From IMG/VR virus record IMGVR_UViG_3300011429_000010: a DNA stretch of 64,000 nt, one strand, 5' to 3'. The stretch is from an uncultured virus (IMG/VR IMGVR_UViG_3300011429_000010). Taxonomy: Duplodnaviria; Heunggongvirae; Uroviricota; Caudoviricetes. Below are positions 1-64,000 of the stretch, piece after piece. The notes under the pieces were generated by a model, which saw only the letters and a program-made list of their open reading frames with translations, had not been told where the DNA came from and searched no databases. Made by a program: the position numbers and the translations under genes. Numbering within the stretch: position 1 is the stretch's first letter; the number at the start of each line of letters is the position of its first letter.

Positions 1-3
1 ATC

Positions 4-645
4 ATGTTCAATAGCAGCATCGTTCGGTTGGCCTCGGGTTCCATCAACAAAGTCAATGACTCGGTCATTGGCGGCGGTGGAGCCGGGACGGGCGCGGGCG
101 GATCCTCCAAGTTGTCCGGGCAGCTCGGACAGGGCTGGTGGATGGACGAGGCTCAGGTCATCTACGACAGCGCCATTGGCGTCGTCAACGGAGGCCATTT
201 CCGCTACGTGCGGCTGGCCGCCGCCGCGTCCGTCGTGGTTCGGGGCCAGATCGTCTTCAACGACATTTCCGTCGCGGACAACCTGTTTCAGGTGACCACC
301 GCGGAAACCGGCTCGGTCCCTGGTGCGCAGCTGCGTGCAGGCATCGTCCTCAACCCCGGCTGGACGCCCGGCAATTACGGCGTCATTCAGGACGTGGGCG
401 ACGTGTTCGTGAAATTCCGTGCGGCCCTGTCCAACGCGCCGGCTGGCGTCGGCGTCTCGGTCTTCGCGGCCGGCGTGGGCGCGGGCGTGGACAACGGCTT
501 TGCCGATACCCTCGACTCGGGCGCCCCCCTGCTGTTCAGCGATTTCAGCATCCTGATGAACCGGTATCTGGGAGCGGCCGTGCAGCTGCCGGTCAACGGC
601 GGGTTGACCCTGGTCCGCGTCAACATGATGAACAGCGGCTGGTAG
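4..645 (+). CDS. Virion structural protein, probably capsid decoration/cement
   Basis: 213 aa, Gly/Ala/Val-rich, beta-type; sits where genes following the major capsid protein would lie if the genome is circularly permuted. Confidence 0.55.
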   Translation: MFNSSIVRLASGSINKVNDSVIGGGGAGTGAGGSSKLSGQLGQGWWMDEAQVIYDSAIGVVNGGHFRYVRLAAAASVVVRGQIVFNDISVADNLFQVTTAETGSVPGAQLRAGIVLNPGWTPGNYGVIQDVGDVFVKFRAALSNAPAGVGVSVFAAGVGAGVDNGFADTLDSGAPLLFSDFSILMNRYLGAAVQLPVNGGLTLVRVNMMNSGW

Positions 646-684
646 TGCTCGCGCACAGCCCTGAGTGAATTGGAGAAGATGACC

Positions 685-1503
685 ATGCGCCGTACACGAA
701 TTCGATCGATGGCGATTGCTGGAATCCTGCTGGTGTGTTTCTGGGCCTCGGCCATCCTTGCCCCGATCGCGCGCGATCCGCAAGAGGCGCGCTCGTGGGG
801 CGCGATTGCGCAACAGCTTCCGCGCGTCCTCCACTTCGCGGGCGTGCCCGTGTCTGCGCAGGGCCTGAGCACCACCAATCTCAACGCGTACTGGATCCCG
901 GCGGCCAATTGTTATTACTCCGTCGCCACCGGCACCCTGACCGCTCCGACCTACGGCGCGGCGACGGGTGTGACGACCTTGGGCTATACGGCGCTCCTCG
1001 CGGGCGTCCCGATGCTCCAGGTGTCCACCACCAACGCCGCGGTCATTTCCGTCAATTCGATTCGCTGTTTGATCAATCCTCCCTCGATCGTCGGCGGGAC
1101 CAATCGTGGTGTGAGTCTCGTGGACGCGGATTTCTTCTATGGGATCCAACAGGCGGGGGGCGTCAACGCGACCCAGGTGTACGTGCTGGCCTCTGGGACC
1201 ATGAATGGCACCGAAGTATTCGGCAAGGTGGCGATGCCGGCAGCCGGCGCCGCAGAAACGCCCTCGGCGGCGGCGGTGGTGCGTGCGGACGCCGGTACCT
1301 TGGTAGTCAACCCATCTGGGGCAGCCTTCAACGCAGGCGTGACGACGGTCGGATCCTTTTTCACCCAGAAGTACACGCCCGCGACACCGTTCCGCTTGGA
1401 CACGGATCGCACCCTGTACTACATCACCATGACGTTTCTCTGTAACACGACGCAAGCCACCACAATCAACACGCCCGGTGTGATGGTTCACTACCGGTTC
1501 TAG
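685..1503 (+). CDS. Putative virion protein with N-terminal export signal or membrane anchor
   Basis: GGAG at 672-675 favours ATG 685; basic MRRTRIRS, hydrophobic AIAGILLVCFWASAILAPIA, later VSA-Q; Thr/Gly-rich body. Confidence 0.6.
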   Translation: MRRTRIRSMAIAGILLVCFWASAILAPIARDPQEARSWGAIAQQLPRVLHFAGVPVSAQGLSTTNLNAYWIPAANCYYSVATGTLTAPTYGAATGVTTLGYTALLAGVPMLQVSTTNAAVISVNSIRCLINPPSIVGGTNRGVSLVDADFFYGIQQAGGVNATQVYVLASGTMNGTEVFGKVAMPAAGAAETPSAAAVVRADAGTLVVNPSGAAFNAGVTTVGSFFTQKYTPATPFRLDTDRTLYYITMTFLCNTTQATTINTPGVMVHYRF

Positions 1504-1515
1504 GGGGATTGCGGC

Positions 1516-1896
1516 ATGAGACCATTGGCAGGGTATCCGACCGCGTGGGGCTCCAACAAGGCCAGCGTGTTTCCGCACGCCGGCCCTGTGGTCTACGCGG
1601 CGATGACCGTCACCCCGATTGCAGGCGGTGACGTCGTCAATGTTCGTCCTGAAGCGGGGATGAAATTCGCGGACTTCGTGACCGCGCAACAGGGCGGGTA
1701 CAGCGACTCGGGCACATTCTTCGTCAAAGTGGCGATCACGGCTGGCCATGCGAGTGGTGGTCCGGGCTCCCCCGGTGGTGCCCCGACCCCGACCGTTCGC
1801 CTGCAGTGGTTTGTCACCGGCACCGGAGTGGAAGTCGCGCCGGGCGTGGATCTCCATTTGGAGATTGTTCGCCTGCTCGCGGTTGGACCGAAGTAA
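1516..1896 (+). CDS. Small virion structural protein
   Basis: 126 aa, RBS GGGGGA, in the head-completion cluster. Confidence 0.55.
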   Translation: MRPLAGYPTAWGSNKASVFPHAGPVVYAAMTVTPIAGGDVVNVRPEAGMKFADFVTAQQGGYSDSGTFFVKVAITAGHASGGPGSPGGAPTPTVRLQWFVTGTGVEVAPGVDLHLEIVRLLAVGPK

Positions 1897-1905
1897 TTTT
1901 CTCGC

Positions 1906-1948
1906 TGGAGTGTCGATCCCTCCGGTGAGTGGGAGGCTTGGCACTCCA
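1906..1948 (+). promoter_or_regulatory. Intergenic RNA hairpin occluding the GGAGG upstream of the adaptor gene
   Basis: TGGAGTGTCGA (1906-1916) pairs with TTGGCACTCCA (1938-1948) using G-U pairs; inner CCTCC/GGAGG stem. Confidence 0.6.
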
Positions 1949-1950
1949 TC

Positions 1951-2988
1951 ATGCCCACCTTCGCAGATTGCGCAGCGGAATTGGCCGGCCGGTTACCGGG
2001 ACTCTCCCCGGTGCTGGCCGCCAGTTTCATCCGGCGGATCTTCACCGAAAAGATCAACCGCGAAAAGAATTGGTCGTATTTAATTCAGGACGCGACCATG
2101 ATCTGCCCGGTGGGAATCACCGCAGGCAGCGCGAGTATCGTACGTGGGGCGCTGACCATCACGTGCGATGCGGTCGCTTCAGCGGCCTTGCTGGCGGTGA
2201 CGACCCCCCCTGGACTCACGTCCCTGCAGATTCGATTCATGGGCACGGCCACGACCAGCCAGATATACAATATTTTGGCGGTCGATGCGACCGTGCCGGC
2301 GGCGATTATCCTCACGCTCGATCGGGCTGTGCAAGAGGCCACCAATCCGCTCTCATCGATCCTGGTCTACCGCGTGTACATCACGCCACCAAGTTCAGAC
2401 TTCCGGTCATGGATTTCGCTGGTGGACATGGTGACCGGGTACACGATCAGCCGAGACAAACTCTCGTACAGCTCGGCGTACTTTGATGGGCGCGATCCGC
2501 AACGTCAGTCCCTGGGGCTCGCCTATTTGTTGGGGCTGTACAAAACGGTGGGCCGAACCCCCACGGTTCAAGGAGCCGCCAACGCCGCGATTTACGAGCT
2601 GTGGCCGGGGTCCACTCAGGGCCAGACGTTTTACGTGCGGTACCGGCGCAAGGGTGAATTAGTCGTCATCGGCAACATGAATGACGAGATTCCTGATGTC
2701 GTAGGCAGTGACGCCCTGACTACCGGGGCGCTGGCGTTCTACGGCTACGCGCACGCACAGGCCAACATCAACAATTTCCCCAGCTTCAAACATGCGAATT
2801 GGCCGACGCTGATTCTGCATGGCACCAAGGCGTACCAGGACGCGCTTCGGCTGGCGAAAAAGGCCGATGATGAAATGGCGCTGTCGAGTGTGTACGCGCG
2901 CGGGCGGGTGGGGTTTGGCCGCCGGCTGGATGGGTACGCGGGACCAATCGACGCGAAGTACATGCAGAGTCATCCCATAACATGGTGA
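1951..2988 (+). CDS. Head-tail adaptor/connector-like protein
   Basis: Helical N-terminus (TFADCAAELAGRLP...INREKNWSYL), beta insert, ELWP...YVRYRRKG and helical C-terminus, as in podoviral adaptors; position fits. Confidence 0.6.
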   Translation: MPTFADCAAELAGRLPGLSPVLAASFIRRIFTEKINREKNWSYLIQDATMICPVGITAGSASIVRGALTITCDAVASAALLAVTTPPGLTSLQIRFMGTATTSQIYNILAVDATVPAAIILTLDRAVQEATNPLSSILVYRVYITPPSSDFRSWISLVDMVTGYTISRDKLSYSSAYFDGRDPQRQSLGLAYLLGLYKTVGRTPTVQGAANAAIYELWPGSTQGQTFYVRYRRKGELVVIGNMNDEIPDVVGSDALTTGALAFYGYAHAQANINNFPSFKHANWPTLILHGTKAYQDALRLAKKADDEMALSSVYARGRVGFGRRLDGYAGPIDAKYMQSHPITW

Positions 2989-2991
2989 TCC

Positions 2992-3195
2992 ATGAAATTC
3001 ACCATCATCGTCAAACGTACGCTCGTCCAGCACGCGGAATTGATCCGCGAAGCCGACACCATGGAAAACGCGACCGAGGACGTCAGTCACGAAATCGACA
3101 CACCGATGCACAACGCGCGACTACAGAAAAAACTCGACTGGTACAACGCCGACGTCAGCGCCACGACGATACTGGGCGCCATTACAAAGGATTGA
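2992..3195 (+). CDS. Hypothetical protein
   Basis: 67 aa ORF tightly packed in the operon. Confidence 0.45.
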   Translation: MKFTIIVKRTLVQHAELIREADTMENATEDVSHEIDTPMHNARLQKKLDWYNADVSATTILGAITKD

Positions 3196-3199
3196 CATC

Positions 3200-3457
3200 A
3201 TGGCCAAGCGCACCGTGAATTCCCAGATGCCTCAGCAGAAACTGTCTACCCATGGCGTGGGTGGGGGCATCTACGATCGCAACAAGGCTCCCTTCGACAA
3301 GCCGCACGACACCGGCGGGGGCGGCATCCCGCTGAAATTCTTCGACGGTACGCGCGAGCCCTCGGTGAAGGGTACGCCGTCGAAGGGCCAATCGGGTACG
3401 CCCGTCGTGGGCACCCGCGGACAGTCGGCGATGAAGCGCGATTCGACCAGGAAATAA
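3200..3457 (+). CDS. Small basic hypothetical protein
   Basis: 85 aa, RBS AAGGA, Lys/Gly-rich. Confidence 0.55.
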   Translation: MAKRTVNSQMPQQKLSTHGVGGGIYDRNKAPFDKPHDTGGGGIPLKFFDGTREPSVKGTPSKGQSGTPVVGTRGQSAMKRDSTRK

Positions 3458-3491
3458 CACTCGCGCGTAACCCCAGCGAGTAGACGACACT

Positions 3492-6400
3492 ATGGCTGAT
3501 GTCCGGTACCTGAAGTACACAATTACCCTCTCCGACAAGGATCTGGTGGATCTCCTCCAGTCACAGGTCCATGCCGGAGGCATGGTCGGACAGATCATTC
3601 TGTCGCCTACCACGGCCGGATTTATATACGGCGTCCCGCTTGAGGTACCTACAGCTCCCACGGGGCTGTCCACGGATGTCATCGTCTCCGATTGGTTTAC
3701 CGGAGACGGATCCAATTTCCCCCGCAACCAGGACACCTTCGATCGCTGCTCGGGTGGCTGGTTTGGCGTCTGTTTCCTGTTCGGGCACCGCGTCCGCTAC
3801 TGGTGGCGGGGCGAATTTGCGTACGTCCCCAAACTCGATATCGACCCGGTCACCGGGGTTGGCCCCCCGGTCACCCCCATCGGCACGCGGCGCTGGGCAG
3901 ACGGCTTTGAACTGCCCTTTGAGGGGGAAGGTGGCTCCGGTACGGCTGGGGCGCATCATGGCCGCACGGCGTCACGTCACGTCGCGGGCTACGGCCTTGC
4001 GCTGCGCAACACCAGCAATACCAAAGCCCACGCCCCGACTGAGAACGGCGCAGCGGCCACACGAAAACTCTGGGAACGGTTGTATTTCCGGATCCGCCGC
4101 TACCCGAAGACCGGCACCGGGCGGATCTGGCGCTGCCATGGAGCAACCTCCAACGCGGCAGGCATCGCGCTCGACATGAACCCGGCCGGGCAGATCGCCA
4201 TTAACAACATCGACAATATCGGGACGATCTTCCCGCACGCGTCCACGCCCGCGATCCCTCTCGATATCTGGCAGAAGCTGGATCTCGTGTACCAGTATGC
4301 CCCGGTCGGGGCCGCTGGGATGATTCCTCCGCCCCCGGCGTTCTGGATGTACATCAATGGTGTCCTGGTCTTTTCCAGCACCTACGCGGATTACGGGGCC
4401 GAAGGCGGCATCATTCAGGCCCAGAACATTTCGACGGGAGAAGTCGGCGGGGCCAACGCCGGTACGTCCTTCTCTATCGATTATGACGACTGGATTGGCA
4501 TTGAGATCGCGGGGTTTGACACGGCCGGGGCTATTCCTGCCACGGGCGGCATCGACTGGAATAACGGATCCCATGTCGCACTCATCACGCCCTCGGGCCT
4601 TGGCACCACCCCTGGCACCTGGGTGGGTGACTGGCGACTGGCGGCCCAGCGTCCGATGGGCAATTCCAGCCCGGTCCTGCTCACGTCCTCGACATCCGGG
4701 GACCGCCTCGTCTTGGCCACCGACGCCGACCGCGCCGTCGATCAGGCGCCTGGAGCCATGGGCTACGTCGCCATCAACGTCGGCATCTACGGACGCCGCG
4801 CGGCGCTCCCCGATGGGCAACTGGGCTACAAGCTCCCAGCCGGGGCCGAAGTCATGGCCACCGTTCTTCAGAATGCGGTCTTGGCCACATGGTCGCACGT
4901 CTTTTATGCTCCAGTGGGGCTTCTCAGTCCCGTCACGCCCCTGGCCGGATTAGAGATCCTGTTCACCAAAGGGCTGTCGGCCTCCGCCGCCGCCACGCAA
5001 GGGTTGTACGCCACCGCCGAACTCGTGGGGACGTTTGGTCGCGAGGATGTGGTCGCCCAGCCGGGCGATCCCCTTCCCGAACCGGCCGACCCGACCCCTG
5101 GCATCGATCTCGTCGCCCAGATCAAAGCCAATTGCATCGCCGCCGGGCTTTCTCTGGTGGGCGACTGTGGAGCCTTCGAAATTACCCGGCGTGTCGCGTG
5201 GGCGCTGCGGGATCGCGGGGCCGGGCTGCTGTTCAAAAACACCGGCGCACAGTGTCAGGAACGTAAAGTCGATTTCATTATGTACGAGGACGGTCAGGGC
5301 AATGACATCCTGATCAGCGCCGGAGTGCTCAACACCCCCGCGTGGCAGTCCTCGGTCGCCGTGGACCCGGCTTTATTCCGTGCGCCGACCGATCCTAATG
5401 ACCCGGTCACGGGCACCCTGCCGGTCATGGCGGAGACGATTGGGATCCACAACGCGCCGTACCCACGTACGCCATGGGCGCGCAAAGGCCCACCCCCGGT
5501 CTCCCCGGTCGTGGACCATGCCGGCATCTATGTCGGCACGGGCACTTTTATCGATTTATTTTTTCGGTGCCCGGTCCATTTCCTCTATATCCGGCCCCTG
5601 ACCGGCGGTTCTGGCCCCATCACGTGGTGGCCCTCCATGAACGCGCCCCATATGGTTGGGCAGGAACAGTACGCCCCGGATACCCTTCCTATTGTCGAGA
5701 TCGATCCCACGTTCGTCGGGGCCGTGGCCGAAGACCAGCAGGAACAGCGCACCGTGGTCCGCATCGCCGGGACCAACATCAACGTCAACGCCGTGGGCGT
5801 CACCTACCAGTACATGGCCTTCTCCGATCCGGGGATGCGATTCTGTGACGCCTCCGCGCTCTGGGAAGCGGCTGGGATCCTCGATGCCCAAAGCACCTTG
5901 GATGATGATCGGTTCCTGCCCATCGGGGTCTTTCTCTGTCAGGAGCAAAATTCCGCCACCACCACGACCCGGCTCTTTTACAAGGGGCCGGGATCCGCCG
6001 CGACGGCCGTGACCCGTCTTGATGGCTCCGAAGTCGTCACCGCCTTGTCGATCGACACCGGGACGTTGACCGCCAAGACGAATTTGTTGTCCGCGTTGGC
6101 GACGGGCCAGATCCCCTATATCGCCTTCCGCCGGGACGACGGCTCCGGAGACGTGGGCGTCTCCCGCGCCGTCCAGATGATAACCTACACCGGGGACGGG
6201 AACGCGTCCCGTACGCTGGCCCTGACCCCGGCCTCGGGCCGCCGTCCCATGTGGGCCGTGGTCGTCCCGCACAACAACGTCGCGGCTATCCAGCGCGACC
6301 CGTCTCACACCGGTACCACGTCCACCCAATGGCCCAATACGCCCAATGCCGCGACGGGCATTACCGGGGGTGGCATCGACTCTATTTTCGTGGGCTCAGC

Positions 6401-8039
6401 CCTGAACGCCAACGGCGTGGTCTACGATGTCTTTGTCTTCCCCGGCGACACCGTGGCCTGCAACAATGGCTGGTCCTGCAACGGGGAATTTGTTCCGGTC
6501 GATCCGGATACTCCGATTACGCCGCTGTGGGACGCAGACCCGGAGGACACGCCCGACCCGAATGACCCACCGATTGAACCGCCCGAGGATCCGGATGATG
6601 ACGAGCCACCGGTGGACGACCCCATCGATACGGTCTGTCCTCCCTGTCCCCCGAACACGAATTGCTCGGCGGCGTTGTCCGATGGCCTCATCATGTTGTC
6701 GTCGCGGCTGGAGGATCCGACCAATGTCCATTGGACGGCCGCGGAACTCACCCGATATATCCGCGAAGCCCTGCGGACATGGAACGCGCTCACGGCCATG
6801 TACAAGGCTCAAGGGACGTTTAACTGCCGCATTGGTCAGCCGTTTTACGATCTGCCCCGCGAAATCCCCACCCTGCGCGCGTACACAGTCACCGACGCGT
6901 ATCTCATCGCCGATTTGCAATACGCCTTGATGGAACCGCCAACGCCCACCGCGTGGAGTGGGACCATTCAATTTACCCTCTCGGATGTGATCCGGGCGCT
7001 GCAGCAAGCGCGAGACCGCTTCCTGTTCGAATCAGGGATGGTCGTGACGCGCATGTCGGTGCCGGTCACCCCACCCGTCAATGGCCGCGTGATCTTGGAT
7101 CGCCAGATTCTGACGCTGCGGCGTGTGGCCTTTCGCGGCATCAACAACCGCACATATCCGCTCGGACGCGATGACGAGTGGGCGCTGCAGTCGTACGAGC
7201 GCACATGGCCGGCGACCACCGCCGTCCCACAAACCGCCTCCCCCGATCCCGTGATCTATTCCACGGGGGTGACGCCGCCGCTCACCGTACAAATCGCGCC
7301 TCGGCCAACCGATGCTGGCGCGCTGGACATTCTCGCCATTTCGAAATCGGCGGTCATGGGCGGCCCTGGTCCGTGCCTCGATCCCACCATTGGGATTCTC
7401 GTGGGCATTCCGGATGACTGGACATGGGTGATTCGCTTTGGCGCATTAGCGGTCCTGTTTCATCATGATGGGCTCGCCCATGACCCCTTCCGTGCCGCGT
7501 ACTGTGCGGCGCGCTTCCGTCAAGGGATCCAGCTGGCGACCCAAGCCGCCACCGTGCTCGCGGCGCGCATCAACGGCATCCCGGTTCAACCCGTCAGCGT
7601 GAATGACCTGGATGCCTATGATCGGTCGTGGCAAGCCCGTGTGGGGCCGCCCGACACCCTCATGCTGGCTGGCCAGAACCTCGTGGGGCTCGCGCCGGTC
7701 CCGGTCGCCGGGGGTGTCCCCGTGCTCCTCGACGTCGTGGCGAATTTTCCTGTACCCGTCCTCACCACGGATTGTCTGGGGGTGGAAGCGGAAGCCCTTG
7801 ACGCGGTCCTGGACTACGCACATCATTTGGCACAATTCAAGGAAGGCCCTCAACAGCTCCAGGAATCACTGGGGCTACTCAAGCGGTTCTACTCGGCAGC
7901 CGGTGTGTATATTTCCATTGACAGCGCGTCGTCTCCCAACACCAAAAGCATTCAAGATCAAACCGCACAGGACGAACACGCTAAATCGCGCGCGTTGACG
8001 CCTATTCCCGGTGAGAGTGGCAACGAGGCTTCGCCGTAA
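3492..8039 (+). CDS. Large multidomain tail protein: LamG-like region, inserted unknown domain, YxGxG repeats, C-terminal adaptor-like domains
   Basis: 1515 aa; WQKLDLVY...WMYINGV...YDDWI (LamG-like); YVGTGT and YTGDGN repeats; Pro/Asp linker; SRLEDPTNVHWTAAELTRYIREA resembles adaptor N-termini. Confidence 0.7.
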   Translation: MADVRYLKYTITLSDKDLVDLLQSQVHAGGMVGQIILSPTTAGFIYGVPLEVPTAPTGLSTDVIVSDWFTGDGSNFPRNQDTFDRCSGGWFGVCFLFGHRVRYWWRGEFAYVPKLDIDPVTGVGPPVTPIGTRRWADGFELPFEGEGGSGTAGAHHGRTASRHVAGYGLALRNTSNTKAHAPTENGAAATRKLWERLYFRIRRYPKTGTGRIWRCHGATSNAAGIALDMNPAGQIAINNIDNIGTIFPHASTPAIPLDIWQKLDLVYQYAPVGAAGMIPPPPAFWMYINGVLVFSSTYADYGAEGGIIQAQNISTGEVGGANAGTSFSIDYDDWIGIEIAGFDTAGAIPATGGIDWNNGSHVALITPSGLGTTPGTWVGDWRLAAQRPMGNSSPVLLTSSTSGDRLVLATDADRAVDQAPGAMGYVAINVGIYGRRAALPDGQLGYKLPAGAEVMATVLQNAVLATWSHVFYAPVGLLSPVTPLAGLEILFTKGLSASAAATQGLYATAELVGTFGREDVVAQPGDPLPEPADPTPGIDLVAQIKANCIAAGLSLVGDCGAFEITRRVAWALRDRGAGLLFKNTGAQCQERKVDFIMYEDGQGNDILISAGVLNTPAWQSSVAVDPALFRAPTDPNDPVTGTLPVMAETIGIHNAPYPRTPWARKGPPPVSPVVDHAGIYVGTGTFIDLFFRCPVHFLYIRPLTGGSGPITWWPSMNAPHMVGQEQYAPDTLPIVEIDPTFVGAVAEDQQEQRTVVRIAGTNINVNAVGVTYQYMAFSDPGMRFCDASALWEAAGILDAQSTLDDDRFLPIGVFLCQEQNSATTTTRLFYKGPGSAATAVTRLDGSEVVTALSIDTGTLTAKTNLLSALATGQIPYIAFRRDDGSGDVGVSRAVQMITYTGDGNASRTLALTPASGRRPMWAVVVPHNNVAAIQRDPSHTGTTSTQWPNTPNAATGITGGGIDSIFVGSALNANGVVYDVFVFPGDTVACNNGWSCNGEFVPVDPDTPITPLWDADPEDTPDPNDPPIEPPEDPDDDEPPVDDPIDTVCPPCPPNTNCSAALSDGLIMLSSRLEDPTNVHWTAAELTRYIREALRTWNALTAMYKAQGTFNCRIGQPFYDLPREIPTLRAYTVTDAYLIADLQYALMEPPTPTAWSGTIQFTLSDVIRALQQARDRFLFESGMVVTRMSVPVTPPVNGRVILDRQILTLRRVAFRGINNRTYPLGRDDEWALQSYERTWPATTAVPQTASPDPVIYSTGVTPPLTVQIAPRPTDAGALDILAISKSAVMGGPGPCLDPTIGILVGIPDDWTWVIRFGALAVLFHHDGLAHDPFRAAYCAARFRQGIQLATQAATVLAARINGIPVQPVSVNDLDAYDRSWQARVGPPDTLMLAGQNLVGLAPVPVAGGVPVLLDVVANFPVPVLTTDCLGVEAEALDAVLDYAHHLAQFKEGPQQLQESLGLLKRFYSAAGVYISIDSASSPNTKSIQDQTAQDEHAKSRALTPIPGESGNEASP

Positions 8040-11000
8040 TGCCGTCCTTCTCCCGGCAGCAATATCGATTTTTCTGCCAAGGCTTGCATCTGGCCAGCCC
8101 GATGGACCTGTGTCCGCCGGGCAAATGGCCGGTGCTCCAGAACGTGCGATCGTACCAGAACGGCACGATCCAATCCCGTGATGGCCTGACGTTGCTGGCC
8201 GGCACCGGATTCGCGGGCGTGCCCATCCACACGATTTACCGCCTGCGCGATCCGACGCCGTTTGCCACCGTGCCGGCGTTGTACTTTTTTGGTGCCGCGG
8301 GCTCATTGTTCGCTGGGCCGATTGGCGGCCCATACGCCTCCGTAGACACGGGATATTCCGGCAACCCCGTCTGCACCGTGGCGCTGCAGCCCTACGGCTC
8401 GCCGCAGCCGTGGTTGTATGTCGCCGACACCGCACGCATGCGGAAGTTCAACAGCGGCAGTCTCAGTTATCCGATTGGCATTGCCTCACCCCCTGCCGCT
8501 CCGCTGATCGACATGTACACGATCGGTGTCAATCTGGTGGCGAGTTTCAACGCGGGACTGGGGGGCTGGACGTCCGTGGGCACGACCGCAGGCGCGCTCG
8601 CGGCCAGCCCCGCGGCACGCGTCAATACGACGATCAGCGAAGTATTGCCCGATCCCGCTTCGACCATCCCTGGGAATATTTCGATCGTCCCGGCGTCGAT
8701 GGCGAATATTTCCGAGGGCATGATGCTGCTCAAGGGCGGCGTGGATTTGATCCAGGTCGCCCAGGTCACGATTGCGGTCGCGGCCACCACCATCGCGGCG
8801 ATTATCTACGACGTCGGTGCCACAGGGCTCTGTACCATTCAACCGGCGGCCTCGCTCGGCACCGGCCAGATTGAAATGCCGGCGCTGTTTGATGAACGCG
8901 CGAACCTCGCCAATCAGGTCGTCGGGTCTGGCGCGGTCGGCCTTGCGGTGCGTCGCGGCTCCGCGGGCCTGCCTAACCCCGAGGCTGGCGACGCGACCAT
9001 TCCACGCTCCACGCGACGGATTCGCCAACTGGATTTCCCGGTCCATTGTCTGGTGCGCCTCAACGCGACCGAAACCGTTCGGATTATCTCGGTCACGACC
9101 GGGCCCGATGAAATCCAGTCCTTCCGGTGTTTCACGGTGGGCGCGTTCATCGCCGGCCAGACCATCACGGGTGTCGCCGGCTTCCGCGCATGGACCGCCG
9201 CTGCCGCCGCCGAAACCCTGACCGACGCCACGGTACGTAATGTCATCACGCCGACCTTTGTGGCACCGGCCACGACCGGCGAAGCGACCGCCGGGATCAT
9301 GAGCGGGGCGGTCCCTCAGAACCTCGCCCAGGTGACCGTAGGCGCCACGCTGCGCCCGCTCATCCCCGAGGATGATGTTCACCTTGCCATCAAAGTAGAC
9401 GATCTCACCAAGGTCAAAACGGTCAGAATCTACTTCGATACCGACCGCGCCACTAACGATTTCACCCAGAATTATTTTTTCTTCGAATGGCGGGCGAATG
9501 ATCTGATCGAGGCGATTCAGGCGACCAACACCGCGGTGGTCAACCCCTTGATCTCCGCCGCCCAGACCCTGGCGACCAACGTGGCGATCGAATCCACCGC
9601 TAACGCGGCCACCCAGCAGGAAGGCGCCCGGCGCGCGCGGGGGGCTCGCCTCGCGGCGCAAGCCAACCCGCCAGCCCCCGAGAGTCAGGCGCTGGGCATG
9701 GGCAATAACCAGTGGCTGGATCTGCACTGCAAGCTGCGGCAGCTGGTACATGTGGGCACAGACCCCTCGCGCACGCTCGCCGACGTCCAGAAGGTGGAGA
9801 TTTTAGTCTCGGTGGACAGTGCCACGGCCGTCACCGTCGATTACGATACGTTGTATGTGTCCGGTGGGTATTCCCCAGACGTGGGCCAAGTCGGACGCGG
9901 GTACCAGTATCGTTATTCCTATCGGTCCTCCATCACGGGGGCGGTCAGTAATCCGTCGCCTCTCGCGCAGACTGGGGTCTATCCGCGCCGCCAGCGTGTC
10001 ATGGTCACCGCCGCCCAGTCCGCCGATCCTCAGGTGGATCTCATCGACTGGTGGCGGTTCGGCGGGTCGCTCACCACGTGGACGTACGTCGGCACCACCC
10101 GTAACGTGGCGTCTCCGTTGTTCAACGATGACTACGGAGACCAAGCGATCGATGGCGGCAAGACGATCGAATATGACAATTTCCAGCCGTGGCCCTCGAC
10201 TGACCTTCCGCGTGTGGGCACGGTCAACGTGGCGGGTAATACCCTCCGCTGGGTGTCGGGTGACCTGTTCAACGTGAATTGGTCCGAGGGCTCGGCGATT
10301 GTCGTCAATAACCGTATCTTTACGTTGCTCATGCGGCCGGTGTCCACCACGTTGCTATTTCTGACCCAGTCGGCAGGCGTGGGCACCGGGGTGGCGTTCA
10401 CGGTCCCCTCCGCTACCCTCGTGTCCCAATTCTTCCCGGTGCTGTTTGGCGGCCCCATCGGCGGGGTCATTTTCACCTTCGGCGTGGGCGATGCGCGCAA
10501 CCCTGGTAATGTGACGTGGAGTAAACCGAACAATCCCGATGTGACGTCCGATCGCAACACCATGCCGGTGACCGCGCCGTCCGAACCATTGATCAGTGGA
10601 TGTTTGTACGATGGGTTGCCGTACGTGTTCTCGCCGGACAATTGTTACGTCCTGGAGCCCACCTTTTCCGACGTGAACGCCTTCCGCGCGCTCGTGACGC
10701 CGTGTGGTCGTGGGTTGTGGGCGCGCACCGCGATCTGCCCGACGCCGTACGGGATCGCGTTTCTGGCGAAGGACGGCATTGGGCTGACGCGCGGCGGTGG
10801 CATCGCGGAAATGATCACCAACAAGGATTTATATCCCTTATTTCCGCATGACGGGCGCGCGGGCGTGGCCGTTAATGGGTTCAGCCCACCCGACATGACG
10901 GTGACCAACCGGCTGCGTTTATCATTCTGCGACGGTTATTTGTACTTCGACTACCAGGATACGGCCGGTGCGCTGCGGACCCTCACCTACCGGTTCATTG

Positions 11001-11836
11001 ACGACTCGTGGTGGTTCGATCGGTACACGCCGGGGATCACCGCGCGGCATGCGGAATTCGGTGATACGGTCCATGAAATGTTACTGGGCGGATCCAACGG
11101 CAACGGGTTCCGCCTCGCGGGCGTCCTCGACAACGCCACGGCCATTGATTGTCTCGCCACCCGCGTTGAAAACCAGGGCGATGCCCGCGCCCAGAAACTT
11201 TACCGTGATTGCATGCTGGAGCTGGAATCCGGGGGCGCGGTGAATGTCACCCTTTCCATGGGGCTGACCAACAACACGATCGTGGAGGCGCCGATCGTCA
11301 TTGCCACGACCGCCGGCCGCAAGGCGTATTACAGCAACATCCGTCCGCTGACCATGGACGGCTACGGCACGAATATTCAAATGGGCTTGGCGTGGTCACC
11401 CTTCTCCAGCTCGCTGCCCGGCCCGATCTTCTATGTGTATGACATTGGGCTGCAGGTTGAGCCCGAGCTGTCCACCAACTGGTTGTCAGGCCCGACCACG
11501 CATGGCCTGCCGGGGTTCCAGCAAGTGCCGTTGGCGATTCTGGCGTACCGTGCCAGCGGCGTGATTAGTTTTTCCGTGATTATTGATGGCGTCACGTACA
11601 CCTACGCGCTACCGTCAACCGGCGGCCAGTACCTCAAGAAAATGTTTCGGCTGCAGTCGGTGAAAGGCATGACGTTTCAGTACGGCTTCCTCGCGCCACT
11701 CCAAGCCGCATTCCAGTTATTCGATGTGGACTGCGAAGTCTGGGTACAATCGTGGGGGAAAGGTGGGGGCTATCAGGTCCGCAAGCCGTTCTCGGGTGCG
11801 GGCATTGGCATGTCGGGCACTCCAGTGGGGGCCTAG
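8039..11836 (+). CDS. Tail nozzle / DNA-stabilisation-like protein (P22 gp10 / T7 gp12 analogue)
   Basis: 1265 aa; N-terminal GLHLASPMDL...LQNVR...GTIQSRDG and beta-propeller-like WSKPNNPD...GIAFLAKDGI segments; TAATG-coupled to the previous gene. Confidence 0.65.
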   Translation: MPSFSRQQYRFFCQGLHLASPMDLCPPGKWPVLQNVRSYQNGTIQSRDGLTLLAGTGFAGVPIHTIYRLRDPTPFATVPALYFFGAAGSLFAGPIGGPYASVDTGYSGNPVCTVALQPYGSPQPWLYVADTARMRKFNSGSLSYPIGIASPPAAPLIDMYTIGVNLVASFNAGLGGWTSVGTTAGALAASPAARVNTTISEVLPDPASTIPGNISIVPASMANISEGMMLLKGGVDLIQVAQVTIAVAATTIAAIIYDVGATGLCTIQPAASLGTGQIEMPALFDERANLANQVVGSGAVGLAVRRGSAGLPNPEAGDATIPRSTRRIRQLDFPVHCLVRLNATETVRIISVTTGPDEIQSFRCFTVGAFIAGQTITGVAGFRAWTAAAAAETLTDATVRNVITPTFVAPATTGEATAGIMSGAVPQNLAQVTVGATLRPLIPEDDVHLAIKVDDLTKVKTVRIYFDTDRATNDFTQNYFFFEWRANDLIEAIQATNTAVVNPLISAAQTLATNVAIESTANAATQQEGARRARGARLAAQANPPAPESQALGMGNNQWLDLHCKLRQLVHVGTDPSRTLADVQKVEILVSVDSATAVTVDYDTLYVSGGYSPDVGQVGRGYQYRYSYRSSITGAVSNPSPLAQTGVYPRRQRVMVTAAQSADPQVDLIDWWRFGGSLTTWTYVGTTRNVASPLFNDDYGDQAIDGGKTIEYDNFQPWPSTDLPRVGTVNVAGNTLRWVSGDLFNVNWSEGSAIVVNNRIFTLLMRPVSTTLLFLTQSAGVGTGVAFTVPSATLVSQFFPVLFGGPIGGVIFTFGVGDARNPGNVTWSKPNNPDVTSDRNTMPVTAPSEPLISGCLYDGLPYVFSPDNCYVLEPTFSDVNAFRALVTPCGRGLWARTAICPTPYGIAFLAKDGIGLTRGGGIAEMITNKDLYPLFPHDGRAGVAVNGFSPPDMTVTNRLRLSFCDGYLYFDYQDTAGALRTLTYRFIDDSWWFDRYTPGITARHAEFGDTVHEMLLGGSNGNGFRLAGVLDNATAIDCLATRVENQGDARAQKLYRDCMLELESGGAVNVTLSMGLTNNTIVEAPIVIATTAGRKAYYSNIRPLTMDGYGTNIQMGLAWSPFSSSLPGPIFYVYDIGLQVEPELSTNWLSGPTTHGLPGFQQVPLAILAYRASGVISFSVIIDGVTYTYALPSTGGQYLKKMFRLQSVKGMTFQYGFLAPLQAAFQLFDVDCEVWVQSWGKGGGYQVRKPFSGAGIGMSGTPVGA

Positions 11837-11839
11837 ATC

Positions 11840-12109
11840 GTGGCTGATCGAGATTTCTTCCACCCATTGTCTGCGTTGGCTCGCATCGACCAGGATATCG
11901 TCAGTGCGCCCGAGATCGCCAAAGTGGTCAGTGGGGCGCCTGACACGCAACGGTACGTGCGCGGAGATAACCAATCCGTGACACAAACTACCGAGGGGCG
12001 GGTGCGCGTCACGAGTGAGGAACGCCTGCAAGGTACACTGGCCGAACTTGTGGATGAAGTTCGGAAACTCCGTCAGACCCTTGAATTTATTCACGGCGTG
12101 TCAATTTAA
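11840..12109 (+). CDS. Hypothetical protein with C-terminal coiled coil
   Basis: 89 aa, GTG start, operon packing. Confidence 0.5.
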   Translation: MADRDFFHPLSALARIDQDIVSAPEIAKVVSGAPDTQRYVRGDNQSVTQTTEGRVRVTSEERLQGTLAELVDEVRKLRQTLEFIHGVSI

Positions 12110-12124
12110 CAAGGAGTCTACACG

Positions 12125-12811
12125 ATGGGCACGGAAGTCAAATTACTCGGACGGATTCGCAAGCTATTCGAGAGCTTCGACGCCGAAGCCTCTGGGTCAG
12201 ATTTGCGCGATCTCACCCTGAACCAGCAGTTGGAATTGCTGATCTCCCAAGGGTCCGCGCCCTACCAGGAGATCGTTCGCGCGGGCCGGGCCTTCTGGGT
12301 CAACACCGCCGTGGCCGTCCCGGCCGTGGTGGCCATCCCTACCACCGCCCATATGCTGGCGATCTACAACACCGAACCCGATGGTGGCCGATCGCTCATC
12401 ATTGATTGGGTCGCCGCCCAGAACGTCGCCAGTACGGCCGCCGCCGGTCAAGCCAATGTCCTGGGATTACTCGGACAGGTCCGAGAGACGGTCCCGGTCG
12501 ATGCCGCACTCCCAATCAAGAAATGCAATGGGATGGGTGGCGGCATTCCGGATGCCCCCGTTCGGACCATCCTGACGGCGACCGCGCTGCCTGCGGGCAC
12601 GGGCCTCCAGACCAACTGGTTCCCGGTCGGTCCTTCGGTTGGCAAGCCGGGTGCGGCGGCTACCCCCGGTTATGGGATCTGGAGCGCGATTCAAGGTGGG
12701 ATGATTGTCCCACCCGGCCGCTACTTCGCCATGCATGTGATCGCCAACGTGGTTGGGGAAACTTTCCAGGGGTTCATCGGCTTCCACGTGAAGCAGCTCC
12801 AGCTCGGGTAA
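12125..12811 (+). CDS. Putative virion protein
   Basis: 228 aa, strong RBS AAGGAG. Confidence 0.6.
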   Translation: MGTEVKLLGRIRKLFESFDAEASGSDLRDLTLNQQLELLISQGSAPYQEIVRAGRAFWVNTAVAVPAVVAIPTTAHMLAIYNTEPDGGRSLIIDWVAAQNVASTAAAGQANVLGLLGQVRETVPVDAALPIKKCNGMGGGIPDAPVRTILTATALPAGTGLQTNWFPVGPSVGKPGAAATPGYGIWSAIQGGMIVPPGRYFAMHVIANVVGETFQGFIGFHVKQLQLG

Positions 12812-12814
12812 TCC

Positions 12815-13030
12815 ATGGCCAAGCCCCAGCTCGACACCATGCCCGCGGCGACCACCGATCGCGAAGTCATCACGAATGTCAAGCGATTGGCGGACCATGT
12901 AGGGTCGCTGGACGCCAAGGTTGACACGTTGCAGCAACAGGTGAATAATCTTCCCGCGCCGCTGACCCTGGAACAAATCAAAATGGCATTGTTAGCCGAA
13001 GGGTTGCTAGTCGATCCTGTACGGCCCTGA
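12815..13030 (+). CDS. Small coiled-coil protein
   Basis: 71 aa, heptad pattern LDAKVDTLQQQVNNL. Confidence 0.5.
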   Translation: MAKPQLDTMPAATTDREVITNVKRLADHVGSLDAKVDTLQQQVNNLPAPLTLEQIKMALLAEGLLVDPVRP

Positions 13031-13045
13031 TCTGATGAGGTTCTG

Positions 13046-13519
13046 ATGATTACGACACTGTATCCGGTGCAATCAATCGGCAGCGTCCATTTCCTGCAGG
13101 CACTGGCGGCGGCGGGGGGTTCGCTCACGCCTCCATTTGTCGGGACGCCGATCAACAATATTCCAGGCGTCCCACCCATCCGCGAGCGGCGCTTTCTCAT
13201 TCGCACGATTTCGTACACAGGCATTGAACAGGTCGGCTTAGAATTCGATTTCTTCGCCGACGCGGCGGGGACGATCTTTCTGGGCCGATATCAATTCGCC
13301 TCCAGCAATGGCTGGCAGCTGAATGCCTTGGGGCTGTTCACGTTCTACGTGGATGGACTGGCGATCCCGTACTGGGACAAGGATCGCGCCAATACCCAGG
13401 ATCCCCCGCGGCTGCACGTGGCCGCCCAGAACGTGGATCTCATTGCGAAGTCCATCGGCGAGCTGGGGACGGTCGTCCTGACGGTGTGGCTGGAACCCAT
13501 GCAGAGCGTACAGGGATAA
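13046..13519 (+). CDS. Putative virion protein
   Basis: 157 aa, RBS GAGG. Confidence 0.55.
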   Translation: MITTLYPVQSIGSVHFLQALAAAGGSLTPPFVGTPINNIPGVPPIRERRFLIRTISYTGIEQVGLEFDFFADAAGTIFLGRYQFASSNGWQLNALGLFTFYVDGLAIPYWDKDRANTQDPPRLHVAAQNVDLIAKSIGELGTVVLTVWLEPMQSVQG

Positions 13520-13524
13520 GCGTT

Positions 13525-14439
13525 ATGTACATTTCACCACGATCCGAGCGGCGGTTCTGGGTCATCGCTACGTGTGTGGTACTGCTGGGGACGGCGGTCA
13601 GCATGGCCGAAGCCCAGACGTTCAGCGCGCAGATCCAGAATTTCTGGAATATGCTCAGGACGGGACGGTTGACGTTTACCACGTTGCGGGCGACGAATAT
13701 CATCACGACCGGGACAACCACACAAACGGCGAATGGGATTGGCACAACTTCTACGGATGGTCTGGTGTTAGCCAACAATACGCCAGCCACCGCGGGCGTG
13801 CCTGTCCAGCAAGCCCCACGGATTCGTTTGCGGGGGAACACGTGGGATACTGACGATCTGGTCAATCGGACGAACGACATTATTTTGGAAAATGTTCCCT
13901 TGAGTTCGGCGTCAACCAACGGGACGTTGCGTATTGGGTTCACACTCAATGGTGTGGTCAACCCAAATGCGCTGACCTTGACGAATACGGGCTCACTGAC
14001 CACGCTTGGCGCGATCACAGCCGGCGGCGTGGTGACATCGAACAGCGACATGCTGGCAGGGTCGACAGCGTTCATCTACTGGAGTTCACGGACGCTATTG
14101 TCCTCGCCAGCCAACGCGGCCCTGAACGCCACCAATCAAGCCAACAACACGGGAATTCAAACAACCTTCGGCGGGCTGCCCACGGTCGGCACGTGCGGGA
14201 CTGGGACCGTCAACGCGAAATCCACCAACACCTATGGCGGGATTGTCCCCACTGGCGCGAGCGCCTGCACGGTGATTTTCCACACAACGCCCGCATTTAC
14301 CAACACGCCATTCTGTACCGTGACGCTGCAGGGAACGGCAGAGGTTTATCGCATCTCAGCGGTCTCGACAACCTCATTCACGGTAAACTTTACCACGGCT
14401 GGAAATCCATTTATGTATCATTGTGGCGGTGGAGTCTAG
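13525..14439 (+). CDS. Tail-fibre-like protein with Sec-type signal peptide
   Basis: MYISPRSERRFWVIATCVVLLGTAVSMAEA-Q; Thr/Asn/Gly-rich shaft; C-terminal domain with 4 Cys. Confidence 0.7.
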   Translation: MYISPRSERRFWVIATCVVLLGTAVSMAEAQTFSAQIQNFWNMLRTGRLTFTTLRATNIITTGTTTQTANGIGTTSTDGLVLANNTPATAGVPVQQAPRIRLRGNTWDTDDLVNRTNDIILENVPLSSASTNGTLRIGFTLNGVVNPNALTLTNTGSLTTLGAITAGGVVTSNSDMLAGSTAFIYWSSRTLLSSPANAALNATNQANNTGIQTTFGGLPTVGTCGTGTVNAKSTNTYGGIVPTGASACTVIFHTTPAFTNTPFCTVTLQGTAEVYRISAVSTTSFTVNFTTAGNPFMYHCGGGV

Positions 14440-14448
14440 GGGGCTGAA

Positions 14449-15378
14449 ATGAGTGGCATTTTCAGTGCGCTGGGCGACGGCGTCACCGATGACACCGTAG
14501 CTATCCAAGCCGCACTTAATAGCGGGCATCCGGTGTACCTGCCAGAAGGTACATATAAAACGACTGGCCTCGTCATCAGTCGTGATACAACCGTGCTGCG
14601 TGGAGCCGGACGTGGGAAAACGGTACTTCAAGGTGTAGGGACCAGTCCGATTCTAACCATTACGGCTGGATATCCCGATCTCCGCGATTTCAGCTTAAAT
14701 GGTACCCCAACCCAAACGCCCTATGGAATTTTCTTCGACACGAATGGCGGCATTCAGGGTACCTTCCGCGATCTCGATATTGCCAACATCACAGGGGCGC
14801 CGGGCTACGGAATTGGTAACACACTCCATGGCTATTCGACGCTGTTTGATCGGCTGCGGATTTCAGGCTGCAATATCGGCCTGCATCTCATTCGCAATAT
14901 CCAGAACACGATTATCGATCATTGCCTGATCTATCAGAATAAGGTCGCACAGATCGTTCTAGGAAACGGCGTTGGGACATCCCGCATGATCTCGATCATG
15001 AATTCGGAAATAGAGGGCGGAGGTAATCCAGGGCAAGACGTGATGGGGATTATCGTCAACCAAATCGAACCGCTGACTATTATTAATTGTTATTTTGAGA
15101 GTTTCGATAGCTTGGGGTCCGCAGACATTCAAGTACTCGGAGCCTTAGTTGGGACACAGAACCGTCTAACGTTCATCGGCTGCTACAGCAACGCGAATAT
15201 CGTGGCGCGCAATGCGATTAAGTTGGATGCCAACTGCGGGCTGTCGATGGAAGGTTGCTATTATTTCAACAACGCACCGGGCGGCGACACAATTGAAAAC
15301 CACCACACATTAGGACGTGTGGTAACATTGCGTAATTCGGTACTGAACGTCAACGGGGGGGTTTCCACAGGCTTTTAA
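14449..15378 (+). CDS. Pectate-lyase-like beta-helix protein (tailspike/depolymerase candidate)
   Basis: GDGVTDDTVAIQAALN...VYLPEGTY...LRGAGRGKTVL motif and parallel beta-helix repeats; more AT-rich than flanks. Confidence 0.8.
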   Translation: MSGIFSALGDGVTDDTVAIQAALNSGHPVYLPEGTYKTTGLVISRDTTVLRGAGRGKTVLQGVGTSPILTITAGYPDLRDFSLNGTPTQTPYGIFFDTNGGIQGTFRDLDIANITGAPGYGIGNTLHGYSTLFDRLRISGCNIGLHLIRNIQNTIIDHCLIYQNKVAQIVLGNGVGTSRMISIMNSEIEGGGNPGQDVMGIIVNQIEPLTIINCYFESFDSLGSADIQVLGALVGTQNRLTFIGCYSNANIVARNAIKLDANCGLSMEGCYYFNNAPGGDTIENHHTLGRVVTLRNSVLNVNGGVSTGF

Positions 15379-15388
15379 GGATTACAAC

Positions 15389-15586
15389 ATGCCCAAAGAC
15401 AAAACCGGCCAATTGCTCGACGTCGGCGATCTGGTGCTCCTCCGCGGCAAAATCGTAGAGCTGCACCAGACCCCCGATTTCTCCGCGGTCACGGTGGAAA
15501 CCGAAGCGGACGAGGGCAAGGATCCCGTTCGCATCAAACTCGACACGGCGCAAGTGACGCTCGACGTCGCGCCCGCCAAACCATAG
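15389..15586 (+). CDS. Small SH3/KOW-like hypothetical protein
   Basis: 65 aa, DKTGQLLDVGDLV pattern, RBS AAGGA. Confidence 0.5.
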   Translation: MPKDKTGQLLDVGDLVLLRGKIVELHQTPDFSAVTVETEADEGKDPVRIKLDTAQVTLDVAPAKP

Positions 15587-15593
15587 GTGGTAC

Positions 15594-16271
15594 ATGCAGG
15601 ATTATCACGCACAGGTCGCGGAGATTCTGGATCGGGTGTATGCCTCCGCGCTGGTCGGTGCAGATCGAGCGGAGGAAGGCAAGGCCCAGCTCGCACGGCG
15701 CGCGGCGTACGAGATTCACCAGATCAATCGGAATATCGGGTTGTTGAAAAAGGACAGCGGGAATAACGTCGGCGGGTTGTCCGTGGACGTCTTCCTGGAC
15801 AAGTCTGATGGATCGTGGGCGGATATGGCCTCGGATGCCGCGACCGGCAACGCCAATATCCGCGAAGTGACCACGCCATGGACGGCCCACAACAACCCCA
15901 GCGAATCAATTTCTGTTGATCGCTGGGTCGAGCCGACGTTGGCGCTGGCGAACCAGCCCGGCCCGCTCGTGCTGGTGCAGTCCACCCCCGATCCTGGACC
16001 AGACCCCACGCCGCCGGCTACCGGGCCGATCCTCGTGGTGTTCCGTGTCCTCTCGCCCGAAGGCGTGCCGCTCGAAGCGATCCTACGCGCGACGAATCAG
16101 CCCTTCGGCAACTGGGCCGGGCTGACCTGCGAACGCTGTGGACTGTTCCCGGCGACCCTCGCGCCCTCAACCTACCGGATCCGTGTCGAGGCTGACGGCT
16201 TCGACCCGGAACTGAACACCGCCGATTATGATCTCAGGCGTGACGAAATCCGCACGATCATCGTGCGCTAG
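15594..16271 (+). CDS. Unknown domain + Pro linker + carboxypeptidase-regulatory-like beta domain; lysin candidate
   Basis: N-domain is similar to the insert at 5097-5396; C-terminal LAPSTYRIRVEADGF motif. Confidence 0.55.
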   Translation: MQDYHAQVAEILDRVYASALVGADRAEEGKAQLARRAAYEIHQINRNIGLLKKDSGNNVGGLSVDVFLDKSDGSWADMASDAATGNANIREVTTPWTAHNNPSESISVDRWVEPTLALANQPGPLVLVQSTPDPGPDPTPPATGPILVVFRVLSPEGVPLEAILRATNQPFGNWAGLTCERCGLFPATLAPSTYRIRVEADGFDPELNTADYDLRRDEIRTIIVR

Positions 16272-16294
16272 TCGATGTGTGATAGGGTGCTCCT

Positions 16295-17095
16295 ATGCCG
16301 GCAGATATTTTCGGCTCATCAGGCCCAGCAGGGATGGATCTGGGGTCGTGGGACAAGCCTGTGTCCTCGACGTCCCCGTTCAAGCTCGATTTCGGCTCAG
16401 CTGGCAGCCTGTCCAACCTGCCGAGTCGGCCGACCGTGCCGAATAGCTCATCCGGGTTGCCGGGGGGTGGGCTCGGTGAAAGCGGTGGCATGCCAGATGG
16501 GGGCGGGGACGCGTTCGATTGGAAAGGGGCGGTGGGCGAGTTCGCGCCGCTCCTCGCGGGGCTGTTCGGCAACAACCCCTACGAAAAGAAAACAGCCGGC
16601 GCGGCCGACGACATGGCCGCCTTGGGGAAGTCGCTGGTGGGGGAGGGCAAAGGGCTGGCTGGCGAGGGTAAGGCCGCTCTGGCGCCCGTGCTGCAGTTTC
16701 TACAGGCGGTTGCGGGGGGCGACCAGACTGCCCTCATGCAGGCGACGATGCCGGAGCGCAAAAAGATCATTGATCAGTATGACACCGCGAAACAGTCCCT
16801 GAAGTTCGCGCCGCGCGGCGGGGGCACCGCCTCAGCCATGCTGGATATCGAAGGCAAGGAAGCCAGCGATCTGGCGATCAACAGCGCCGAAGCGCATCGG
16901 TCAGGGGTGCGGGATCTCGGGACGCTGGGCATGAATTTGACCAGTCAAGGGATCAACGCGCAGGCAGCTGGCGGTGCCTCGACCGCCAATGCCGCGACCA
17001 CCTACGGCAAGCTGCAGGAAAGTAAAAAGGACTCGCTGGGTGGATTTGGCCAAGTCCTCGGGAAGGCGCTGCCATTTATCCTGGCGGCGATTTAA
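16295..17095 (+). CDS. Internal virion / DNA ejection protein
   Basis: Gly/Ala-rich and helical, with hydrophobic GGFGQVLGKALPFILAAI end; first of four such genes. Confidence 0.6.
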   Translation: MPADIFGSSGPAGMDLGSWDKPVSSTSPFKLDFGSAGSLSNLPSRPTVPNSSSGLPGGGLGESGGMPDGGGDAFDWKGAVGEFAPLLAGLFGNNPYEKKTAGAADDMAALGKSLVGEGKGLAGEGKAALAPVLQFLQAVAGGDQTALMQATMPERKKIIDQYDTAKQSLKFAPRGGGTASAMLDIEGKEASDLAINSAEAHRSGVRDLGTLGMNLTSQGINAQAAGGASTANAATTYGKLQESKKDSLGGFGQVLGKALPFILAAI

Positions 17096-17097
17096 TT

Positions 17098-19119
17098 ATG
17101 CCCAACATGGATTTCGCATCGGGATTGCTGGGCGGCTACCATGAGAGCCTGAAAACGGAGCGCGAGCGCCGCGACAAGAATTCCATGGACGCGGCCCAGT
17201 TTCTGTTGCAGACCGGCCGCGTGCGGGACTACAACGATCTGCTGCCCATTCTGGGTGGGTTGTTTGATCCGCAGGGCAAGGGCCCCGGTAACAAGCGTGG
17301 CGGCAAGGGTAAGGTGGATCCTCACACGCTACTGGGGGCGTTCATCAATCCGGCGCTGGCGGCGCATCATGCGCGCGCGGGGCAGCCGGGGCAATCCTCC
17401 ACGCCCGACATGGGCACGCCGGGGAAGCCGGGCGCGGAAATCGGCAGCGGGGGTGCCGCGGATTTGTCCACGCCGTCCGCGCCAGCTGGCACGCCTCAAC
17501 CGAATATGTCCGTGGCCGCGGCGAGTGCGCCAGCGACGCCTGCAGCGGCGAGCCCTGCGGGGCCGCGTGGCCCGCTCATGTCGCGCAGCGAACAAGTGAC
17601 CCAGGATCAGAACCTCGCCATCCAAGGCGCCACGGCGACCCAGCGCGCCCATTTTCAGGAACAGCTCAAACAGGCCGAACAGCTGCGGCAGACCTTCCCC
17701 AATATGTCCCTGCAGCAAAGTCTGGAAGCGGTGGGCATGAAATTGCCCAGCGCCGTGCCGCGGTGGCAGCCGGGTGGCGTCCTTGGGAAGGATCTGCCGG
17801 TCGGGGCACAGGATTTCTTCGGCGAGCCCATCGATCCCAAGGGCACGTACAAAGTCGGCCAGCACAATGGCCAGACGGTATTCAGCCCGACTACGCCCAA
17901 CGCCACGACATTCGATCGGGATCTGGAGCGTCGTAAATCGGATTATCTGGCCGCGGGGCTGGATGACGACTCCGCTGCCGCACACGCGAGTGCCGATCGC
18001 CTGAAGGAACGGCAGGACAAGGCGCAACGGCTGGCCGGACTGATTCAAACCAATCAACTTACACAGGAAGAACACCGGCGCGCGCTCGCGGGCGAGATCA
18101 GTTTCAAGGACGCGTTGACCATGGCCAACCGGATCGCCATGAACGATCCGTCCATGACGCGCGAAGACATGGCCGAATTCGGCCGGGCGATTTACAAGCG
18201 ATTTGGACCGGGAACGGGGACGACTTCGACGCCGCAAACTGGGGGATCGGTGGGCGCTGGCGAAGCCGCGACTGTTCCTGGTTCAAATGCGGCGGCTCCG
18301 GCGACTGGGGACGCAGCATCGTCTTCGGCCATGACCGCTCCGGCACTCGCCGCAACTGGGGCGAGCGCTCCGGCACCGGCCCAAGCGTCCGCCCCTACAT
18401 CACGTGGGGTAGGTCCGGATCCGACCGCGTACAATCCCGCCGCTACGCCCGGTCTGCCCAAGGACACGGCGCGGGACGCCAACCTGTGGGTCGGTAAGGT
18501 CAAGCCGGGCAAGCTCACCGCGCAGCAGGCGGAGATCGTCCGATCGGCACGCACCGCGTTACAGTTGATTCCTCATGTCACCGGTCCAATCGAGGCGGCC
18601 GGGCTGCAAAATGAAATGGGCGTGGGACCGGCCATCAAAGCGCGCTGGAAGAATTTCCTGTACAGCCGTGGCGTGACGGAAGACCAATTCAACATTCAGC
18701 TGCAGCAATATGCCGGTGCGGTGCAGGCGTATGTCCTGCGGGCGCTGTTGAACGGCCGTCCCAATCTCGCGCTGCAGGAATTGTACGCCGCGCATATTCC
18801 TGATCCGACCAAGGATCCGCCGGGGTTGCTGTACCGCAAGATTAAGGAGCTGGGCAAAATCGTCAACACGGGCGCGAACGTGGCGATCGAGAATGCCGAA
18901 TTCACCCCGGAACAACTGGCCGCGGCACTCGCCAAAGATTTCCAGACCGCGGAGGGACCGGACGGCGCGGGTGGGGCTGATCCGCTCCGCCTCAAGGCGC
19001 GGCAGTACCTGATGGATGAGGGTAAGGAAGCCAGCGACCAAACCGTGGAGGCGGTGTTAGCGAAACCCGGCGCCCGTGAATTCCTGCAGACCTACACGCC
19101 GAAGGGCGGTAAAAAATAA
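17098..19119 (+). CDS. Internal virion / ejection protein
   Basis: 673 aa; FASGLLGGY N-terminus, helical and low-complexity Ala/Pro segments. Confidence 0.6.
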   Translation: MPNMDFASGLLGGYHESLKTERERRDKNSMDAAQFLLQTGRVRDYNDLLPILGGLFDPQGKGPGNKRGGKGKVDPHTLLGAFINPALAAHHARAGQPGQSSTPDMGTPGKPGAEIGSGGAADLSTPSAPAGTPQPNMSVAAASAPATPAAASPAGPRGPLMSRSEQVTQDQNLAIQGATATQRAHFQEQLKQAEQLRQTFPNMSLQQSLEAVGMKLPSAVPRWQPGGVLGKDLPVGAQDFFGEPIDPKGTYKVGQHNGQTVFSPTTPNATTFDRDLERRKSDYLAAGLDDDSAAAHASADRLKERQDKAQRLAGLIQTNQLTQEEHRRALAGEISFKDALTMANRIAMNDPSMTREDMAEFGRAIYKRFGPGTGTTSTPQTGGSVGAGEAATVPGSNAAAPATGDAASSSAMTAPALAATGASAPAPAQASAPTSRGVGPDPTAYNPAATPGLPKDTARDANLWVGKVKPGKLTAQQAEIVRSARTALQLIPHVTGPIEAAGLQNEMGVGPAIKARWKNFLYSRGVTEDQFNIQLQQYAGAVQAYVLRALLNGRPNLALQELYAAHIPDPTKDPPGLLYRKIKELGKIVNTGANVAIENAEFTPEQLAAALAKDFQTAEGPDGAGGADPLRLKARQYLMDEGKEASDQTVEAVLAKPGAREFLQTYTPKGGKK

Positions 19120-19122
19120 TCC

Positions 19123-20223
19123 ATGCCGCAAGGCTATCCGGATCCCTTTGCGAACCTGCGCGCGACCAGTGACGCGCCAGCTGCCGCTGAACCCGAGACG
19201 TGGTGGGGCGGGTTCAGTAAAGGACTGGGTGATTACGCCACCGACGTTGGACAGGGCATGATGCAGAGTATGGCCCAGCCACAGACCGCCGGGGATGTGC
19301 TTGGACTGATGCTGCCCGGCGCGATGGCGCAGCTTCCACGTGGCGCCAAGTCCGTGGCCAAGGCTGTGACGAAGGGCGTCAATCCTACCGTGCGGGACGC
19401 ACGGACATTGACGGGGGCCTTTGCGGGCGATCGCACCACCGGGAATTTTACAGGGGCGGTGGGTGGGTTAGGAGACGTGAACACGCTCGCCCCACATCCT
19501 ATGCCCGTCAAGGGTGCGCCCGCGTCCATGCCCACGACCACGCCACGTCCCACCGCCGGGTTTGCGTACGACTGGCCCGAGGCCGGCGGCGCGCAGTACC
19601 ATGTCACCGGCGGGCCGTCGCATGGATCCACGGTGGGCGAGGACACGCTGCGGAGTCTGGGGATCGACGTCCCGACATCCAAGATGCCCACCCAGCCGCC
19701 GGGCATCGCGTCCGATCCCATGGGCAAACTGGCTGACGCGGACGCCAAGCTGCAGCGACAGGGCGCGGCGTCGCGGTTGGACCCCCGTGATCAAGGAGCA
19801 GGGACGCTGGGAGACAAACCGTTGCCACCGGGTGGGACGTTCGCGCCAGGGAAGACCCCGATCCGCATGCGGCTGGATGAGATCCCACCGGAGATTCGGA
19901 ATCAGGCGCCGGGCACCAAGTTTACCGATACCGAGACGGGGATCGTGTACATTCGGGATAAGACGGGGAAATTGTTTATTGATCGCAGCAAGGTCAAAGG
20001 ACAACCAACTGCGACCACGGCAGCCCCCGCGAAGGACGCGCTGGGTGATCTCGCCGAGAAATTAAAGACGCCACGTGATCCCGCCGACGTCCGCGAATCT
20101 CTGAGTAAGTATCGCAATTACAACACGACGCCCGATGACGTGTTGAAATACTTGTCAGAGCAACAAAACGACTCCAAGGCGTACGCGGAAATTCGCCGCC
20201 GTCGCCAAGCGAAATACGAATGA
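19123..20223 (+). CDS. Internal virion-like protein
   Basis: 366 aa; DPFANL and WWGGF...G motifs common in ejection proteins. Confidence 0.5.
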   Translation: MPQGYPDPFANLRATSDAPAAAEPETWWGGFSKGLGDYATDVGQGMMQSMAQPQTAGDVLGLMLPGAMAQLPRGAKSVAKAVTKGVNPTVRDARTLTGAFAGDRTTGNFTGAVGGLGDVNTLAPHPMPVKGAPASMPTTTPRPTAGFAYDWPEAGGAQYHVTGGPSHGSTVGEDTLRSLGIDVPTSKMPTQPPGIASDPMGKLADADAKLQRQGAASRLDPRDQGAGTLGDKPLPPGGTFAPGKTPIRMRLDEIPPEIRNQAPGTKFTDTETGIVYIRDKTGKLFIDRSKVKGQPTATTAAPAKDALGDLAEKLKTPRDPADVRESLSKYRNYNTTPDDVLKYLSEQQNDSKAYAEIRRRRQAKYE

Positions 20224-21977
20224 GCTTCATTTCCGAACCCCTTGGCGATGATCACGACTGGTCTACCGCGCAGCCTGTCCAAATGGATGGCGCGGTTGGC
20301 GCGGTCGGCGCGGGTCCAACCGGTGGTGCGCCTCAACCCCAGCCCCAACCCCAGCCCCAGCTCGGTACCGGTACCATTACTCCTCCGCCTCTTTCTCCGG
20401 CCACCGCCACGGCGGCCAAATTTGACCTGTCAGATATTCCTGACGCCAAACAGGTTCATGCCGGCGGGTTTGATCTCTCCGACATTCCTGACGCGACGCC
20501 GCAGCGCGATCCGCGCGCGGTCTTCGGTGAACAGGTCGAAGACGCCGCTGCGGGGGCCGTGATTGGCGCGACCAGGACCGTCCAGACGCTGGCGAAGCCG
20601 ATTCGCAAGGCGTTTGGCATGCAGCCGGCGACGCCGCCGCCTGAGGCTCAAGGCGTGGCCGGCAAAATTGGCGAAGTCGCGGAGGGCATTGGCGAGTACA
20701 TGATCCCCTCCACGCTGGCCACCAAGGTCACCAAGTTATTACGTGTCGCGCCGAAGCTCCGCGCCGCCGGGCTGACCAAGCTGGTGGCTGAATTCGGTCG
20801 CGCCACCGTCGAGGCCGCGATGCAGGCCGCTGGTGGGGCGGCCACAGCGAAGATCCGCGGGGAGGACGTGGGCACGGCTGCCGCGATCTCCGGCGCGGCC
20901 CCGTTTATCGGCCCGGTCATGGAGGCGGCGGTACCCCGGTTGAAGGCGGGGGCTCGCGCCGCCACCGCCAAGGTGCTCGGCACCGGTGTCAGCCCTCGCG
21001 TGGCGCGTGCCGCCGAAACCCCCAAAATTTTGGATAGGGCAGCCGGCGACGCGCTGCACCAAGGGATCAACAACTCGTGGGCCGGCTGGGAACGCTCGAC
21101 GTTGGCTGCACGCGAGGCTCAGGGGGCCCGCCTTGGGGCGACCGTCCGCGGGCCCGAGGGGAAGGTGCCCCTGCCGACCGCGCGCGTCCACGCGGCGCTG
21201 GACGATGTGATCGACAAGGCGTCTCATATGGTCCCGCTGGACCAAGCTGGGGATGAGATGGTGGGGACCGCGCTGGAGCAAGCGTTGAAGGGACAGGGCC
21301 CCGCTCCAAGCGGTTGGATCCAAAAGCCCCTCAACCCACAGCTCATCCGTGCAGCTCGGGTGCTCAAGCGACAGCTCGGCGACTACATGACCGCGGAGGA
21401 TCTCCACGATCTCAAATCGCTGTGGGACAAGGCGGTGTACGGCGCGAAGGAATCGCAGGCCATGGCGCTGCCGCTGCGCGAGCGGCTGGCGGCGATCGAT
21501 GCCCAGGCCAAAAAGGTCGCGGCCGATGGGCTGCGCGAAGTGTTCCAGTCCGGCCAGACGCCCAACATCGCGGCGGCCGACGCGGCATTTGCGCGCGCCG
21601 CCAAGCTCCATCAGCTCGTGACGAAGGCCGCCATCGCTAGTCAGAAGGATGGGGAAATTCTCCCCAAGATTACCCAGCACGCGTTCAAGGCGACGGTGGG
21701 GGCGGCCGTGGGTGGGGCGGAAGGGTACCGGCGCGGTGGACTGCCGGGGTCGCTGCTGGGTGCGGCGATTGGCGCCACCGGCACCCACATGCTCGATATG
21801 GCCATGCGCTCGCCCGGCTGGAAACTCATGGGCGCGCGCGCCAAGGAAGCTCTCGCCGACGCGATCGTCAACGGGGACATGGACCGCGTCCGGCAGCTCC
21901 TGACGCCGGTCATCGCCAGTCAGATGGCGACTAGCCGAGGAACGCCAGCACCAGCGCCATCAACGCCCCCGCAATAA
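20220..21977 (+). CDS. DNA transfer / ejection protein
   Basis: 585 aa; FDLSDIPDA twice, PQ repeats, Gly/Ala-rich hydrophobic helices; ATGA coupling. Confidence 0.6.
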   Translation: MSFISEPLGDDHDWSTAQPVQMDGAVGAVGAGPTGGAPQPQPQPQPQLGTGTITPPPLSPATATAAKFDLSDIPDAKQVHAGGFDLSDIPDATPQRDPRAVFGEQVEDAAAGAVIGATRTVQTLAKPIRKAFGMQPATPPPEAQGVAGKIGEVAEGIGEYMIPSTLATKVTKLLRVAPKLRAAGLTKLVAEFGRATVEAAMQAAGGAATAKIRGEDVGTAAAISGAAPFIGPVMEAAVPRLKAGARAATAKVLGTGVSPRVARAAETPKILDRAAGDALHQGINNSWAGWERSTLAAREAQGARLGATVRGPEGKVPLPTARVHAALDDVIDKASHMVPLDQAGDEMVGTALEQALKGQGPAPSGWIQKPLNPQLIRAARVLKRQLGDYMTAEDLHDLKSLWDKAVYGAKESQAMALPLRERLAAIDAQAKKVAADGLREVFQSGQTPNIAAADAAFARAAKLHQLVTKAAIASQKDGEILPKITQHAFKATVGAAVGGAEGYRRGGLPGSLLGAAIGATGTHMLDMAMRSPGWKLMGARAKEALADAIVNGDMDRVRQLLTPVIASQMATSRGTPAPAPSTPPQ

Positions 21978-21981
21978 GGAC

Positions 21982-22431
21982 ATGGACGGGACGATGGAGA
22001 TCGACACACGCGAGGATGAGGCAACACACCAGAATGGCGAGCATCCACATGGGGCGCACGATAGCCTGCGCGGTGCGTGCTTGTCAACGTCCTTGTTGCG
22101 CACGCCTCCCTCGCCGGTGATTCTAGAGCAGACGCGTGAAATCCTCCACACGTTGTCGCCCCGCGGCGTCGAGGAGCGGTGGAAAGACCAGCAGGCGCGG
22201 CGCACGCAGATCGCCCTGACCCAGACCGAATTGAACACGGTCAAATATATTCACGCCCGGCTGCAGGGGGTGGAATTTCGAGTGGACGTCCTGCGCGACA
22301 CGGCGGCGAAGGCGGAGGCGCTGAAATATTTACTCCGCGCGCGCCGGGCGCTCGTGGACGCCCAGAAGGAATTGCAACAGACGATCGATCGGCTCATTGC
22401 GGAGAATGCGGTGTGTACCGCTGGACAATAG
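21982..22431 (+). CDS. Coiled-coil hypothetical protein
   Basis: 149 aa, RBS AAGGA. Confidence 0.5.
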   Translation: MDGTMEIDTREDEATHQNGEHPHGAHDSLRGACLSTSLLRTPPSPVILEQTREILHTLSPRGVEERWKDQQARRTQIALTQTELNTVKYIHARLQGVEFRVDVLRDTAAKAEALKYLLRARRALVDAQKELQQTIDRLIAENAVCTAGQ

Positions 22432-22448
22432 GCAATAGAAGGGATCCC

Positions 22449-23006
22449 ATGGTCATGAAATCACGTGCGTATGTTGGAGTGTTGGTACTCGGGTACATAC
22501 TGGGGCTGCCCACGCGTGCGGCGGCCCAGCTGCCGCCCAACAGTGTGGTGGTCAACCCGGCGACCGCCACGATGGAATTCAATTCGCCCGATCATAACAC
22601 CGTGGCGCCTCCGGGCGACGTCAGCGCCGGCCAGCCATTGATTACCGGGTATCAGCCGTTGCTGTTCCCCGTGGCGGCCGACGTCAATACCGGAACACCC
22701 ATCGCCAGCGGGACGGTGATCCCCAAGGCCAACGTGGTGATCGTCACGCCCGCGACCACGCCGCCGACCTATCGCACCAATTTCGTGCAGGCGGGGTTTG
22801 TGGTGGGGACGGGCACCAATCAAATCCCACCCTGTACGGTGGTGGCGCCAGCTGTCTGCCCGGTCTACACCATGTTAATGGTGGCGGTCGGGCCGAACAA
22901 CCGGACCTCTCCACGTGGGGTGCTGTCGGAGTCCAACCCTTTTCTGCTGGCGTCCCTGGTAGTGACTCAACCTGCGGCGCCGGGCAACGTCGTAGTCAAG
23001 CCGTAA
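22449..23006 (+). CDS. Exported fibronectin-III-like protein
   Basis: Signal peptide MVMKSRAYVGVLVLGYILGLPTRAAA-Q; YTMLMVAVGP...SESNPF FN3-like end; RBS AGAAGGGA. Confidence 0.65.
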   Translation: MVMKSRAYVGVLVLGYILGLPTRAAAQLPPNSVVVNPATATMEFNSPDHNTVAPPGDVSAGQPLITGYQPLLFPVAADVNTGTPIASGTVIPKANVVIVTPATTPPTYRTNFVQAGFVVGTGTNQIPPCTVVAPAVCPVYTMLMVAVGPNNRTSPRGVLSESNPFLLASLVVTQPAAPGNVVVKP

Positions 23007-23008
23007 TC

Positions 23009-23200
23009 GTGGACGACGTCACCGGGGTGCCGCTCGCCGGCTACGCGCCGTTTGTGGGCTGTGTCCCGACTGAGGCCACGCCGCCGACACGCCCACCGGG
23101 GACGTGCGGGGTGAATAACCTGGGGCGGGAAACCGTGTCCATTATTATGATTAGCGGCGTGCAGTGGCGCATCACGAATTGTCAGGAACGATTGCCATAG
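23009..23200 (+). CDS. Small Cys-containing ORF; possibly a -1 frameshift extension of the upstream gene
   Basis: No clear RBS; its frame is open back to the slippery site CCCTTTT at 22937. Confidence 0.4.
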   Translation: MDDVTGVPLAGYAPFVGCVPTEATPPTRPPGTCGVNNLGRETVSIIMISGVQWRITNCQERLP

Positions 23201-23212
23201 GATTCACACATT

Positions 23213-23785
23213 ATGCTGACCGCGTTAGATCCGACTCTGCTCGCTGCCGCCATCGTGACGGTCCTGGCCTCCATGGGTGGCATGGTCGTGATGATCATCA
23301 ACGCCCGGTCAGCCTCCCAGGATCGCCGGGAGGCGGCCATGGAGCGCCGGATCCTGATGGAGAAGACGAACGCGACCGCCGACAAGGCCGATCGGCTCAT
23401 TCAAAGCACCGCGGAAATCCACACCCTCACCAACAGTACCAACACCAATCTCCAAAAGGCGTTGGATCTGATGACCGAGAAGACCAAAGGGCTGGAACGG
23501 CTGATTATCGAAATGAACAAGTCCCGTGTGGCGGCCGATGTGGTACAGGCCGCCGCCGAACTTGAACGGGCGCGGATGACCATGCCTCCAGGGAATCACA
23601 TCACCAATCATGTGGGCGGAAGGGGAGAGGGGCTCGCGGATTCAACCGCCGCTACCGCCAAAACCCTCCACGAGATCGAAAAGAATACCGCCGATACGGC
23701 CGCGAGTACCTCAGAAGTCGTGCATCGGCTGGCGGAGGCGGTGCAGGCGATCGTCCCCGCAGATCCTACGGAGCGCAAACCCTAA
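23213..23785 (+). CDS. Single-TM coiled-coil protein (holin/spanin-like candidate)
   Basis: N-terminal hydrophobic helix then coiled coil; last gene of the late arm. Confidence 0.5.
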   Translation: MLTALDPTLLAAAIVTVLASMGGMVVMIINARSASQDRREAAMERRILMEKTNATADKADRLIQSTAEIHTLTNSTNTNLQKALDLMTEKTKGLERLIIEMNKSRVAADVVQAAAELERARMTMPPGNHITNHVGGRGEGLADSTAATAKTLHEIEKNTADTAASTSEVVHRLAEAVQAIVPADPTERKP

Positions 23786-24316
23786 TTACAGGAGTGGAGT
23801 CGTATTGATCACGCGGATCTCAATTGCCCGTTGGTCGTCCTGCGGTCGGCCGCTCCACGCGGTGAGAAATGAGCAGCGCATCCCTACACGCAGATCCACA
23901 AATGACACCGTGAACGAATCGAGGTTATTGCGGTACGCAAAGTACCACTGACCGTCATCGCCGTCGATGATGAAGGAATGGGGATCGATTCGGCTGATGA
24001 TGCCTTGCGGGCGGGCAGTCATTCGGTGATCGTCTTGGACGGATGGTCGCTGACGCTTGGACGGATGGTCGCTGACGCGATCAAACCCAAACCACCCCGC
24101 CGTTTGCGCCCCCAGATCAAACCGCGCGTCGGTGCGCCGCCGCGTGTCGGCCGCGTGCATGCCGTACACCATGGCCAGCTCAATCACCAGCCGGCGGATT
24201 GTGGTGCTGGTTGGGTTGGCCTCCAGCATAGTGGTCAGGACGTCGGCAATTTCTGATAAATGCCCACGGTTGACGAGTTCGTGAGGGGTGACGTCGTTGG
24301 CGGGATCAATAATCAT
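23786..24316 (-). CDS. Hypothetical protein fused to a cold-shock-like OB domain (CSD part 23786-24022)
   Basis: QGIISRI...FIIDGDDGQWYFAY...LRVGMRCSF...RAIEIRV; fusion depends on a 22-bp duplication. Confidence 0.6.
   Translation of the reverse strand: MIIDPANDVTPHELVNRGHLSEIADVLTTMLEANPTSTTIRRLVIELAMVYGMHAADTRRRTDARFDLGAQTAGWFGFDRVSDHPSKRQRPSVQDDHRMTARPQGIISRIDPHSFIIDGDDGQWYFAYRNNLDSFTVSFVDLRVGMRCSFLTAWSGRPQDDQRAIEIRVINTTPLL
24034..24077. repeat. Perfect 22-bp tandem duplication
   Basis: CTTGGACGGATGGTCGCTGACG twice. Confidence 0.95.
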
Positions 24317-24594
24317 GGCCAATAAACCTCGGTTTCCTCAATCACATTACATTCCTCAAAGGTCGGCGTGGGCACCAGGGCCATGGCTTCCTCCAGCCGC
24401 TGGCAATAGGCAGGCTGGTACACTTCCACCACCGCCCCGTCGCCATGGATAATGGTGAGTAATGGCGTGTCGCTGACCCCTGGACACAGTTCCTCGTGTT
24501 GTAATTGTTTGTCGATTTTGGCGCGGAGCGTGCGCGTACACACCCCGTTGCGCATGTTGCGGGCCTCGTCCAGCGACAGCCATAGGTAGACCAT
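24313..24594 (-). CDS. Hypothetical protein
   Basis: Overlapping start/stop coupling at both ends. Confidence 0.5.
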   Translation of the reverse strand: MVYLWLSLDEARNMRNGVCTRTLRAKIDKQLQHEELCPGVSDTPLLTIIHGDGAVVEVYQPAYCQRLEEAMALVPTPTFEECNVIEETEVYWP

Positions 24595-25292
24595 TAAATC
24601 CACGTGACTTCGGTTTCCATGACCACATCGTCCACAGGCGCCTCCAAACCCCAACTCGTCCAGCCGGCGCGGCGCTTGCGCGCAAACAGCTCGATATAGG
24701 GGCCGGGGCAGACCTTTTCGATCAATGAATATTGCGCCTGCGGCTTGGTCGAGTGATTGGACCGCGGTTCCAGGATGATCGTGTCTTCCTCGTTCAGGAT
24801 GAAATTAGGGTTGTTGCGCGGGGACTTCACGAGGCTGGCGGCCTTGCCACGGGTGGCGAGGATCAGCTGTTCAGTGACGTTGCGGGTGTAGCGACCCATG
24901 CCGATTTGGAGAATTAATTCCGCCTCCGGCCAATCGTGATCGTAATTGGGGGAATTCCGATCCACCGCGATCCGCCCCTTGACCCACGTGATCAATTGCT
25001 TCGGCTGGAAGCCCCACCGCGCGCACACTTCCGCACCAGAGCCATCCAAGATCATCGAATTGGTGACCCAGAGCCACAAAAAGGCATCATCGGCGACGGG
25101 ATGATTCGCCAACGTCCCACCGGTGCGCGTTATTCGGCCACCTTCCAAGTGGTGAACCGTGGGAATGTACAATTGACAAATATCCTCGACTGACATGGTG
25201 GCGTAATTCGCCGCACTCCCCCGCTTGGTCTCCGACATGACCAATTTGTCGCCGTACGACCAGGATGGATCCGCGAGCCATGTGGTGTACAT
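24594..25292 (-). CDS. MT-A70 family N6-adenine methyltransferase
   Basis: ADPSW, YATMSVEDI, LWLWVTN, WGF...ITWVK, GMGRYTRNVTE, HSTKP, IELFARK...GWTSWG. Confidence 0.9.
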   Translation of the reverse strand: MYTTWLADPSWSYGDKLVMSETKRGSAANYATMSVEDICQLYIPTVHHLEGGRITRTGGTLANHPVADDAFLWLWVTNSMILDGSGAEVCARWGFQPKQLITWVKGRIAVDRNSPNYDHDWPEAELILQIGMGRYTRNVTEQLILATRGKAASLVKSPRNNPNFILNEEDTIILEPRSNHSTKPQAQYSLIEKVCPGPYIELFARKRRAGWTSWGLEAPVDDVVMETEVTWI

Positions 25293-25723
25293 CACTGGTA
25301 CCCCATAGCCCCGTGGATGTACTCGATCCAACTCCGTCCAGTATTTGGGACCATTTGTACACAGCGATCGTCATAGCAAGTAATCATCCGCCAATCTTTG
25401 CTGGCGGTGATGGGCAGCGCACCCCCAAAGTGTTCGCGACAAAACTCGTCGATGCGATCGACCTGATCATTGATCCAATCATTCGCGTCGGAGGAATTAA
25501 TCAACCGCTTTGCCTCGTCTCGCCACGCCGGTTCGTCCTCGGATGCTTGGATACGTGCAGTAAAAATCCGTACTTCCTGCCCTTTGTCCAGTAGGCGTTT
25601 TACGAGCGCAATCCCTGCGGGGATCGATGGTCCCAGCCCCGGTAAATATTTAGCGTCCCATTCCACGAGGACGCCGTCGAGATCCACACCAATCCAACCT
25701 TTAGGAGCGCCTTGTCCGTTCAT
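25292..25723 (-). CDS. HAD-superfamily phosphatase
   Basis: WIGVDLDGVL (DxD), IFTAR, K, YDDR motifs. Confidence 0.85.
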   Translation of the reverse strand: MNGQGAPKGWIGVDLDGVLVEWDAKYLPGLGPSIPAGIALVKRLLDKGQEVRIFTARIQASEDEPAWRDEAKRLINSSDANDWINDQVDRIDEFCREHFGGALPITASKDWRMITCYDDRCVQMVPNTGRSWIEYIHGAMGYQ

Positions 25724-25877
25724 GAAATGCCTCTAACCATTGAAAGACGCGATCCTCCGCGACAGGTTGCCGCGAGTCGTACGTCCGGTTGTGAATCGAG
25801 ATCCAGCATTGCCCGTGCTCGTCGCGCCATAAGGTCTGCGCGCCGATGCGCCAGACGCGGTGGGCGAGGATGATCAT
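25701..25877 (-). CDS. Small hypothetical protein (58 aa)
   Basis: Read manually: MIILAHRVWRIGAQTLWRDEHG...; ATGA coupling. Confidence 0.4.
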   Translation of the reverse strand: MIILAHRVWRIGAQTLWRDEHGQCWISIHNRTYDSRQPVAEDRVFQWLEAFHERTRRS

Positions 25878-26095
25878 TTTTCAATCTCCCGCTCTAGTAC
25901 AATTTCAGGGCCCCACAGGGATCGGTGAACGTGTTGATCCAGCCATGTATTAAAATCGTGACCATATAATGTCACTCCAGCCTCATCACGATTTATGTAC
26001 CACCCTTGTGAGGGATAGTACTTGGCCAGCTGAAATGTAGCCAGACCTTCTGGGTCACACACGGTGCAACGTAGGTACATCCGATTATTCGCCAT
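25874..26095 (-). CDS. Small hypothetical protein
   Basis: MANNRMYLRCTVC...; TAATG coupling. Confidence 0.5.
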   Translation of the reverse strand: MANNRMYLRCTVCDPEGLATFQLAKYYPSQGWYINRDEAGVTLYGHDFNTWLDQHVHRSLWGPEIVLEREIEK

Positions 26096-27195
26096 TAGGC
26101 CACCCTCCGCTCCAGCGCGTCCCACTCATCCTGATCCGCCTCATCCCGCGGCATCGTCGGCGGATCGATAATCGGCGTGATATTCGGCACGATCGGTGGC
26201 GTGGGGATTTTGTGCATGTCGCGCTTGTCCCACGTGAGCCCGCCTTTGGCTTCCACCCCAATCCGTAAGGTAGGGCCGATCCCCCATTCCGGGGGCGCTG
26301 GCAGCTCTACATTCTCGTCCTGCATGACCCTGGCGACGATGGCCAGTACGCGATCGTACACGCGATTGGGGACGTGCAGAAACAGCGCATCATGAATAGG
26401 ATGCAGCAACGGCGTGCGCCCGAAATACGCATCGCCAATATAATCAGGGCTGTCTGGGTGGAATAACCTAAGCTCCGCCTTTTTCAACAGGTACGAACAG
26501 GTGGACTGTGGATAAAACGCAATCGCACGCTTCGAGTCACCGCCCCAGACGATCTTGAACCACCGGCCGTGCATGTTGACGATGCGGCCGGCGCGTTTGG
26601 GATCCTTGCTCCACTTCCGCGCGGTCACCTCATCCGTAGGCTGGTAGCTCAGGACGTCCCAGAACCAGTGCCGATACCCCCCAGGATGGTCCCAACAGCT
26701 CGGGGTGCCCGGCGGCAGCGTCAGGCCGCCTAGGTACCCTACCTCGCGGGCGCGCTTCCTGACGGCCAGCTGCCACGCCGGCAGGGCCGGGGCGACCTGG
26801 AACAGGAAGGATTGTAACTGTTCAGCTTCGGCGACGGAGCTGAAGTACTCAGGGAATTGCTGGACCATGCCGTAGGGGGTCAGCCCGAAATCGGTCCCAT
26901 GGTCGACCCGTTTGATAATGTCGTACTCAACCGGGTAGCCTTTTTTGATTTCTTTCAAATAGGCGGATAATTGATCATCGGGCCAGTTCAAATTACCAGG
27001 AGATTCGATTCGGTGATCCTGCGCGAGCTTGACTGATGTTACTTGCGCGTGAATGCCCAACCGACAAATGCGAATATATTGCTGTGCGCCAGCTGAATCG
27101 CCTAAATGGCGCCAGAACGCGTACCCTGTCAACACGGCTTCGATGCCGCTGAAATCGACTTCCAACAGGCGACAGGACACGTCAGCGGTAATCAT
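26095..27195 (-). CDS. Family A DNA polymerase, C-terminal catalytic subunit
   Basis: Motif A LLEVDFSGIE, motif B KRVDHGTDFG, AFYPQST, motif C PIHDAL. Confidence 0.9.
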   Translation of the reverse strand: MITADVSCRLLEVDFSGIEAVLTGYAFWRHLGDSAGAQQYIRICRLGIHAQVTSVKLAQDHRIESPGNLNWPDDQLSAYLKEIKKGYPVEYDIIKRVDHGTDFGLTPYGMVQQFPEYFSSVAEAEQLQSFLFQVAPALPAWQLAVRKRAREVGYLGGLTLPPGTPSCWDHPGGYRHWFWDVLSYQPTDEVTARKWSKDPKRAGRIVNMHGRWFKIVWGGDSKRAIAFYPQSTCSYLLKKAELRLFHPDSPDYIGDAYFGRTPLLHPIHDALFLHVPNRVYDRVLAIVARVMQDENVELPAPPEWGIGPTLRIGVEAKGGLTWDKRDMHKIPTPPIVPNITPIIDPPTMPRDEADQDEWDALERRVA

Positions 27196-27340
27196 GGCCG
27201 TCCCACACGTGTTCGCCTAAGTACCACACCGCCAGCTCAAACAGGCCCCAACCGCCGGATGGAATCCGCCACGTGAATCCAAGACCGTAATAGCCTCCGT
27301 CTGTGAAGCGTAGCGTATATTCCTGGCCGTTGATGATCAT
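27182..27340 (-). CDS. Small hypothetical protein between the polymerase halves
   Basis: 52 aa, ATGA coupling. Confidence 0.4.
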   Translation of the reverse strand: MIINGQEYTLRFTDGGYYGLGFTWRIPSGGWGLFELAVWYLGEHVWDGHDYR

Positions 27341-27609
27341 GCCAACGGCACCAATCCCACGTGTTCCTGCCCCTCGACCCACCGCAGTGCCTGGGCGATC
27401 GTCTCCTGCGCGACCACCGGCACCGACGTCGCCAGCGCCCCCCGCTGCGTCCCGATCCAGTAAACAGTCCGCGCAAACAAAATGGCGGTGATCGTCAGAG
27501 CCTCCGCGTTGTTCACGCCCAGCTCGGTAATATGGGCTTCCAACGCCTTGACGGTTTCATTAACGATCTCGGCACCATATTCCAGTGACTGTCGATCCGG
27601 TCTCGTCAT
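27337..27609 (-). CDS. Hypothetical protein between the polymerase halves
   Basis: 90 aa, RBS GGAG, ATGA coupling. Confidence 0.55.
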   Translation of the reverse strand: MTRPDRQSLEYGAEIVNETVKALEAHITELGVNNAEALTITAILFARTVYWIGTQRGALATSVPVVAQETIAQALRWVEGQEHVGLVPLA

Positions 27610-28097
27610 TGTACTCCCCAGCGCGCCGCCCACGCGGCCACGTCCTCGTTACTCGTGTCCGGCGGGATCCCGCCCCGCGCAGTGTTTCCACGTCGTATAG
27701 CATCGTAGCGTTTCTTACAATTTTTACACCGACCGCCACGTTGAAACAATCCATGTGGGTGATAATAGAATTCGGTGAAATGTTTTGGCTTACTACAAGC
27801 GCAACATAATTTGTCGGTATTTGGATTGCCCCCTGCCGCCTTAACGCGCATCCGTACATGCAGCAAACAATGGTACGCCATGTCTTGGCAAATGACCAAT
27901 GGCGCATCATCATCCCGCGAACCATCCGCATGGTGAACCAACGCGCCGAGTGGCAATGGCTTGCCTAGCGCACGTTCAGCACGTACACGATGTACCAAGA
28001 TACACATTTTGCTGCCGTTGCCTAGCCCACGTTTTCCGTACACATGATCAGCATGACCACGTGGACGGCCAGTAGGACGCCCTGTTACACGCCCCAT
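27606..28097 (-). CDS. Free-standing HNH homing endonuclease with C-terminal Zn finger
   Basis: VHRVRAERALGKPL...VHHADG...LVIC...HCLLH; CCAC...EFY...CKNC; AT-richer than flanks; start uncertain. Confidence 0.8.
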   Translation of the reverse strand: MGRVTGRPTGRPRGHADHVYGKRGLGNGSKMCILVHRVRAERALGKPLPLGALVHHADGSRDDDAPLVICQDMAYHCLLHVRMRVKAAGGNPNTDKLCCACSKPKHFTEFYYHPHGLFQRGGRCKNCKKRYDAIRRGNTARGGIPPDTSNEDVAAWAARWGVQ

Positions 28098-30355
28098 CGT
28101 CGCACCCAATCCTGATACATTTCTTCTGTGGTATTTGGTGGTAGGCCATCCCGAGATTTTACGCAACGCCGGAATCCACTCGCCAGCGACTGCGGCCCGG
28201 TGTCTTCCCCCTTGTCAGCCACGACGTTCTGCAGATTCGGCCCGCGCGAGCTATCCCTGAGTGTCGAGGGGATCGGCACGATCTCAGGATGAATACGATC
28301 ATTCTCATCCATCCGCGTCAGCACGCCCAACGCGTACGTCGAATCGACCTTTTGGACCGCGCGAAAGTCCAACGTGGCGCTGTACAATGGATCCTTGGTC
28401 TCCGCGGCGAGGCGTTTCAGCGTTTGGCTGTCGGTGGTCGGCTTTTTGGTCTTACGGTGTGTTCCGGGGGTATGCCCAGCACGTTCAATATAACCGAGGA
28501 GCTGTTGCCACGAGTCTGGGTTGTACGGGATTTGCCAAAACCAGCGGTCAGCAGGCTGATATTGTGTAAATAAATGTTGACGAGATTGATCGTCAGACCC
28601 ACCCACGCCCGGTACTCGATCTCCAGCTGCAGCGGTGCGCGCGTTTTGAGCTTTTTTACAGTCATGCGATGCGCCGACGCCCACTTTGCCACATGCTCGA
28701 CAAATTCGCACGTCTGTATGTACAACGCGGTGGACAAGGGAAACGCCCTCGGCAGTGTAGGCTTGTTTGGCTTCACTTTTCCGCTTCCCTTTGGCCTTGC
28801 TGGTGGAGACGATGGATTCCGGGGGCTTGGCCGGAATTTCTTGGAGATCGGGGACGTTTTCATATTCGATCGTTTCTGGGCCGGTGCCATGATCCTCGAC
28901 CACGCGTTCCTTACGCTGCGACTTGGGCACACAGTTATGACTACCGATGACCGGGCTGGTCCCGCAAGTATCACAGCGATACGCTGTAGGCTTTTTAGCG
29001 TAGCCGGCTTTAGGTTTAAGCGTACCCTCGGCGCCAATGGTTTTGATCCGCTCCAGGATTTCCGTTTGCTTGGTTTGGAGATCGGCATGGAATTGTTCCA
29101 GGGCAGGGCGATCCACGGGGACGCCCAGCGCGCGGGAAGGTTGTAGGACGTAATAATCACGTTCGTGCCAGTCGTTGACGAAGACGTTCCACATGCCGGC
29201 GGCGTGGAGGGCCCGAAACACCCACATGCACGTGCGCCAGTTTTGGACGCCGTCCGCCGCCGCGTACTCGCCCTCGCGTTCCTTGAGCTTGCCCCAGTGC
29301 TTCCAGGCGCCGAAATCACTGGCGAGCGGGGCGACGAATCCTAATCCTCGCGGGATATCACTTTGTAAATATTTCCACGCCCACATGCCATCGTACGCGA
29401 CGATGCCATCTAATGTATGCCCGGCGGCGTGGAGCTTGTCCCAGTCCGCGTATTTGTTCCACAGCCAGACAAACCCATTCAGCCGCGCCAGCCCCGCGAA
29501 CAGCTTTTCGGTAATGGTAATGTAATCCCCGATATACGGCACCGTCCAGCCGGTCGTGCCGTCATTGGCGCCGTTAATCCGGGTTAGTGGGGACTTGGCC
29601 CCGGCAACGAGATCGATTTCTGATTCGTCACCGCCCATCTTTTCAAGATACTCCGTGTCAATAGAGGTATGTACTTGTTCGGGATTGGCTGCCACCTTTG
29701 CCAGATGGTCGTCCACCCAGCGGGCATACCAGTCCGTTCCAGGATCCACAACAAGATTAACAGGCGATCGTACGAAGCCTTTTTCGCTAATCGTCTTGGC
29801 CGTGCGGTAATCATTGGTGACAATTTCAAGGAGTGACATGGCACCCCGTTGTAAATGTGAGGGATGGAATGACGGGACAACCCAATAGCGGTCGTCAGGC
29901 GAGCGGGTGACTGTCCCATGGAAGTCTTTAACGGCAATGCCTTCTACTCCATGGAGATTGAGAATGGACTTCAGGGCGGTGGCGCCCAATGGGACCACCA
30001 CGGAGTTTTCAGGAACCTGCGCGAGCGTCTGATTCAAATACTGGCGGCAATGAGTCAGCGCGGGGTAGTACCAGCTCGCCTGTTCGTCAAACCAGTTATT
30101 GGGCGGCCGACAGCGGCAGCAATTGTCGGCGCGCGTCATTTCCCTGGTAATGCCGGCGCGCATACACACACGCGTGTGGACGCCTCCAGCCGCGCCAGTC
30201 AACGGTCTGCCGCTGAACGTCTCATCCTCGCCCAGCGCCTCGGCGACGAAGGTGATGCGCGAGCCTAATGGGCCGTCCACGGGCGCGTAGCCGGTGCCCT
30301 GGCGCTCCAGGACGCAGTCTGCGCAGCCGGCGGGCTTTTGAAATCGCGGTAACAA
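28085..30355 (-). CDS. Family A DNA polymerase N-terminal subunit: family-4 UDG-like domain + 3'-5' exonuclease + thumb
   Basis: CADC, AEALG, CRPPNN, HPSH (UDG-4); IDTE, WNKYAD, YAAAD (Exo I-III); RIHP...STLRDSSRGPNLQNV. Confidence 0.9.
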   Translation of the reverse strand: MLPRFQKPAGCADCVLERQGTGYAPVDGPLGSRITFVAEALGEDETFSGRPLTGAAGGVHTRVCMRAGITREMTRADNCCRCRPPNNWFDEQASWYYPALTHCRQYLNQTLAQVPENSVVVPLGATALKSILNLHGVEGIAVKDFHGTVTRSPDDRYWVVPSFHPSHLQRGAMSLLEIVTNDYRTAKTISEKGFVRSPVNLVVDPGTDWYARWVDDHLAKVAANPEQVHTSIDTEYLEKMGGDESEIDLVAGAKSPLTRINGANDGTTGWTVPYIGDYITITEKLFAGLARLNGFVWLWNKYADWDKLHAAGHTLDGIVAYDGMWAWKYLQSDIPRGLGFVAPLASDFGAWKHWGKLKEREGEYAAADGVQNWRTCMWVFRALHAAGMWNVFVNDWHERDYYVLQPSRALGVPVDRPALEQFHADLQTKQTEILERIKTIGAEGTLKPKAGYAKKPTAYRCDTCGTSPVIGSHNCVPKSQRKERVVEDHGTGPETIEYENVPDLQEIPAKPPESIVSTSKAKGKRKSEAKQAYTAEGVSLVHRVVHTDVRICRACGKVGVGASHDCKKAQNARTAAAGDRVPGVGGSDDQSRQHLFTQYQPADRWFWQIPYNPDSWQQLLGYIERAGHTPGTHRKTKKPTTDSQTLKRLAAETKDPLYSATLDFRAVQKVDSTYALGVLTRMDENDRIHPEIVPIPSTLRDSSRGPNLQNVVADKGEDTGPQSLASGFRRCVKSRDGLPPNTTEEMYQDWVRRWGV

Positions 30356-30799
30356 TTATTTCCCCTTCCGCAACACAGCCCGCCGCTCCATCAACAATTT
30401 CCCCAGCTCATTCGATCCAATCCCGTTGCACATGCCCCAGAAGGTATCACCCCAGGTGTTGCCTTCGATCAATTTCTTGGGATAGGTGTCCAAGAGCTTC
30501 AAGGCCAGCAGGCTGCCGCTCTCGAATTTCTGGTCCAGCAGCAAGGCCATGACCGGGACGCGCAAATCATTCCAGCCCTCGCGGAGGATAATGGACTGGC
30601 CAAACGACTTGGCGTCTCCTGCGTGCGGCATGAGCGCAATTTTCTCCCGCTGGGTCGGATCCAGCGTCTTGGCGGCGTGGTACGCGTGCTCCACGGTCAT
30701 GTACCACACGTCTTCGTACAGCACTGGTTGTGGGTAGAAATTGGACAGGAAACTGTACTCACCGGTGAACCGATGAATCGTGTATTTGATGGTGGTCAT
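30356..30799 (-). CDS. NADAR (YbiA-like) ADP-ribosyl glycohydrolase
   Basis: FLSNFY, TVEHAYHAAK, W...VM...KF, LIEGNTWGDTFWG, NELGKLLM. Confidence 0.92.
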   Translation of the reverse strand: MTTIKYTIHRFTGEYSFLSNFYPQPVLYEDVWYMTVEHAYHAAKTLDPTQREKIALMPHAGDAKSFGQSIILREGWNDLRVPVMALLLDQKFESGSLLALKLLDTYPKKLIEGNTWGDTFWGMCNGIGSNELGKLLMERRAVLRKGK

Positions 30800-31005
30800 G
30801 TTAAGGACTCAGGTTCGATGACCCTGATCGCGTTGTGGATATCGGTGGTGTACAGAAACACCGCACCAATATTCACGTTGCGCAGCGTGGCCACGAATTG
30901 GTCCACCATGTGCGCGTCCATCAAGGTTTCGTTGAGGACGAACAAATAGGTCTTGCCGGGCCTCAATTCCTTGGCCGCGCCCAGAATATTCATGATCACG
31001 TCCAT
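30796..31005 (-). CDS. Hypothetical protein
   Basis: 69 aa, coupled. Confidence 0.5.
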   Translation of the reverse strand: MDVIMNILGAAKELRPGKTYLFVLNETLMDAHMVDQFVATLRNVNIGAVFLYTTDIHNAIRVIEPESLT

Positions 31006-31259
31006 TAGATATATCCTTTCGCTGTGGCCACCAATTCAATGCGATCGACCGCCGCGTTCAATTCCTCGATCCGGTCAGCGGTGACCAGTATGGTGTCCCC
31101 CAACGCCAACCGCCCAAACGTCGCCGCGACAAACGCCATATCCGCGGTGATCTCCGGCTCCATGAACCGCTGGGCCTGTCCGCTGGCCTGCAACCGGGCC
31201 GCGGCGCGCTCGCCAAAGCGTTCTGCGTGATATTGACAGCGGCGTTGAAACTGGGTCAT
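31005..31259 (-). CDS. Hypothetical protein
   Basis: RBS GGAGG, ATGA coupling. Confidence 0.5.
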   Translation of the reverse strand: MTQFQRRCQYHAERFGERAAARLQASGQAQRFMEPEITADMAFVAATFGRLALGDTILVTADRIEELNAAVDRIELVATAKGYI

Positions 31260-31555
31260 GGCTTGTCCTCCCCCGGCAGCAATCGCGGCGCGTCCGGCTG
31301 AGACCATTTCCGCGTACACAACGTCCGCATGTCCGTCTCGATCGCGCCCGCGGCCACCGCCAACGCTCGCTTGGACATGGCAATGTCAAAATGTTCGCGG
31401 TCAGTCCCTGGATGCTGGATCCACTTGCGCGCCACGCCAATGCGATCCGCCATGGCCAGTAATTCCTCGGTCGAATCGGCCGCCATGTGGGACATTTTCA
31501 TGTTCCCGAATTCGCCGATGGAGTATTTGTACATGTCGTCTACGTACACGCTCAT
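31256..31555 (-). CDS. DUF4031-like protein
   Basis: VYVDD...MSHMAADSTEELLAMADRIG...WIQ...HFDI...RALAVAAGA. Confidence 0.8.
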   Translation of the reverse strand: MSVYVDDMYKYSIGEFGNMKMSHMAADSTEELLAMADRIGVARKWIQHPGTDREHFDIAMSKRALAVAAGAIETDMRTLCTRKWSQPDAPRLLPGEDKP

Positions 31556-32040
31556 GGTTTCCTCAACAGCTCCATCAACACCAATTCCGCCCACAGCCCC
31601 ACCCCTGGGTGCTTCGACTCCCGCGGGCCGGCGATATTCAGCTTGCGAATTTCACGCTGGATGATCCAATGGTGAACCATTAAACGTTCCTCCACGAGAC
31701 TCCCTACCTGACTCGTCCGCGGGATCGCGCGATACGGCCGATGCAGCGTCCGACACAACCTGAGCGTCAGGAAACTCCCCGGCCCGCCCAGATCCCCCAG
31801 CAACAGCGTCCCGTGGCTGTCCAGGACGTTGCAGCGCGTCCGTTGGTCATAACTGCCATCCGGCAACGCGACCAGCCCGTAGGGCCGGAGCAGCTCGGGC
31901 TGATGGCCCGCTTCGGTGAGGAAGTGCTGCGGCGCGGTGCCGCCGGTCTCATACCCCAACGCACGGCCGGCGCGCAGGCCCGCTTGGTCCACGCCGGTCT
32001 GGCCGCCGCTGATGAGGATTTCGAGGGGCCAATTAGTCAT
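31552..32040 (-). CDS. SLOG-superfamily (putative molybdenum carrier / cpYpsA-like) protein
   Basis: ISGGQTGVDQAGL, GGTAP, RTRCNVLDSHGTL, LNIAGPRES. Confidence 0.88.
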   Translation of the reverse strand: MTNWPLEILISGGQTGVDQAGLRAGRALGYETGGTAPQHFLTEAGHQPELLRPYGLVALPDGSYDQRTRCNVLDSHGTLLLGDLGGPGSFLTLRLCRTLHRPYRAIPRTSQVGSLVEERLMVHHWIIQREIRKLNIAGPRESKHPGVGLWAELVLMELLRKP

Positions 32041-33781
32041 GTCGCTTCCCCGTGGGTTTGAATTCCGACACGAAATCGACCATTTCGTAGGTGATGGTCG
32101 TGGACTTCAGCCGCGCCAACTTTAGCAAATTCTTCACGTCTCGCCCAGAAATTTCCGCGAAACAATTGACAATGGTATCGAGTTCATCGTCGGCGATCGT
32201 ACACCCTGATGACACCGCGAGCACGCGCCAAATCTGGGCGAGTTCCTCCCTGTTGGGCGTCTCGTAATCCAGCCGCGCTACACACCGACTCGCAATGGCA
32301 TCGTCCACGTCATCGGGCCGGTTGGTAGTCAGGAACATGACACTGGATTGATACTCCAACACACGCAGGAACACGCCGACGATGGCGTTTTGCGTCAGGT
32401 CATTGCCGCGCTCGTGAACGTACACGTCCGCCTCGTCCAAGAGCAACACCGCATTCCAACGGCCGGCGCGCGTGAACACCTTGAGTAATTCGTCTTCCAG
32501 GGCCGCGGGATCGATGCCCAGCTGCGAGCATTGCACCGAATATAGCGCGCATTGCTCGGATTCGGCGTAGACTTCGGCGGTCAGGGTTTTGCCGGTGCCC
32601 GGCGGCCCTGCCAGCAACACGATCGATCCCCCCGATTTCCCCTTGACGATATCGGTGAACGCATTGGCCTTGCTGTCAATGAGTAATTTGATCAGCGCCT
32701 TGCGTTCCGCCGACAGGACCAATTTATCCGCGAGTGCGCGATCGTACACATACTCGGTTAATTGATCCACGTGGACGCGCACGCGCTGGTGTTTCCGGAG
32801 ATCGAACACGGCAAGCAGCGGATGAATCGGAATTTTGGCGCGGAGTGGCACCTTGTCGCCGGGATCCTCTCCCTTTTCCACAGCTTCCTCGGCGTCGAGT
32901 TCCGCCAGCGCCTCGTCATCGTCCTCGTCCTCAGACTCGCCGGGATCCACCGCGACACACCGCCAATAATATTCATTGACATGCGGCTCGCGACGGCGAT
33001 CAGGCTCGCCGTTCTCCCAAAACACGTCCACGACCACACGGGCGGAATCGCCTTGGCGTGTTAGTTGAACATTGTCCTGGGTCTTCCACCACCATGAGCT
33101 GTCCCGCGATGCTTTATTCCCGTCCATGCCGTCCAGCCAACCTAGACCCTCGGCGAGGCACTGGGTGCCCACACGCGGTTGCAAATCAAACCAGCGCCGC
33201 ATGCTGGCGGTGTAGGGTTCGAACATATCCGTGGTTTCGGCAAACAGCCCCTTTTCGGCAAGGGCCTGGACGATGGTAAACCCTCGTACGTCCTGGTCAT
33301 AGAAATTGACGTAGGTCTCGTACAGTCCACCAAATCGTTTGTACACCAATTCGATATTGGTGAACGCGGGATGGTGTCGTTCCCCGGTTTGCTCCGGGTG
33401 GTACTCCAGCTCATTGACATGGTACGGCACCCACGTTTGGTCGTTGGCGTCCTGCCGGTACACCCAGTGCTTGGGCACTTTCGCCAGATACGCCCGCGCG
33501 AGATCGTAAAATTGTCGCACGCTCCGTGGTTTGCGATCGGCGGCGCCGCTTTTCAGCGTCTCCTGCCACACACGGACGTCGCGGAGTAAGACCCCCGCGC
33601 CACGCTTGGCCTTGTGCGCCTCGAATAACTGAGCTAACGCTTCGATATCGGCCGCGGGAAGATCCGCCAATTTGATGGTTTTGGCGTCACCCCAGCGCCA
33701 TTCGTCTTTATCCAAGCCCCAGGCTTTGAATTTGGCGAAGCCGATGGATTCGGCCAAGGTTTTCTTGACGCGGATTTCCAT
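32033..33781 (-). CDS. AAA+ ATPase
   Basis: GPPGTGKT, LLDEADV, FLRVLEY, LTTNR, SR finger. Confidence 0.9.
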   Translation of the reverse strand: MEIRVKKTLAESIGFAKFKAWGLDKDEWRWGDAKTIKLADLPAADIEALAQLFEAHKAKRGAGVLLRDVRVWQETLKSGAADRKPRSVRQFYDLARAYLAKVPKHWVYRQDANDQTWVPYHVNELEYHPEQTGERHHPAFTNIELVYKRFGGLYETYVNFYDQDVRGFTIVQALAEKGLFAETTDMFEPYTASMRRWFDLQPRVGTQCLAEGLGWLDGMDGNKASRDSSWWWKTQDNVQLTRQGDSARVVVDVFWENGEPDRRREPHVNEYYWRCVAVDPGESEDEDDDEALAELDAEEAVEKGEDPGDKVPLRAKIPIHPLLAVFDLRKHQRVRVHVDQLTEYVYDRALADKLVLSAERKALIKLLIDSKANAFTDIVKGKSGGSIVLLAGPPGTGKTLTAEVYAESEQCALYSVQCSQLGIDPAALEDELLKVFTRAGRWNAVLLLDEADVYVHERGNDLTQNAIVGVFLRVLEYQSSVMFLTTNRPDDVDDAIASRCVARLDYETPNREELAQIWRVLAVSSGCTIADDELDTIVNCFAEISGRDVKNLLKLARLKSTTITYEMVDFVSEFKPTGKRHD

Positions 33782-33982
33782 CAGCGCAACGCCCCTGCCA
33801 TCCGTGCGATCGTCGTATCGTAATCAGGCTTGGTCATGGTGTCCTCGTGTGATCCTCACCGCCGCAATGCTCCGCGCAGTAGAACCGCCCCGACATGTAC
33901 CCGGCGGCATACCCGAGTTTGTACGCCCCGTTCAGGCCCAGCCAGACGATTAGCGCCAGCGCGACCAAGAATAACCAATGAT

Positions 33983-34258
33983 TCACGATTTCACCCCCAG
34001 CAGCAAAATCGGCGGCAGCACCAGCGGCGGTTCCCTGGGTGGCACCTTGGTCAGCCCCACATCCAGATACCCTTTGACAATCGATTGATCATCTTCCCAC
34101 TGGACGTCATATTGCCACGGTGGCGGTGGGGCCCCCTGGTTGCCCGACGCCGGCCCCCGCCAGCACTTGATCACCGTACCATACCTGAACCCATCCTCCA
34201 TAATACGCCATGGCCGGCGCACCCGATCACCAACCTGCAACGTCTGTTCACGAGTCAT
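33983..34258 (-). CDS. Small SH3-like hypothetical protein
   Basis: LQVGDRV...GTVI...YDVQWED. Confidence 0.5.
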   Translation of the reverse strand: MTREQTLQVGDRVRRPWRIMEDGFRYGTVIKCWRGPASGNQGAPPPPWQYDVQWEDDQSIVKGYLDVGLTKVPPREPPLVLPPILLLGVKS

Positions 34259-34428
34259 GTGGGATCCTCGTCATCCTTCGCCAGCGCCGCTACCAATTTC
34301 CGCATCGCCAACCCCAGCTCAATAATCGCGCGCGTGCCGCGCCTCACCCAATACAGGATCCACAGCAATAGGATCAACTGCATCAGGGGCAGCAGGAAAA
34401 TGTACAAAATATATACCACGGTCGCCAT
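34255..34428 (-). CDS. Small membrane protein
   Basis: Long hydrophobic N-terminal helix. Confidence 0.45.
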   Translation of the reverse strand: MATVVYILYIFLLPLMQLILLLWILYWVRRGTRAIIELGLAMRKLVAALAKDDEDPT

Positions 34429-34429
34429 T

Positions 34430-34636
34430 TCAAACGTCCCACTTCGATCGCCGCGGCGTCCGCCCGCGCTCCGCCTCGACTTCCCTGGCGCGCGTCCCGC
34501 CCCGGCTGCGCTCGTCAAACGTGAATTGGTGTTTGCTGCGCGCCATGGATGAATTACGCCGGTTAATCACGCTGACTTGCTCTGGCGTCAGCACGTGTTC
34601 ATAGCGCCGCTTGGGCCGTGCGCGAGCACACATCAT
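34430..34636 (-). CDS. Small basic protein
   Basis: 68 aa, ATGA coupling. Confidence 0.4.
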   Translation of the reverse strand: MMCARARPKRRYEHVLTPEQVSVINRRNSSMARSKHQFTFDERSRGGTRAREVEAERGRTPRRSKWDV

Positions 34637-35166
34637 GGTTGCGACGTCCCCAATTCCTTGACCGCCTCGACTAATTCAGCCAGCGCCGCGTCCAGCACTT
34701 TCAGCTGGGCCAGCTCCATGTGGAGCTTGTGGCGCCGCTCCAGTACCGCATACGCATCCGCTACCCGCGTGGCATATTTCACCACCCGAAACAGCGGGCT
34801 GGTAAAATCAGCATGAATGGCCTCATAGAGCTTGTGATAAATATGTAGGTCGGCTGGATCGAGTGCCATGGTGGTTTCCTGTTGTATTGGTGACGCTTGG
34901 TGGGCGGGGACGGGGACGGGATCAGGCGTCATGGCGTTAGCGGCTTCTCGCAGGAGACGTTGCGTGCCTTTTCGCCAGCCCGTCGCATCGCCCATCATGT
35001 CCGCCCACCAGCGCAGATCCGTCGCGATCTGCTCGTGCGATCGGGCGGGCGGGATCGGGGCGTCGGGGGATGCGGGATCAGGCGTCATCGCGGTGACTCT
35101 CCCAGATCCACCGCACTGCGGACAGGTTTCACGGGCGGGCGGGATCGGGGCGTCGTCAGACATCAC
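34633..35166 (-). CDS. Mosaic hypothetical protein with internal repeats
   Basis: DAPIPPAR twice, AMTPDP twice, CPQCGGSG; may be two genes (internal GGA...ATG near 34870). Confidence 0.5.
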   Translation of the reverse strand: MMSDDAPIPPARETCPQCGGSGRVTAMTPDPASPDAPIPPARSHEQIATDLRWWADMMGDATGWRKGTQRLLREAANAMTPDPVPVPAHQASPIQQETTMALDPADLHIYHKLYEAIHADFTSPLFRVVKYATRVADAYAVLERRHKLHMELAQLKVLDAALAELVEAVKELGTSQP

Positions 35167-35372
35167 CCCTTCCTCAAATACACCCGCACGTCCTGAAATT
35201 CCATGGCCTCGCCGTCTACCGTCGCCCGTCCTGCCTTAGTGATCCACGCCTCAGCGACCGTGTGTCCGGTGGCATGTGGCATGGTTGGCAGGTAGTCCCT
35301 GGCAATTTTCAACCCCGGCGACCTGTAAGTCTCCGCAAAGGTAATGGTAGGCTTTTTCGTCAACGCTGCCAT
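35163..35372 (-). CDS. Hypothetical protein
   Basis: 69 aa, RBS GGAAGG. Confidence 0.5.
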   Translation of the reverse strand: MAALTKKPTITFAETYRSPGLKIARDYLPTMPHATGHTVAEAWITKAGRATVDGEAMEFQDVRVYLRKG

Positions 35373-35428
35373 GGTTTACCTTCCGTACGTACCCTAGTTA
35401 ACTAATAGTACATGCGTCGATCGAGGAA

Positions 35429-35575
35429 TTATTTGTCACGCGTTCCGAACCGTCCCAACGCCTCCGCAAACTCTGCGAAGATCGCCACGACGCCAACCAC
35501 CACCACGAGGGAGGCGACAAAGGTGAACGGACCACCATTGGCGATCAACCATTGGAGAAATTGCCAGATGTTCAT
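35429..35575 (-). CDS. Small membrane protein (48 aa)
   Basis: Read manually: MNIWQFLQWLIANGGPFTFVASLVVVVGVVAIFAEF... Confidence 0.45.
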   Translation of the reverse strand: MNIWQFLQWLIANGGPFTFVASLVVVVGVVAIFAEFAEALGRFGTRDK

Positions 35576-35577
35576 AG

Positions 35578-37416
35578 TTACAACCATGGGCGAATAGCCG
35601 GATTGGTATTAATCCGCTGCACGAACCCACTCTGACTGCCCACCAACCGCAACCCCCCCGGCGTCCGTGCCCGTGACAACGCCACGAACATCATCTGGGC
35701 CTGCCCGAAAAATGAATCCCTGAAATTCACCTGGACGCGGTCCAGACTCAGCCCCTGTGACTTGTGACAGGTCGTGCCCCACGCCAGCCGCAGCGGCATG
35801 TACGTCAGCGCGCCGGCAATCTCATATTTATCCTTGATCTTGTCCATCTGGCCCGACTCGCGCAATTCCTTGCGGCGTCCCGGCTCCAGCGGCAGCAAGA
35901 CTTCTCGCGTGACGAACTTGACCGGTACCACGCACCCGGTGCGGTCCAATCTCACAAACGCCAGCGCCCTGGCGCCCTCGCCCTGTACATCTTCCAGCGT
36001 GCCGGCGTCCCCGTTGCAGTAAATCATCTGCCCCGGCCCGTCCTCGTCCAGCCCCATCGTACGCCGGTTGGCCAGAATCATCACCCGCGCTTGAGTTTTG
36101 ATGGCGAGCCTTTCGGGGATGTTTTTCCAGTCGGGGTCGGTTTTGCCCCACCGCGTAGACGTGAATTCGACGGTATCACCCGCGCACGCGTCCAGCCGCA
36201 GCGTGTTGTATCGATCCACTGCATCATTCTTGGCGAAAATAGTCGTGCCATCGAACATCTGATCCGTGTGGTCACTGAATTTGTCGGCGGTGAAATACTG
36301 CATGGCCTTGACGGTGTCGCCCTCGCGGATCGCGTGAAGCGCCTCGATAAACGGCCGGTCGGTCTGCCGTTTAATCGTCTTGAGGATCACCCGGTGCTCG
36401 GCATAGCGTTTCCACTCCGCCGACTCAAACGCAAATGGCGCCTTGACCGGCGGTAGCTGGCCGAAGTCACCGACGAGGATCAATCCCAGTGGCGGGAGAT
36501 CCTTGCCGCTGTTGGCGCGCTCGTCTTCCTCATTCTCAAAGCTGACCCCGATATCCTCCAGCGATTTATTCTGGTTCGCCTCGTCAATGGCGCGCGTCAG
36601 GAATGTCAGCTGGTGTCCGTCCAGCATGGATTTCTCGTCCAGCAGGATCCGCCGCAGCCCCGCCTTGCGCCGCCTGCGCAGGATGGTCTGCAGAAACCCC
36701 ATGGTGAACATTTCCCGCAACGAGTCGGTGTTGTAGTACCCGATCAACGAATTGATGGTCTGGCCCTCACCCAGGTTGACGGCGGCGATGCCGGTTGTGG
36801 ACGTCAGCACGAGCCCCGCCATACGCTCCGCGAGCGTACGCGCGAGGAAGGTTTTGCCGACGCCGGCTGTGCCTGACACATCAACAAATAGGTGCTTTTG
36901 GATCTCCTCCATGGCCGCCTCTTGTTCGGCGTCAGGAACCAGAATAATTTCCGCCTCAGGGACGGGCTCGGGTAGCGGAGGGGCTTGAATATCGGAAGGC
37001 GCCTGAATGTGGGTGATGATGCCTGTTTGGCGCGGCGTCGGCGCGAAGGGGTCGGGGAAGTAGATCGCCCCGACCGGTCGTACCGATCCGCTGACAGGGT
37101 CAGACTGGAACACCGGCACTGGTGGTCGCGCTGGCCGCTTGGTCTCCCGATCGTCGTCCAGGTATGGTTGGGTGACTGGCCGTGCCGCCGTGGCGAACCT
37201 GCCGGGCGGCAGGCCCATGGCAGACGCTGTGGCGGGCTCTGGTAGGAACGATTCGACTATATCAGGGCCGCGGACTTCGCGCAGTACCACCATGTCGCCG
37301 TCACGCCGCACCCGTGGGACGTTCGGGATCTCCTCGACGTCCGGCCCCTCATCCTCCAGTGGGGCGTACGCGTCGGTGCGCCACGTCTCGTCATGGCCGT
37401 CTACGTGGGCGCTCAT
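35578..37416 (-). CDS. PIF1/RecD-like SF1B DNA helicase
   Basis: GTAGVGKT, TTGIAA, LDEKSM, GDFGQLPPV, KRQ, CHKSQGLSLD, VALSRAR; Pro-rich N-terminal extension. Confidence 0.92.
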   Translation of the reverse strand: MSAHVDGHDETWRTDAYAPLEDEGPDVEEIPNVPRVRRDGDMVVLREVRGPDIVESFLPEPATASAMGLPPGRFATAARPVTQPYLDDDRETKRPARPPVPVFQSDPVSGSVRPVGAIYFPDPFAPTPRQTGIITHIQAPSDIQAPPLPEPVPEAEIILVPDAEQEAAMEEIQKHLFVDVSGTAGVGKTFLARTLAERMAGLVLTSTTGIAAVNLGEGQTINSLIGYYNTDSLREMFTMGFLQTILRRRRKAGLRRILLDEKSMLDGHQLTFLTRAIDEANQNKSLEDIGVSFENEEDERANSGKDLPPLGLILVGDFGQLPPVKAPFAFESAEWKRYAEHRVILKTIKRQTDRPFIEALHAIREGDTVKAMQYFTADKFSDHTDQMFDGTTIFAKNDAVDRYNTLRLDACAGDTVEFTSTRWGKTDPDWKNIPERLAIKTQARVMILANRRTMGLDEDGPGQMIYCNGDAGTLEDVQGEGARALAFVRLDRTGCVVPVKFVTREVLLPLEPGRRKELRESGQMDKIKDKYEIAGALTYMPLRLAWGTTCHKSQGLSLDRVQVNFRDSFFGQAQMMFVALSRARTPGGLRLVGSQSGFVQRINTNPAIRPWL

Positions 37417-37619
37417 CGTTTGGCCTCACGTCCACCTTTTGACCGTTTGAATGTGCTGGGGGTTTTGTACAACGTGCCGAATTTCGCCTCCAGCGGCGCC
37501 CAGTCCACCGGCGGACAGGGCGTCGTGGGTCTGACGGGAAACGCGTTCAGGACGCGATAGTTTTCCCACCATGCCCTGGCAGCGGCGCGATCGGTGTCGG
37601 GTAAATGAATCAGGCCCAT
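37413..37619 (-). CDS. Hypothetical protein
   Basis: 68 aa, RBS AAGGA, ATGA coupling. Confidence 0.45.
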   Translation of the reverse strand: MGLIHLPDTDRAAARAWWENYRVLNAFPVRPTTPCPPVDWAPLEAKFGTLYKTPSTFKRSKGGREAKR

Positions 37620-37644
37620 ACATATCCTTGCTTGCTTGCGGTTA

Positions 37645-37869
37645 TTACGCCGTCACGCGCTCCACGTCGATCGCGCGCGGACCCTTGGGCGACCGGAGCG
37701 GGACAAACGACACCCGATCGCCCTGTTCCAGCAACGCGAACAGCTCCTGGCCAATCGCCGTCGCATGAAAGAAATATTCCCGATTGCCGTACACGACAAA
37801 TCCGTACCCGGTCCCCGGTTCCTTGCGGATCCGGGTGATCTCGCCAGTGACGCGCTTGTTGTGCGGCAC
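37645..37869 (-). CDS. Cold-shock domain protein
   Basis: TGEI...GYGFV (RNP1), YFFHATAI (RNP2), LEQGDRVSF...SPKGPRAIDV; probable GTG start at 37869. Confidence 0.85.
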   Translation of the reverse strand: MPHNKRVTGEITRIRKEPGTGYGFVVYGNREYFFHATAIGQELFALLEQGDRVSFVPLRSPKGPRAIDVERVTA

Positions 37870-37879
37870 GGCGGCACCT

Positions 37880-38509
37880 TCAGCGGTCGGAGTCACCGGG
37901 GTCGTCCTTTCCACCTTCGGGGAATCGCTTGACGTAGCGAGGGCCGGCAGGGGGCTCCGCGGTTGAAATCGCTGGTCCGGCAGCTCCGGCGGTCTCGCCC
38001 CCTCCCAGCCGTCCCACAAGGCCCGGCGGTGGTTCCATGCCAGCGCCTTGTCCGTCAATCGGCTGGCCAGCAGCCGCGGCGCCGGCTGTGGGATCGGCAG
38101 GGGCACCGTCAACGGCACCGCCCGCCGCCTGCGCGGTCGCATTCCGGGGATCTGACGTTTCACCCTGGCCATTGTTGCTCAGTATCGCCTCTTGTTCCGG
38201 GGTCATCATCTGGCCACACCAGATCAGGGGCATTTCCGATTGGTTGACGCGACAGGTGATCGGGAAGGCGGCGGACAAGGTGAGGCGTACCATGGGCACC
38301 GGCGCGCGCGGATCCATCACCGGGGCAATGTCCATGACCGTGAAAATCGTGTCAAAGGGGGTGCGGTACGCGACCAGCGATCCCTTGATAATCTTGTTGC
38401 CCAAGCGGTCCAAGGCGGTGAATTCCTCGGCAGCGACCAGCCGTGCGAAATCCTGCATCGAAATTTTGCCGGCCGGGCGAATGAACGGTTTGTGTTTGTG
38501 TTCGCTCAT
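37880..38509 (-). CDS. Hypothetical protein
   Basis: 209 aa; DRLGNKIIKGSLV globular N-part, disordered tail. Confidence 0.55.
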   Translation of the reverse strand: MSEHKHKPFIRPAGKISMQDFARLVAAEEFTALDRLGNKIIKGSLVAYRTPFDTIFTVMDIAPVMDPRAPVPMVRLTLSAAFPITCRVNQSEMPLIWCGQMMTPEQEAILSNNGQGETSDPRNATAQAAGGAVDGAPADPTAGAAAAGQPIDGQGAGMEPPPGLVGRLGGGETAGAAGPAISTAEPPAGPRYVKRFPEGGKDDPGDSDR

Positions 38510-38606
38510 GACCTTGCTTCCTGGAAAAAGAGGGATGGCCTTTCGGTGTCATAGCTGACAGGCGGCTAACCCCCGCCCCATCCCCCGTCGAGTCGCGTCG
38601 AATCGA

Positions 38607-39041
38607 TTACGCCGTCGCGTGGTCGTCGCCCATCGGCCCGCCCGGATCCGGCAGCGGGGGCGCCGTCACGTCCGCCGCAGCCTGGGTGCCCGCGTCACCC
38701 GCGGGGGTCTCCGCGCCGTTGCCCTTGCTGGCGTTGCTCGGACGTCCACGCCGACGCTTGGGGGCCTCGCCGGTGCCCTCCGTGGCGCCTTCGGTGGCCG
38801 CGCCGCCAGCTGCCGCGACACGATTGGCTCGTTCCCTGGAACGATCGCGCTTACGCGGCGTGCTTCCACCAGCCGGCACCCCGGTGGGAATCGTGGAGCC
38901 GGACGCCTTGGCCCGCCCGATCACGATGGCCTGCGCGACGTCGATATCGTGCTTGGCCTCCGCAAGCGGTGCGGACATGAAATGGTTGACGATCAGCTGG
39001 AGCGAGGAGATTGTTGCGACGGTCTTGGGTCGGCCTGCCAT
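38607..39041 (-). CDS. AT-hook-containing DNA-binding protein candidate
   Basis: RBS AGGAG; helical N-terminus then PKRRRGRPS. Confidence 0.6.
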   Translation of the reverse strand: MAGRPKTVATISSLQLIVNHFMSAPLAEAKHDIDVAQAIVIGRAKASGSTIPTGVPAGGSTPRKRDRSRERANRVAAAGGAATEGATEGTGEAPKRRRGRPSNASKGNGAETPAGDAGTQAAADVTAPPLPDPGGPMGDDHATA

Positions 39042-39098
39042 TGAAGTACTCCTATTTAATGCCGACCAGAAAATGGTCTGACCGGCGGTTCGTTATTC

Positions 39099-39127
39099 AC
39101 TGTACATGTACGCCAACCGCCGTGCAA
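39099..39127 (-). promoter_or_regulatory. Sigma70-type promoter
   Basis: TTGCAC-N17-TACAGT with an AT-rich upstream tract. Confidence 0.6.
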
Positions 39128-39146
39128 CTAATTAATTTGAAAATCA

Positions 39147-39253
39147 TGACCCCTGTACCGTGGCTTGCTGTCCACGGCCCGCGGAATGCGACAGGAGAAT
39201 TGGCGGCTCGACAGTTTTCCGCACATCGGGTCCAATCCTCATGACAGGGGTCA
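39147..39253 (-). ncRNA. Candidate structured RNA with pseudoknot
   Basis: 10-bp closing stem, two inner stems and a 9-bp crossing helix; intergenic. Confidence 0.55.
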
Positions 39254-39269
39254 ATCTGTTTGTTGCTGG

Positions 39270-40094
39270 TTACTTGGTCGGCGTCCCCAGCGGCGGCGCG
39301 AACCGCTCGACGCTCGGGAACCCACGCAACACCGCACCACACTCACACTCGATCGAGTCCATGAAGTCGCCGGTTTCCGGATCCTTGAAGTCGTTGGTAT
39401 ACCAACGGCCCTTTTTGCCCTTGCCGTCTGCGCGCTTCTGACTGTCATCGCCGCAACCCTTGACGCCGGTGGGGTCCGCGATCGTCTTCTCACTGCTCGG
39501 GGTGCCCACAGGCGATCCCGCCGGTGGCGGCGTGGCGACGATGATGTACCGCACCTTGTCCGGCCGACAGTGCGCCGACAGCCCGTGTTCGATACGAATC
39601 GTACGGCCCGCGTACTTGTTGATCGCCGCCTTCAGCCCGTCCGGAGTCGCCGGCCGCGAATGGTCGCCGATCCCGATATCGAGCAGGTACGCCAGATCAC
39701 TCACCCAAGGCGTCTTTTCGTCATCCGCCTTACCACGCGGCCGGGGATTGCTCGAAAAGCTCGCCGTCATGGTCTGGCCGGCGTGCGGGCCGCTGGCGAT
39801 CACCAGCGGGTTGTTTTTGTCAAACTTCAACTGGTTGCGGCGCACGGTCTGGCCGTGGGTCTTGCTGCGCGGGTTGCCGTCCTTGATATCGACGGTGCCC
39901 CACAGCTGGGCGATGTTGGCGGGCAAGGTGAATTCGTCGGTGCCGGGCATCAGCGTTTCGCGCGCGCCGAAGCCTTGTGATGGCAGATCGCCTTCCGGCC
40001 AGACCTCGCCGCCTTCGTTCACGATGTTCGGATTGTTCACGTCAGTCATTGCGTTGTGCTCCTGGGCTGCTGGTTGTTGGGTGTCATCTATCAT
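39270..40094 (-). CDS. Single-stranded DNA-binding protein candidate
   Basis: Follows the Sak4-like gene; OB-like LMPGTDEFTL...LKFD pattern; Cys-bearing C-terminus. Confidence 0.5.
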   Translation of the reverse strand: MIDDTQQPAAQEHNAMTDVNNPNIVNEGGEVWPEGDLPSQGFGARETLMPGTDEFTLPANIAQLWGTVDIKDGNPRSKTHGQTVRRNQLKFDKNNPLVIASGPHAGQTMTASFSSNPRPRGKADDEKTPWVSDLAYLLDIGIGDHSRPATPDGLKAAINKYAGRTIRIEHGLSAHCRPDKVRYIIVATPPPAGSPVGTPSSEKTIADPTGVKGCGDDSQKRADGKGKKGRWYTNDFKDPETGDFMDSIECECGAVLRGFPSVERFAPPLGTPTK

Positions 40095-41842
40095 TACGCG
40101 GGCGGACGCGCCACGCGGCGGATACGGTTAATGGTCCGAGGGCCGGGGGCCACGGCGGACGCAGGGGCGGCGATGGGCTCGGGGGCCGGCGCGGTCGCCA
40201 GCGGGACGGGCGCTGGCTTGGCTGCCTCAGCTACAATGTTGGCGGCAAGGCTCTCTCGCATCTGCTGAACGACCGGATTGGGGGCCTCGACTACGCCGGG
40301 CACGGTAACGGGTTGTGTAACGGGTTGTGTCACGGGCTGCGCAGAGGGCTGGACGGCCGCAGGCGGCGCGACTGGCGCGGGGGCCACGGTCTGTGCAGGC
40401 GGTGCAGGCGTGGGCTCCTGGGCCGGCACAGCGGCCTGTGCGGGCGGTGCGGGCGGTGCGGCTTGGACCGCAGGCGCCGCCGCTTCGCCGGTTACCTCCC
40501 CGATCGTGCGCGCCACCGGTCGCCGGCCGCGCCGGATGATCCGCGTGGAGCTGGGCACCATCGCCGGATCCGCTGTCTCCGCGGTGCTCGCCACCGACAA
40601 CACTTCCTCAGCGGCGGCGATCGTCGCGGCGCCGTCAGCCGTCTGCAGGGCCGGCGCATCCTTGTACCGTGCGACGTCGCGCGCCTCGATCACCTTGGCC
40701 TGTTCGCGGATCAACGCGTAGAATTTCCGCAGCGAACACGTCTCCCACGCTTTCATGGGATCGCTGCTGTCCTCCAGGTACGCCGGCATGCCCCACGGCT
40801 CGCCGCGGTGCTTCGCCACGATCGGAATAGAACGCACGTCACGCGGATCCACATGCGTCGTCAGCCACAGCCGGTGGTACAGCTGCACGCCGCCATTGGG
40901 GTCCAGCTCACTGGGATTGTGCGGTTCCTTGGCGGAGTACAGGCAATTGCCCAGCCAGCCCGGCACGCTCGACGTGCGCGCGTTGCCGGACACCTTGGGC
41001 CCGAAAATCGGCATCCCACCGGACTCGTCATCGCCCTTGGACAGCTCGACGCCAAACGTCAGCACAGGCGGTAAGACTTGATCGGGAATCGCGCGGATAT
41101 TGGCGATCCAGACCGGCACGCGGTCCTGCATAAACCCAAACTGGGCCTTGCTGCCGGTGCCAAACGCCATGGTGCCTTCGCGGAGGGCATCCGCGCTGCC
41201 CAGCGCCGATCCGCCTTCCTTGCCGGATGGCAGCTCGCCGCGGGCCGACTTGGCGCGCAGCTCGGTCATGCCGAATTCGCACATCTGGGTCATGGAGTCG
41301 TACACCCGATGTCCTACGATCTTGAACAACGCCGGCCGGGTGACCACTTTGTCCACCCGCATGGCGTTGACGGCGGTGACCAGCTGGCCGCAGTCGGGGC
41401 ATTTGGTCTGACTGGCCTGCATGACCGCCTGATCTTCGAACGTGCCGGCGGTGTGTCCATTCGGGCAGATCAGGGCGTACTTGATCAACCGTGGCGGGAC
41501 CAGCCGGACCAGCGGATCGGCAAACCCCGTGGCCTTGTCGATGATGGTCTCGGGCCAATACCCCTGGCTCGCCAGCTCCATCGTCTCAAAGGGATTCACA
41601 TGATTCCGCATGTACCACACATGCGCGATGCCCAGCTTGACCAGCGAAATCAGTTTGTTGCCGTACCCGCCCAGGTCGCTCGCGTAGAAATGGGTGGTTT
41701 TCTTGTACACCTCCCAGGCTTCCTCGATCGCGGTGATGGCCAGCGACGTCTTGCCGCTGCCGGTGATCCCCACCAGCCCGAGACAGGAATTGGCTTGGCT
41801 GGGAATGTCCAGAATGGATTGAGGCTCGTGTTGGTCGCTCAT
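40094..41842 (-). CDS. Sak4/AAA_24-like P-loop recombinase with Zn-ribbon insert
   Basis: GITGSGKT, YDSMT, GPKVSG...VPGWLGNC; CPNGH...CPDC insert; Ala/Pro-rich tail. Confidence 0.75.
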   Translation of the reverse strand: MSDQHEPQSILDIPSQANSCLGLVGITGSGKTSLAITAIEEAWEVYKKTTHFYASDLGGYGNKLISLVKLGIAHVWYMRNHVNPFETMELASQGYWPETIIDKATGFADPLVRLVPPRLIKYALICPNGHTAGTFEDQAVMQASQTKCPDCGQLVTAVNAMRVDKVVTRPALFKIVGHRVYDSMTQMCEFGMTELRAKSARGELPSGKEGGSALGSADALREGTMAFGTGSKAQFGFMQDRVPVWIANIRAIPDQVLPPVLTFGVELSKGDDESGGMPIFGPKVSGNARTSSVPGWLGNCLYSAKEPHNPSELDPNGGVQLYHRLWLTTHVDPRDVRSIPIVAKHRGEPWGMPAYLEDSSDPMKAWETCSLRKFYALIREQAKVIEARDVARYKDAPALQTADGAATIAAAEEVLSVASTAETADPAMVPSSTRIIRRGRRPVARTIGEVTGEAAAPAVQAAPPAPPAQAAVPAQEPTPAPPAQTVAPAPVAPPAAVQPSAQPVTQPVTQPVTVPGVVEAPNPVVQQMRESLAANIVAEAAKPAPVPLATAPAPEPIAAPASAVAPGPRTINRIRRVARPPA

Positions 41843-42174
41843 AAGGTTTCTATTTTCTCCTCGGTGCAAATGAGTTTTGCGTCAGTCCGAAATTCAGTCA
41901 TGCGGGTAAATTCGGCCGGGCCCGTGCTCTGACACGCGGCACGCATCAGCGTATCATGGACCCAGGACTTAGGCCCTTCGTAGACGAGGATGCGCGTGAC
42001 GCGGACGCGATCGGTCTCGGCGAGAGGCCGCAGGACGTCGCGCCAATTCTGATAATCGTTGGCGTCAGGGCCGTAAATGATCGGCAGCTCCGTGTCCACC
42101 TTCTCGCCGCAGATGATGCACTTCCCCGAGGGATACGGCACACCGGATTTGCCGAATTGCTGGCAGACACACAT
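41839..42174 (-). CDS. Hypothetical protein with Cys motifs
   Basis: CVC...CIIC; coupled. Confidence 0.45.
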   Translation of the reverse strand: MCVCQQFGKSGVPYPSGKCIICGEKVDTELPIIYGPDANDYQNWRDVLRPLAETDRVRVTRILVYEGPKSWVHDTLMRAACQSTGPAEFTRMTEFRTDAKLICTEEKIETL

Positions 42175-42260
42175 GACTTATTTCCTCTTTACGTGGTAAT
42201 CGATCAGATCCACCAACGCCGCCACGACGATGCACGCCACGGCAAGCCACGCCAACTGGC

Positions 42261-42512
42261 TCATTGTACCCTCGGCAGCGCGGCCAGCGTGCGCCGTACG
42301 ATCCTGATGATTTGCTCATCGTTCATGTTCGCCGCGCGGCACCCTTCAATCAAATACATGGTCATGGCCGTGGCCGAAATCGCGGGTAATTCCTTTTGAT
42401 CCTCGATTGGCCATGTGGTGGTCTTCCACTCTTCATTCATCAATTGTTGGACGGCCGCCTTGAACCGTGACAGCATGATCATGATGAAATGGGTGACGTC
42501 GGGATCGGTCAC
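42261..42512 (-). CDS. Hypothetical protein
   Basis: 83 aa, GTGA coupling. Confidence 0.45.
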   Translation of the reverse strand: MTDPDVTHFIMIMLSRFKAAVQQLMNEEWKTTTWPIEDQKELPAISATAMTMYLIEGCRAANMNDEQIIRIVRRTLAALPRVQ

Positions 42513-42709
42513 GGCCGCCAGTCCTTTTTCCCCTTGGCTTGTTTGACGATGGTCGTTTCGACTTGCACCAACCTGCGTGTGTGCCGGGCGTTGTACGGCT
42601 TGTTGAACATGATCTCCGCCCGCGCTGGATCAGGGCCACTCCACATGCAGTCATAACGCCGCGTCACCGTGTTCCACAATTCCAAGTGAAACATCCGCGT
42701 CGTGGTCAA
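42509..42709 (-). CDS. Hypothetical protein
   Basis: 66 aa, RBS GAGGAG, TTGA coupling. Confidence 0.45.
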   Translation of the reverse strand: MTTTRMFHLELWNTVTRRYDCMWSGPDPARAEIMFNKPYNARHTRRLVQVETTIVKQAKGKKDWRP

Positions 42710-44130
42710 TAATCAATCTCCTCGTCCAGCTCCGCGTCCTCATCGGGAAACTTCACGCCCACTGATTCATGCGCGGTGCGCTCGCTGCTATGATGCGGCG
42801 TCCGCATTTCGTACCCGCCCATGGTGGCCGGATGCTCCCACCCTGGATCCTTGAAGCAAATGGCCTTGGCCAGACACGGCGTGCCATCGAAATGTGTGCA
42901 ATTCCAGCTGCGCGAAATGTGCTGCGCGGCGGCCACGGCCTCGGGCATCCCCCCCGCAATATCCTGCCGCACCATGTCCACGACTTCGCGCCAGTCCCGC
43001 TCCTCGACGGCGATGGACTGCAGCGCGTCGGCCACGCGGTGCGCGGGGTGTGGGAACGGTCCCAACACCTTCAACGTCTCTGGCCATTGCCTCGGCGTCA
43101 AATACCCCAGCACCCACGTTTCCACGCGGCCGGCCTCGGGGCGGATATTGGGGGGCACCACCAGCGGCCGTTCCTCTTCCCAGATCGCTTGCTTCTGGTA
43201 GGTCTTGGCGAGCGTGTGGCCCTTGCCGTAGTCATCGGTGTACCGGTACGACGCCTGCCAGTCTGGTTGCTTGAATCCTGGACTGCCGGGATCGAAGTAG
43301 CCGTACACTAATGGACTATGTTGGTACTTGGGCGCCTCGGGGGGATCATTGCGATCCCGTCCACGCCAGCCCTTGAAAAACACGGGAATATTCGCCGCGG
43401 TGATTTTCTTGCCCAGGCGCCGACTGGCGGCCTCCATGTTCGTCAATAACTGCCCCGAGTGTTCCCACGCCTTTTCCCATGGCAGGTTGGGACTCGACTT
43501 GGTTTTGAATTCATCGTACACCAATTGTCCGCGTACCGAATCCTCCCAGCCCTCCAGAATCCAGTCCGCGCGACCTTGCTGCACGATGCCCACACAACCC
43601 CGCTGATAATGAATCTGCCAGTCGCTGACGGACTCGCCCAGCCCGCACGTGCAATCGAGCACGATGGATTCCTCACGCTCGCTGTCGATGATGCGGTACT
43701 GCGCGAGCACGGCCGGCAGGAACAACATGCCAAATACCCAAATCTGTGCCTCGATCAGTGTGCGTTGTTCCAGAATCAAATTGTTGATCGCCGCGGATCC
43801 GCCCTCGTCACTTTCGAACCCGCGAGCGCGCGCCTTGGCTTCGTACCGCGCGGCGGCCTCGATACTCGCCCACGCGATAACTTCCATGGGCAATTGCGCC
43901 GGAGGCATGGCGTGGTGTTTGGACTGGAATTCCATGATCCAGTCGGCGATTAATTCCGCGCCGTCGTGCAGGCCAGTGCCGGTGGCCAGTGGCACGGTCA
44001 GCCCGCGGCGCCGCAGCCCCGTGCCATGCGGGCCAGCGTGATATTCGACATACCGCGCGTACTTGCAATGGCGCTGGCCCAGCTCGGTGGGGGTTCTGGA
44101 GACAAACCACATGAGTGGATAATTAGGCAC
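42706..44130 (-). CDS. PD-(D/E)XK Cas4/RecB-like exonuclease
   Basis: N-terminal C and ATGTGLH, GRADW...DEFKT, Q, C-terminal C...C...C cluster. Confidence 0.75.
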   Translation of the reverse strand: MPNYPLMWFVSRTPTELGQRHCKYARYVEYHAGPHGTGLRRRGLTVPLATGTGLHDGAELIADWIMEFQSKHHAMPPAQLPMEVIAWASIEAAARYEAKARARGFESDEGGSAAINNLILEQRTLIEAQIWVFGMLFLPAVLAQYRIIDSEREESIVLDCTCGLGESVSDWQIHYQRGCVGIVQQGRADWILEGWEDSVRGQLVYDEFKTKSSPNLPWEKAWEHSGQLLTNMEAASRRLGKKITAANIPVFFKGWRGRDRNDPPEAPKYQHSPLVYGYFDPGSPGFKQPDWQASYRYTDDYGKGHTLAKTYQKQAIWEEERPLVVPPNIRPEAGRVETWVLGYLTPRQWPETLKVLGPFPHPAHRVADALQSIAVEERDWREVVDMVRQDIAGGMPEAVAAAQHISRSWNCTHFDGTPCLAKAICFKDPGWEHPATMGGYEMRTPHHSSERTAHESVGVKFPDEDAELDEEIDY

Positions 44131-44449
44131 GACGATTGGCTCGCTGTTCTACCCATGTGGCCCATCTGCAATTATCTGGGGTATAATTGCCGTTGGTTTC
44201 CTTGCGATCTAGCGTATGAGCTAAAGATGGTTTTCGGCCCATATCAGTAAGGAAGTTTGTGAATTTATTCCAACGCTCGCATACGGTAATACCACGTCCC
44301 CCGTAATATTTGAATTTGTCCTTTTTTGGGTTGTTACAACGTTGTCGCATAGCGTACCAAGCTAAATATTCTGGAGAAACTTTCCTTCCAGCCCGTTCGC
44401 CGTGATGCTCCCGTTTGAACAATTCAGGTGGAATACGCTTACGTCCCAT
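44123..44449 (-). CDS. HNH endonuclease
   Basis: WYAMRQRC...YGGRGITVCERW...FLTDMG...TLDRKETNGNYTPDNCRWAT...Q..N; AT-rich island. Confidence 0.88.
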   Translation of the reverse strand: MGRKRIPPELFKREHHGERAGRKVSPEYLAWYAMRQRCNNPKKDKFKYYGGRGITVCERWNKFTNFLTDMGRKPSLAHTLDRKETNGNYTPDNCRWATWVEQRANRRA

Positions 44450-44452
44450 GAT

Positions 44453-44683
44453 TTACGGCCGCCGCGTACTCTGGGACGCCACGCCGAAGCTGATCGGCCG
44501 CCCCGGATTGGTGATGCCCAATTGCGTGCGGATATACTCCATGGCGATTTCCGCGGTCGGCCCCTGGATCCGCATGATATGGCGTTTCCAGCCATCATCA
44601 GGCACGCCGGCCGGCGGCGGATTCCACGTGTTGTACTGCCCCTCGATCCACACGGTAAACACCCACCACGGATGATCCATCAT
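44453..44683 (-). CDS. Hypothetical protein
   Basis: 76 aa, coupled. Confidence 0.45.
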   Translation of the reverse strand: MMDHPWWVFTVWIEGQYNTWNPPPAGVPDDGWKRHIMRIQGPTAEIAMEYIRTQLGITNPGRPISFGVASQSTRRP

Positions 44684-44850
44684 CGGCGTACCCTCAATTT
44701 CCCATCCCGAAATTCCAGCTTGCCTTTGTATTTAGTGGCGATCGTCCGCAGATCATCCTTGACGTCTGACAGCGCCTCGGCAAACCAGTCCGGCTTGCGC
44801 ATGGGCGGGGCCATGTCGTCAGGCTCCGACGAGGAATTTAATTCAGGCAT
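44680..44850 (-). CDS. Small hypothetical protein, first gene of the replication operon
   Basis: ATG 44850 after a GCAAGCAAGG motif. Confidence 0.4.
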   Translation of the reverse strand: MPELNSSSEPDDMAPPMRKPDWFAEALSDVKDDLRTIATKYKGKLEFRDGKLRVRR

Positions 44851-44982
44851 GAAATGTCTATGACCTTGCTTGCTTCTACGTCGAGCGGCGTGGCTACCGG
44901 CCGTGTGACAGCCACTCAACCGGGCTCGCATCCGGGCAATTGACCTGGGCAGTCCGGCGCCGCGCCGCACGACGTCAGGGCC

Positions 44983-45011
44983 AAGGTAAACTAGCCTTCA
45001 GCTGCTGTCAA
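44983..45011 (-). promoter_or_regulatory. Sigma70-type promoter for the replication operon
   Basis: TTGACA-N17-TACCTT. Confidence 0.7.
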
Positions 45012-45023
45012 GAGTTTTTCCGC

Positions 45024-45052
45024 TTGCATCACAAATAATTGTGCGATAGGCT
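45024..45052 (+). promoter_or_regulatory. Divergent sigma70-type promoter for the RepA-like gene
   Basis: TTGCAT-N17-TAGGCT; spacer holds the palindrome CACA-AATAAT-TGTG. Confidence 0.55.
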
Positions 45053-45136
45053 CGCCGCGTTCCGCTTCCCTTCCCCCCCGGTCTTCTAGGGCCTGAACAA
45101 CCCGCCGGGGGCCTCTCCCCTATTTGGAGGGGCAGC

Positions 45137-45180
45137 GTCAATAATATGACACTTGAACGATCTGGCGTCAATAATTTGAC
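45137..45180. promoter_or_regulatory. Tandem operator-like palindromes GTCA-N6-TGAC
   Basis: GTCAATAATATGAC (45137-45150) and GTCAATAATTTGAC (45167-45180), 30 bp apart. Confidence 0.7.
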
Positions 45181-45197
45181 GGAAGCACGAGGCTCGC

Positions 45198-46232
45198 GTG
45201 GCTGACGAACACGACCGCTCGGTAGTCCCACCCTCGTCCGCCCCGCCGATCGTTGCGCCAGCGCCTCGCCAGCTCTTTCCTGACCCTATTCCCGGCATCA
45301 TCCCCTTTGCGACCCTGACGATCTTCGCTGGGGCCCCAGGCGTCGGCAAAACCACCATCTGGCTCGACTGGATGCGCCGCTGGCGAGACGGCGAGCCCAT
45401 CTGTGGCCACGTGACGAATCCACCCACGAGCTGGTACTACGTGTGCGCCGACCGCGGGCAGACGTCGGATGAGTTTTACCAGATGCTCGGCTTTACCGAA
45501 GATGTCACGTTCTATTCGGTCGTCAGCGGTGACTCGGGCCTCAACCATCGGGATTTCCACAAGGATGGGCATGGCGCCGAATTAGTGGATCATGTGATGC
45601 GCGCGCTTGACCCGAAACCCGGCTCGCACGTGTTCATCGATCCGGTCTCGCCCTTGTTCATTACCGGGAATCCCAATCGGTCGCGGGACGTGGCCGCGTC
45701 ATTAATTGGCTTCTCGCGGATTATTGAGGAACGCCGGATTAACATTTCGTGCTCGGTCCACTTCGCCAAACAGAAACACGACATTACCGATCGGTACCGC
45801 CGGCCCCAGGATCGCATCAGTGGCTCGGGCGCCTTCAGTGGGTTCAGCGACACCCAAATTTACTTAGTCGATCCAGAGCCCCCCAAACAGGATTATCACA
45901 TGCTCGGGTGGAACCCGCGCAAGTCCCAGCCAGAAGAATTCAAACTGACTCGTGACGGCCAAAAATTTATTCCCTATATTGATTTGGAAGACGTTGGGAA
46001 TAATTTAGAACCCGATCGACCAGATCAAATGGCAGATTTACTCGGGAGTGGCGGATTACGTTATGGGGTGTTCTGTCAACGCGCCATGGCAGAATTAGCC
46101 ATCTCCGAAAGTACCTTCGAACGCTATTTTTCCATTCTCCGCAAGCGCAACGCGATCGAGCGGGATAACGAGGGGTACTGGCGGAGGCGAAAGTCTCCCT
46201 CGAATCTGCAGATCGTCCGCTCAGATTCTTGA
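45198..46232 (+). CDS. RepA-like (AAA_25, SF4-type) replicative helicase/initiator with C-terminal HTH-like region
   Basis: GAPGVGKTT, VFIDP, VHFAK, ISGSGAFSG; C-terminal AMAELAISESTFERY. Confidence 0.8.
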   Translation: MADEHDRSVVPPSSAPPIVAPAPRQLFPDPIPGIIPFATLTIFAGAPGVGKTTIWLDWMRRWRDGEPICGHVTNPPTSWYYVCADRGQTSDEFYQMLGFTEDVTFYSVVSGDSGLNHRDFHKDGHGAELVDHVMRALDPKPGSHVFIDPVSPLFITGNPNRSRDVAASLIGFSRIIEERRINISCSVHFAKQKHDITDRYRRPQDRISGSGAFSGFSDTQIYLVDPEPPKQDYHMLGWNPRKSQPEEFKLTRDGQKFIPYIDLEDVGNNLEPDRPDQMADLLGSGGLRYGVFCQRAMAELAISESTFERYFSILRKRNAIERDNEGYWRRRKSPSNLQIVRSDS

Positions 46233-46261
46233 CCACCCAGGCGAAGAAAAGGCGCGCTACT

Positions 46262-46492
46262 GCAGGGGGGGTGAGGGTTGAGGGTTCGCTTGTTTTGTAC
46301 TATTAATAACTCCACCCTCATTCACCCTCAAAAGCGAAAGGAGAAGTGAAGGTAAAAGACCCTTTATACCCTCACGTACCCTCGGCCTACCCTCACAAGC
46401 GTTTGGGGGTTATGAAATCAACAAGTTAACCCCTACCCTCGCATGTTTGTACCCTATGGTAGTAGCGTGCCGTTTGTTCGCCTTTCGCTTTT
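46262..46492. repeat. Iteron-like ACCCTC array; putative replication origin
   Basis: TGAGGGT at 46272 and 46279; ACCCTC at 46314, 46324, 46368, 46378, 46389 and 46435; AT-rich core; 12-bp inverted repeat. Confidence 0.7.
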
Positions 46493-46991
46493 ACAGCTTA
46501 GATCGCGGGTTAATCCCCAGCGCCTTCGCGCGCCGTTGACAAATGCCGCAATTCCCCGCGGCGCCCCGCAATTTCAATAATCGCTCGTGGGCGTACGCCT
46601 CGTCCACCGTGCGATGACGCCAGACGCGGCCAATCGTGACCGTGCAGCCGGCGGCCACAACGGCGCGGATCAACGCGGAGCCTTGACCGGCTCTGTGTGT
46701 AGCCAATCGTTCCTGGACGGTCTTACGCGTCAACCCTTTGTAATGCCGCGCGTGCTTGTACGGCGGATCGAAATGGAGAATGTAAGTGTACACGGGATCG
46801 GGGTGCAGACACTTACCAAGGTTGGGCCGGGGGATCGTCTTGTCTTTATTCGTGGCGCGTACGCTGTGATGCTCCACGAATCGACGCGGCTGGCCCCGGC
46901 GCGTGGTTCCAGGTGTGATCTCGGTACCACAACCACAGCCACAGTACAGCGGATTGGTGGGGTCACGTGGTAAGTAAATGGGATAACTCAT
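46491..46991 (-). CDS. GIY-YIG-like endonuclease
   Basis: TYILHF...HYKGLT...RLATHRAGQG...ERLLK; N-terminal CGCGCG. Confidence 0.75.
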   Translation of the reverse strand: MSYPIYLPRDPTNPLYCGCGCGTEITPGTTRRGQPRRFVEHHSVRATNKDKTIPRPNLGKCLHPDPVYTYILHFDPPYKHARHYKGLTRKTVQERLATHRAGQGSALIRAVVAAGCTVTIGRVWRHRTVDEAYAHERLLKLRGAAGNCGICQRRAKALGINPRSKL

Positions 46992-47144
46992 ATCAGTGGT
47001 TATTCAACCACGTACGCGAAACCGGGCCAATCCGCGGCGCGCGTGGCCGGCGAAGCTGCACGACGCCGACGATCGCTAGGATCGTGATCGCCAGCGCGCC
47101 GGCCGCCAGTACTACCAACAACGCCAGCCCGTAGATCAAGGCCA

Positions 47145-47714
47145 TTAGACAAATGCCCCGTCAAACAACGTGTACGTGCAGCCCTTGACCACAAATGTAC
47201 GCTGGCCAGTCTCGCGTGCCTGTTTGATCAACCGATTGCGGCCAGTGGTCATCCAACCCGTACTTGGCGCTCGTCCTTCGTCTCGGTGCCCACAAAGTGC
47301 CCGGCTTGTTTCCGCTGAGGGCAACGCCCACCATGCCGACATTAGCCGACGATAGCGACGAGCCTCACGATTGTACTTCCACCATCGATCATCGTGGAGC
47401 GTAGACGGCCGGTGTATGCCCTGTTCGATCGTTTGCAGTTGGGCGAGAATTCCAGGCCCGTCCATTTTCGGTGCAATTCTCCGCGTGGCGTTTTCTCGCG
47501 TCCAAGCTCGCCGCAAATGCACACGCCAACGATTTGGCTTGTGCCGCTTCGGGCATCGCTGGCCGGCCGCTCGATGCGCCGTGTACCGCACGTGGCAATG
47601 ATAGCACGTAAGATCGCCGGTCGCATCCTGCCAGATGTGCGGCATGCGTGTGCGGAGATAATCACGCTCGAAGGCGTTGCGGTCGGCTTGTGTATGGCGA
47701 TGGTGCATGGCCAT
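47145..47714 (-). CDS. Basic hypothetical protein
   Basis: TAATG coupling; CYHC motif. Confidence 0.45.
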   Translation of the reverse strand: MAMHHRHTQADRNAFERDYLRTRMPHIWQDATGDLTCYHCHVRYTAHRAAGQRCPKRHKPNRWRVHLRRAWTRENATRRIAPKMDGPGILAQLQTIEQGIHRPSTLHDDRWWKYNREARRYRRLMSAWWALPSAETSRALCGHRDEGRAPSTGWMTTGRNRLIKQARETGQRTFVVKGCTYTLFDGAFV

Positions 47715-48196
47715 TACAGCTCCACACAAAACGATTCAATGGTTGTCTGCTGGCTTGCCCATTCGCCGAAATGCCGTTCGTTGATATACCACAGATATTG
47801 AAACGGCACATCATCCGCGGTTTGTTTGCTCCACTTTTCGAACTTCGCCCACTTGGCGACGTCGATCGCGTTCCAGTGTTCCATGGACTCGCGCGTCATG
47901 CCGTCGATGTACAGCCATCCGCCCGACCGGCCAGCCTGATAGAGCTTGGTGGACTGGCCGAATATTTCCTTGGCGTCTTCCTCCGCCTGTTCGAAACAAT
48001 GACGGCACGCCTCGTCCCATGCGTGGTTCCGATCATCATCGCTGACGTTGGCCTCAATCCAGGCCAGCGTAAACCGCGGATCCCGTTCCACCAGCATGGC
48101 AAAGTCTTTTTCAGTCGGCGCGCGCGTCACCTTGACATTGACGACCGGCCGCGATTCATGGTCGTAATAGCGTACGGTAATATCGGATCGTTTCAT
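47714..48196 (-). CDS. Early hypothetical protein
   Basis: 160 aa; GRSGGWL motif; RBS AAGGA. Confidence 0.6.
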   Translation of the reverse strand: MKRSDITVRYYDHESRPVVNVKVTRAPTEKDFAMLVERDPRFTLAWIEANVSDDDRNHAWDEACRHCFEQAEEDAKEIFGQSTKLYQAGRSGGWLYIDGMTRESMEHWNAIDVAKWAKFEKWSKQTADDVPFQYLWYINERHFGEWASQQTTIESFCVEL

Positions 48197-48428
48197 TGGC
48201 TGTTCATCCTTGCTTGCGGTTATTCGGCCATTGCGGGCGGGATCTTGATCCCCTCGTCATTCTTGTCAGCGAGAAACACCAACCCACCGAATTCTGCAAT
48301 CACGCTGATGTGCGGCATGAACGCCAAATACTGGTTAGCAATTGTGACCGTGGCGCAAATACCATGCACGCGGACCATGCGCCCGAGTGCGCGGATGTAC
48401 AACGCCTCGTGAGGCTGGAGAATGATAA

Positions 48429-48653
48429 TCACCGGGGCACCACACGCGCGCGCCAAAAGGGCTCGTACATAAATGGGACGTCAAACCAGATTGTGTGATC
48501 GATCTGGTTGACGAATGGCGCCGCCCGCTTGCCATGCTTCGCCAGAATGGCGCGCGCCTCCGGGGTGTCCTTCACATACAAATCACTCTCGTGATTGTCC
48601 AGCGGCACACCAGCCGCAAGCAATTCATCGTACAGGCTCACATCCTCAGCCAT
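48429..48653 (-). CDS. Early hypothetical protein
   Basis: 74 aa; HESDLY...ID...WFDVPF pattern. Confidence 0.6.
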   Translation of the reverse strand: MAEDVSLYDELLAAGVPLDNHESDLYVKDTPEARAILAKHGKRAAPFVNQIDHTIWFDVPFMYEPFWRARVVPR

Positions 48654-49257
48654 TGGCCGCCGTCCCTTCTCGCGCTTGCCGGTCGATTTCCTCCAGCGCG
48701 ATCACGCGTGCAACCGCCTTGACCACACACACAGACTCGGACAAACTCCAGCAGATTGTCCCCGGCTGCAAAGGCTGGCCACACCACGAGCGCGCCATAA
48801 TCCCATTGCTCCGATTATGTTCGCGGATGATCTGCAGGACACTCGGGTGGACGGCGTCCCACCGATGCAACGGGATCGCGTTCAAATGGCGATCCGATTG
48901 AACCGCACGCGCCAATTCGGCCGGCGTGGCGATCCAGCTGACCATCCGCGCGAGCGCATCCCACCCGATACAGCGCGCCAGCGACTGGTAATAGTCCTCG
49001 TGACTCACGAGATGATTCATGTAATCGGCGCGCGTCCAATCGTCGGCGGCATCGCGCGCCGCGTCACGAGGCGCCAGCCAGACCGTTGGCCCGTAGTGCG
49101 CCTTGAGCATATCGGATGTGACCTTGTAATCCTCCAGGGTGTACAGCTCGCGCAACGCGCCCGTGTGATCGGTCACCATGGCCACGGTCGGCGCCTCCGG
49201 GTACGGGTACACGATCTTGACGCCGGGGTACTTGGCTTGCCAGTCTGCAAATGTCAT
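48646..49257 (-). CDS. Early hypothetical protein
   Basis: 203 aa, ATGA coupling. Confidence 0.6.
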   Translation of the reverse strand: MTFADWQAKYPGVKIVYPYPEAPTVAMVTDHTGALRELYTLEDYKVTSDMLKAHYGPTVWLAPRDAARDAADDWTRADYMNHLVSHEDYYQSLARCIGWDALARMVSWIATPAELARAVQSDRHLNAIPLHRWDAVHPSVLQIIREHNRSNGIMARSWCGQPLQPGTICWSLSESVCVVKAVARVIALEEIDRQAREGTAANG

Positions 49258-49697
49258 GATCGATCAATCCCTTCCAGGTTCAGATCCCCGTCTGCGAGCT
49301 GCACAAACATAAAACCCAATTCGCGCGTTTTGATGATGCACCCGCCACGCGCCGGTCCTTTGGTATGCTCGGGATTTTCGGCAAGGCAAAACATGCCCCA
49401 CAACGCCGACGTGGACGTGTACACGTACTGCGCATAGCCCAACGTTTCGGCGATCCGCTTGCCGCGCACGAAGTCTTTTCCCGACCATTCCAGCTGTGTG
49501 AGCGGTTCCGTGGTCACCATGGCCACGCGCGCGCGGTCTACGGCCCGGCGTGACGTCCGGCCGGCGATCTCGCACTGGGCCGCGCTGAGGACGCGATCGA
49601 TCACGCTCCAGACGGATCGCGGCGCTGATTTGGTGATGATGGGATCGTACGGCGCCGGCTGAGACTTCGCGCGTTTACTTGCTTGCTTGCGTGCCAT
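49254..49697 (-). CDS. Early hypothetical protein
   Basis: 147 aa, RBS AAGGA. Confidence 0.55.
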   Translation of the reverse strand: MARKQASKRAKSQPAPYDPIITKSAPRSVWSVIDRVLSAAQCEIAGRTSRRAVDRARVAMVTTEPLTQLEWSGKDFVRGKRIAETLGYAQYVYTSTSALWGMFCLAENPEHTKGPARGGCIIKTRELGFMFVQLADGDLNLEGIDRS

Positions 49698-49875
49698 TGT
49701 CTAATCCTTTGCTTGGCTGGATGATCTCGCCACCATCAATCGGCCGCGTGGTACTGGCCAGCCGATCAATCCACCATGCGCCATTGTAGTACCACATTTG
49801 CCATGGCTCGCCGCGGAGATCGGCGTTTGCCCGTGCTTGGGCTTTTGCGCGTGTGTAGTCATGGCCGGCGTTCAT
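49675..49875 (-). CDS. Early hypothetical protein
   Basis: 66 aa, RBS GGAG. Confidence 0.5.
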   Translation of the reverse strand: MNAGHDYTRAKAQARANADLRGEPWQMWYYNGAWWIDRLASTTRPIDGGEIIQPSKGLDNGTQASK

Positions 49876-49881
49876 GGTTGG

Positions 49882-50091
49882 TTACTCCACTCTCACAATT
49901 ACGTACGTGGTCGGCGCTTGACCACTCAGCGCGAATTCTTTAAACGTGAATTCGTCCACGAGCAAGTCAGTCGGCGCCGCGCCACCCCGTACGATCTTGC
50001 CGTACGTGCTGATGTACGCGTTGTCCAGGCTGACAGGACCGCCCATAACAGGATCGCCCGTGAGCGTTTGAATCTGAAATAGCTTGGCCAT
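49882..50091 (-). CDS. Early hypothetical protein
   Basis: 69 aa, RBS AAAGG. Confidence 0.5.
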   Translation of the reverse strand: MAKLFQIQTLTGDPVMGGPVSLDNAYISTYGKIVRGGAAPTDLLVDEFTFKEFALSGQAPTTYVIVRVE

Positions 50092-50092
50092 A

Positions 50093-50380
50093 CTAGTACC
50101 TTTGTTCGCTATCGGTCGATTTGGACTCACCAACGGCCATTAGAACCGCGTCCAGCAATCGCCCGGTAAAGTGTCGCACAAGCGCCGCGCGCAACGCGGT
50201 ACCGCCCTGGACGGCCGCAAACGCGTCATTCATGGCGCCGCAGTACAGCCCGAGTGCATTCGGGTTGTAGTACTTGCCGCGTGCCTGTCGTTGATCGTAC
50301 GCGGTGATTGCGTGCATGATCGCCGCGTGGATGCGTGCCGGGTGTGATGCCGCGGTGACGTCCGCAAAGGGTTTAGCCAT
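50093..50380 (-). CDS. Early hypothetical protein
   Basis: 95 aa, RBS GAGG. Confidence 0.55.
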   Translation of the reverse strand: MAKPFADVTAASHPARIHAAIMHAITAYDQRQARGKYYNPNALGLYCGAMNDAFAAVQGGTALRAALVRHFTGRLLDAVLMAVGESKSTDSEQRY

Positions 50381-50654
50381 TTGATCGCCTCACGCCGCCG
50401 CGCGTCCCAAGGGTTAATACGACGTCCGGGCCATCCTCGTGATACTGGCCACCGCGATACAAGTGCATTTCGCACGTGTCATCATCCACACACGGAAACC
50501 GCGGATGTTGATCCGCGCGCGCTTGGAGTACTTCGCCGGCCGCGCGGATAGAGCTATAGAATTCATGATCGCGCGTGTTGTGGCCGTCCGGCGCCGCGTA
50601 ATTGCTGCCACCGTACCATAAACCTAAATACCGGCCGCGATAAAATATGGCCAT
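50373..50654 (-). CDS. Early hypothetical protein
   Basis: 93 aa, RBS GGAG; GGSNY...FPCV...GTRGGV. Confidence 0.55.
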   Translation of the reverse strand: MAIFYRGRYLGLWYGGSNYAAPDGHNTRDHEFYSSIRAAGEVLQARADQHPRFPCVDDDTCEMHLYRGGQYHEDGPDVVLTLGTRGGVRRSNG

Positions 50655-50668
50655 GATTGATCTCTCCC

Positions 50669-51280
50669 TTACTTCCACTTGATCGACGTCGCCCATGCGC
50701 GGACGTCCGGCGCCGCGCGGCCAATGGTGTTATGCCCGTCATCCTTCCAATACACGGCCGCGATATCCTCCGGCACCTGGATCAACAAATGGCGGTACGC
50801 GGGCGGTACCTTTTGATAATCCATTGGGAGACCGTCACTGCCAATCGAGCCGCTGACAGACAAGGTGCAATCCCCAATACGGATCGATCCCATCATAAAA
50901 TGCCCAAACTGGCGCAAGCTACAGCTCCGGACCACAGCCCATAACATCGGCTGGCCATTCGGGTACTTGTGATGATCGCCGGCCGCGTCACGTGCCGCGC
51001 GGAAGGCATCGTACGTGTGCTGGACGCATCCACGCGGTTTTCCCGCGTGCATGATCGCCTGAATACTCGCGATTTGATCTGCAGGCAATTCCGGATCGCG
51101 CCATTTGGCCATGGCCGCGTCATACACAGCCACGAGCGCGCAACAGTCCGCACAGCTCGCGCGGATCTCATCCTCCGCTTTGCTGTCATTCCAGGAAAAC
51201 AACGCGAGATAATCCCCGCGTCCCGATCGCTGCTCGCCTCCACGCGTGTACCCGCCGTTAGTGTGCTTGCGTATGAACAT
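50669..51280 (-). CDS. Early hypothetical protein
   Basis: 203 aa, RBS AAGGA. Confidence 0.55.
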   Translation of the reverse strand: MFIRKHTNGGYTRGGEQRSGRGDYLALFSWNDSKAEDEIRASCADCCALVAVYDAAMAKWRDPELPADQIASIQAIMHAGKPRGCVQHTYDAFRAARDAAGDHHKYPNGQPMLWAVVRSCSLRQFGHFMMGSIRIGDCTLSVSGSIGSDGLPMDYQKVPPAYRHLLIQVPEDIAAVYWKDDGHNTIGRAAPDVRAWATSIKWK

Positions 51281-51292
51281 GGTGAATCGTCC

Positions 51293-51778
51293 TTACTTGC
51301 TCCGCTGAAAATCGGCCGGATCCAATCGGGTAATCGAATCCTTCCACTTGCGCCAATTGGCCACCGTCCGCCGTGACGCCTGCCAATGGGCCAGACTCCG
51401 CGCGCGTTCACGGCTGGCGCCATGGCACAACGTCCGCAAAATCGATTTAGTCTCCACGGGAAAATGGTCCCGAATGACGCCGGAGATCAACGGGCCATGG
51501 TCGCCATAGGTGGCGAGCGCGAACGTCACGAGGCGAGCGTACGCGCAATCCAGGGTACTGGCTTGCTCCATTGCCGTATTTGCTTCGGCCAAATGTTGAT
51601 CCCGTGTCCAGCTGGCGAATTGCGGCAGACGTTTGAACAGCCGATGATCATCCAGAATGGTAATGGAACGCGTCCAGCCGTGGCACGGTTTGAAGCGTAC
51701 ATCATAAGGCGCGATGTACGGGTGGCCGGCGGTACCGTAGCTAATCGGTTCACTCGGGTTACTTTGATACATGGCCAT
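51293..51778 (-). CDS. Early hypothetical protein
   Basis: 161 aa, directly behind a promoter. Confidence 0.55.
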   Translation of the reverse strand: MAMYQSNPSEPISYGTAGHPYIAPYDVRFKPCHGWTRSITILDDHRLFKRLPQFASWTRDQHLAEANTAMEQASTLDCAYARLVTFALATYGDHGPLISGVIRDHFPVETKSILRTLCHGASRERARSLAHWQASRRTVANWRKWKDSITRLDPADFQRSK

Positions 51779-51784
51779 GAGATA

Positions 51785-51814
51785 ATCCTACGCCTCAGCT
51801 GTTCACGTTGTCAA
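51785..51814 (-). promoter_or_regulatory. Promoter TTGACA-N7-CAGCTGAGG-N2-TAGGAT
   Basis: Perfect -35, 18-bp spacer. Confidence 0.65.
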
Positions 51815-51845
51815 CTAAATAAACCGTCCAGCTTAGTGGCCGGCG

Positions 51846-52310
51846 TTACTCGCGGACGATTGCCACCGTCCGCGTATCGGTCGCATGGTCGTATGTCTCA
51901 CACACGTTGGCCATTAATACCGTGTGGAATACATCGCCCAGATAATCCTTGATTTGATTACGATTGGGCCCACCGATGGTAATGTCGATTGTCGCCCAGA
52001 GACTTGCACGAATGGTAATCGTGTGGTCCGTCCAGCCGTCGTACATGCCGGATTCGTTCATGTGGTGAAACGGCGTCGTCAGCACAATCCGCTCGCCATG
52101 GGACCGATCCAGGTCAATGGTGGTCCCGCTGTCGATGCCCGATCCGCGTGGCAGGATCTCCCGTTCGATTAGGCGGAGTAATTCCGTATGCTTGTCCAGC
52201 CATTCGCCATTACCCTTCTCCAGACAATTGAGACGTGCTTGGATGGTACTGGCGAGCATGCGGTAACACGGTTCGGTACGCGTGCGGATCTCGGTTGTCG
52301 TTTCGGCCAT
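51846..52310 (-). CDS. Early hypothetical protein
   Basis: LPRGSGID...FHHMNESGMYDGWTDH...IKDYL; RBS AGGAG. Confidence 0.65.
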   Translation of the reverse strand: MAETTTEIRTRTEPCYRMLASTIQARLNCLEKGNGEWLDKHTELLRLIEREILPRGSGIDSGTTIDLDRSHGERIVLTTPFHHMNESGMYDGWTDHTITIRASLWATIDITIGGPNRNQIKDYLGDVFHTVLMANVCETYDHATDTRTVAIVRE

Positions 52311-52318
52311 GGTTACTC

Positions 52319-52498
52319 CTAATACCCAATGGTGGCAATACGCCACGCGTTGAAATCTGCTGTGGCTTCTGGGTTAGCGTCCCAATCTGGCTCGAATCCG
52401 CCACGCTGTAACCATTCGAGCAATGCTTGCCGTAATTCGCGTAAACGTGCTGAGTCGGTACATTCCGCTTGCTCGGCTAGATTGGCGTTTGGATCCAT
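52319..52498 (-). CDS. Small early protein
   Basis: MDPNANL...WLQRGGFEPDW; RBS GAAGGA. Confidence 0.55.
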   Translation of the reverse strand: MDPNANLAEQAECTDSARLRELRQALLEWLQRGGFEPDWDANPEATADFNAWRIATIGY

Positions 52499-52661
52499 GG
52501 TTGGTAATCCTTCCCTCAGCTGTACATGTACATCAGCATGGCCATTACTGCCAGCATGGCCACACACGAGATCACAACGCCGATTAATCGATCTTCCATT
52601 AGCTTTTCCACCGTATCACTTTGGCATCGCGCACACAGACACTCCGCGCGGTAACTATGTT

Positions 52662-52922
52662 TCATAGCGGTATGACTCTCCAACCTTCGCGATGTTTGCC
52701 ATTCTTGATTAACACGTCTGCGGCACGCGCACGTGATTTGAACACAAACGCCTGACCGATATTACTTGCGCATTCCCAGAACACGCCTAAGCCCAAACGG
52801 ACGTAATATAGATCGCGCGAATCATGGTAAATGACGAAATGGTGTGGTTGGTGTGTGGAAATGGTGCCACTAGCGCGCGCATCGCCGTCAGCCATACCCT
52901 TGTCATCCATGCCGGTAACCAT
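52662..52922 (-). CDS. Hypothetical protein (start uncertain)
   Basis: First ORF of the leftward early arm. Confidence 0.35.
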   Translation of the reverse strand: MVTGMDDKGMADGDARASGTISTHQPHHFVIYHDSRDLYYVRLGLGVFWECASNIGQAFVFKSRARAADVLIKNGKHREGWRVIPL

Positions 52923-52947
52923 ATGCTAGAATAACGCCATGCGTCAA
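52918..52947 (-). promoter_or_regulatory. Early promoter candidate
   Basis: TTGACG-N18-TATGGT with upstream TTAATTAATTAA. Confidence 0.5.
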
Positions 52948-53130
52948 GCAGATAATGATTAATTAATTAAATGGGCGTAGTCCAACGTGTGTGCATATTC
53001 CCGCCATGGCCCGACATTTACCGATCCATGGGCGGATTAATGGGCGTGTACCATGAATGGTAATTGAATGATCATTGAATGGCCGGAGCCGTGGCCATTG
53101 ACTGGCCATGATTAATTATCCGACTCCGCG

Positions 53131-53191
53131 CGCATCGCCTCCATGCTGCGCGCGCATCGCCTCCATGCTGCGCTCGCATCGCCTCCATGCT
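53131..53191. repeat. 22-bp-period tandem repeat, 3 copies
   Basis: CGCATCGCCTCCATGCT at 53131, 53153 and 53175. Confidence 0.95.
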
Positions 53192-53413
53192 ATGGGACAA
53201 GGGTTATGCCAACGGCCGTTACTACCACATCTAGACAGTCCATGTATGAAGGGAATTGTCTAAGGGTGCCCGCCGGCCAGGGGGGAGAACTAGCGATCTG
53301 GTCATACACGTTTTATTTTTTCGAGGCTGTTTTTTATTAGCTGGCACGCTCACGCGGGCCCTTCCCGGTAGCTCGAAACAACCTCATCAGGTCTGCCCGC
53401 CAAGGGCCCCCAC

Positions 53414-53443
53414 TTGACAGCCACGGCAGCTGAGGGCTAAGGT
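53414..53443 (+). promoter_or_regulatory. Promoter TTGACA-N7-CAGCTGAGG-N2-TAAGGT for the rightward arm
   Basis: Same architecture as 51785-51814. Confidence 0.65.
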
Positions 53444-53537
53444 GGCCAGCAATGACCGCCGGCCGCGTGAATCGTGCCAGACGCTCGCGCGAGCCCCATC
53501 CAAGGCCCGTTTAACCATCAAATCAAGGGATTCCAGC

Positions 53538-54164
53538 ATGTATCACATCTTGCGCGTCATCGGGTTGGGCGAGTATCACGTCATTCGCGTGGAAGGACAG
53601 CGGGGCGAGCTGGACCGGCGCGGGCAGCCGCAGACCGGCCAGCCCGAGACCCTGGTCGCTGTGCTGACGGAAGAGGACATGGACGCGATCGGCGAGAGCT
53701 ATGGCGACTTCAGGCGCGCGCACGAGCACCAGCTGGAGGAAAACAGGCGCGTGGCGGGACGGGTGGGGGTGCCTTCGGCGGCGAGTCAGGCCGGGCCGGT
53801 GCGGCGCACGGGTGATGCGGATTACCCCCAGTCGGCGTGGCCGCGGGCCGAGGCGGCGCGCAAGGCACCGCTGGCCCAGCCGGGGGCCGTGATCGAGCTG
53901 CCGAAAACCGCTCCGCCTTCAGCGGCGGCGCCGGAACCCGTAGGCACGGCGATTCCTGCCGACGTCGCCAAGGAACCGGTGCCGATCGCCGGGCAGGCAC
54001 CGGGGGCTCCAGCACCGGCGCTGTCAGAGGAAGAGGCGGCACGTGTCGCGGCCGAAACGGGTGGCGCCCCTGGTGTCGAGGCGACCACAGCGCAGGCGGC
54101 GGCCAACGCGGTCCCGCCGGGCGACCAGCCACCGCCGGTGCCACAGCGGCGTAGGACCAGCTAG
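53538..54164 (+). CDS. Hypothetical protein with Ala/Pro-rich tail
   Basis: RBS AAGGGGA before ATG 53538. Confidence 0.55.
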   Translation: MYHILRVIGLGEYHVIRVEGQRGELDRRGQPQTGQPETLVAVLTEEDMDAIGESYGDFRRAHEHQLEENRRVAGRVGVPSAASQAGPVRRTGDADYPQSAWPRAEAARKAPLAQPGAVIELPKTAPPSAAAPEPVGTAIPADVAKEPVPIAGQAPGAPAPALSEEEAARVAAETGGAPGVEATTAQAAANAVPPGDQPPPVPQRRRTS

Positions 54165-54166
54165 CC

Positions 54167-55255
54167 ATGGCCGATGTGCGCGGCACCAAAGCCCATCAGG
54201 AGACCGGCGGCCAAGCCGCGGGCGCTGTTCCTCCGGCAGGGGCTCCACATGAAGTGTCGGCGCCCCTGCAGCACGATGCCGGCGGGATCATCTTCGCGGA
54301 CGGCTCGCGGATGACCCCGGCCCAGCGCGCGGCCGAGAATGAACGATCGCTGCAGCCGCTGAAGTTCCAGGGCGGCCAGACGGCTGGCGGCGTGGCGGAA
54401 GCCACGCAGGCGGCGCGCGCAGGCAAAATCGATCCGTTTTACGCGCGGCTGTCGGCGGCGAATGTGCTGGCGGACGGCTATAGTGATGTGCTGGACGCGC
54501 CGCCGGTGCCGCGCATTCGCCGCGCCACGCGACCGCCTGTGATCCTCACGGACGCGCCAGACGCGCCCGGCGACCCGGCGCTCATCGTCCAGCAAATCGA
54601 CACGGCGACTGGTGGACTGGTGGACGGGACCGAGCTGATCGACGCCGCCGAGGCGCGCGCCAACGCGCAACCCGCCCAAGTCATTGGCCTGCCCAACGCG
54701 GCCACCGCGCCATCGCTGGAGCCGATTGATCTCAAGCGCATGCCGGCGGCCAGCGATACCGATAGCCCCTCGCGCGGCCAGCCGCGGATCATCGCCAACC
54801 CAGACAAAAAGGTCACGGGGGGTTTCTCGGGCGGCGCGGATTTGCAATACTTCGCGCTGGACGGGCAGGAGCTTCGTGTATTAGTTGAAACGCTGATGGA
54901 TACTATCTATCAGCGCATTCAAAATGATCTGCGGTTCAGCATGGCGATTACCTATCCGCAAGTGTCGGCGCGCGTGGTGATCGAAATTCAGGGCTTCGCC
55001 AGTGACGTGGCGATCGTCATCGACCAGATTTTGTCGCCGGAGCATCCCGCGCGCTGCAAAAACCCCATCGCGTTTGCGCGCACGGTCGCCAATGAAATCG
55101 CGTTTGTGCTGGTCGAGGAAGCGGCGGAGACCGATGACCAAGGCCAATCGCTGAATCCGCCGGACGCGATCCGCGACCAATTAGGGCTGACCAAGCCGCG
55201 CAAGCAAGTGGTGGGCGTGGGCGCCGGCCGGAGCTGGGTGGATAGCAAAACATGA
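54167..55255 (+). CDS. Hypothetical protein
   Basis: 362 aa ORF in the operon. Confidence 0.6.
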   Translation: MADVRGTKAHQETGGQAAGAVPPAGAPHEVSAPLQHDAGGIIFADGSRMTPAQRAAENERSLQPLKFQGGQTAGGVAEATQAARAGKIDPFYARLSAANVLADGYSDVLDAPPVPRIRRATRPPVILTDAPDAPGDPALIVQQIDTATGGLVDGTELIDAAEARANAQPAQVIGLPNAATAPSLEPIDLKRMPAASDTDSPSRGQPRIIANPDKKVTGGFSGGADLQYFALDGQELRVLVETLMDTIYQRIQNDLRFSMAITYPQVSARVVIEIQGFASDVAIVIDQILSPEHPARCKNPIAFARTVANEIAFVLVEEAAETDDQGQSLNPPDAIRDQLGLTKPRKQVVGVGAGRSWVDSKT

Positions 55256-55443
55256 GTGTCCTCGCGGACGGCCCTGCCGGGGACGTCCACGTCGTGCCCA
55301 TTGACGATCTGGAGCCGCACGTGGACGCCCGCGACTGCTGGTGCCATCCGACGCTGGTCCGTGAGCCCGACGCGGATCGGGCGGTGGTCATTCACCACAG
55401 CGCCGATGGCCGCGAGCTGATCGAGGAGCACGGGGTGAATTAG
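55252..55443 (+). CDS. Small His/Cys metal-binding protein candidate
   Basis: HVVPIDD...H...CWCHP...HHSADGRE. Confidence 0.55.
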   Translation: MSVLADGPAGDVHVVPIDDLEPHVDARDCWCHPTLVREPDADRAVVIHHSADGRELIEEHGVN

Positions 55444-55445
55444 TC

Positions 55446-55694
55446 ATGCGCTTTGGCGTCTATCGTAAAATCGCGGGGCGTACGGGCGTGGGGATGTTGT
55501 ACCAATTCCTGTTGCTCGCCCGCCATCACACGACCGATGAACAGGTGGTCGTGTACATCCCGTTGCGGATTGAACCAGAGTGGGCGGGCACGATTCGCCC
55601 GTGCTTCCTGCACCGCGCCACGTTTGACGCCAAGTTTGAATTTGTCAGTGAAGGGTTACCGATCGGAGTGCGCCATGAAACGCCGCCTGGATGA
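55446..55694 (+). CDS. DUF1653-like protein
   Basis: GVYRK...Y..L.LARHHTTDEQVVVY...F..KFE. Confidence 0.5.
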   Translation: MRFGVYRKIAGRTGVGMLYQFLLLARHHTTDEQVVVYIPLRIEPEWAGTIRPCFLHRATFDAKFEFVSEGLPIGVRHETPPG

Positions 55695-55968
55695 TTTCGC
55701 CATGTTGGTGTGCTTGTGGCTGTTCATTATTGAATCTTGGATTCTGGCGACCGGACTCGGCCTGATGACGAGCTATTACCGCGCTGGCCGACTGGACGAA
55801 TTCTGGCAACTGAACGAGATGCCGATCCCGGCGCTGCGCTGGATCGATGCCTACGTTGAAAATTTTCAAATTTTCGTATTCGTGTGGCTCGGTCTGTGTT
55901 ATGTGTTCGGTGTGTTCAAGCGGCTGGAGCAACAGGACCATGGCGAAATCGATCATCCGCGGCGTTGA
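55675..55968 (+). CDS. Two-TM membrane protein
   Basis: Two hydrophobic helices; RBS GGAG. Confidence 0.5.
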   Translation: MKRRLDDFAMLVCLWLFIIESWILATGLGLMTSYYRAGRLDEFWQLNEMPIPALRWIDAYVENFQIFVFVWLGLCYVFGVFKRLEQQDHGEIDHPRR

Positions 55969-56133
55969 TCAACGCGTGCCCGCGCGGCCGGCGTCGATGC
56001 TGGCGCGACCGGGCGATCATCGGCCGACCAATGAGCCGATGCGCAAAATCACCCCCACGTGACGGCAGCGGGCCGTGCGCGTGCCGCACAGAGGATCGAG
56101 GCGATAACCCTCGCGGGCAGCCCTTGAGGTATT

Positions 56134-56511
56134 ATGGATAGAGAGCTTATCGACCACCACGACGGCCACGGATTAACAGAGTCCATCAAAATTCTCGCTG
56201 ACGAGCCGGGGCCGGGCGGCGCCTCCCATCGCTATTTGATCCAGGTCGAGGCGCCGGACGGCCAGAAATTCGCGGTCGGCGAGATTCAATTTCAAAAGGG
56301 CCCGCGGAATGTGGAAGGGTCCACGCCGGGTGTGGTCGAATCGGCGTTGCTGGCGATTGTGGTGGATCGCATGCGCAGCTTTAACAGCGGCGAGCTGCGC
56401 AACCGGCAGAATGCGCTCGTGCAGACCAAGTGTGAAGAGGCCATCCATTGGTTGCGCGACCGCGCCGACGAGCGTGCGCGGCGGGGCGTGCTGGGGACCA
56501 TGAACAAATGA
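56134..56511 (+). CDS. tad1: Thoeris anti-defence 1 (Tad1)-family signal sponge
   Basis: GPGGASHRY, IQFQKG, GV...LL.IV.DR..SF..G, R.NA...EEA..W, RGVLGT..K match Tad1 as I recall it; 125 aa. Confidence 0.85.
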   Translation: MDRELIDHHDGHGLTESIKILADEPGPGGASHRYLIQVEAPDGQKFAVGEIQFQKGPRNVEGSTPGVVESALLAIVVDRMRSFNSGELRNRQNALVQTKCEEAIHWLRDRADERARRGVLGTMNK

Positions 56512-56867
56512 ACCGACGTGTTTTCAGTCAGACGCTCGCGGCCGTGCTGACCGCCCTTGCGTGGCCGTGGTCGGCCTCGGCCGCGCGGCCCGTCCCCGTC
56601 ATCACCGGTGTCGCCCCCGGTATCGACTGGACGGCGTGGAATCAGATCGCGCGCCGTGTTGATGCACACGGCGTGTCCACGTGGTTCATCAACGGGATGC
56701 AGGTAGACGGCCCGCACAATATCCCATGGCAGGCGCTGGCATGGTTGAAAGATCCCACGCCGGGGACGTGGACACAATTCAACATGAAAATTCGTCGTAT
56801 GCCGGGGAGTGTTTGTACCGACCACACCGATTACGTCAACATTGACGACGCCGTGGTGTGGGACTGA
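56508..56867 (+). CDS. Protein with twin-arginine (Tat)-like signal peptide
   Basis: MNRRVFSQTLAAVLTALAWPWSASA; LamG-like fragments (WFING, IDDAVVW). Confidence 0.55.
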   Translation: MNRRVFSQTLAAVLTALAWPWSASAARPVPVITGVAPGIDWTAWNQIARRVDAHGVSTWFINGMQVDGPHNIPWQALAWLKDPTPGTWTQFNMKIRRMPGSVCTDHTDYVNIDDAVVWD

Positions 56868-57121
56868 TGCACCACCACGGCATTCCCATTCTCGATTTAG
56901 AGGTTGTCCAGGTCATGGCCCATGTCGTTCGTTCCATCACCATCGACGCGAAAGAAATCCTCGACGTCACCTGGGAGGAACGCAACGCCGCCGGACAGGT
57001 GATCGAACGCTATGTGACACGCATCACTCGGCCGCCCGTGGACGTCCGCAAGGCACGCACCGGCACGGACATGGCGCCGGTCGATCATGACCCAGGATCG
57101 ATCCGTGCCGTCACCGGGTAA
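56867..57121 (+). CDS. Hypothetical protein
   Basis: TGATG coupling. Confidence 0.4.
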   Translation: MHHHGIPILDLEVVQVMAHVVRSITIDAKEILDVTWEERNAAGQVIERYVTRITRPPVDVRKARTGTDMAPVDHDPGSIRAVTG

Positions 57122-57296
57122 GGCCCGTCGAGGATTCGCTGCCATGACCAAGGCTCAGCATCGCGCCATTGCCCGCAAAGGGGGGTTGGTGCGGGCCGAT
57201 CGCCACACCGGCCATGAATGGCGGGCAGAGGATGGATCCGCCGCGCGGGCAGGCCGCAAGGGCGGATTAGCGTGTGCCGAAAAGAAAGGAAAATGA
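57087..57296 (+). CDS. KGG-repeat general-stress-like protein
   Basis: RGFAAM...RAIARKGG...HEW...AARAGRKGG. Confidence 0.75.
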   Translation: MTQDRSVPSPGKARRGFAAMTKAQHRAIARKGGLVRADRHTGHEWRAEDGSAARAGRKGGLACAEKKGK

Positions 57297-57505
57297 TCAT
57301 GCCTCCGTTTCAACTTGTGCGCTCCACCGCGCAACGCAAAAAGTTATTCGCGCTCGCCGACCGTGGGGAAATCAGCAAGGACGAGGCTGAAGGTAAGGCG
57401 CGCGCCGCCAAGGGGCGTGATCTGCCGGAGTATGTCAAGGCTGCGCCGAAACCCAAACGCGTGAAATCACGCGGCGCGTTTGGCCGTCCGCTGACTGGGC
57501 GTTGA
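57293..57505 (+). CDS. Small basic protein
   Basis: RSTAQRKKLFALADRGEIS...LPEYV. Confidence 0.55.
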   Translation: MIMPPFQLVRSTAQRKKLFALADRGEISKDEAEGKARAAKGRDLPEYVKAAPKPKRVKSRGAFGRPLTGR

Positions 57506-57682
57506 TCATGGGCATGGGATTCAAACAAGGTGGGCACGTCGGCCTTGGGCCACCCCCGCCCAAACATAATCGCAATATCGAAAAGGCGCGCGGGCCGTTG
57601 GTGCGCGCGGAACACAAGGCCATGCCCAAGATCACCGGTGCGCTGAGGAACAAAGGCCGCTCACGTCGCGTGGGGCGGTAAC

Positions 57683-58057
57683 ATGCCATGGACGTCACAA
57701 GCCCAATTGGATCGGATCGAGGCCAAACTGGACCAGTTACTGGCGAGCCTCGCCGCGGCCGGGGTCGCCCTCGTGGCTCCAAAAATCATGCCCCGCACGC
57801 GCGGCCCCCTGTCCCAGATGGTCCCGGCGCGCAAGCGCACGGCGGCGGACGTCCAGATCATGAATCGGGAGGCGCGGCTGGAACGACAACAGCGCGACCG
57901 GGAACAACAGGCCAGCCCGCGTGGCGCAAGTACTGGCCCCTCGACCCCTACAAACCCATCCCCGACGAGTCCGATCCCTTCGCCGATCTCCGGCCCCTCT
58001 ATTACACCCCGCCCAGAGACCAGCGACACATCCGCCGGACCCGAGACACCATCCTAA
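57683..58057 (+). CDS. Overlapping ORF with coiled-coil N-terminus
   Basis: QLDRIEAKLDQLLASL; overlaps the N-terminal third of 57688-58860 in another frame. Confidence 0.4.
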   Translation: MPWTSQAQLDRIEAKLDQLLASLAAAGVALVAPKIMPRTRGPLSQMVPARKRTAADVQIMNREARLERQQRDREQQASPRGASTGPSTPTNPSPTSPIPSPISGPSITPRPETSDTSAGPETPS

Positions 58058-58860
58058 CGCGGAGTGATATTACCCACACGATTTCTCCGACCGGGGCGGT
58101 GGATCAGGTCACACGGGCGGCGCTGGACAACGCCCCCGAAGACGTCCGCCTCGCCGCTGCCGAACTGGTCGCCCAACAAAAAATCCTCAAGGACCGTGCG
58201 AAGGCGCTGGGCATCCCATCCACGGAATTCGCCCACACATTAGGATTTATTACCCGCAAGATGGAAGGCGGGCGCGAGCGGTTCATTCAATTCGTGGCGC
58301 TCGGCGCGTCCATCGGCGATGAGGACTGCCGGCGGTTCCTGCACGCGTACGAGGAATTACCCAAGTGGCAACAGAAAAGCCGCATTGGGCTGGATTTGCT
58401 GGCGCTGTCGATTGGGATCCAGCCCGTGACGATTCTCAGGGCTGTCGTCGGCGTGGCGTTTGAGGCCCAGGTGGACGCCGCCCGCATGATCGCGCTGGCC
58501 TCGCAGCCCGACGTCATGTCGGCGGCGGTGGAATCGGCCAAGCGGCTGGATTCGCAGATTGGTTTGCGGGATCGGCATGCGTTGCTGCAGTCAGCGGGCG
58601 TGCTACCGACACCCAAGGGATCCACGATCAATATTGGCGTCACCGCCAACGCCCAAGCCCAGTCCACGGCCGCTGCCGCTGCCGCCTCCAGCTCGCCGAA
58701 TATTCCCTCGTTCGTGGCGGATATGGATGTGGTGTCCGGCGTGCGCGAGACGGTCCAGCGGCAGTTGCTCACCGAAGGTGTGGCGCCGGAGCCCTTAATC
58801 TTTACCGATCAGGAGCGCGAACACGCGCCGATCGACGTGAACCCGTCAGCTGTGGAGTAA
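57688..58860 (+). CDS. Terminase small subunit candidate
   Basis: RRGRGRPRGSKN motif, helical core, PTPKGSTINI tail; just upstream of TerL. Confidence 0.55.
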   Translation: MDVTSPIGSDRGQTGPVTGEPRRGRGRPRGSKNHAPHARPPVPDGPGAQAHGGGRPDHESGGAAGTTTARPGTTGQPAWRKYWPLDPYKPIPDESDPFADLRPLYYTPPRDQRHIRRTRDTILTRSDITHTISPTGAVDQVTRAALDNAPEDVRLAAAELVAQQKILKDRAKALGIPSTEFAHTLGFITRKMEGGRERFIQFVALGASIGDEDCRRFLHAYEELPKWQQKSRIGLDLLALSIGIQPVTILRAVVGVAFEAQVDAARMIALASQPDVMSAAVESAKRLDSQIGLRDRHALLQSAGVLPTPKGSTINIGVTANAQAQSTAAAAAASSSPNIPSFVADMDVVSGVRETVQRQLLTEGVAPEPLIFTDQEREHAPIDVNPSAVE

Positions 58861-58863
58861 CAC

Positions 58864-59151
58864 ATGAATGACAAAATCGCCCGGATAGTCGGCAAGGTCG
58901 TCACCACGTTGATTCTGACCGGCGCCCGCACGGCGACCGCGTACGTCAGCCCGACGCATACCGTCCGTGCGTGCCAACGGCGTATCCGTGGACGCGTCCC
59001 GCGGCATCCCCGGCGGTTTGATGTGAACCTGACGATCGGGACGCCGAATTACCGATCGCGGCAATTCATCAAAAAGGCACAGCGCGCGGGCGAACCATTT
59101 CCCATCAAGCGTGTCCAACTCACGTACGTTCACGTTCACGCTCGTGCGTAG
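58864..59151 (+). CDS. Basic hypothetical protein
   Basis: 95 aa, RBS GGAG. Confidence 0.5.
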   Translation: MNDKIARIVGKVVTTLILTGARTATAYVSPTHTVRACQRRIRGRVPRHPRRFDVNLTIGTPNYRSRQFIKKAQRAGEPFPIKRVQLTYVHVHARA

Positions 59152-59154
59152 CCC

Positions 59155-61416
59155 ATGTATGACCACCGTGTGACGTCCCTCGCGATTGAGGCGGCCAGCG
59201 CCAAACAAGGTTGGGCGCTGGTGTACCACACGCCCGCCCAGATTGACGAAGCCATTCATCATTTCGCGCCGCTGTGGAACGCGGAGCGCCAGGATTTCAT
59301 CCGCCCGCTGGTCGCCGCCGAACAGCGGTTCATTCAAAATGAACGCACGCTGTGCGCGCTCGATTACCGTTATTGGCTGCAGTACGTCCATATCATCGGG
59401 TGGGACAAAAAGGACGTCATTTTCATCCCCAACATTGCCCAGGAAATCATCCTCGAAATCTGGGGCGAGGCCGAAGCCAAAGGGCTCGCCATCATCTGCA
59501 TGCTGCTCAAGGCGCGGCAGCTCGGGATGACGACCGAAGTGGAATTAGCGGTCCTTCACCGGTTCCAATTCTACCCGCGCACGTACGCGGTGGTCGCCAG
59601 CGCCGACCCAGACAAAACCGTCGAAATGGCGAAGATGATTCATTACGCCATTCAGCGCCAGCCGTGGTGGCTACTGCCCAAGGCCACAAAAATCTCCCGC
59701 GGCATGCCGGTCGAATTCGGCGAGATTAATTCCACGCTCGCCGCCCAGTGGGGTAACCAGTATCACGGCGTGGCGCGCGGGCGCACCCCCAACGTGTTCC
59801 ACTTGACCGAAGTCAGCTCGTGGAACAACGCCGAGGACGATATCGACGCCGCATTATTCAAGGCCATGCACGCCACGCCGGACGTCTTCGGCTGTCTCGA
59901 ATCGACCGCCATGGGCCGCAACAACTGGTGGCATGACGAGTGGCAGCTGATGATCGCGGAGTATCCAGCCGGTCGATCACTCATTCGCCCGATTTTTCTG
60001 CCCTGGTTCGTTGGCCTTGATATTTACCCGACGCCGGCTGACTTGCGCGCACGGCCCGTCCCCGGCGACTGGATTCCGCTCGATCGCACGATTCGCCACG
60101 CGGAGCGCGCCCGGCAGGCGGTCCTGTCCAACCCGCTCTGGATGAAACACGTGGCCAAGGGCCAGTCCAACTGGCAGATGCCCCGCGAGCAAATGTGGTA
60201 TTACGAGATCGAACGTGAATTAGCCGTCAAGAAAAAGGCCGTGAATAAGTTCTTGGGTGAAATGCCGGCCGATGATCAGGAAGCGTTCCAGAACACGTTG
60301 ATCTCGGTGGTGGACCAGGACGTCATTTTGGATCTGCGTGAGCGGGCGCTGGCCAATCACCCGCTGGGCGTGTACACAGTGGTCGGATCCACCATTCACC
60401 AGACATTGGTGGTCCCGCGATCACATTGGGATCTCTCGCAGCCGATTATTCCCATCCGTCCGGCGGATATCTCGCGCACGATCAACGAAACCTATCAATT
60501 CGTCCCGGTGGAATTCCAAGGCTACACCGCCTATGATCCCACATGGAAATTGTTCATCTGGGAATGGCCGAAGCCGGGGGAGACCTACGGCGTGGGCTTG
60601 GACACCAGCGATGGGATCGGGCAGGACTGGTGTGTCATCGAAGTTTTCCGCAAGGGCGACAGCCAGCGCGCGCACGCGCAGGTCGCTGAATTCGCCTCGC
60701 CGTACATCAAGGCCAACCAGATTTGGGAACAGCTTTTAGCCATCGCCACGTTCTACAGCGTGTACAACTTCCGCGCCAAAAAGCGTACCCAATGCCGCGT
60801 GTGCATCGAATGCAAGGGCAATGGCGAAAAAGCGCAGGACGAGCTGAAAAAACGCGGCTGGGTCAATTTCCACCCGTGGAAACGTCTCGACAACCGCAAG
60901 CGCCTGACCAACGATCAAGTCCACAAGGAAGGGATTTTCACTAATGTCTGGTACCGCGCGCGTCTTATGGACACGCTCCTTACGGCGGTGGACGAGGATT
61001 CGGTGGATATCAATTCCCCGTGGCTGGTGGGGGAATTGGAGACCTTGGAACGAGATCCCGAATTGGCGTCGGCCCGTGCCGCCTACGGTTGCCACGATGA
61101 CCGCGTTATGTCCTTTGGCTTCCCGCTCGAATCCCTCACCGTGGATGACCGGCCCGGCATGGTCAGCAACACCGGCAGCAAGTTTCGCCGCAATGTGCCG
61201 CAGTACCTGCCAGACGCCGTGGGACAGTCCACGAACAACCACGTTGAAATTTACGCCAGTTACCCGGTCCCGCTCCAGGCTCGCAGCGACGTCACCCACC
61301 GATCTGGGATTCCACTGGAGCGAAGGCCCACGATTCTTGGTCAGGTCGGACGGTCAGGCGGACGGTACCGATTAGGGTCGTATAAAAATCCCCAATTAGC
61401 TAAGGTGCTCCGGTAA
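59155..61416 (+). CDS. terL: Terminase large subunit
   Basis: LKARQLGMTT (Walker A), HLTEV (Walker B), ESTA coupling motif, GLDTSDGIGQD and HDDRVMS nuclease motifs. Confidence 0.92.
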   Translation: MYDHRVTSLAIEAASAKQGWALVYHTPAQIDEAIHHFAPLWNAERQDFIRPLVAAEQRFIQNERTLCALDYRYWLQYVHIIGWDKKDVIFIPNIAQEIILEIWGEAEAKGLAIICMLLKARQLGMTTEVELAVLHRFQFYPRTYAVVASADPDKTVEMAKMIHYAIQRQPWWLLPKATKISRGMPVEFGEINSTLAAQWGNQYHGVARGRTPNVFHLTEVSSWNNAEDDIDAALFKAMHATPDVFGCLESTAMGRNNWWHDEWQLMIAEYPAGRSLIRPIFLPWFVGLDIYPTPADLRARPVPGDWIPLDRTIRHAERARQAVLSNPLWMKHVAKGQSNWQMPREQMWYYEIERELAVKKKAVNKFLGEMPADDQEAFQNTLISVVDQDVILDLRERALANHPLGVYTVVGSTIHQTLVVPRSHWDLSQPIIPIRPADISRTINETYQFVPVEFQGYTAYDPTWKLFIWEWPKPGETYGVGLDTSDGIGQDWCVIEVFRKGDSQRAHAQVAEFASPYIKANQIWEQLLAIATFYSVYNFRAKKRTQCRVCIECKGNGEKAQDELKKRGWVNFHPWKRLDNRKRLTNDQVHKEGIFTNVWYRARLMDTLLTAVDEDSVDINSPWLVGELETLERDPELASARAAYGCHDDRVMSFGFPLESLTVDDRPGMVSNTGSKFRRNVPQYLPDAVGQSTNNHVEIYASYPVPLQARSDVTHRSGIPLERRPTILGQVGRSGGRYRLGSYKNPQLAKVLR

Positions 61417-61991
61417 TGCCCTTGTACGATCTCGCGTGCCAGTCCTGTGGTCGGCAATTCGAACATTTTATTCCACTGACGCTGTACCCCACGACACCGC
61501 CGTGTCCCACGTGTGGAGAACCCACGATCCGCGAATTACTCCCACCCGTCAACCGCCGCGCCACCCCTGACGCCGTGGTGGTCTATCGCGCGCCAGACGG
61601 CTCATTCCGCTTCCCCGGTGACACCGGCGGGATCTCGGCCGGCAAGTACGAGCGCATGGGCTACGAACGGATTGAAGCGCGAGGCCACGCGGAAGTCCGG
61701 CGCCTCGAAAAGCGCCTGAACACCCACGAAACCAGTCAAATGGCCCGCTTAGCTGAGCATCAGGCCGCGCGCCGCGAGCACGGAGAGACCTTGCGCCGCA
61801 GCGAACTTCGCGCTAGGATGCAGTCCATGTCGCGCGAGGGACGTGATCTCGCGCGGGCCGTGATCAACCGGAACAACGCCAAACCCGTGCGCGTCGTGCG
61901 GAATCCCGGCCTGCACGTTGACGTCTATTCGAACGACCGCGGCAACCGGGATGAGTCACGCGACCGTCGCGGCAAACGCTTCAGGGATTAG
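61416..61991 (+). CDS. FmdB-like zinc-ribbon protein
   Basis: MPLYDLACQSCG..FE...CPTCG. Confidence 0.75.
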   Translation: MPLYDLACQSCGRQFEHFIPLTLYPTTPPCPTCGEPTIRELLPPVNRRATPDAVVVYRAPDGSFRFPGDTGGISAGKYERMGYERIEARGHAEVRRLEKRLNTHETSQMARLAEHQAARREHGETLRRSELRARMQSMSREGRDLARAVINRNNAKPVRVVRNPGLHVDVYSNDRGNRDESRDRRGKRFRD

Positions 61992-62019
61992 GGCTCGCGC
62001 CCAGCCCTACAGGTGATCC

Positions 62020-62442
62020 ATGACCATTCGTGTCGAGCACCACCACTATTTCCATGTCGATTCTGACGATAGCGTGCGCCAGAAACTCGATTCCATCATC
62101 ACGCTGTTAGCTGGTCTGAAACACCAGGAGGAAGCCGAAATGACCCGACTCGATGATCTCAAAGTCAAGCTCCAGACCCTCAGCGACGACGTGGCGGCCG
62201 AAACCAACATCGTGGAAGCCGCCAAGATTGCGATCGACGGGCTGATCGCGTCCAACGAGGAACTTCGTCAGCAGCTCGAAAACCAGGGCGTGCCCCAGGA
62301 AGTCCTCGATCTCGTGGACGCGACCATCGCCGCCCAGAAGGCCCAGCGCGAGCGGCTGGCCGCGGCCATCCCGGCTGGCACGCCGGCTGTTCCGGCGCCG
62401 CCCGCGGAAGGCACCGGGTTGTCCACCGACGCCAAGTCGTAA
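62020..62442 (+). CDS. Coiled-coil protein
   Basis: 140 aa heptads; second RBS AGGAGG before internal ATG 62140. Confidence 0.55.
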   Translation: MTIRVEHHHYFHVDSDDSVRQKLDSIITLLAGLKHQEEAEMTRLDDLKVKLQTLSDDVAAETNIVEAAKIAIDGLIASNEELRQQLENQGVPQEVLDLVDATIAAQKAQRERLAAAIPAGTPAVPAPPAEGTGLSTDAKS

Positions 62443-62469
62443 GCGTTTCTCAGTTGGGAGGACTCGCGC

Positions 62470-64000
62470 ATGTCGCAATATCAAATTCCCCGGTTCGGTT
62501 CCACTAACGACCAGATCGCGGGATACATGCGCGAGGCCACCCAGCAGGGGGAGGCATGGCTGGCGACCCAGCGGCCGTCCAGCGAGTGGATGAGCATTAT
62601 CGAGCGCCTGTCCGCGTCCATTCCCCAAGCCGAGTTATCCGGGCAGTCCAACGCCACCTACAACAAAACCGAACGAGTGGCGCGTGAATTAGTCGCGTCC
62701 CTAGGATCCTTCGCGCACGACGGTGAATTCAAACCCAGTAGCGACAAAAAACTCTACAACCAAGCCGGCGCGCTGACCAAGCTCGATCGCCACTGGAATA
62801 ACCAGGAAGACGTGTATTTGACGCAACGCGCGGGCCTGCAGTACGGCATCGCGCTCGGGACCGGTTATCTGGGCTGCGAGTGGGACAAACATTACCACGG
62901 CATGTACAAAGGCGATATCCGCCTGACGGCCTACGCGCCAGACCGCGTGACCTTTGTCCAATTGCCTTCTGACAACGATATCCAGCGCGCGTACATCGTG
63001 CTGATCAAACACGAACTCCCGATCACCTTCGCCAAGCGCGTCTACGCTCAGACCAATCCCGCCTTCGCGGCGGCGCTGCAGCCTGACCGCTCCGCCCCCG
63101 GCTGGATTTCCAAGGGTCTGCGCAAGGTGCAGGAATTTCTCTCACCCGCGTTGCGCGTCCGCGGCACGCGCCCCGGCGACGTCGCCGAAGCGTCATTCCC
63201 TACGTGTGACATTTTCCACGCGTACATCATGGACGATGCCGTCAACGATATCGGTATTAATCGTCAGATGGGCGCCATGGGGACGAATTGGTCGTACCAA
63301 GTCCCGTCACTGGGCGATCCGATCAACATGGGGATCATGAACCCGGCGACCGGCCAGAATTTCACCCGTCCCGCCGAACCATCTGACTGCGCATTGTTTC
63401 CCTTGCGGCGCCTCGTCATCTTCGCGCGCTCGACCGACATTATCGCCTACGATGGCAGCTCACCGTGGTGGCACGGCATGGTCCCGCTCGCGCGCTTCCG
63501 GTTCAACGACTGGCCCTGGGAAGCCCTCGGCCGCTCCTGCGTAGGCATGATCGGCTCCTTAGACGATTCCATGAATAACATCTTCCGCGGGATGGAAGAT
63601 TCGATCGCGGTGCGGCTGGATCCCCCCGTCCTGTACAACGACCAGATGGTCAGCCAATCATTCGCGGAGGCGTTCAATCCACGTAAGGCGGGCGTGCGCG
63701 CGGCGGCGAACCTGGACGGCGGCAAGGTGCTGGAATTCCCGGTGCCCCCTGGTCAGTACGACGTCGGCTCGTGGATCCCTGAACATCTGCGGTATCTGGA
63801 TGACCGCGCGGAATATTTAACGGGTGTGCGCGATCTCACCGCCATCGCCAAGGCCAAGCAATTACCCTCTGGCGATTCCATCGAAAAGTTATTGGAAATG
63901 GCCGGCCCGCTGACGCAGGACATGGTCCGCGCCATTGTCGGCCCGCTTCGCCAGCTCGGTGAAATGCGCAAAGCCTATTATTTCCAATTCTACACCTACC
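62470..64000 (+). CDS. Portal protein (truncated by window end)
   Basis: Read manually, absent from the ORF track: RBS GGGAGG, ATG 62470, frame open in the segments I translated up to the window end; GTGYLGCEWD, WHGMVPLARF...WPWEALGRS; follows TerL. Confidence 0.8.
   Translation, partial: MSQYQIPRFGSTNDQIAGYMREATQQGEAWLATQRPSSEWMSIIERLSASIPQAELSGQSNATYNKTERVARELVASLGSFAHDGEFKPSSDKKLYNQAGALTKLDRHWNNQEDVYLTQRAGLQYGIALGTGYLGCEWDKHYHGMYKGDIRLTAYAPDRVTFVQLPSDNDIQRAYIVLIKHELPITFAKRVYAQTNPAFAAALQPDRSAPGWISKGLRKVQEFLSPALRVRGTRPGDVAEASFPTCDIFHAYIMDDAVNDIGINRQMGAMGTNWSYQVPSLGDPINMGIMNPATGQNFTRPAEPSDCALFPLRRLVIFARSTDIIAYDGSSPWWHGMVPLARFRFNDWPWEALGRSCVGMIGSLDDSMNNIFRGMEDSIAVRLDPPVLYNDQMVSQSFAEAFNPRKAGVRAAANLDGGKVLEFPVPPGQYDVGSWIPEHLRYLDDRAEYLTGVRDLTAIAKAKQLPSGDSIEKLLEMAGPLTQDMVRAIVGPLRQLGEMRKAYYFQFYTY

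Follow-up and report, generated by a model that had tools for sequence, protein, structure and literature searches.

A candidate structured RNA behind an SSB-like gene, in a slot of changing content among related phages

What occupies the gap that follows an SSB-like gene on the minus strand of this uncultured phage, and what might it do there? The window, by which we mean the whole 64,000-nt stretch of DNA analysed, covers the greater part of a phage genome (about 68 kb, 61% GC) and carries pieces of DNA polymerase A, a Pif1/Dda-like helicase, an HNH gene, a methyltransferase, a terminase-like gene and an adaptor. The gap is non-coding, spans 229 nt on the minus strand between a 259-aa gene (39270–40049) and a 144-aa gene (38607–39041), and holds a 107-nt element (39147–39253, minus strand) that a preliminary description had presented as a candidate novel pseudoknotted RNA.

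The gene before the gap (274 aa if started at 40094) encodes a protein with an OB fold and conserved cysteines, which has 70 homologues and matched nothing in Pfam or PHROG; beyond contigs that carry the identical protein, its closest homologues are 62–67% identical. Its structure model (pLDDT 91.6) gave PrgE as top structural match (Z 6.3, rmsd 4.0, 123 aligned); rows for Teb1, RPA and SSB came next, with Z of 3.5–4.4, and a viral library returned weak rows, several of them DUF669. The modelled fold, together with the position of the gene after two others that we read as exonuclease-like and ATPase-like (labels of our own, without family matches), points to an SSB. We regard this identity as plausible rather than proven, because the Z values are middling and Foldseek found no match in the PDB at E ≤ 0.001.

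The gene after the gap encodes 144 aa, of which the N-terminal part is conserved, and carries basic motifs of the RGRP type that we take to be AT-hooks; it has no Pfam match, and its homologues come after the spacer in related loci. A weak sigma-70-like promoter candidate for this gene (39099–39127, minus strand; 7 of 12 consensus matches) follows an AT-rich run; a loose scan of the window gave 15 sites of this kind, this one among them, and a stricter scan missed it. Two hairpins (39042–39130, minus strand; z −1.37) lie between this candidate and the gene's ribosome-binding site, in a stretch that has the word GGCGGTTGG in common with several related spacers, and after the gene lies a terminator-like four-way junction followed by a U-run (38515–38606, minus strand; z −1.72).

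The element starts 16 nt after the SSB stop codon, beyond an A/C-rich linker (39254–39269) that is unpaired in the folds. Every helix named in the preliminary description was found where it had been placed on the minus strand. Three of them dominate the nested ensemble, with pair probabilities of 0.96–1.0: a GC-rich closing stem of 10 bp, P1 (39244–39253 with 39147–39156; 0.96); helix A, 9 bp including one G-U pair (39232–39240 with 39195–39203; 1.0); and hairpin C (39157–39178; 0.99), whose 7 bp (39178–39172/39163–39157) enclose an 8-nt loop. Hairpin C directly adjoins P1, on which it may stack coaxially. The fourth, helix B (39217–39223 with 39180–39186), comprises the GCGGAA/UUCCGC pairing and a terminal U-G pair, 7 bp in all, and crosses A. 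In addition, the GACAG of hairpin C (39172–39168) can pair with CUGUC at 39214–39210 or 39194–39190, as had been proposed for two internal copies of that word; there are in fact three copies, the third overlapping the closing stem.

Against shuffled sequences the whole minus-strand fold gave z scores of −3.17 and −3.33, the latter with none of 200 shuffles as stable, and the plus strand gave −2.34 and −2.68. The G-U pair of helix A had been said to favour the minus strand, and the energies agree (−10.6 kcal/mol, versus −6.6 kcal/mol on the other strand); helix B carries no such strand signal and hairpin C little. The idea of a structured minus-strand RNA after the SSB-like gene is thus supported by the folding, by the strand bias of helix A, by the OB-fold model and by the RNAs found in the same slot of relatives (below). 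P1 is followed by a U-rich tail (39139–39146; 5 U in 8 nt), so that a long-range stem precedes a weak terminator-like run, although the terminator scan called no intrinsic terminator at the element. The SSB frame itself stays open for 41 codons past its stop (39144–39269, minus strand) and ends at a stop right after P1; the possible read-through that this implies is probably chance.

The pseudoknot fared less well than the helices. The preliminary description had taken the 9-bp helix to be the crossing one; the roles are reversed, helix A being the nested arm and GCGGAA/UUCCGC the candidate for a knot. Moreover, a helix as stable as B arose in 917 of 5,000 and 815 of 5,000 shuffles of its two segments, so that the crossing helix is matched by chance in 16–18% of shuffles, and its energy is marginal. 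Freeing the strands of B costs 6.0 kcal/mol relative to the best nested fold, and the stacks of B return 13.3; dropping all pairs that compete with B costs about 12 and removes a loop penalty of 6.3. From these balances, formation of the knot depends on a loop penalty of about 7–8 kcal/mol, which is the size of commonly used values. The label ‘pseudoknotted’ is therefore unsupported, a helix B pseudoknot being neither shown nor excluded. As to the GACAG of hairpin C, in a post hoc count it paired with either CUGUC copy in 568 of 5,000 shuffles and with both in 18 of 5,000.

How unusual such a fold is in this GC-rich genome depends on what is counted. Of 3,196 grid windows of the same genome, 12 have a lower z than the element, a comparison in which the element's window was placed by hand and the others on a 40-nt grid; a z near −3.3 is attained by about 0.4% of the genome's windows. 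Three stretches of the window, 1841–2070, 5481–5590 and 62441–62550, fold as well as the element or better (z −3.3 to −4.6). P1 alone is at chance level (the window has 10 such 10-bp pairs, and 20 shuffles averaged 10.9). The combination of a 9-bp helix, a crossing 6-bp helix and a separate 6-bp hairpin occurred in 0 of 3,000 shuffles of the interior, in a test defined after the sequence had been seen. Four copies of CTGTC/GACAG in 107 nt are the window's maximum for that word, and 389 of 1,278 windows hold some 5-mer four times; the repeats were considered as iterons and rejected, their number not being unusual. On balance the stems of the element are probably real.

Comparison with catalogued RNAs placed the element in no known family. 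Rfam 15 gave no match at gathering level in the window, and at a relaxed threshold only an lncRNA fragment appeared (13.7 bits, E 0.96), as expected by chance. ARAGORN found no tRNA or tmRNA genes in the window; when relaxed to noise level it gave nothing matching 39147–39253 among the matches listed, and the element has no T-loop, anticodon arm or 3′ CCA. Descriptor and motif checks used the core features of HDV-like and other ribozymes. A nested P1-P2-P3 HDV-like descriptor with a 3-bp P3 matched the minus strand once, off the element's helices, and the plus strand six times, each on a G-U-rich P3 without the loop and junction cores, while matches to the L3 consensus, P1.1 and the catalytic junction C fell outside any L3 position. 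The element shares with HDV-like ribozymes the order of first stem, second stem, 13-nt linker and partners, but lacks their three-pair inner stem, loop consensus, short second knot and catalytic junction. Neither hammerhead, twister, pistol, hatchet nor glmS has its core in a fitting order in the element, the closest likeness being a hammerhead-like heptamer with one mismatch and without the surrounding stems. The earlier suggestion of a ribozyme drew no support from these checks, since no known small-ribozyme core fits.

By context the closest known system is the STAXI motif (Rfam RF01728), which the available part of its description (PMC2864571) presents as two or three successive copies of a pseudoknot, in many cases with UUCG loops, near SSB or other DNA-handling genes. 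The element likewise lies close behind an OB-fold gene; in contrast to the tandem STAXI repeats it is single, enclosed by a closing stem, free of a UUCG loop and without an Rfam score. No direct repeat of its unit was found in the window and no STAXI in two related phage records. T4 offers a comparable variable setting: according to the accessible portions of PMC9697503 and PMC2330249, RNAC and RNAD (species I/II) are small RNAs of unknown function made within a longer transcript; related phages differ in what they carry in this region, where a homing endonuclease may also lie, much as the slot of one of our related loci holds an HNH gene. The element has no sequence or Rfam similarity to these RNAs, and the window has no tRNA genes. 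Fremin et al. (2023) described candidate structured RNAs from phage intergenic regions, including tRNA-like folds, terminators and elements adjacent to SSB (gp32), as far as the available part of PMC10690425 goes. Like the element, these are uncatalogued folds between phage genes, but in the same available part their gp32-linked examples lie upstream of the gene and are defined by covariation, whereas ours lies downstream and has no homologue. Short motifs gave 0 matches in the part of those supplements that was searched, and the remainder may hold the element; a literature search with the same partial coverage of the PMC10690425 supplements turned up no description of it. It is best filed as an uncatalogued fold akin to the orphan structured RNAs of phage intergenic regions.

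Three further candidates were considered. The terminal repeats recall the a1/a2 inverted repeats of a retron msr-msd, and no reverse transcriptase was found among the 23 proteins scanned, which are a subset of the ORFs; the neighbours are not reverse transcriptases. The region from linker to hairpin C resembles a type I-C CRISPR repeat, a candidate rejected because the 3′ handle is absent. A miniature inverted-repeat element or REP doublet was also rejected, there being one copy in the window and genome matches with the same ends being unrelated inside.

None of the homologue searches found another copy of the element. Pattern scans of viral contigs returned 6 loci for the closing stem, 36 for the CUGUC spacing, 22 for helix A and 21 for hairpin C, no homologue among them, and the four loci from a closing-stem scan of genomes were long palindromes or had unrelated interiors. 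Neither blastn against cultured phages and plasmids nor nhmmer over the fetched loci found one, and the element is absent from two related near-complete phage records. A single-sequence covariance model was run over 43, 22 and 25 sources, a set that left out the 36 CUGUC-spacing loci and L002–L005, again without a homologue; its best non-self matches were either pattern-selected or lay inside a terminase-like gene at E 0.21. A topology descriptor over 534,834 bases, both strands, gave loose matches, none of them in the sense slot of a relative. These searches reach close or exact-motif relatives, and their negatives are weak because exact-pattern scans miss diverged homologues. Two loci with the closing stem, L001 and L006, were rejected as homologues, having that stem alone in common with the element and carrying it before a terminase-like gene; what they hold there is an unrelated structured element of 99 nt with the same 9-bp ends (near 1335–1433 of L006).

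A clearer picture came from the position itself. Related loci were fetched through an SSB alignment; of 38, three without a stop codon, one that was truncated and three duplicates were dropped, leaving 31, with SSBs 39–62% identical to the query. The order of SSB, spacer and short basic gene is kept in many of them. When the first 120 nt after the SSB stop were folded for these loci and the window, z fell below −2 in 14 of 32 sequences in the sense direction, in 11 of 32 antisense and in 3 of 32 coding controls; the window's own slice scored −1.75 because it cuts P1. This statistic is not a clean one, since so many antisense sequences are low and no fewer than two of the 14 low-scoring sense sequences, L011 and L030, are coding inserts. 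Of 12 locus pairs, six have SSB DNA that is 82–87% identical, and in five of these the slot is only 51–59% identical, against a null of 52.7 ± 3.1 (83% in the sixth). Hence the slot after the SSB gene turns over faster than the gene and is swapped among related phages. Its occupants include small ORFs, an HNH endonuclease, tRNA-like folds and several RNAs without an Rfam score. The spacer of the window resembles none of these (its best local score is 23, and the null reaches 25). The HNH endonuclease gene is free-standing and directly follows the SSB stop (L011:3743–4168; E 2.8e-15); its product could drive the exchange of slot content.

One group of occupants, which we call family ‘a’, lies just after the SSB stop in L014, L016, L018, L019, L021, L022 and L023, as well as in L037 and, judged by eye, in L033. 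It consists of a 7-bp stem with a bulged A, flanking motifs, a tandem G-A-like junction and a variable inner hairpin, with a long hairpin in its 3′ part that ends shortly before the ribosome-binding site of the next gene. In the seven aligned loci all 49 cells of the stem are paired and 2 of its 7 pairs have changed on both sides; only 2 of 500 shuffles reached as high a covariation score, which relatedness can inflate. The family has no Rfam match. Its model (R2) finds L037 (E 1.7e-4, 22.3 bits), while a pattern scan of viral contigs gave three loci, all unrelated. Membership of the element in this family was rejected, the best score in 38400–39400 being 5.1 bits versus 72–108 for the training members.

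Other occupants come in pairs whose compensatory changes were seen by eye. L029:2195–2262 and L042:456–528 have in common an apparent double pseudoknot, in which the second hairpin's loop pairs with a 5′ segment and the first hairpin's loop with the segment after it; this motif is a ribozyme-like candidate in itself. The same loci share an H-type pseudoknot with a G-U-closed second stem (L029:2312–2375, L042:526–592), and L025:940–1065 and L032:572–715 share a multibranch motif whose junction sequences are conserved and whose long hairpin varies. On a quick SSB tree the members of each of these pairs, L029/L042 and L025/L032, stand on separate branches, so that like RNA types recur behind distant SSBs. 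Cloverleaves or T-arm folds reminiscent of tRNA occur at L010:2534–2615, L026:3896–3984, L035:800–900 and near 700–760 of L042, those of L010, L035 and L042 being recognized by eye; ARAGORN called none of the four, and that of L026 compares weakly with tRNA-Sec (23.2 bits, E 3.9). In our view the swappable slot, together with the other covarying RNAs that it holds, is a more solid and more interesting result than the single element.

The reading that we place first, while granting it slightly under an even chance, is that the element, as a swappable RNA module, both terminates the SSB message and protects it, and that it may remain as a small RNA. The 107-nt module would be transcribed as the tail of an exonuclease-ATPase-SSB message. 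P1 would close it, hairpin C would stack on P1 to give a rod of about 17 bp, and arm A would form the other limb, whether or not the crossing helix forms. The module could then act as a 3′-end cap that blocks 3′-to-5′ decay, and could mark a leaky stop or a processing site before the next promoter; the SSB message would thereby be stabilized, and a small stable RNA might be left of the module. Among these phages it would be one of several unrelated folds able to fill the slot. This comes close to the ‘nuclease-blocking element’ of the preliminary description, at which we arrive by inference. We favour a cap because of the fold z, the probabilities of P1, A and C and the 0 of 3,000 shuffles, because the gap is non-coding and P1 is followed directly by a U-rich run and a weak promoter candidate, and because the slot folds in 14 of 32 sequences, turns over, includes the covarying family ‘a’ and has RNA types that recur behind distant SSBs. 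The cap is disfavoured by the missing homologue, the weak U-run and the negative terminator scan, by 12 windows of the genome that fold as well or better, and by a multibranch fold of 107 nt, which exceeds what end protection needs.

Some of the same evidence would suit an RNA acting in trans. The element might be cut from the SSB message, made in step with SSB, and titrate a host protein as a decoy or mimic, the suggested targets being a tRNA-cleaving nuclease, a reverse-transcriptase defence system or an RNA-binding regulator. P1 and the adjoining hairpin C resemble the rod of acceptor and T-arm, other slot occupants are tRNA-like, and an arms race would be expected to turn the slot over fast. 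There is precedent in a phage SSB that triggers the DRT4 defence system (as stated in the available part of 10.64898/2026.10.21.760695), and an analogy in T4 RNAC and RNAD, whose function is unknown according to the accessible portions of PMC9697503 and PMC2330249. Set against this, the element lacks the T-loop, anticodon arm and 3′ CCA of a tRNA, and it has no long complement elsewhere in the window, where the longest shared word is 13 nt; we consider a decoy unlikely, if worth keeping in mind. We also think it unlikely that the element is a non-coding remnant with an incidental fold, its stems having formed by chance in GC-rich DNA. The near-chance levels of P1, the crossing helix and the CUGUC repeats taken singly, the lack of a homologue and the 0.4% of windows with a similar z would all be consistent with this, but three strong helices tile the element end to end, their combination was absent from the shuffles, and the slot holds covarying RNAs in relatives.

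Two remaining explanations seem to us very improbable, and about equally so. In one, a self-cleaving ribozyme of a new class would split the operon transcript by means of a double pseudoknot formed by helix B and the loop C–CUGUC pairing. In size, and in the nested double knot that it may form, the element would suit a small ribozyme, helices A and B follow each other with HDV-like spacing around a middle linker of 13 nt, and the L029/L042 slot has its apparent double pseudoknot; yet no minus-strand HDV-like match uses helix A as its first stem, the other small-ribozyme cores lack a fitting order, Rfam is negative and the pseudoknot is marginal. In the other, the signal is in DNA, as a hairpin or cruciform (a priming site, origin element, recombination boundary or tiny inverted-repeat element) that would be read when SSB-coated single strands are exposed. 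Both strands fold equally as DNA (−24.5 and −24.7), and such a role accords with a perfect 10-bp terminal inverted repeat next to an AT-rich run among replication and recombination genes; a DNA role was also considered for STAXI, in the available part of PMC2864571. Against it, the element is present in a single copy in the window without a clear target-site duplication, the four same-end genome matches are long palindromes or unrelated inside, its absence from the two related near-complete phage records is unlike an essential origin, and its G-U pairs favour RNA.

A broader proposal joins several of these threads. The locus might be an RNA armament slot, in which interchangeable, uncatalogued small RNAs are co-expressed with SSB, each a decoy against a host defence that SSB can trigger, and in which the element is a new fold among such anti-defence RNAs or a new class of ribozyme that sets one free; we think this improbable. 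The set may comprise the bulged-stem, double-pseudoknot, tRNA-like and enclosed-pseudoknot folds, and swapping may proceed by recombination between the conserved flanking genes or by the HNH endonuclease. Small phage RNAs whose function is unknown have long been a gap in the field, and if the slot reading is true, one locus offers a natural panel of unrelated RNA folds with a comparable job, whose function could be tested by swapping the RNAs in one and the same reporter. The slot would then also draw attention to no fewer than four RNA motifs without an Rfam 15 score. If the element is only an end cap the addition is modest, and a single element without homologues carries limited weight by itself.

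Elsewhere on the minus strand of the window (26095–30355), DNA polymerase A is split over two ORFs, the first fused to a uracil-DNA-glycosylase-like domain, and the gap of about 900 nt between them holds a small ORF.
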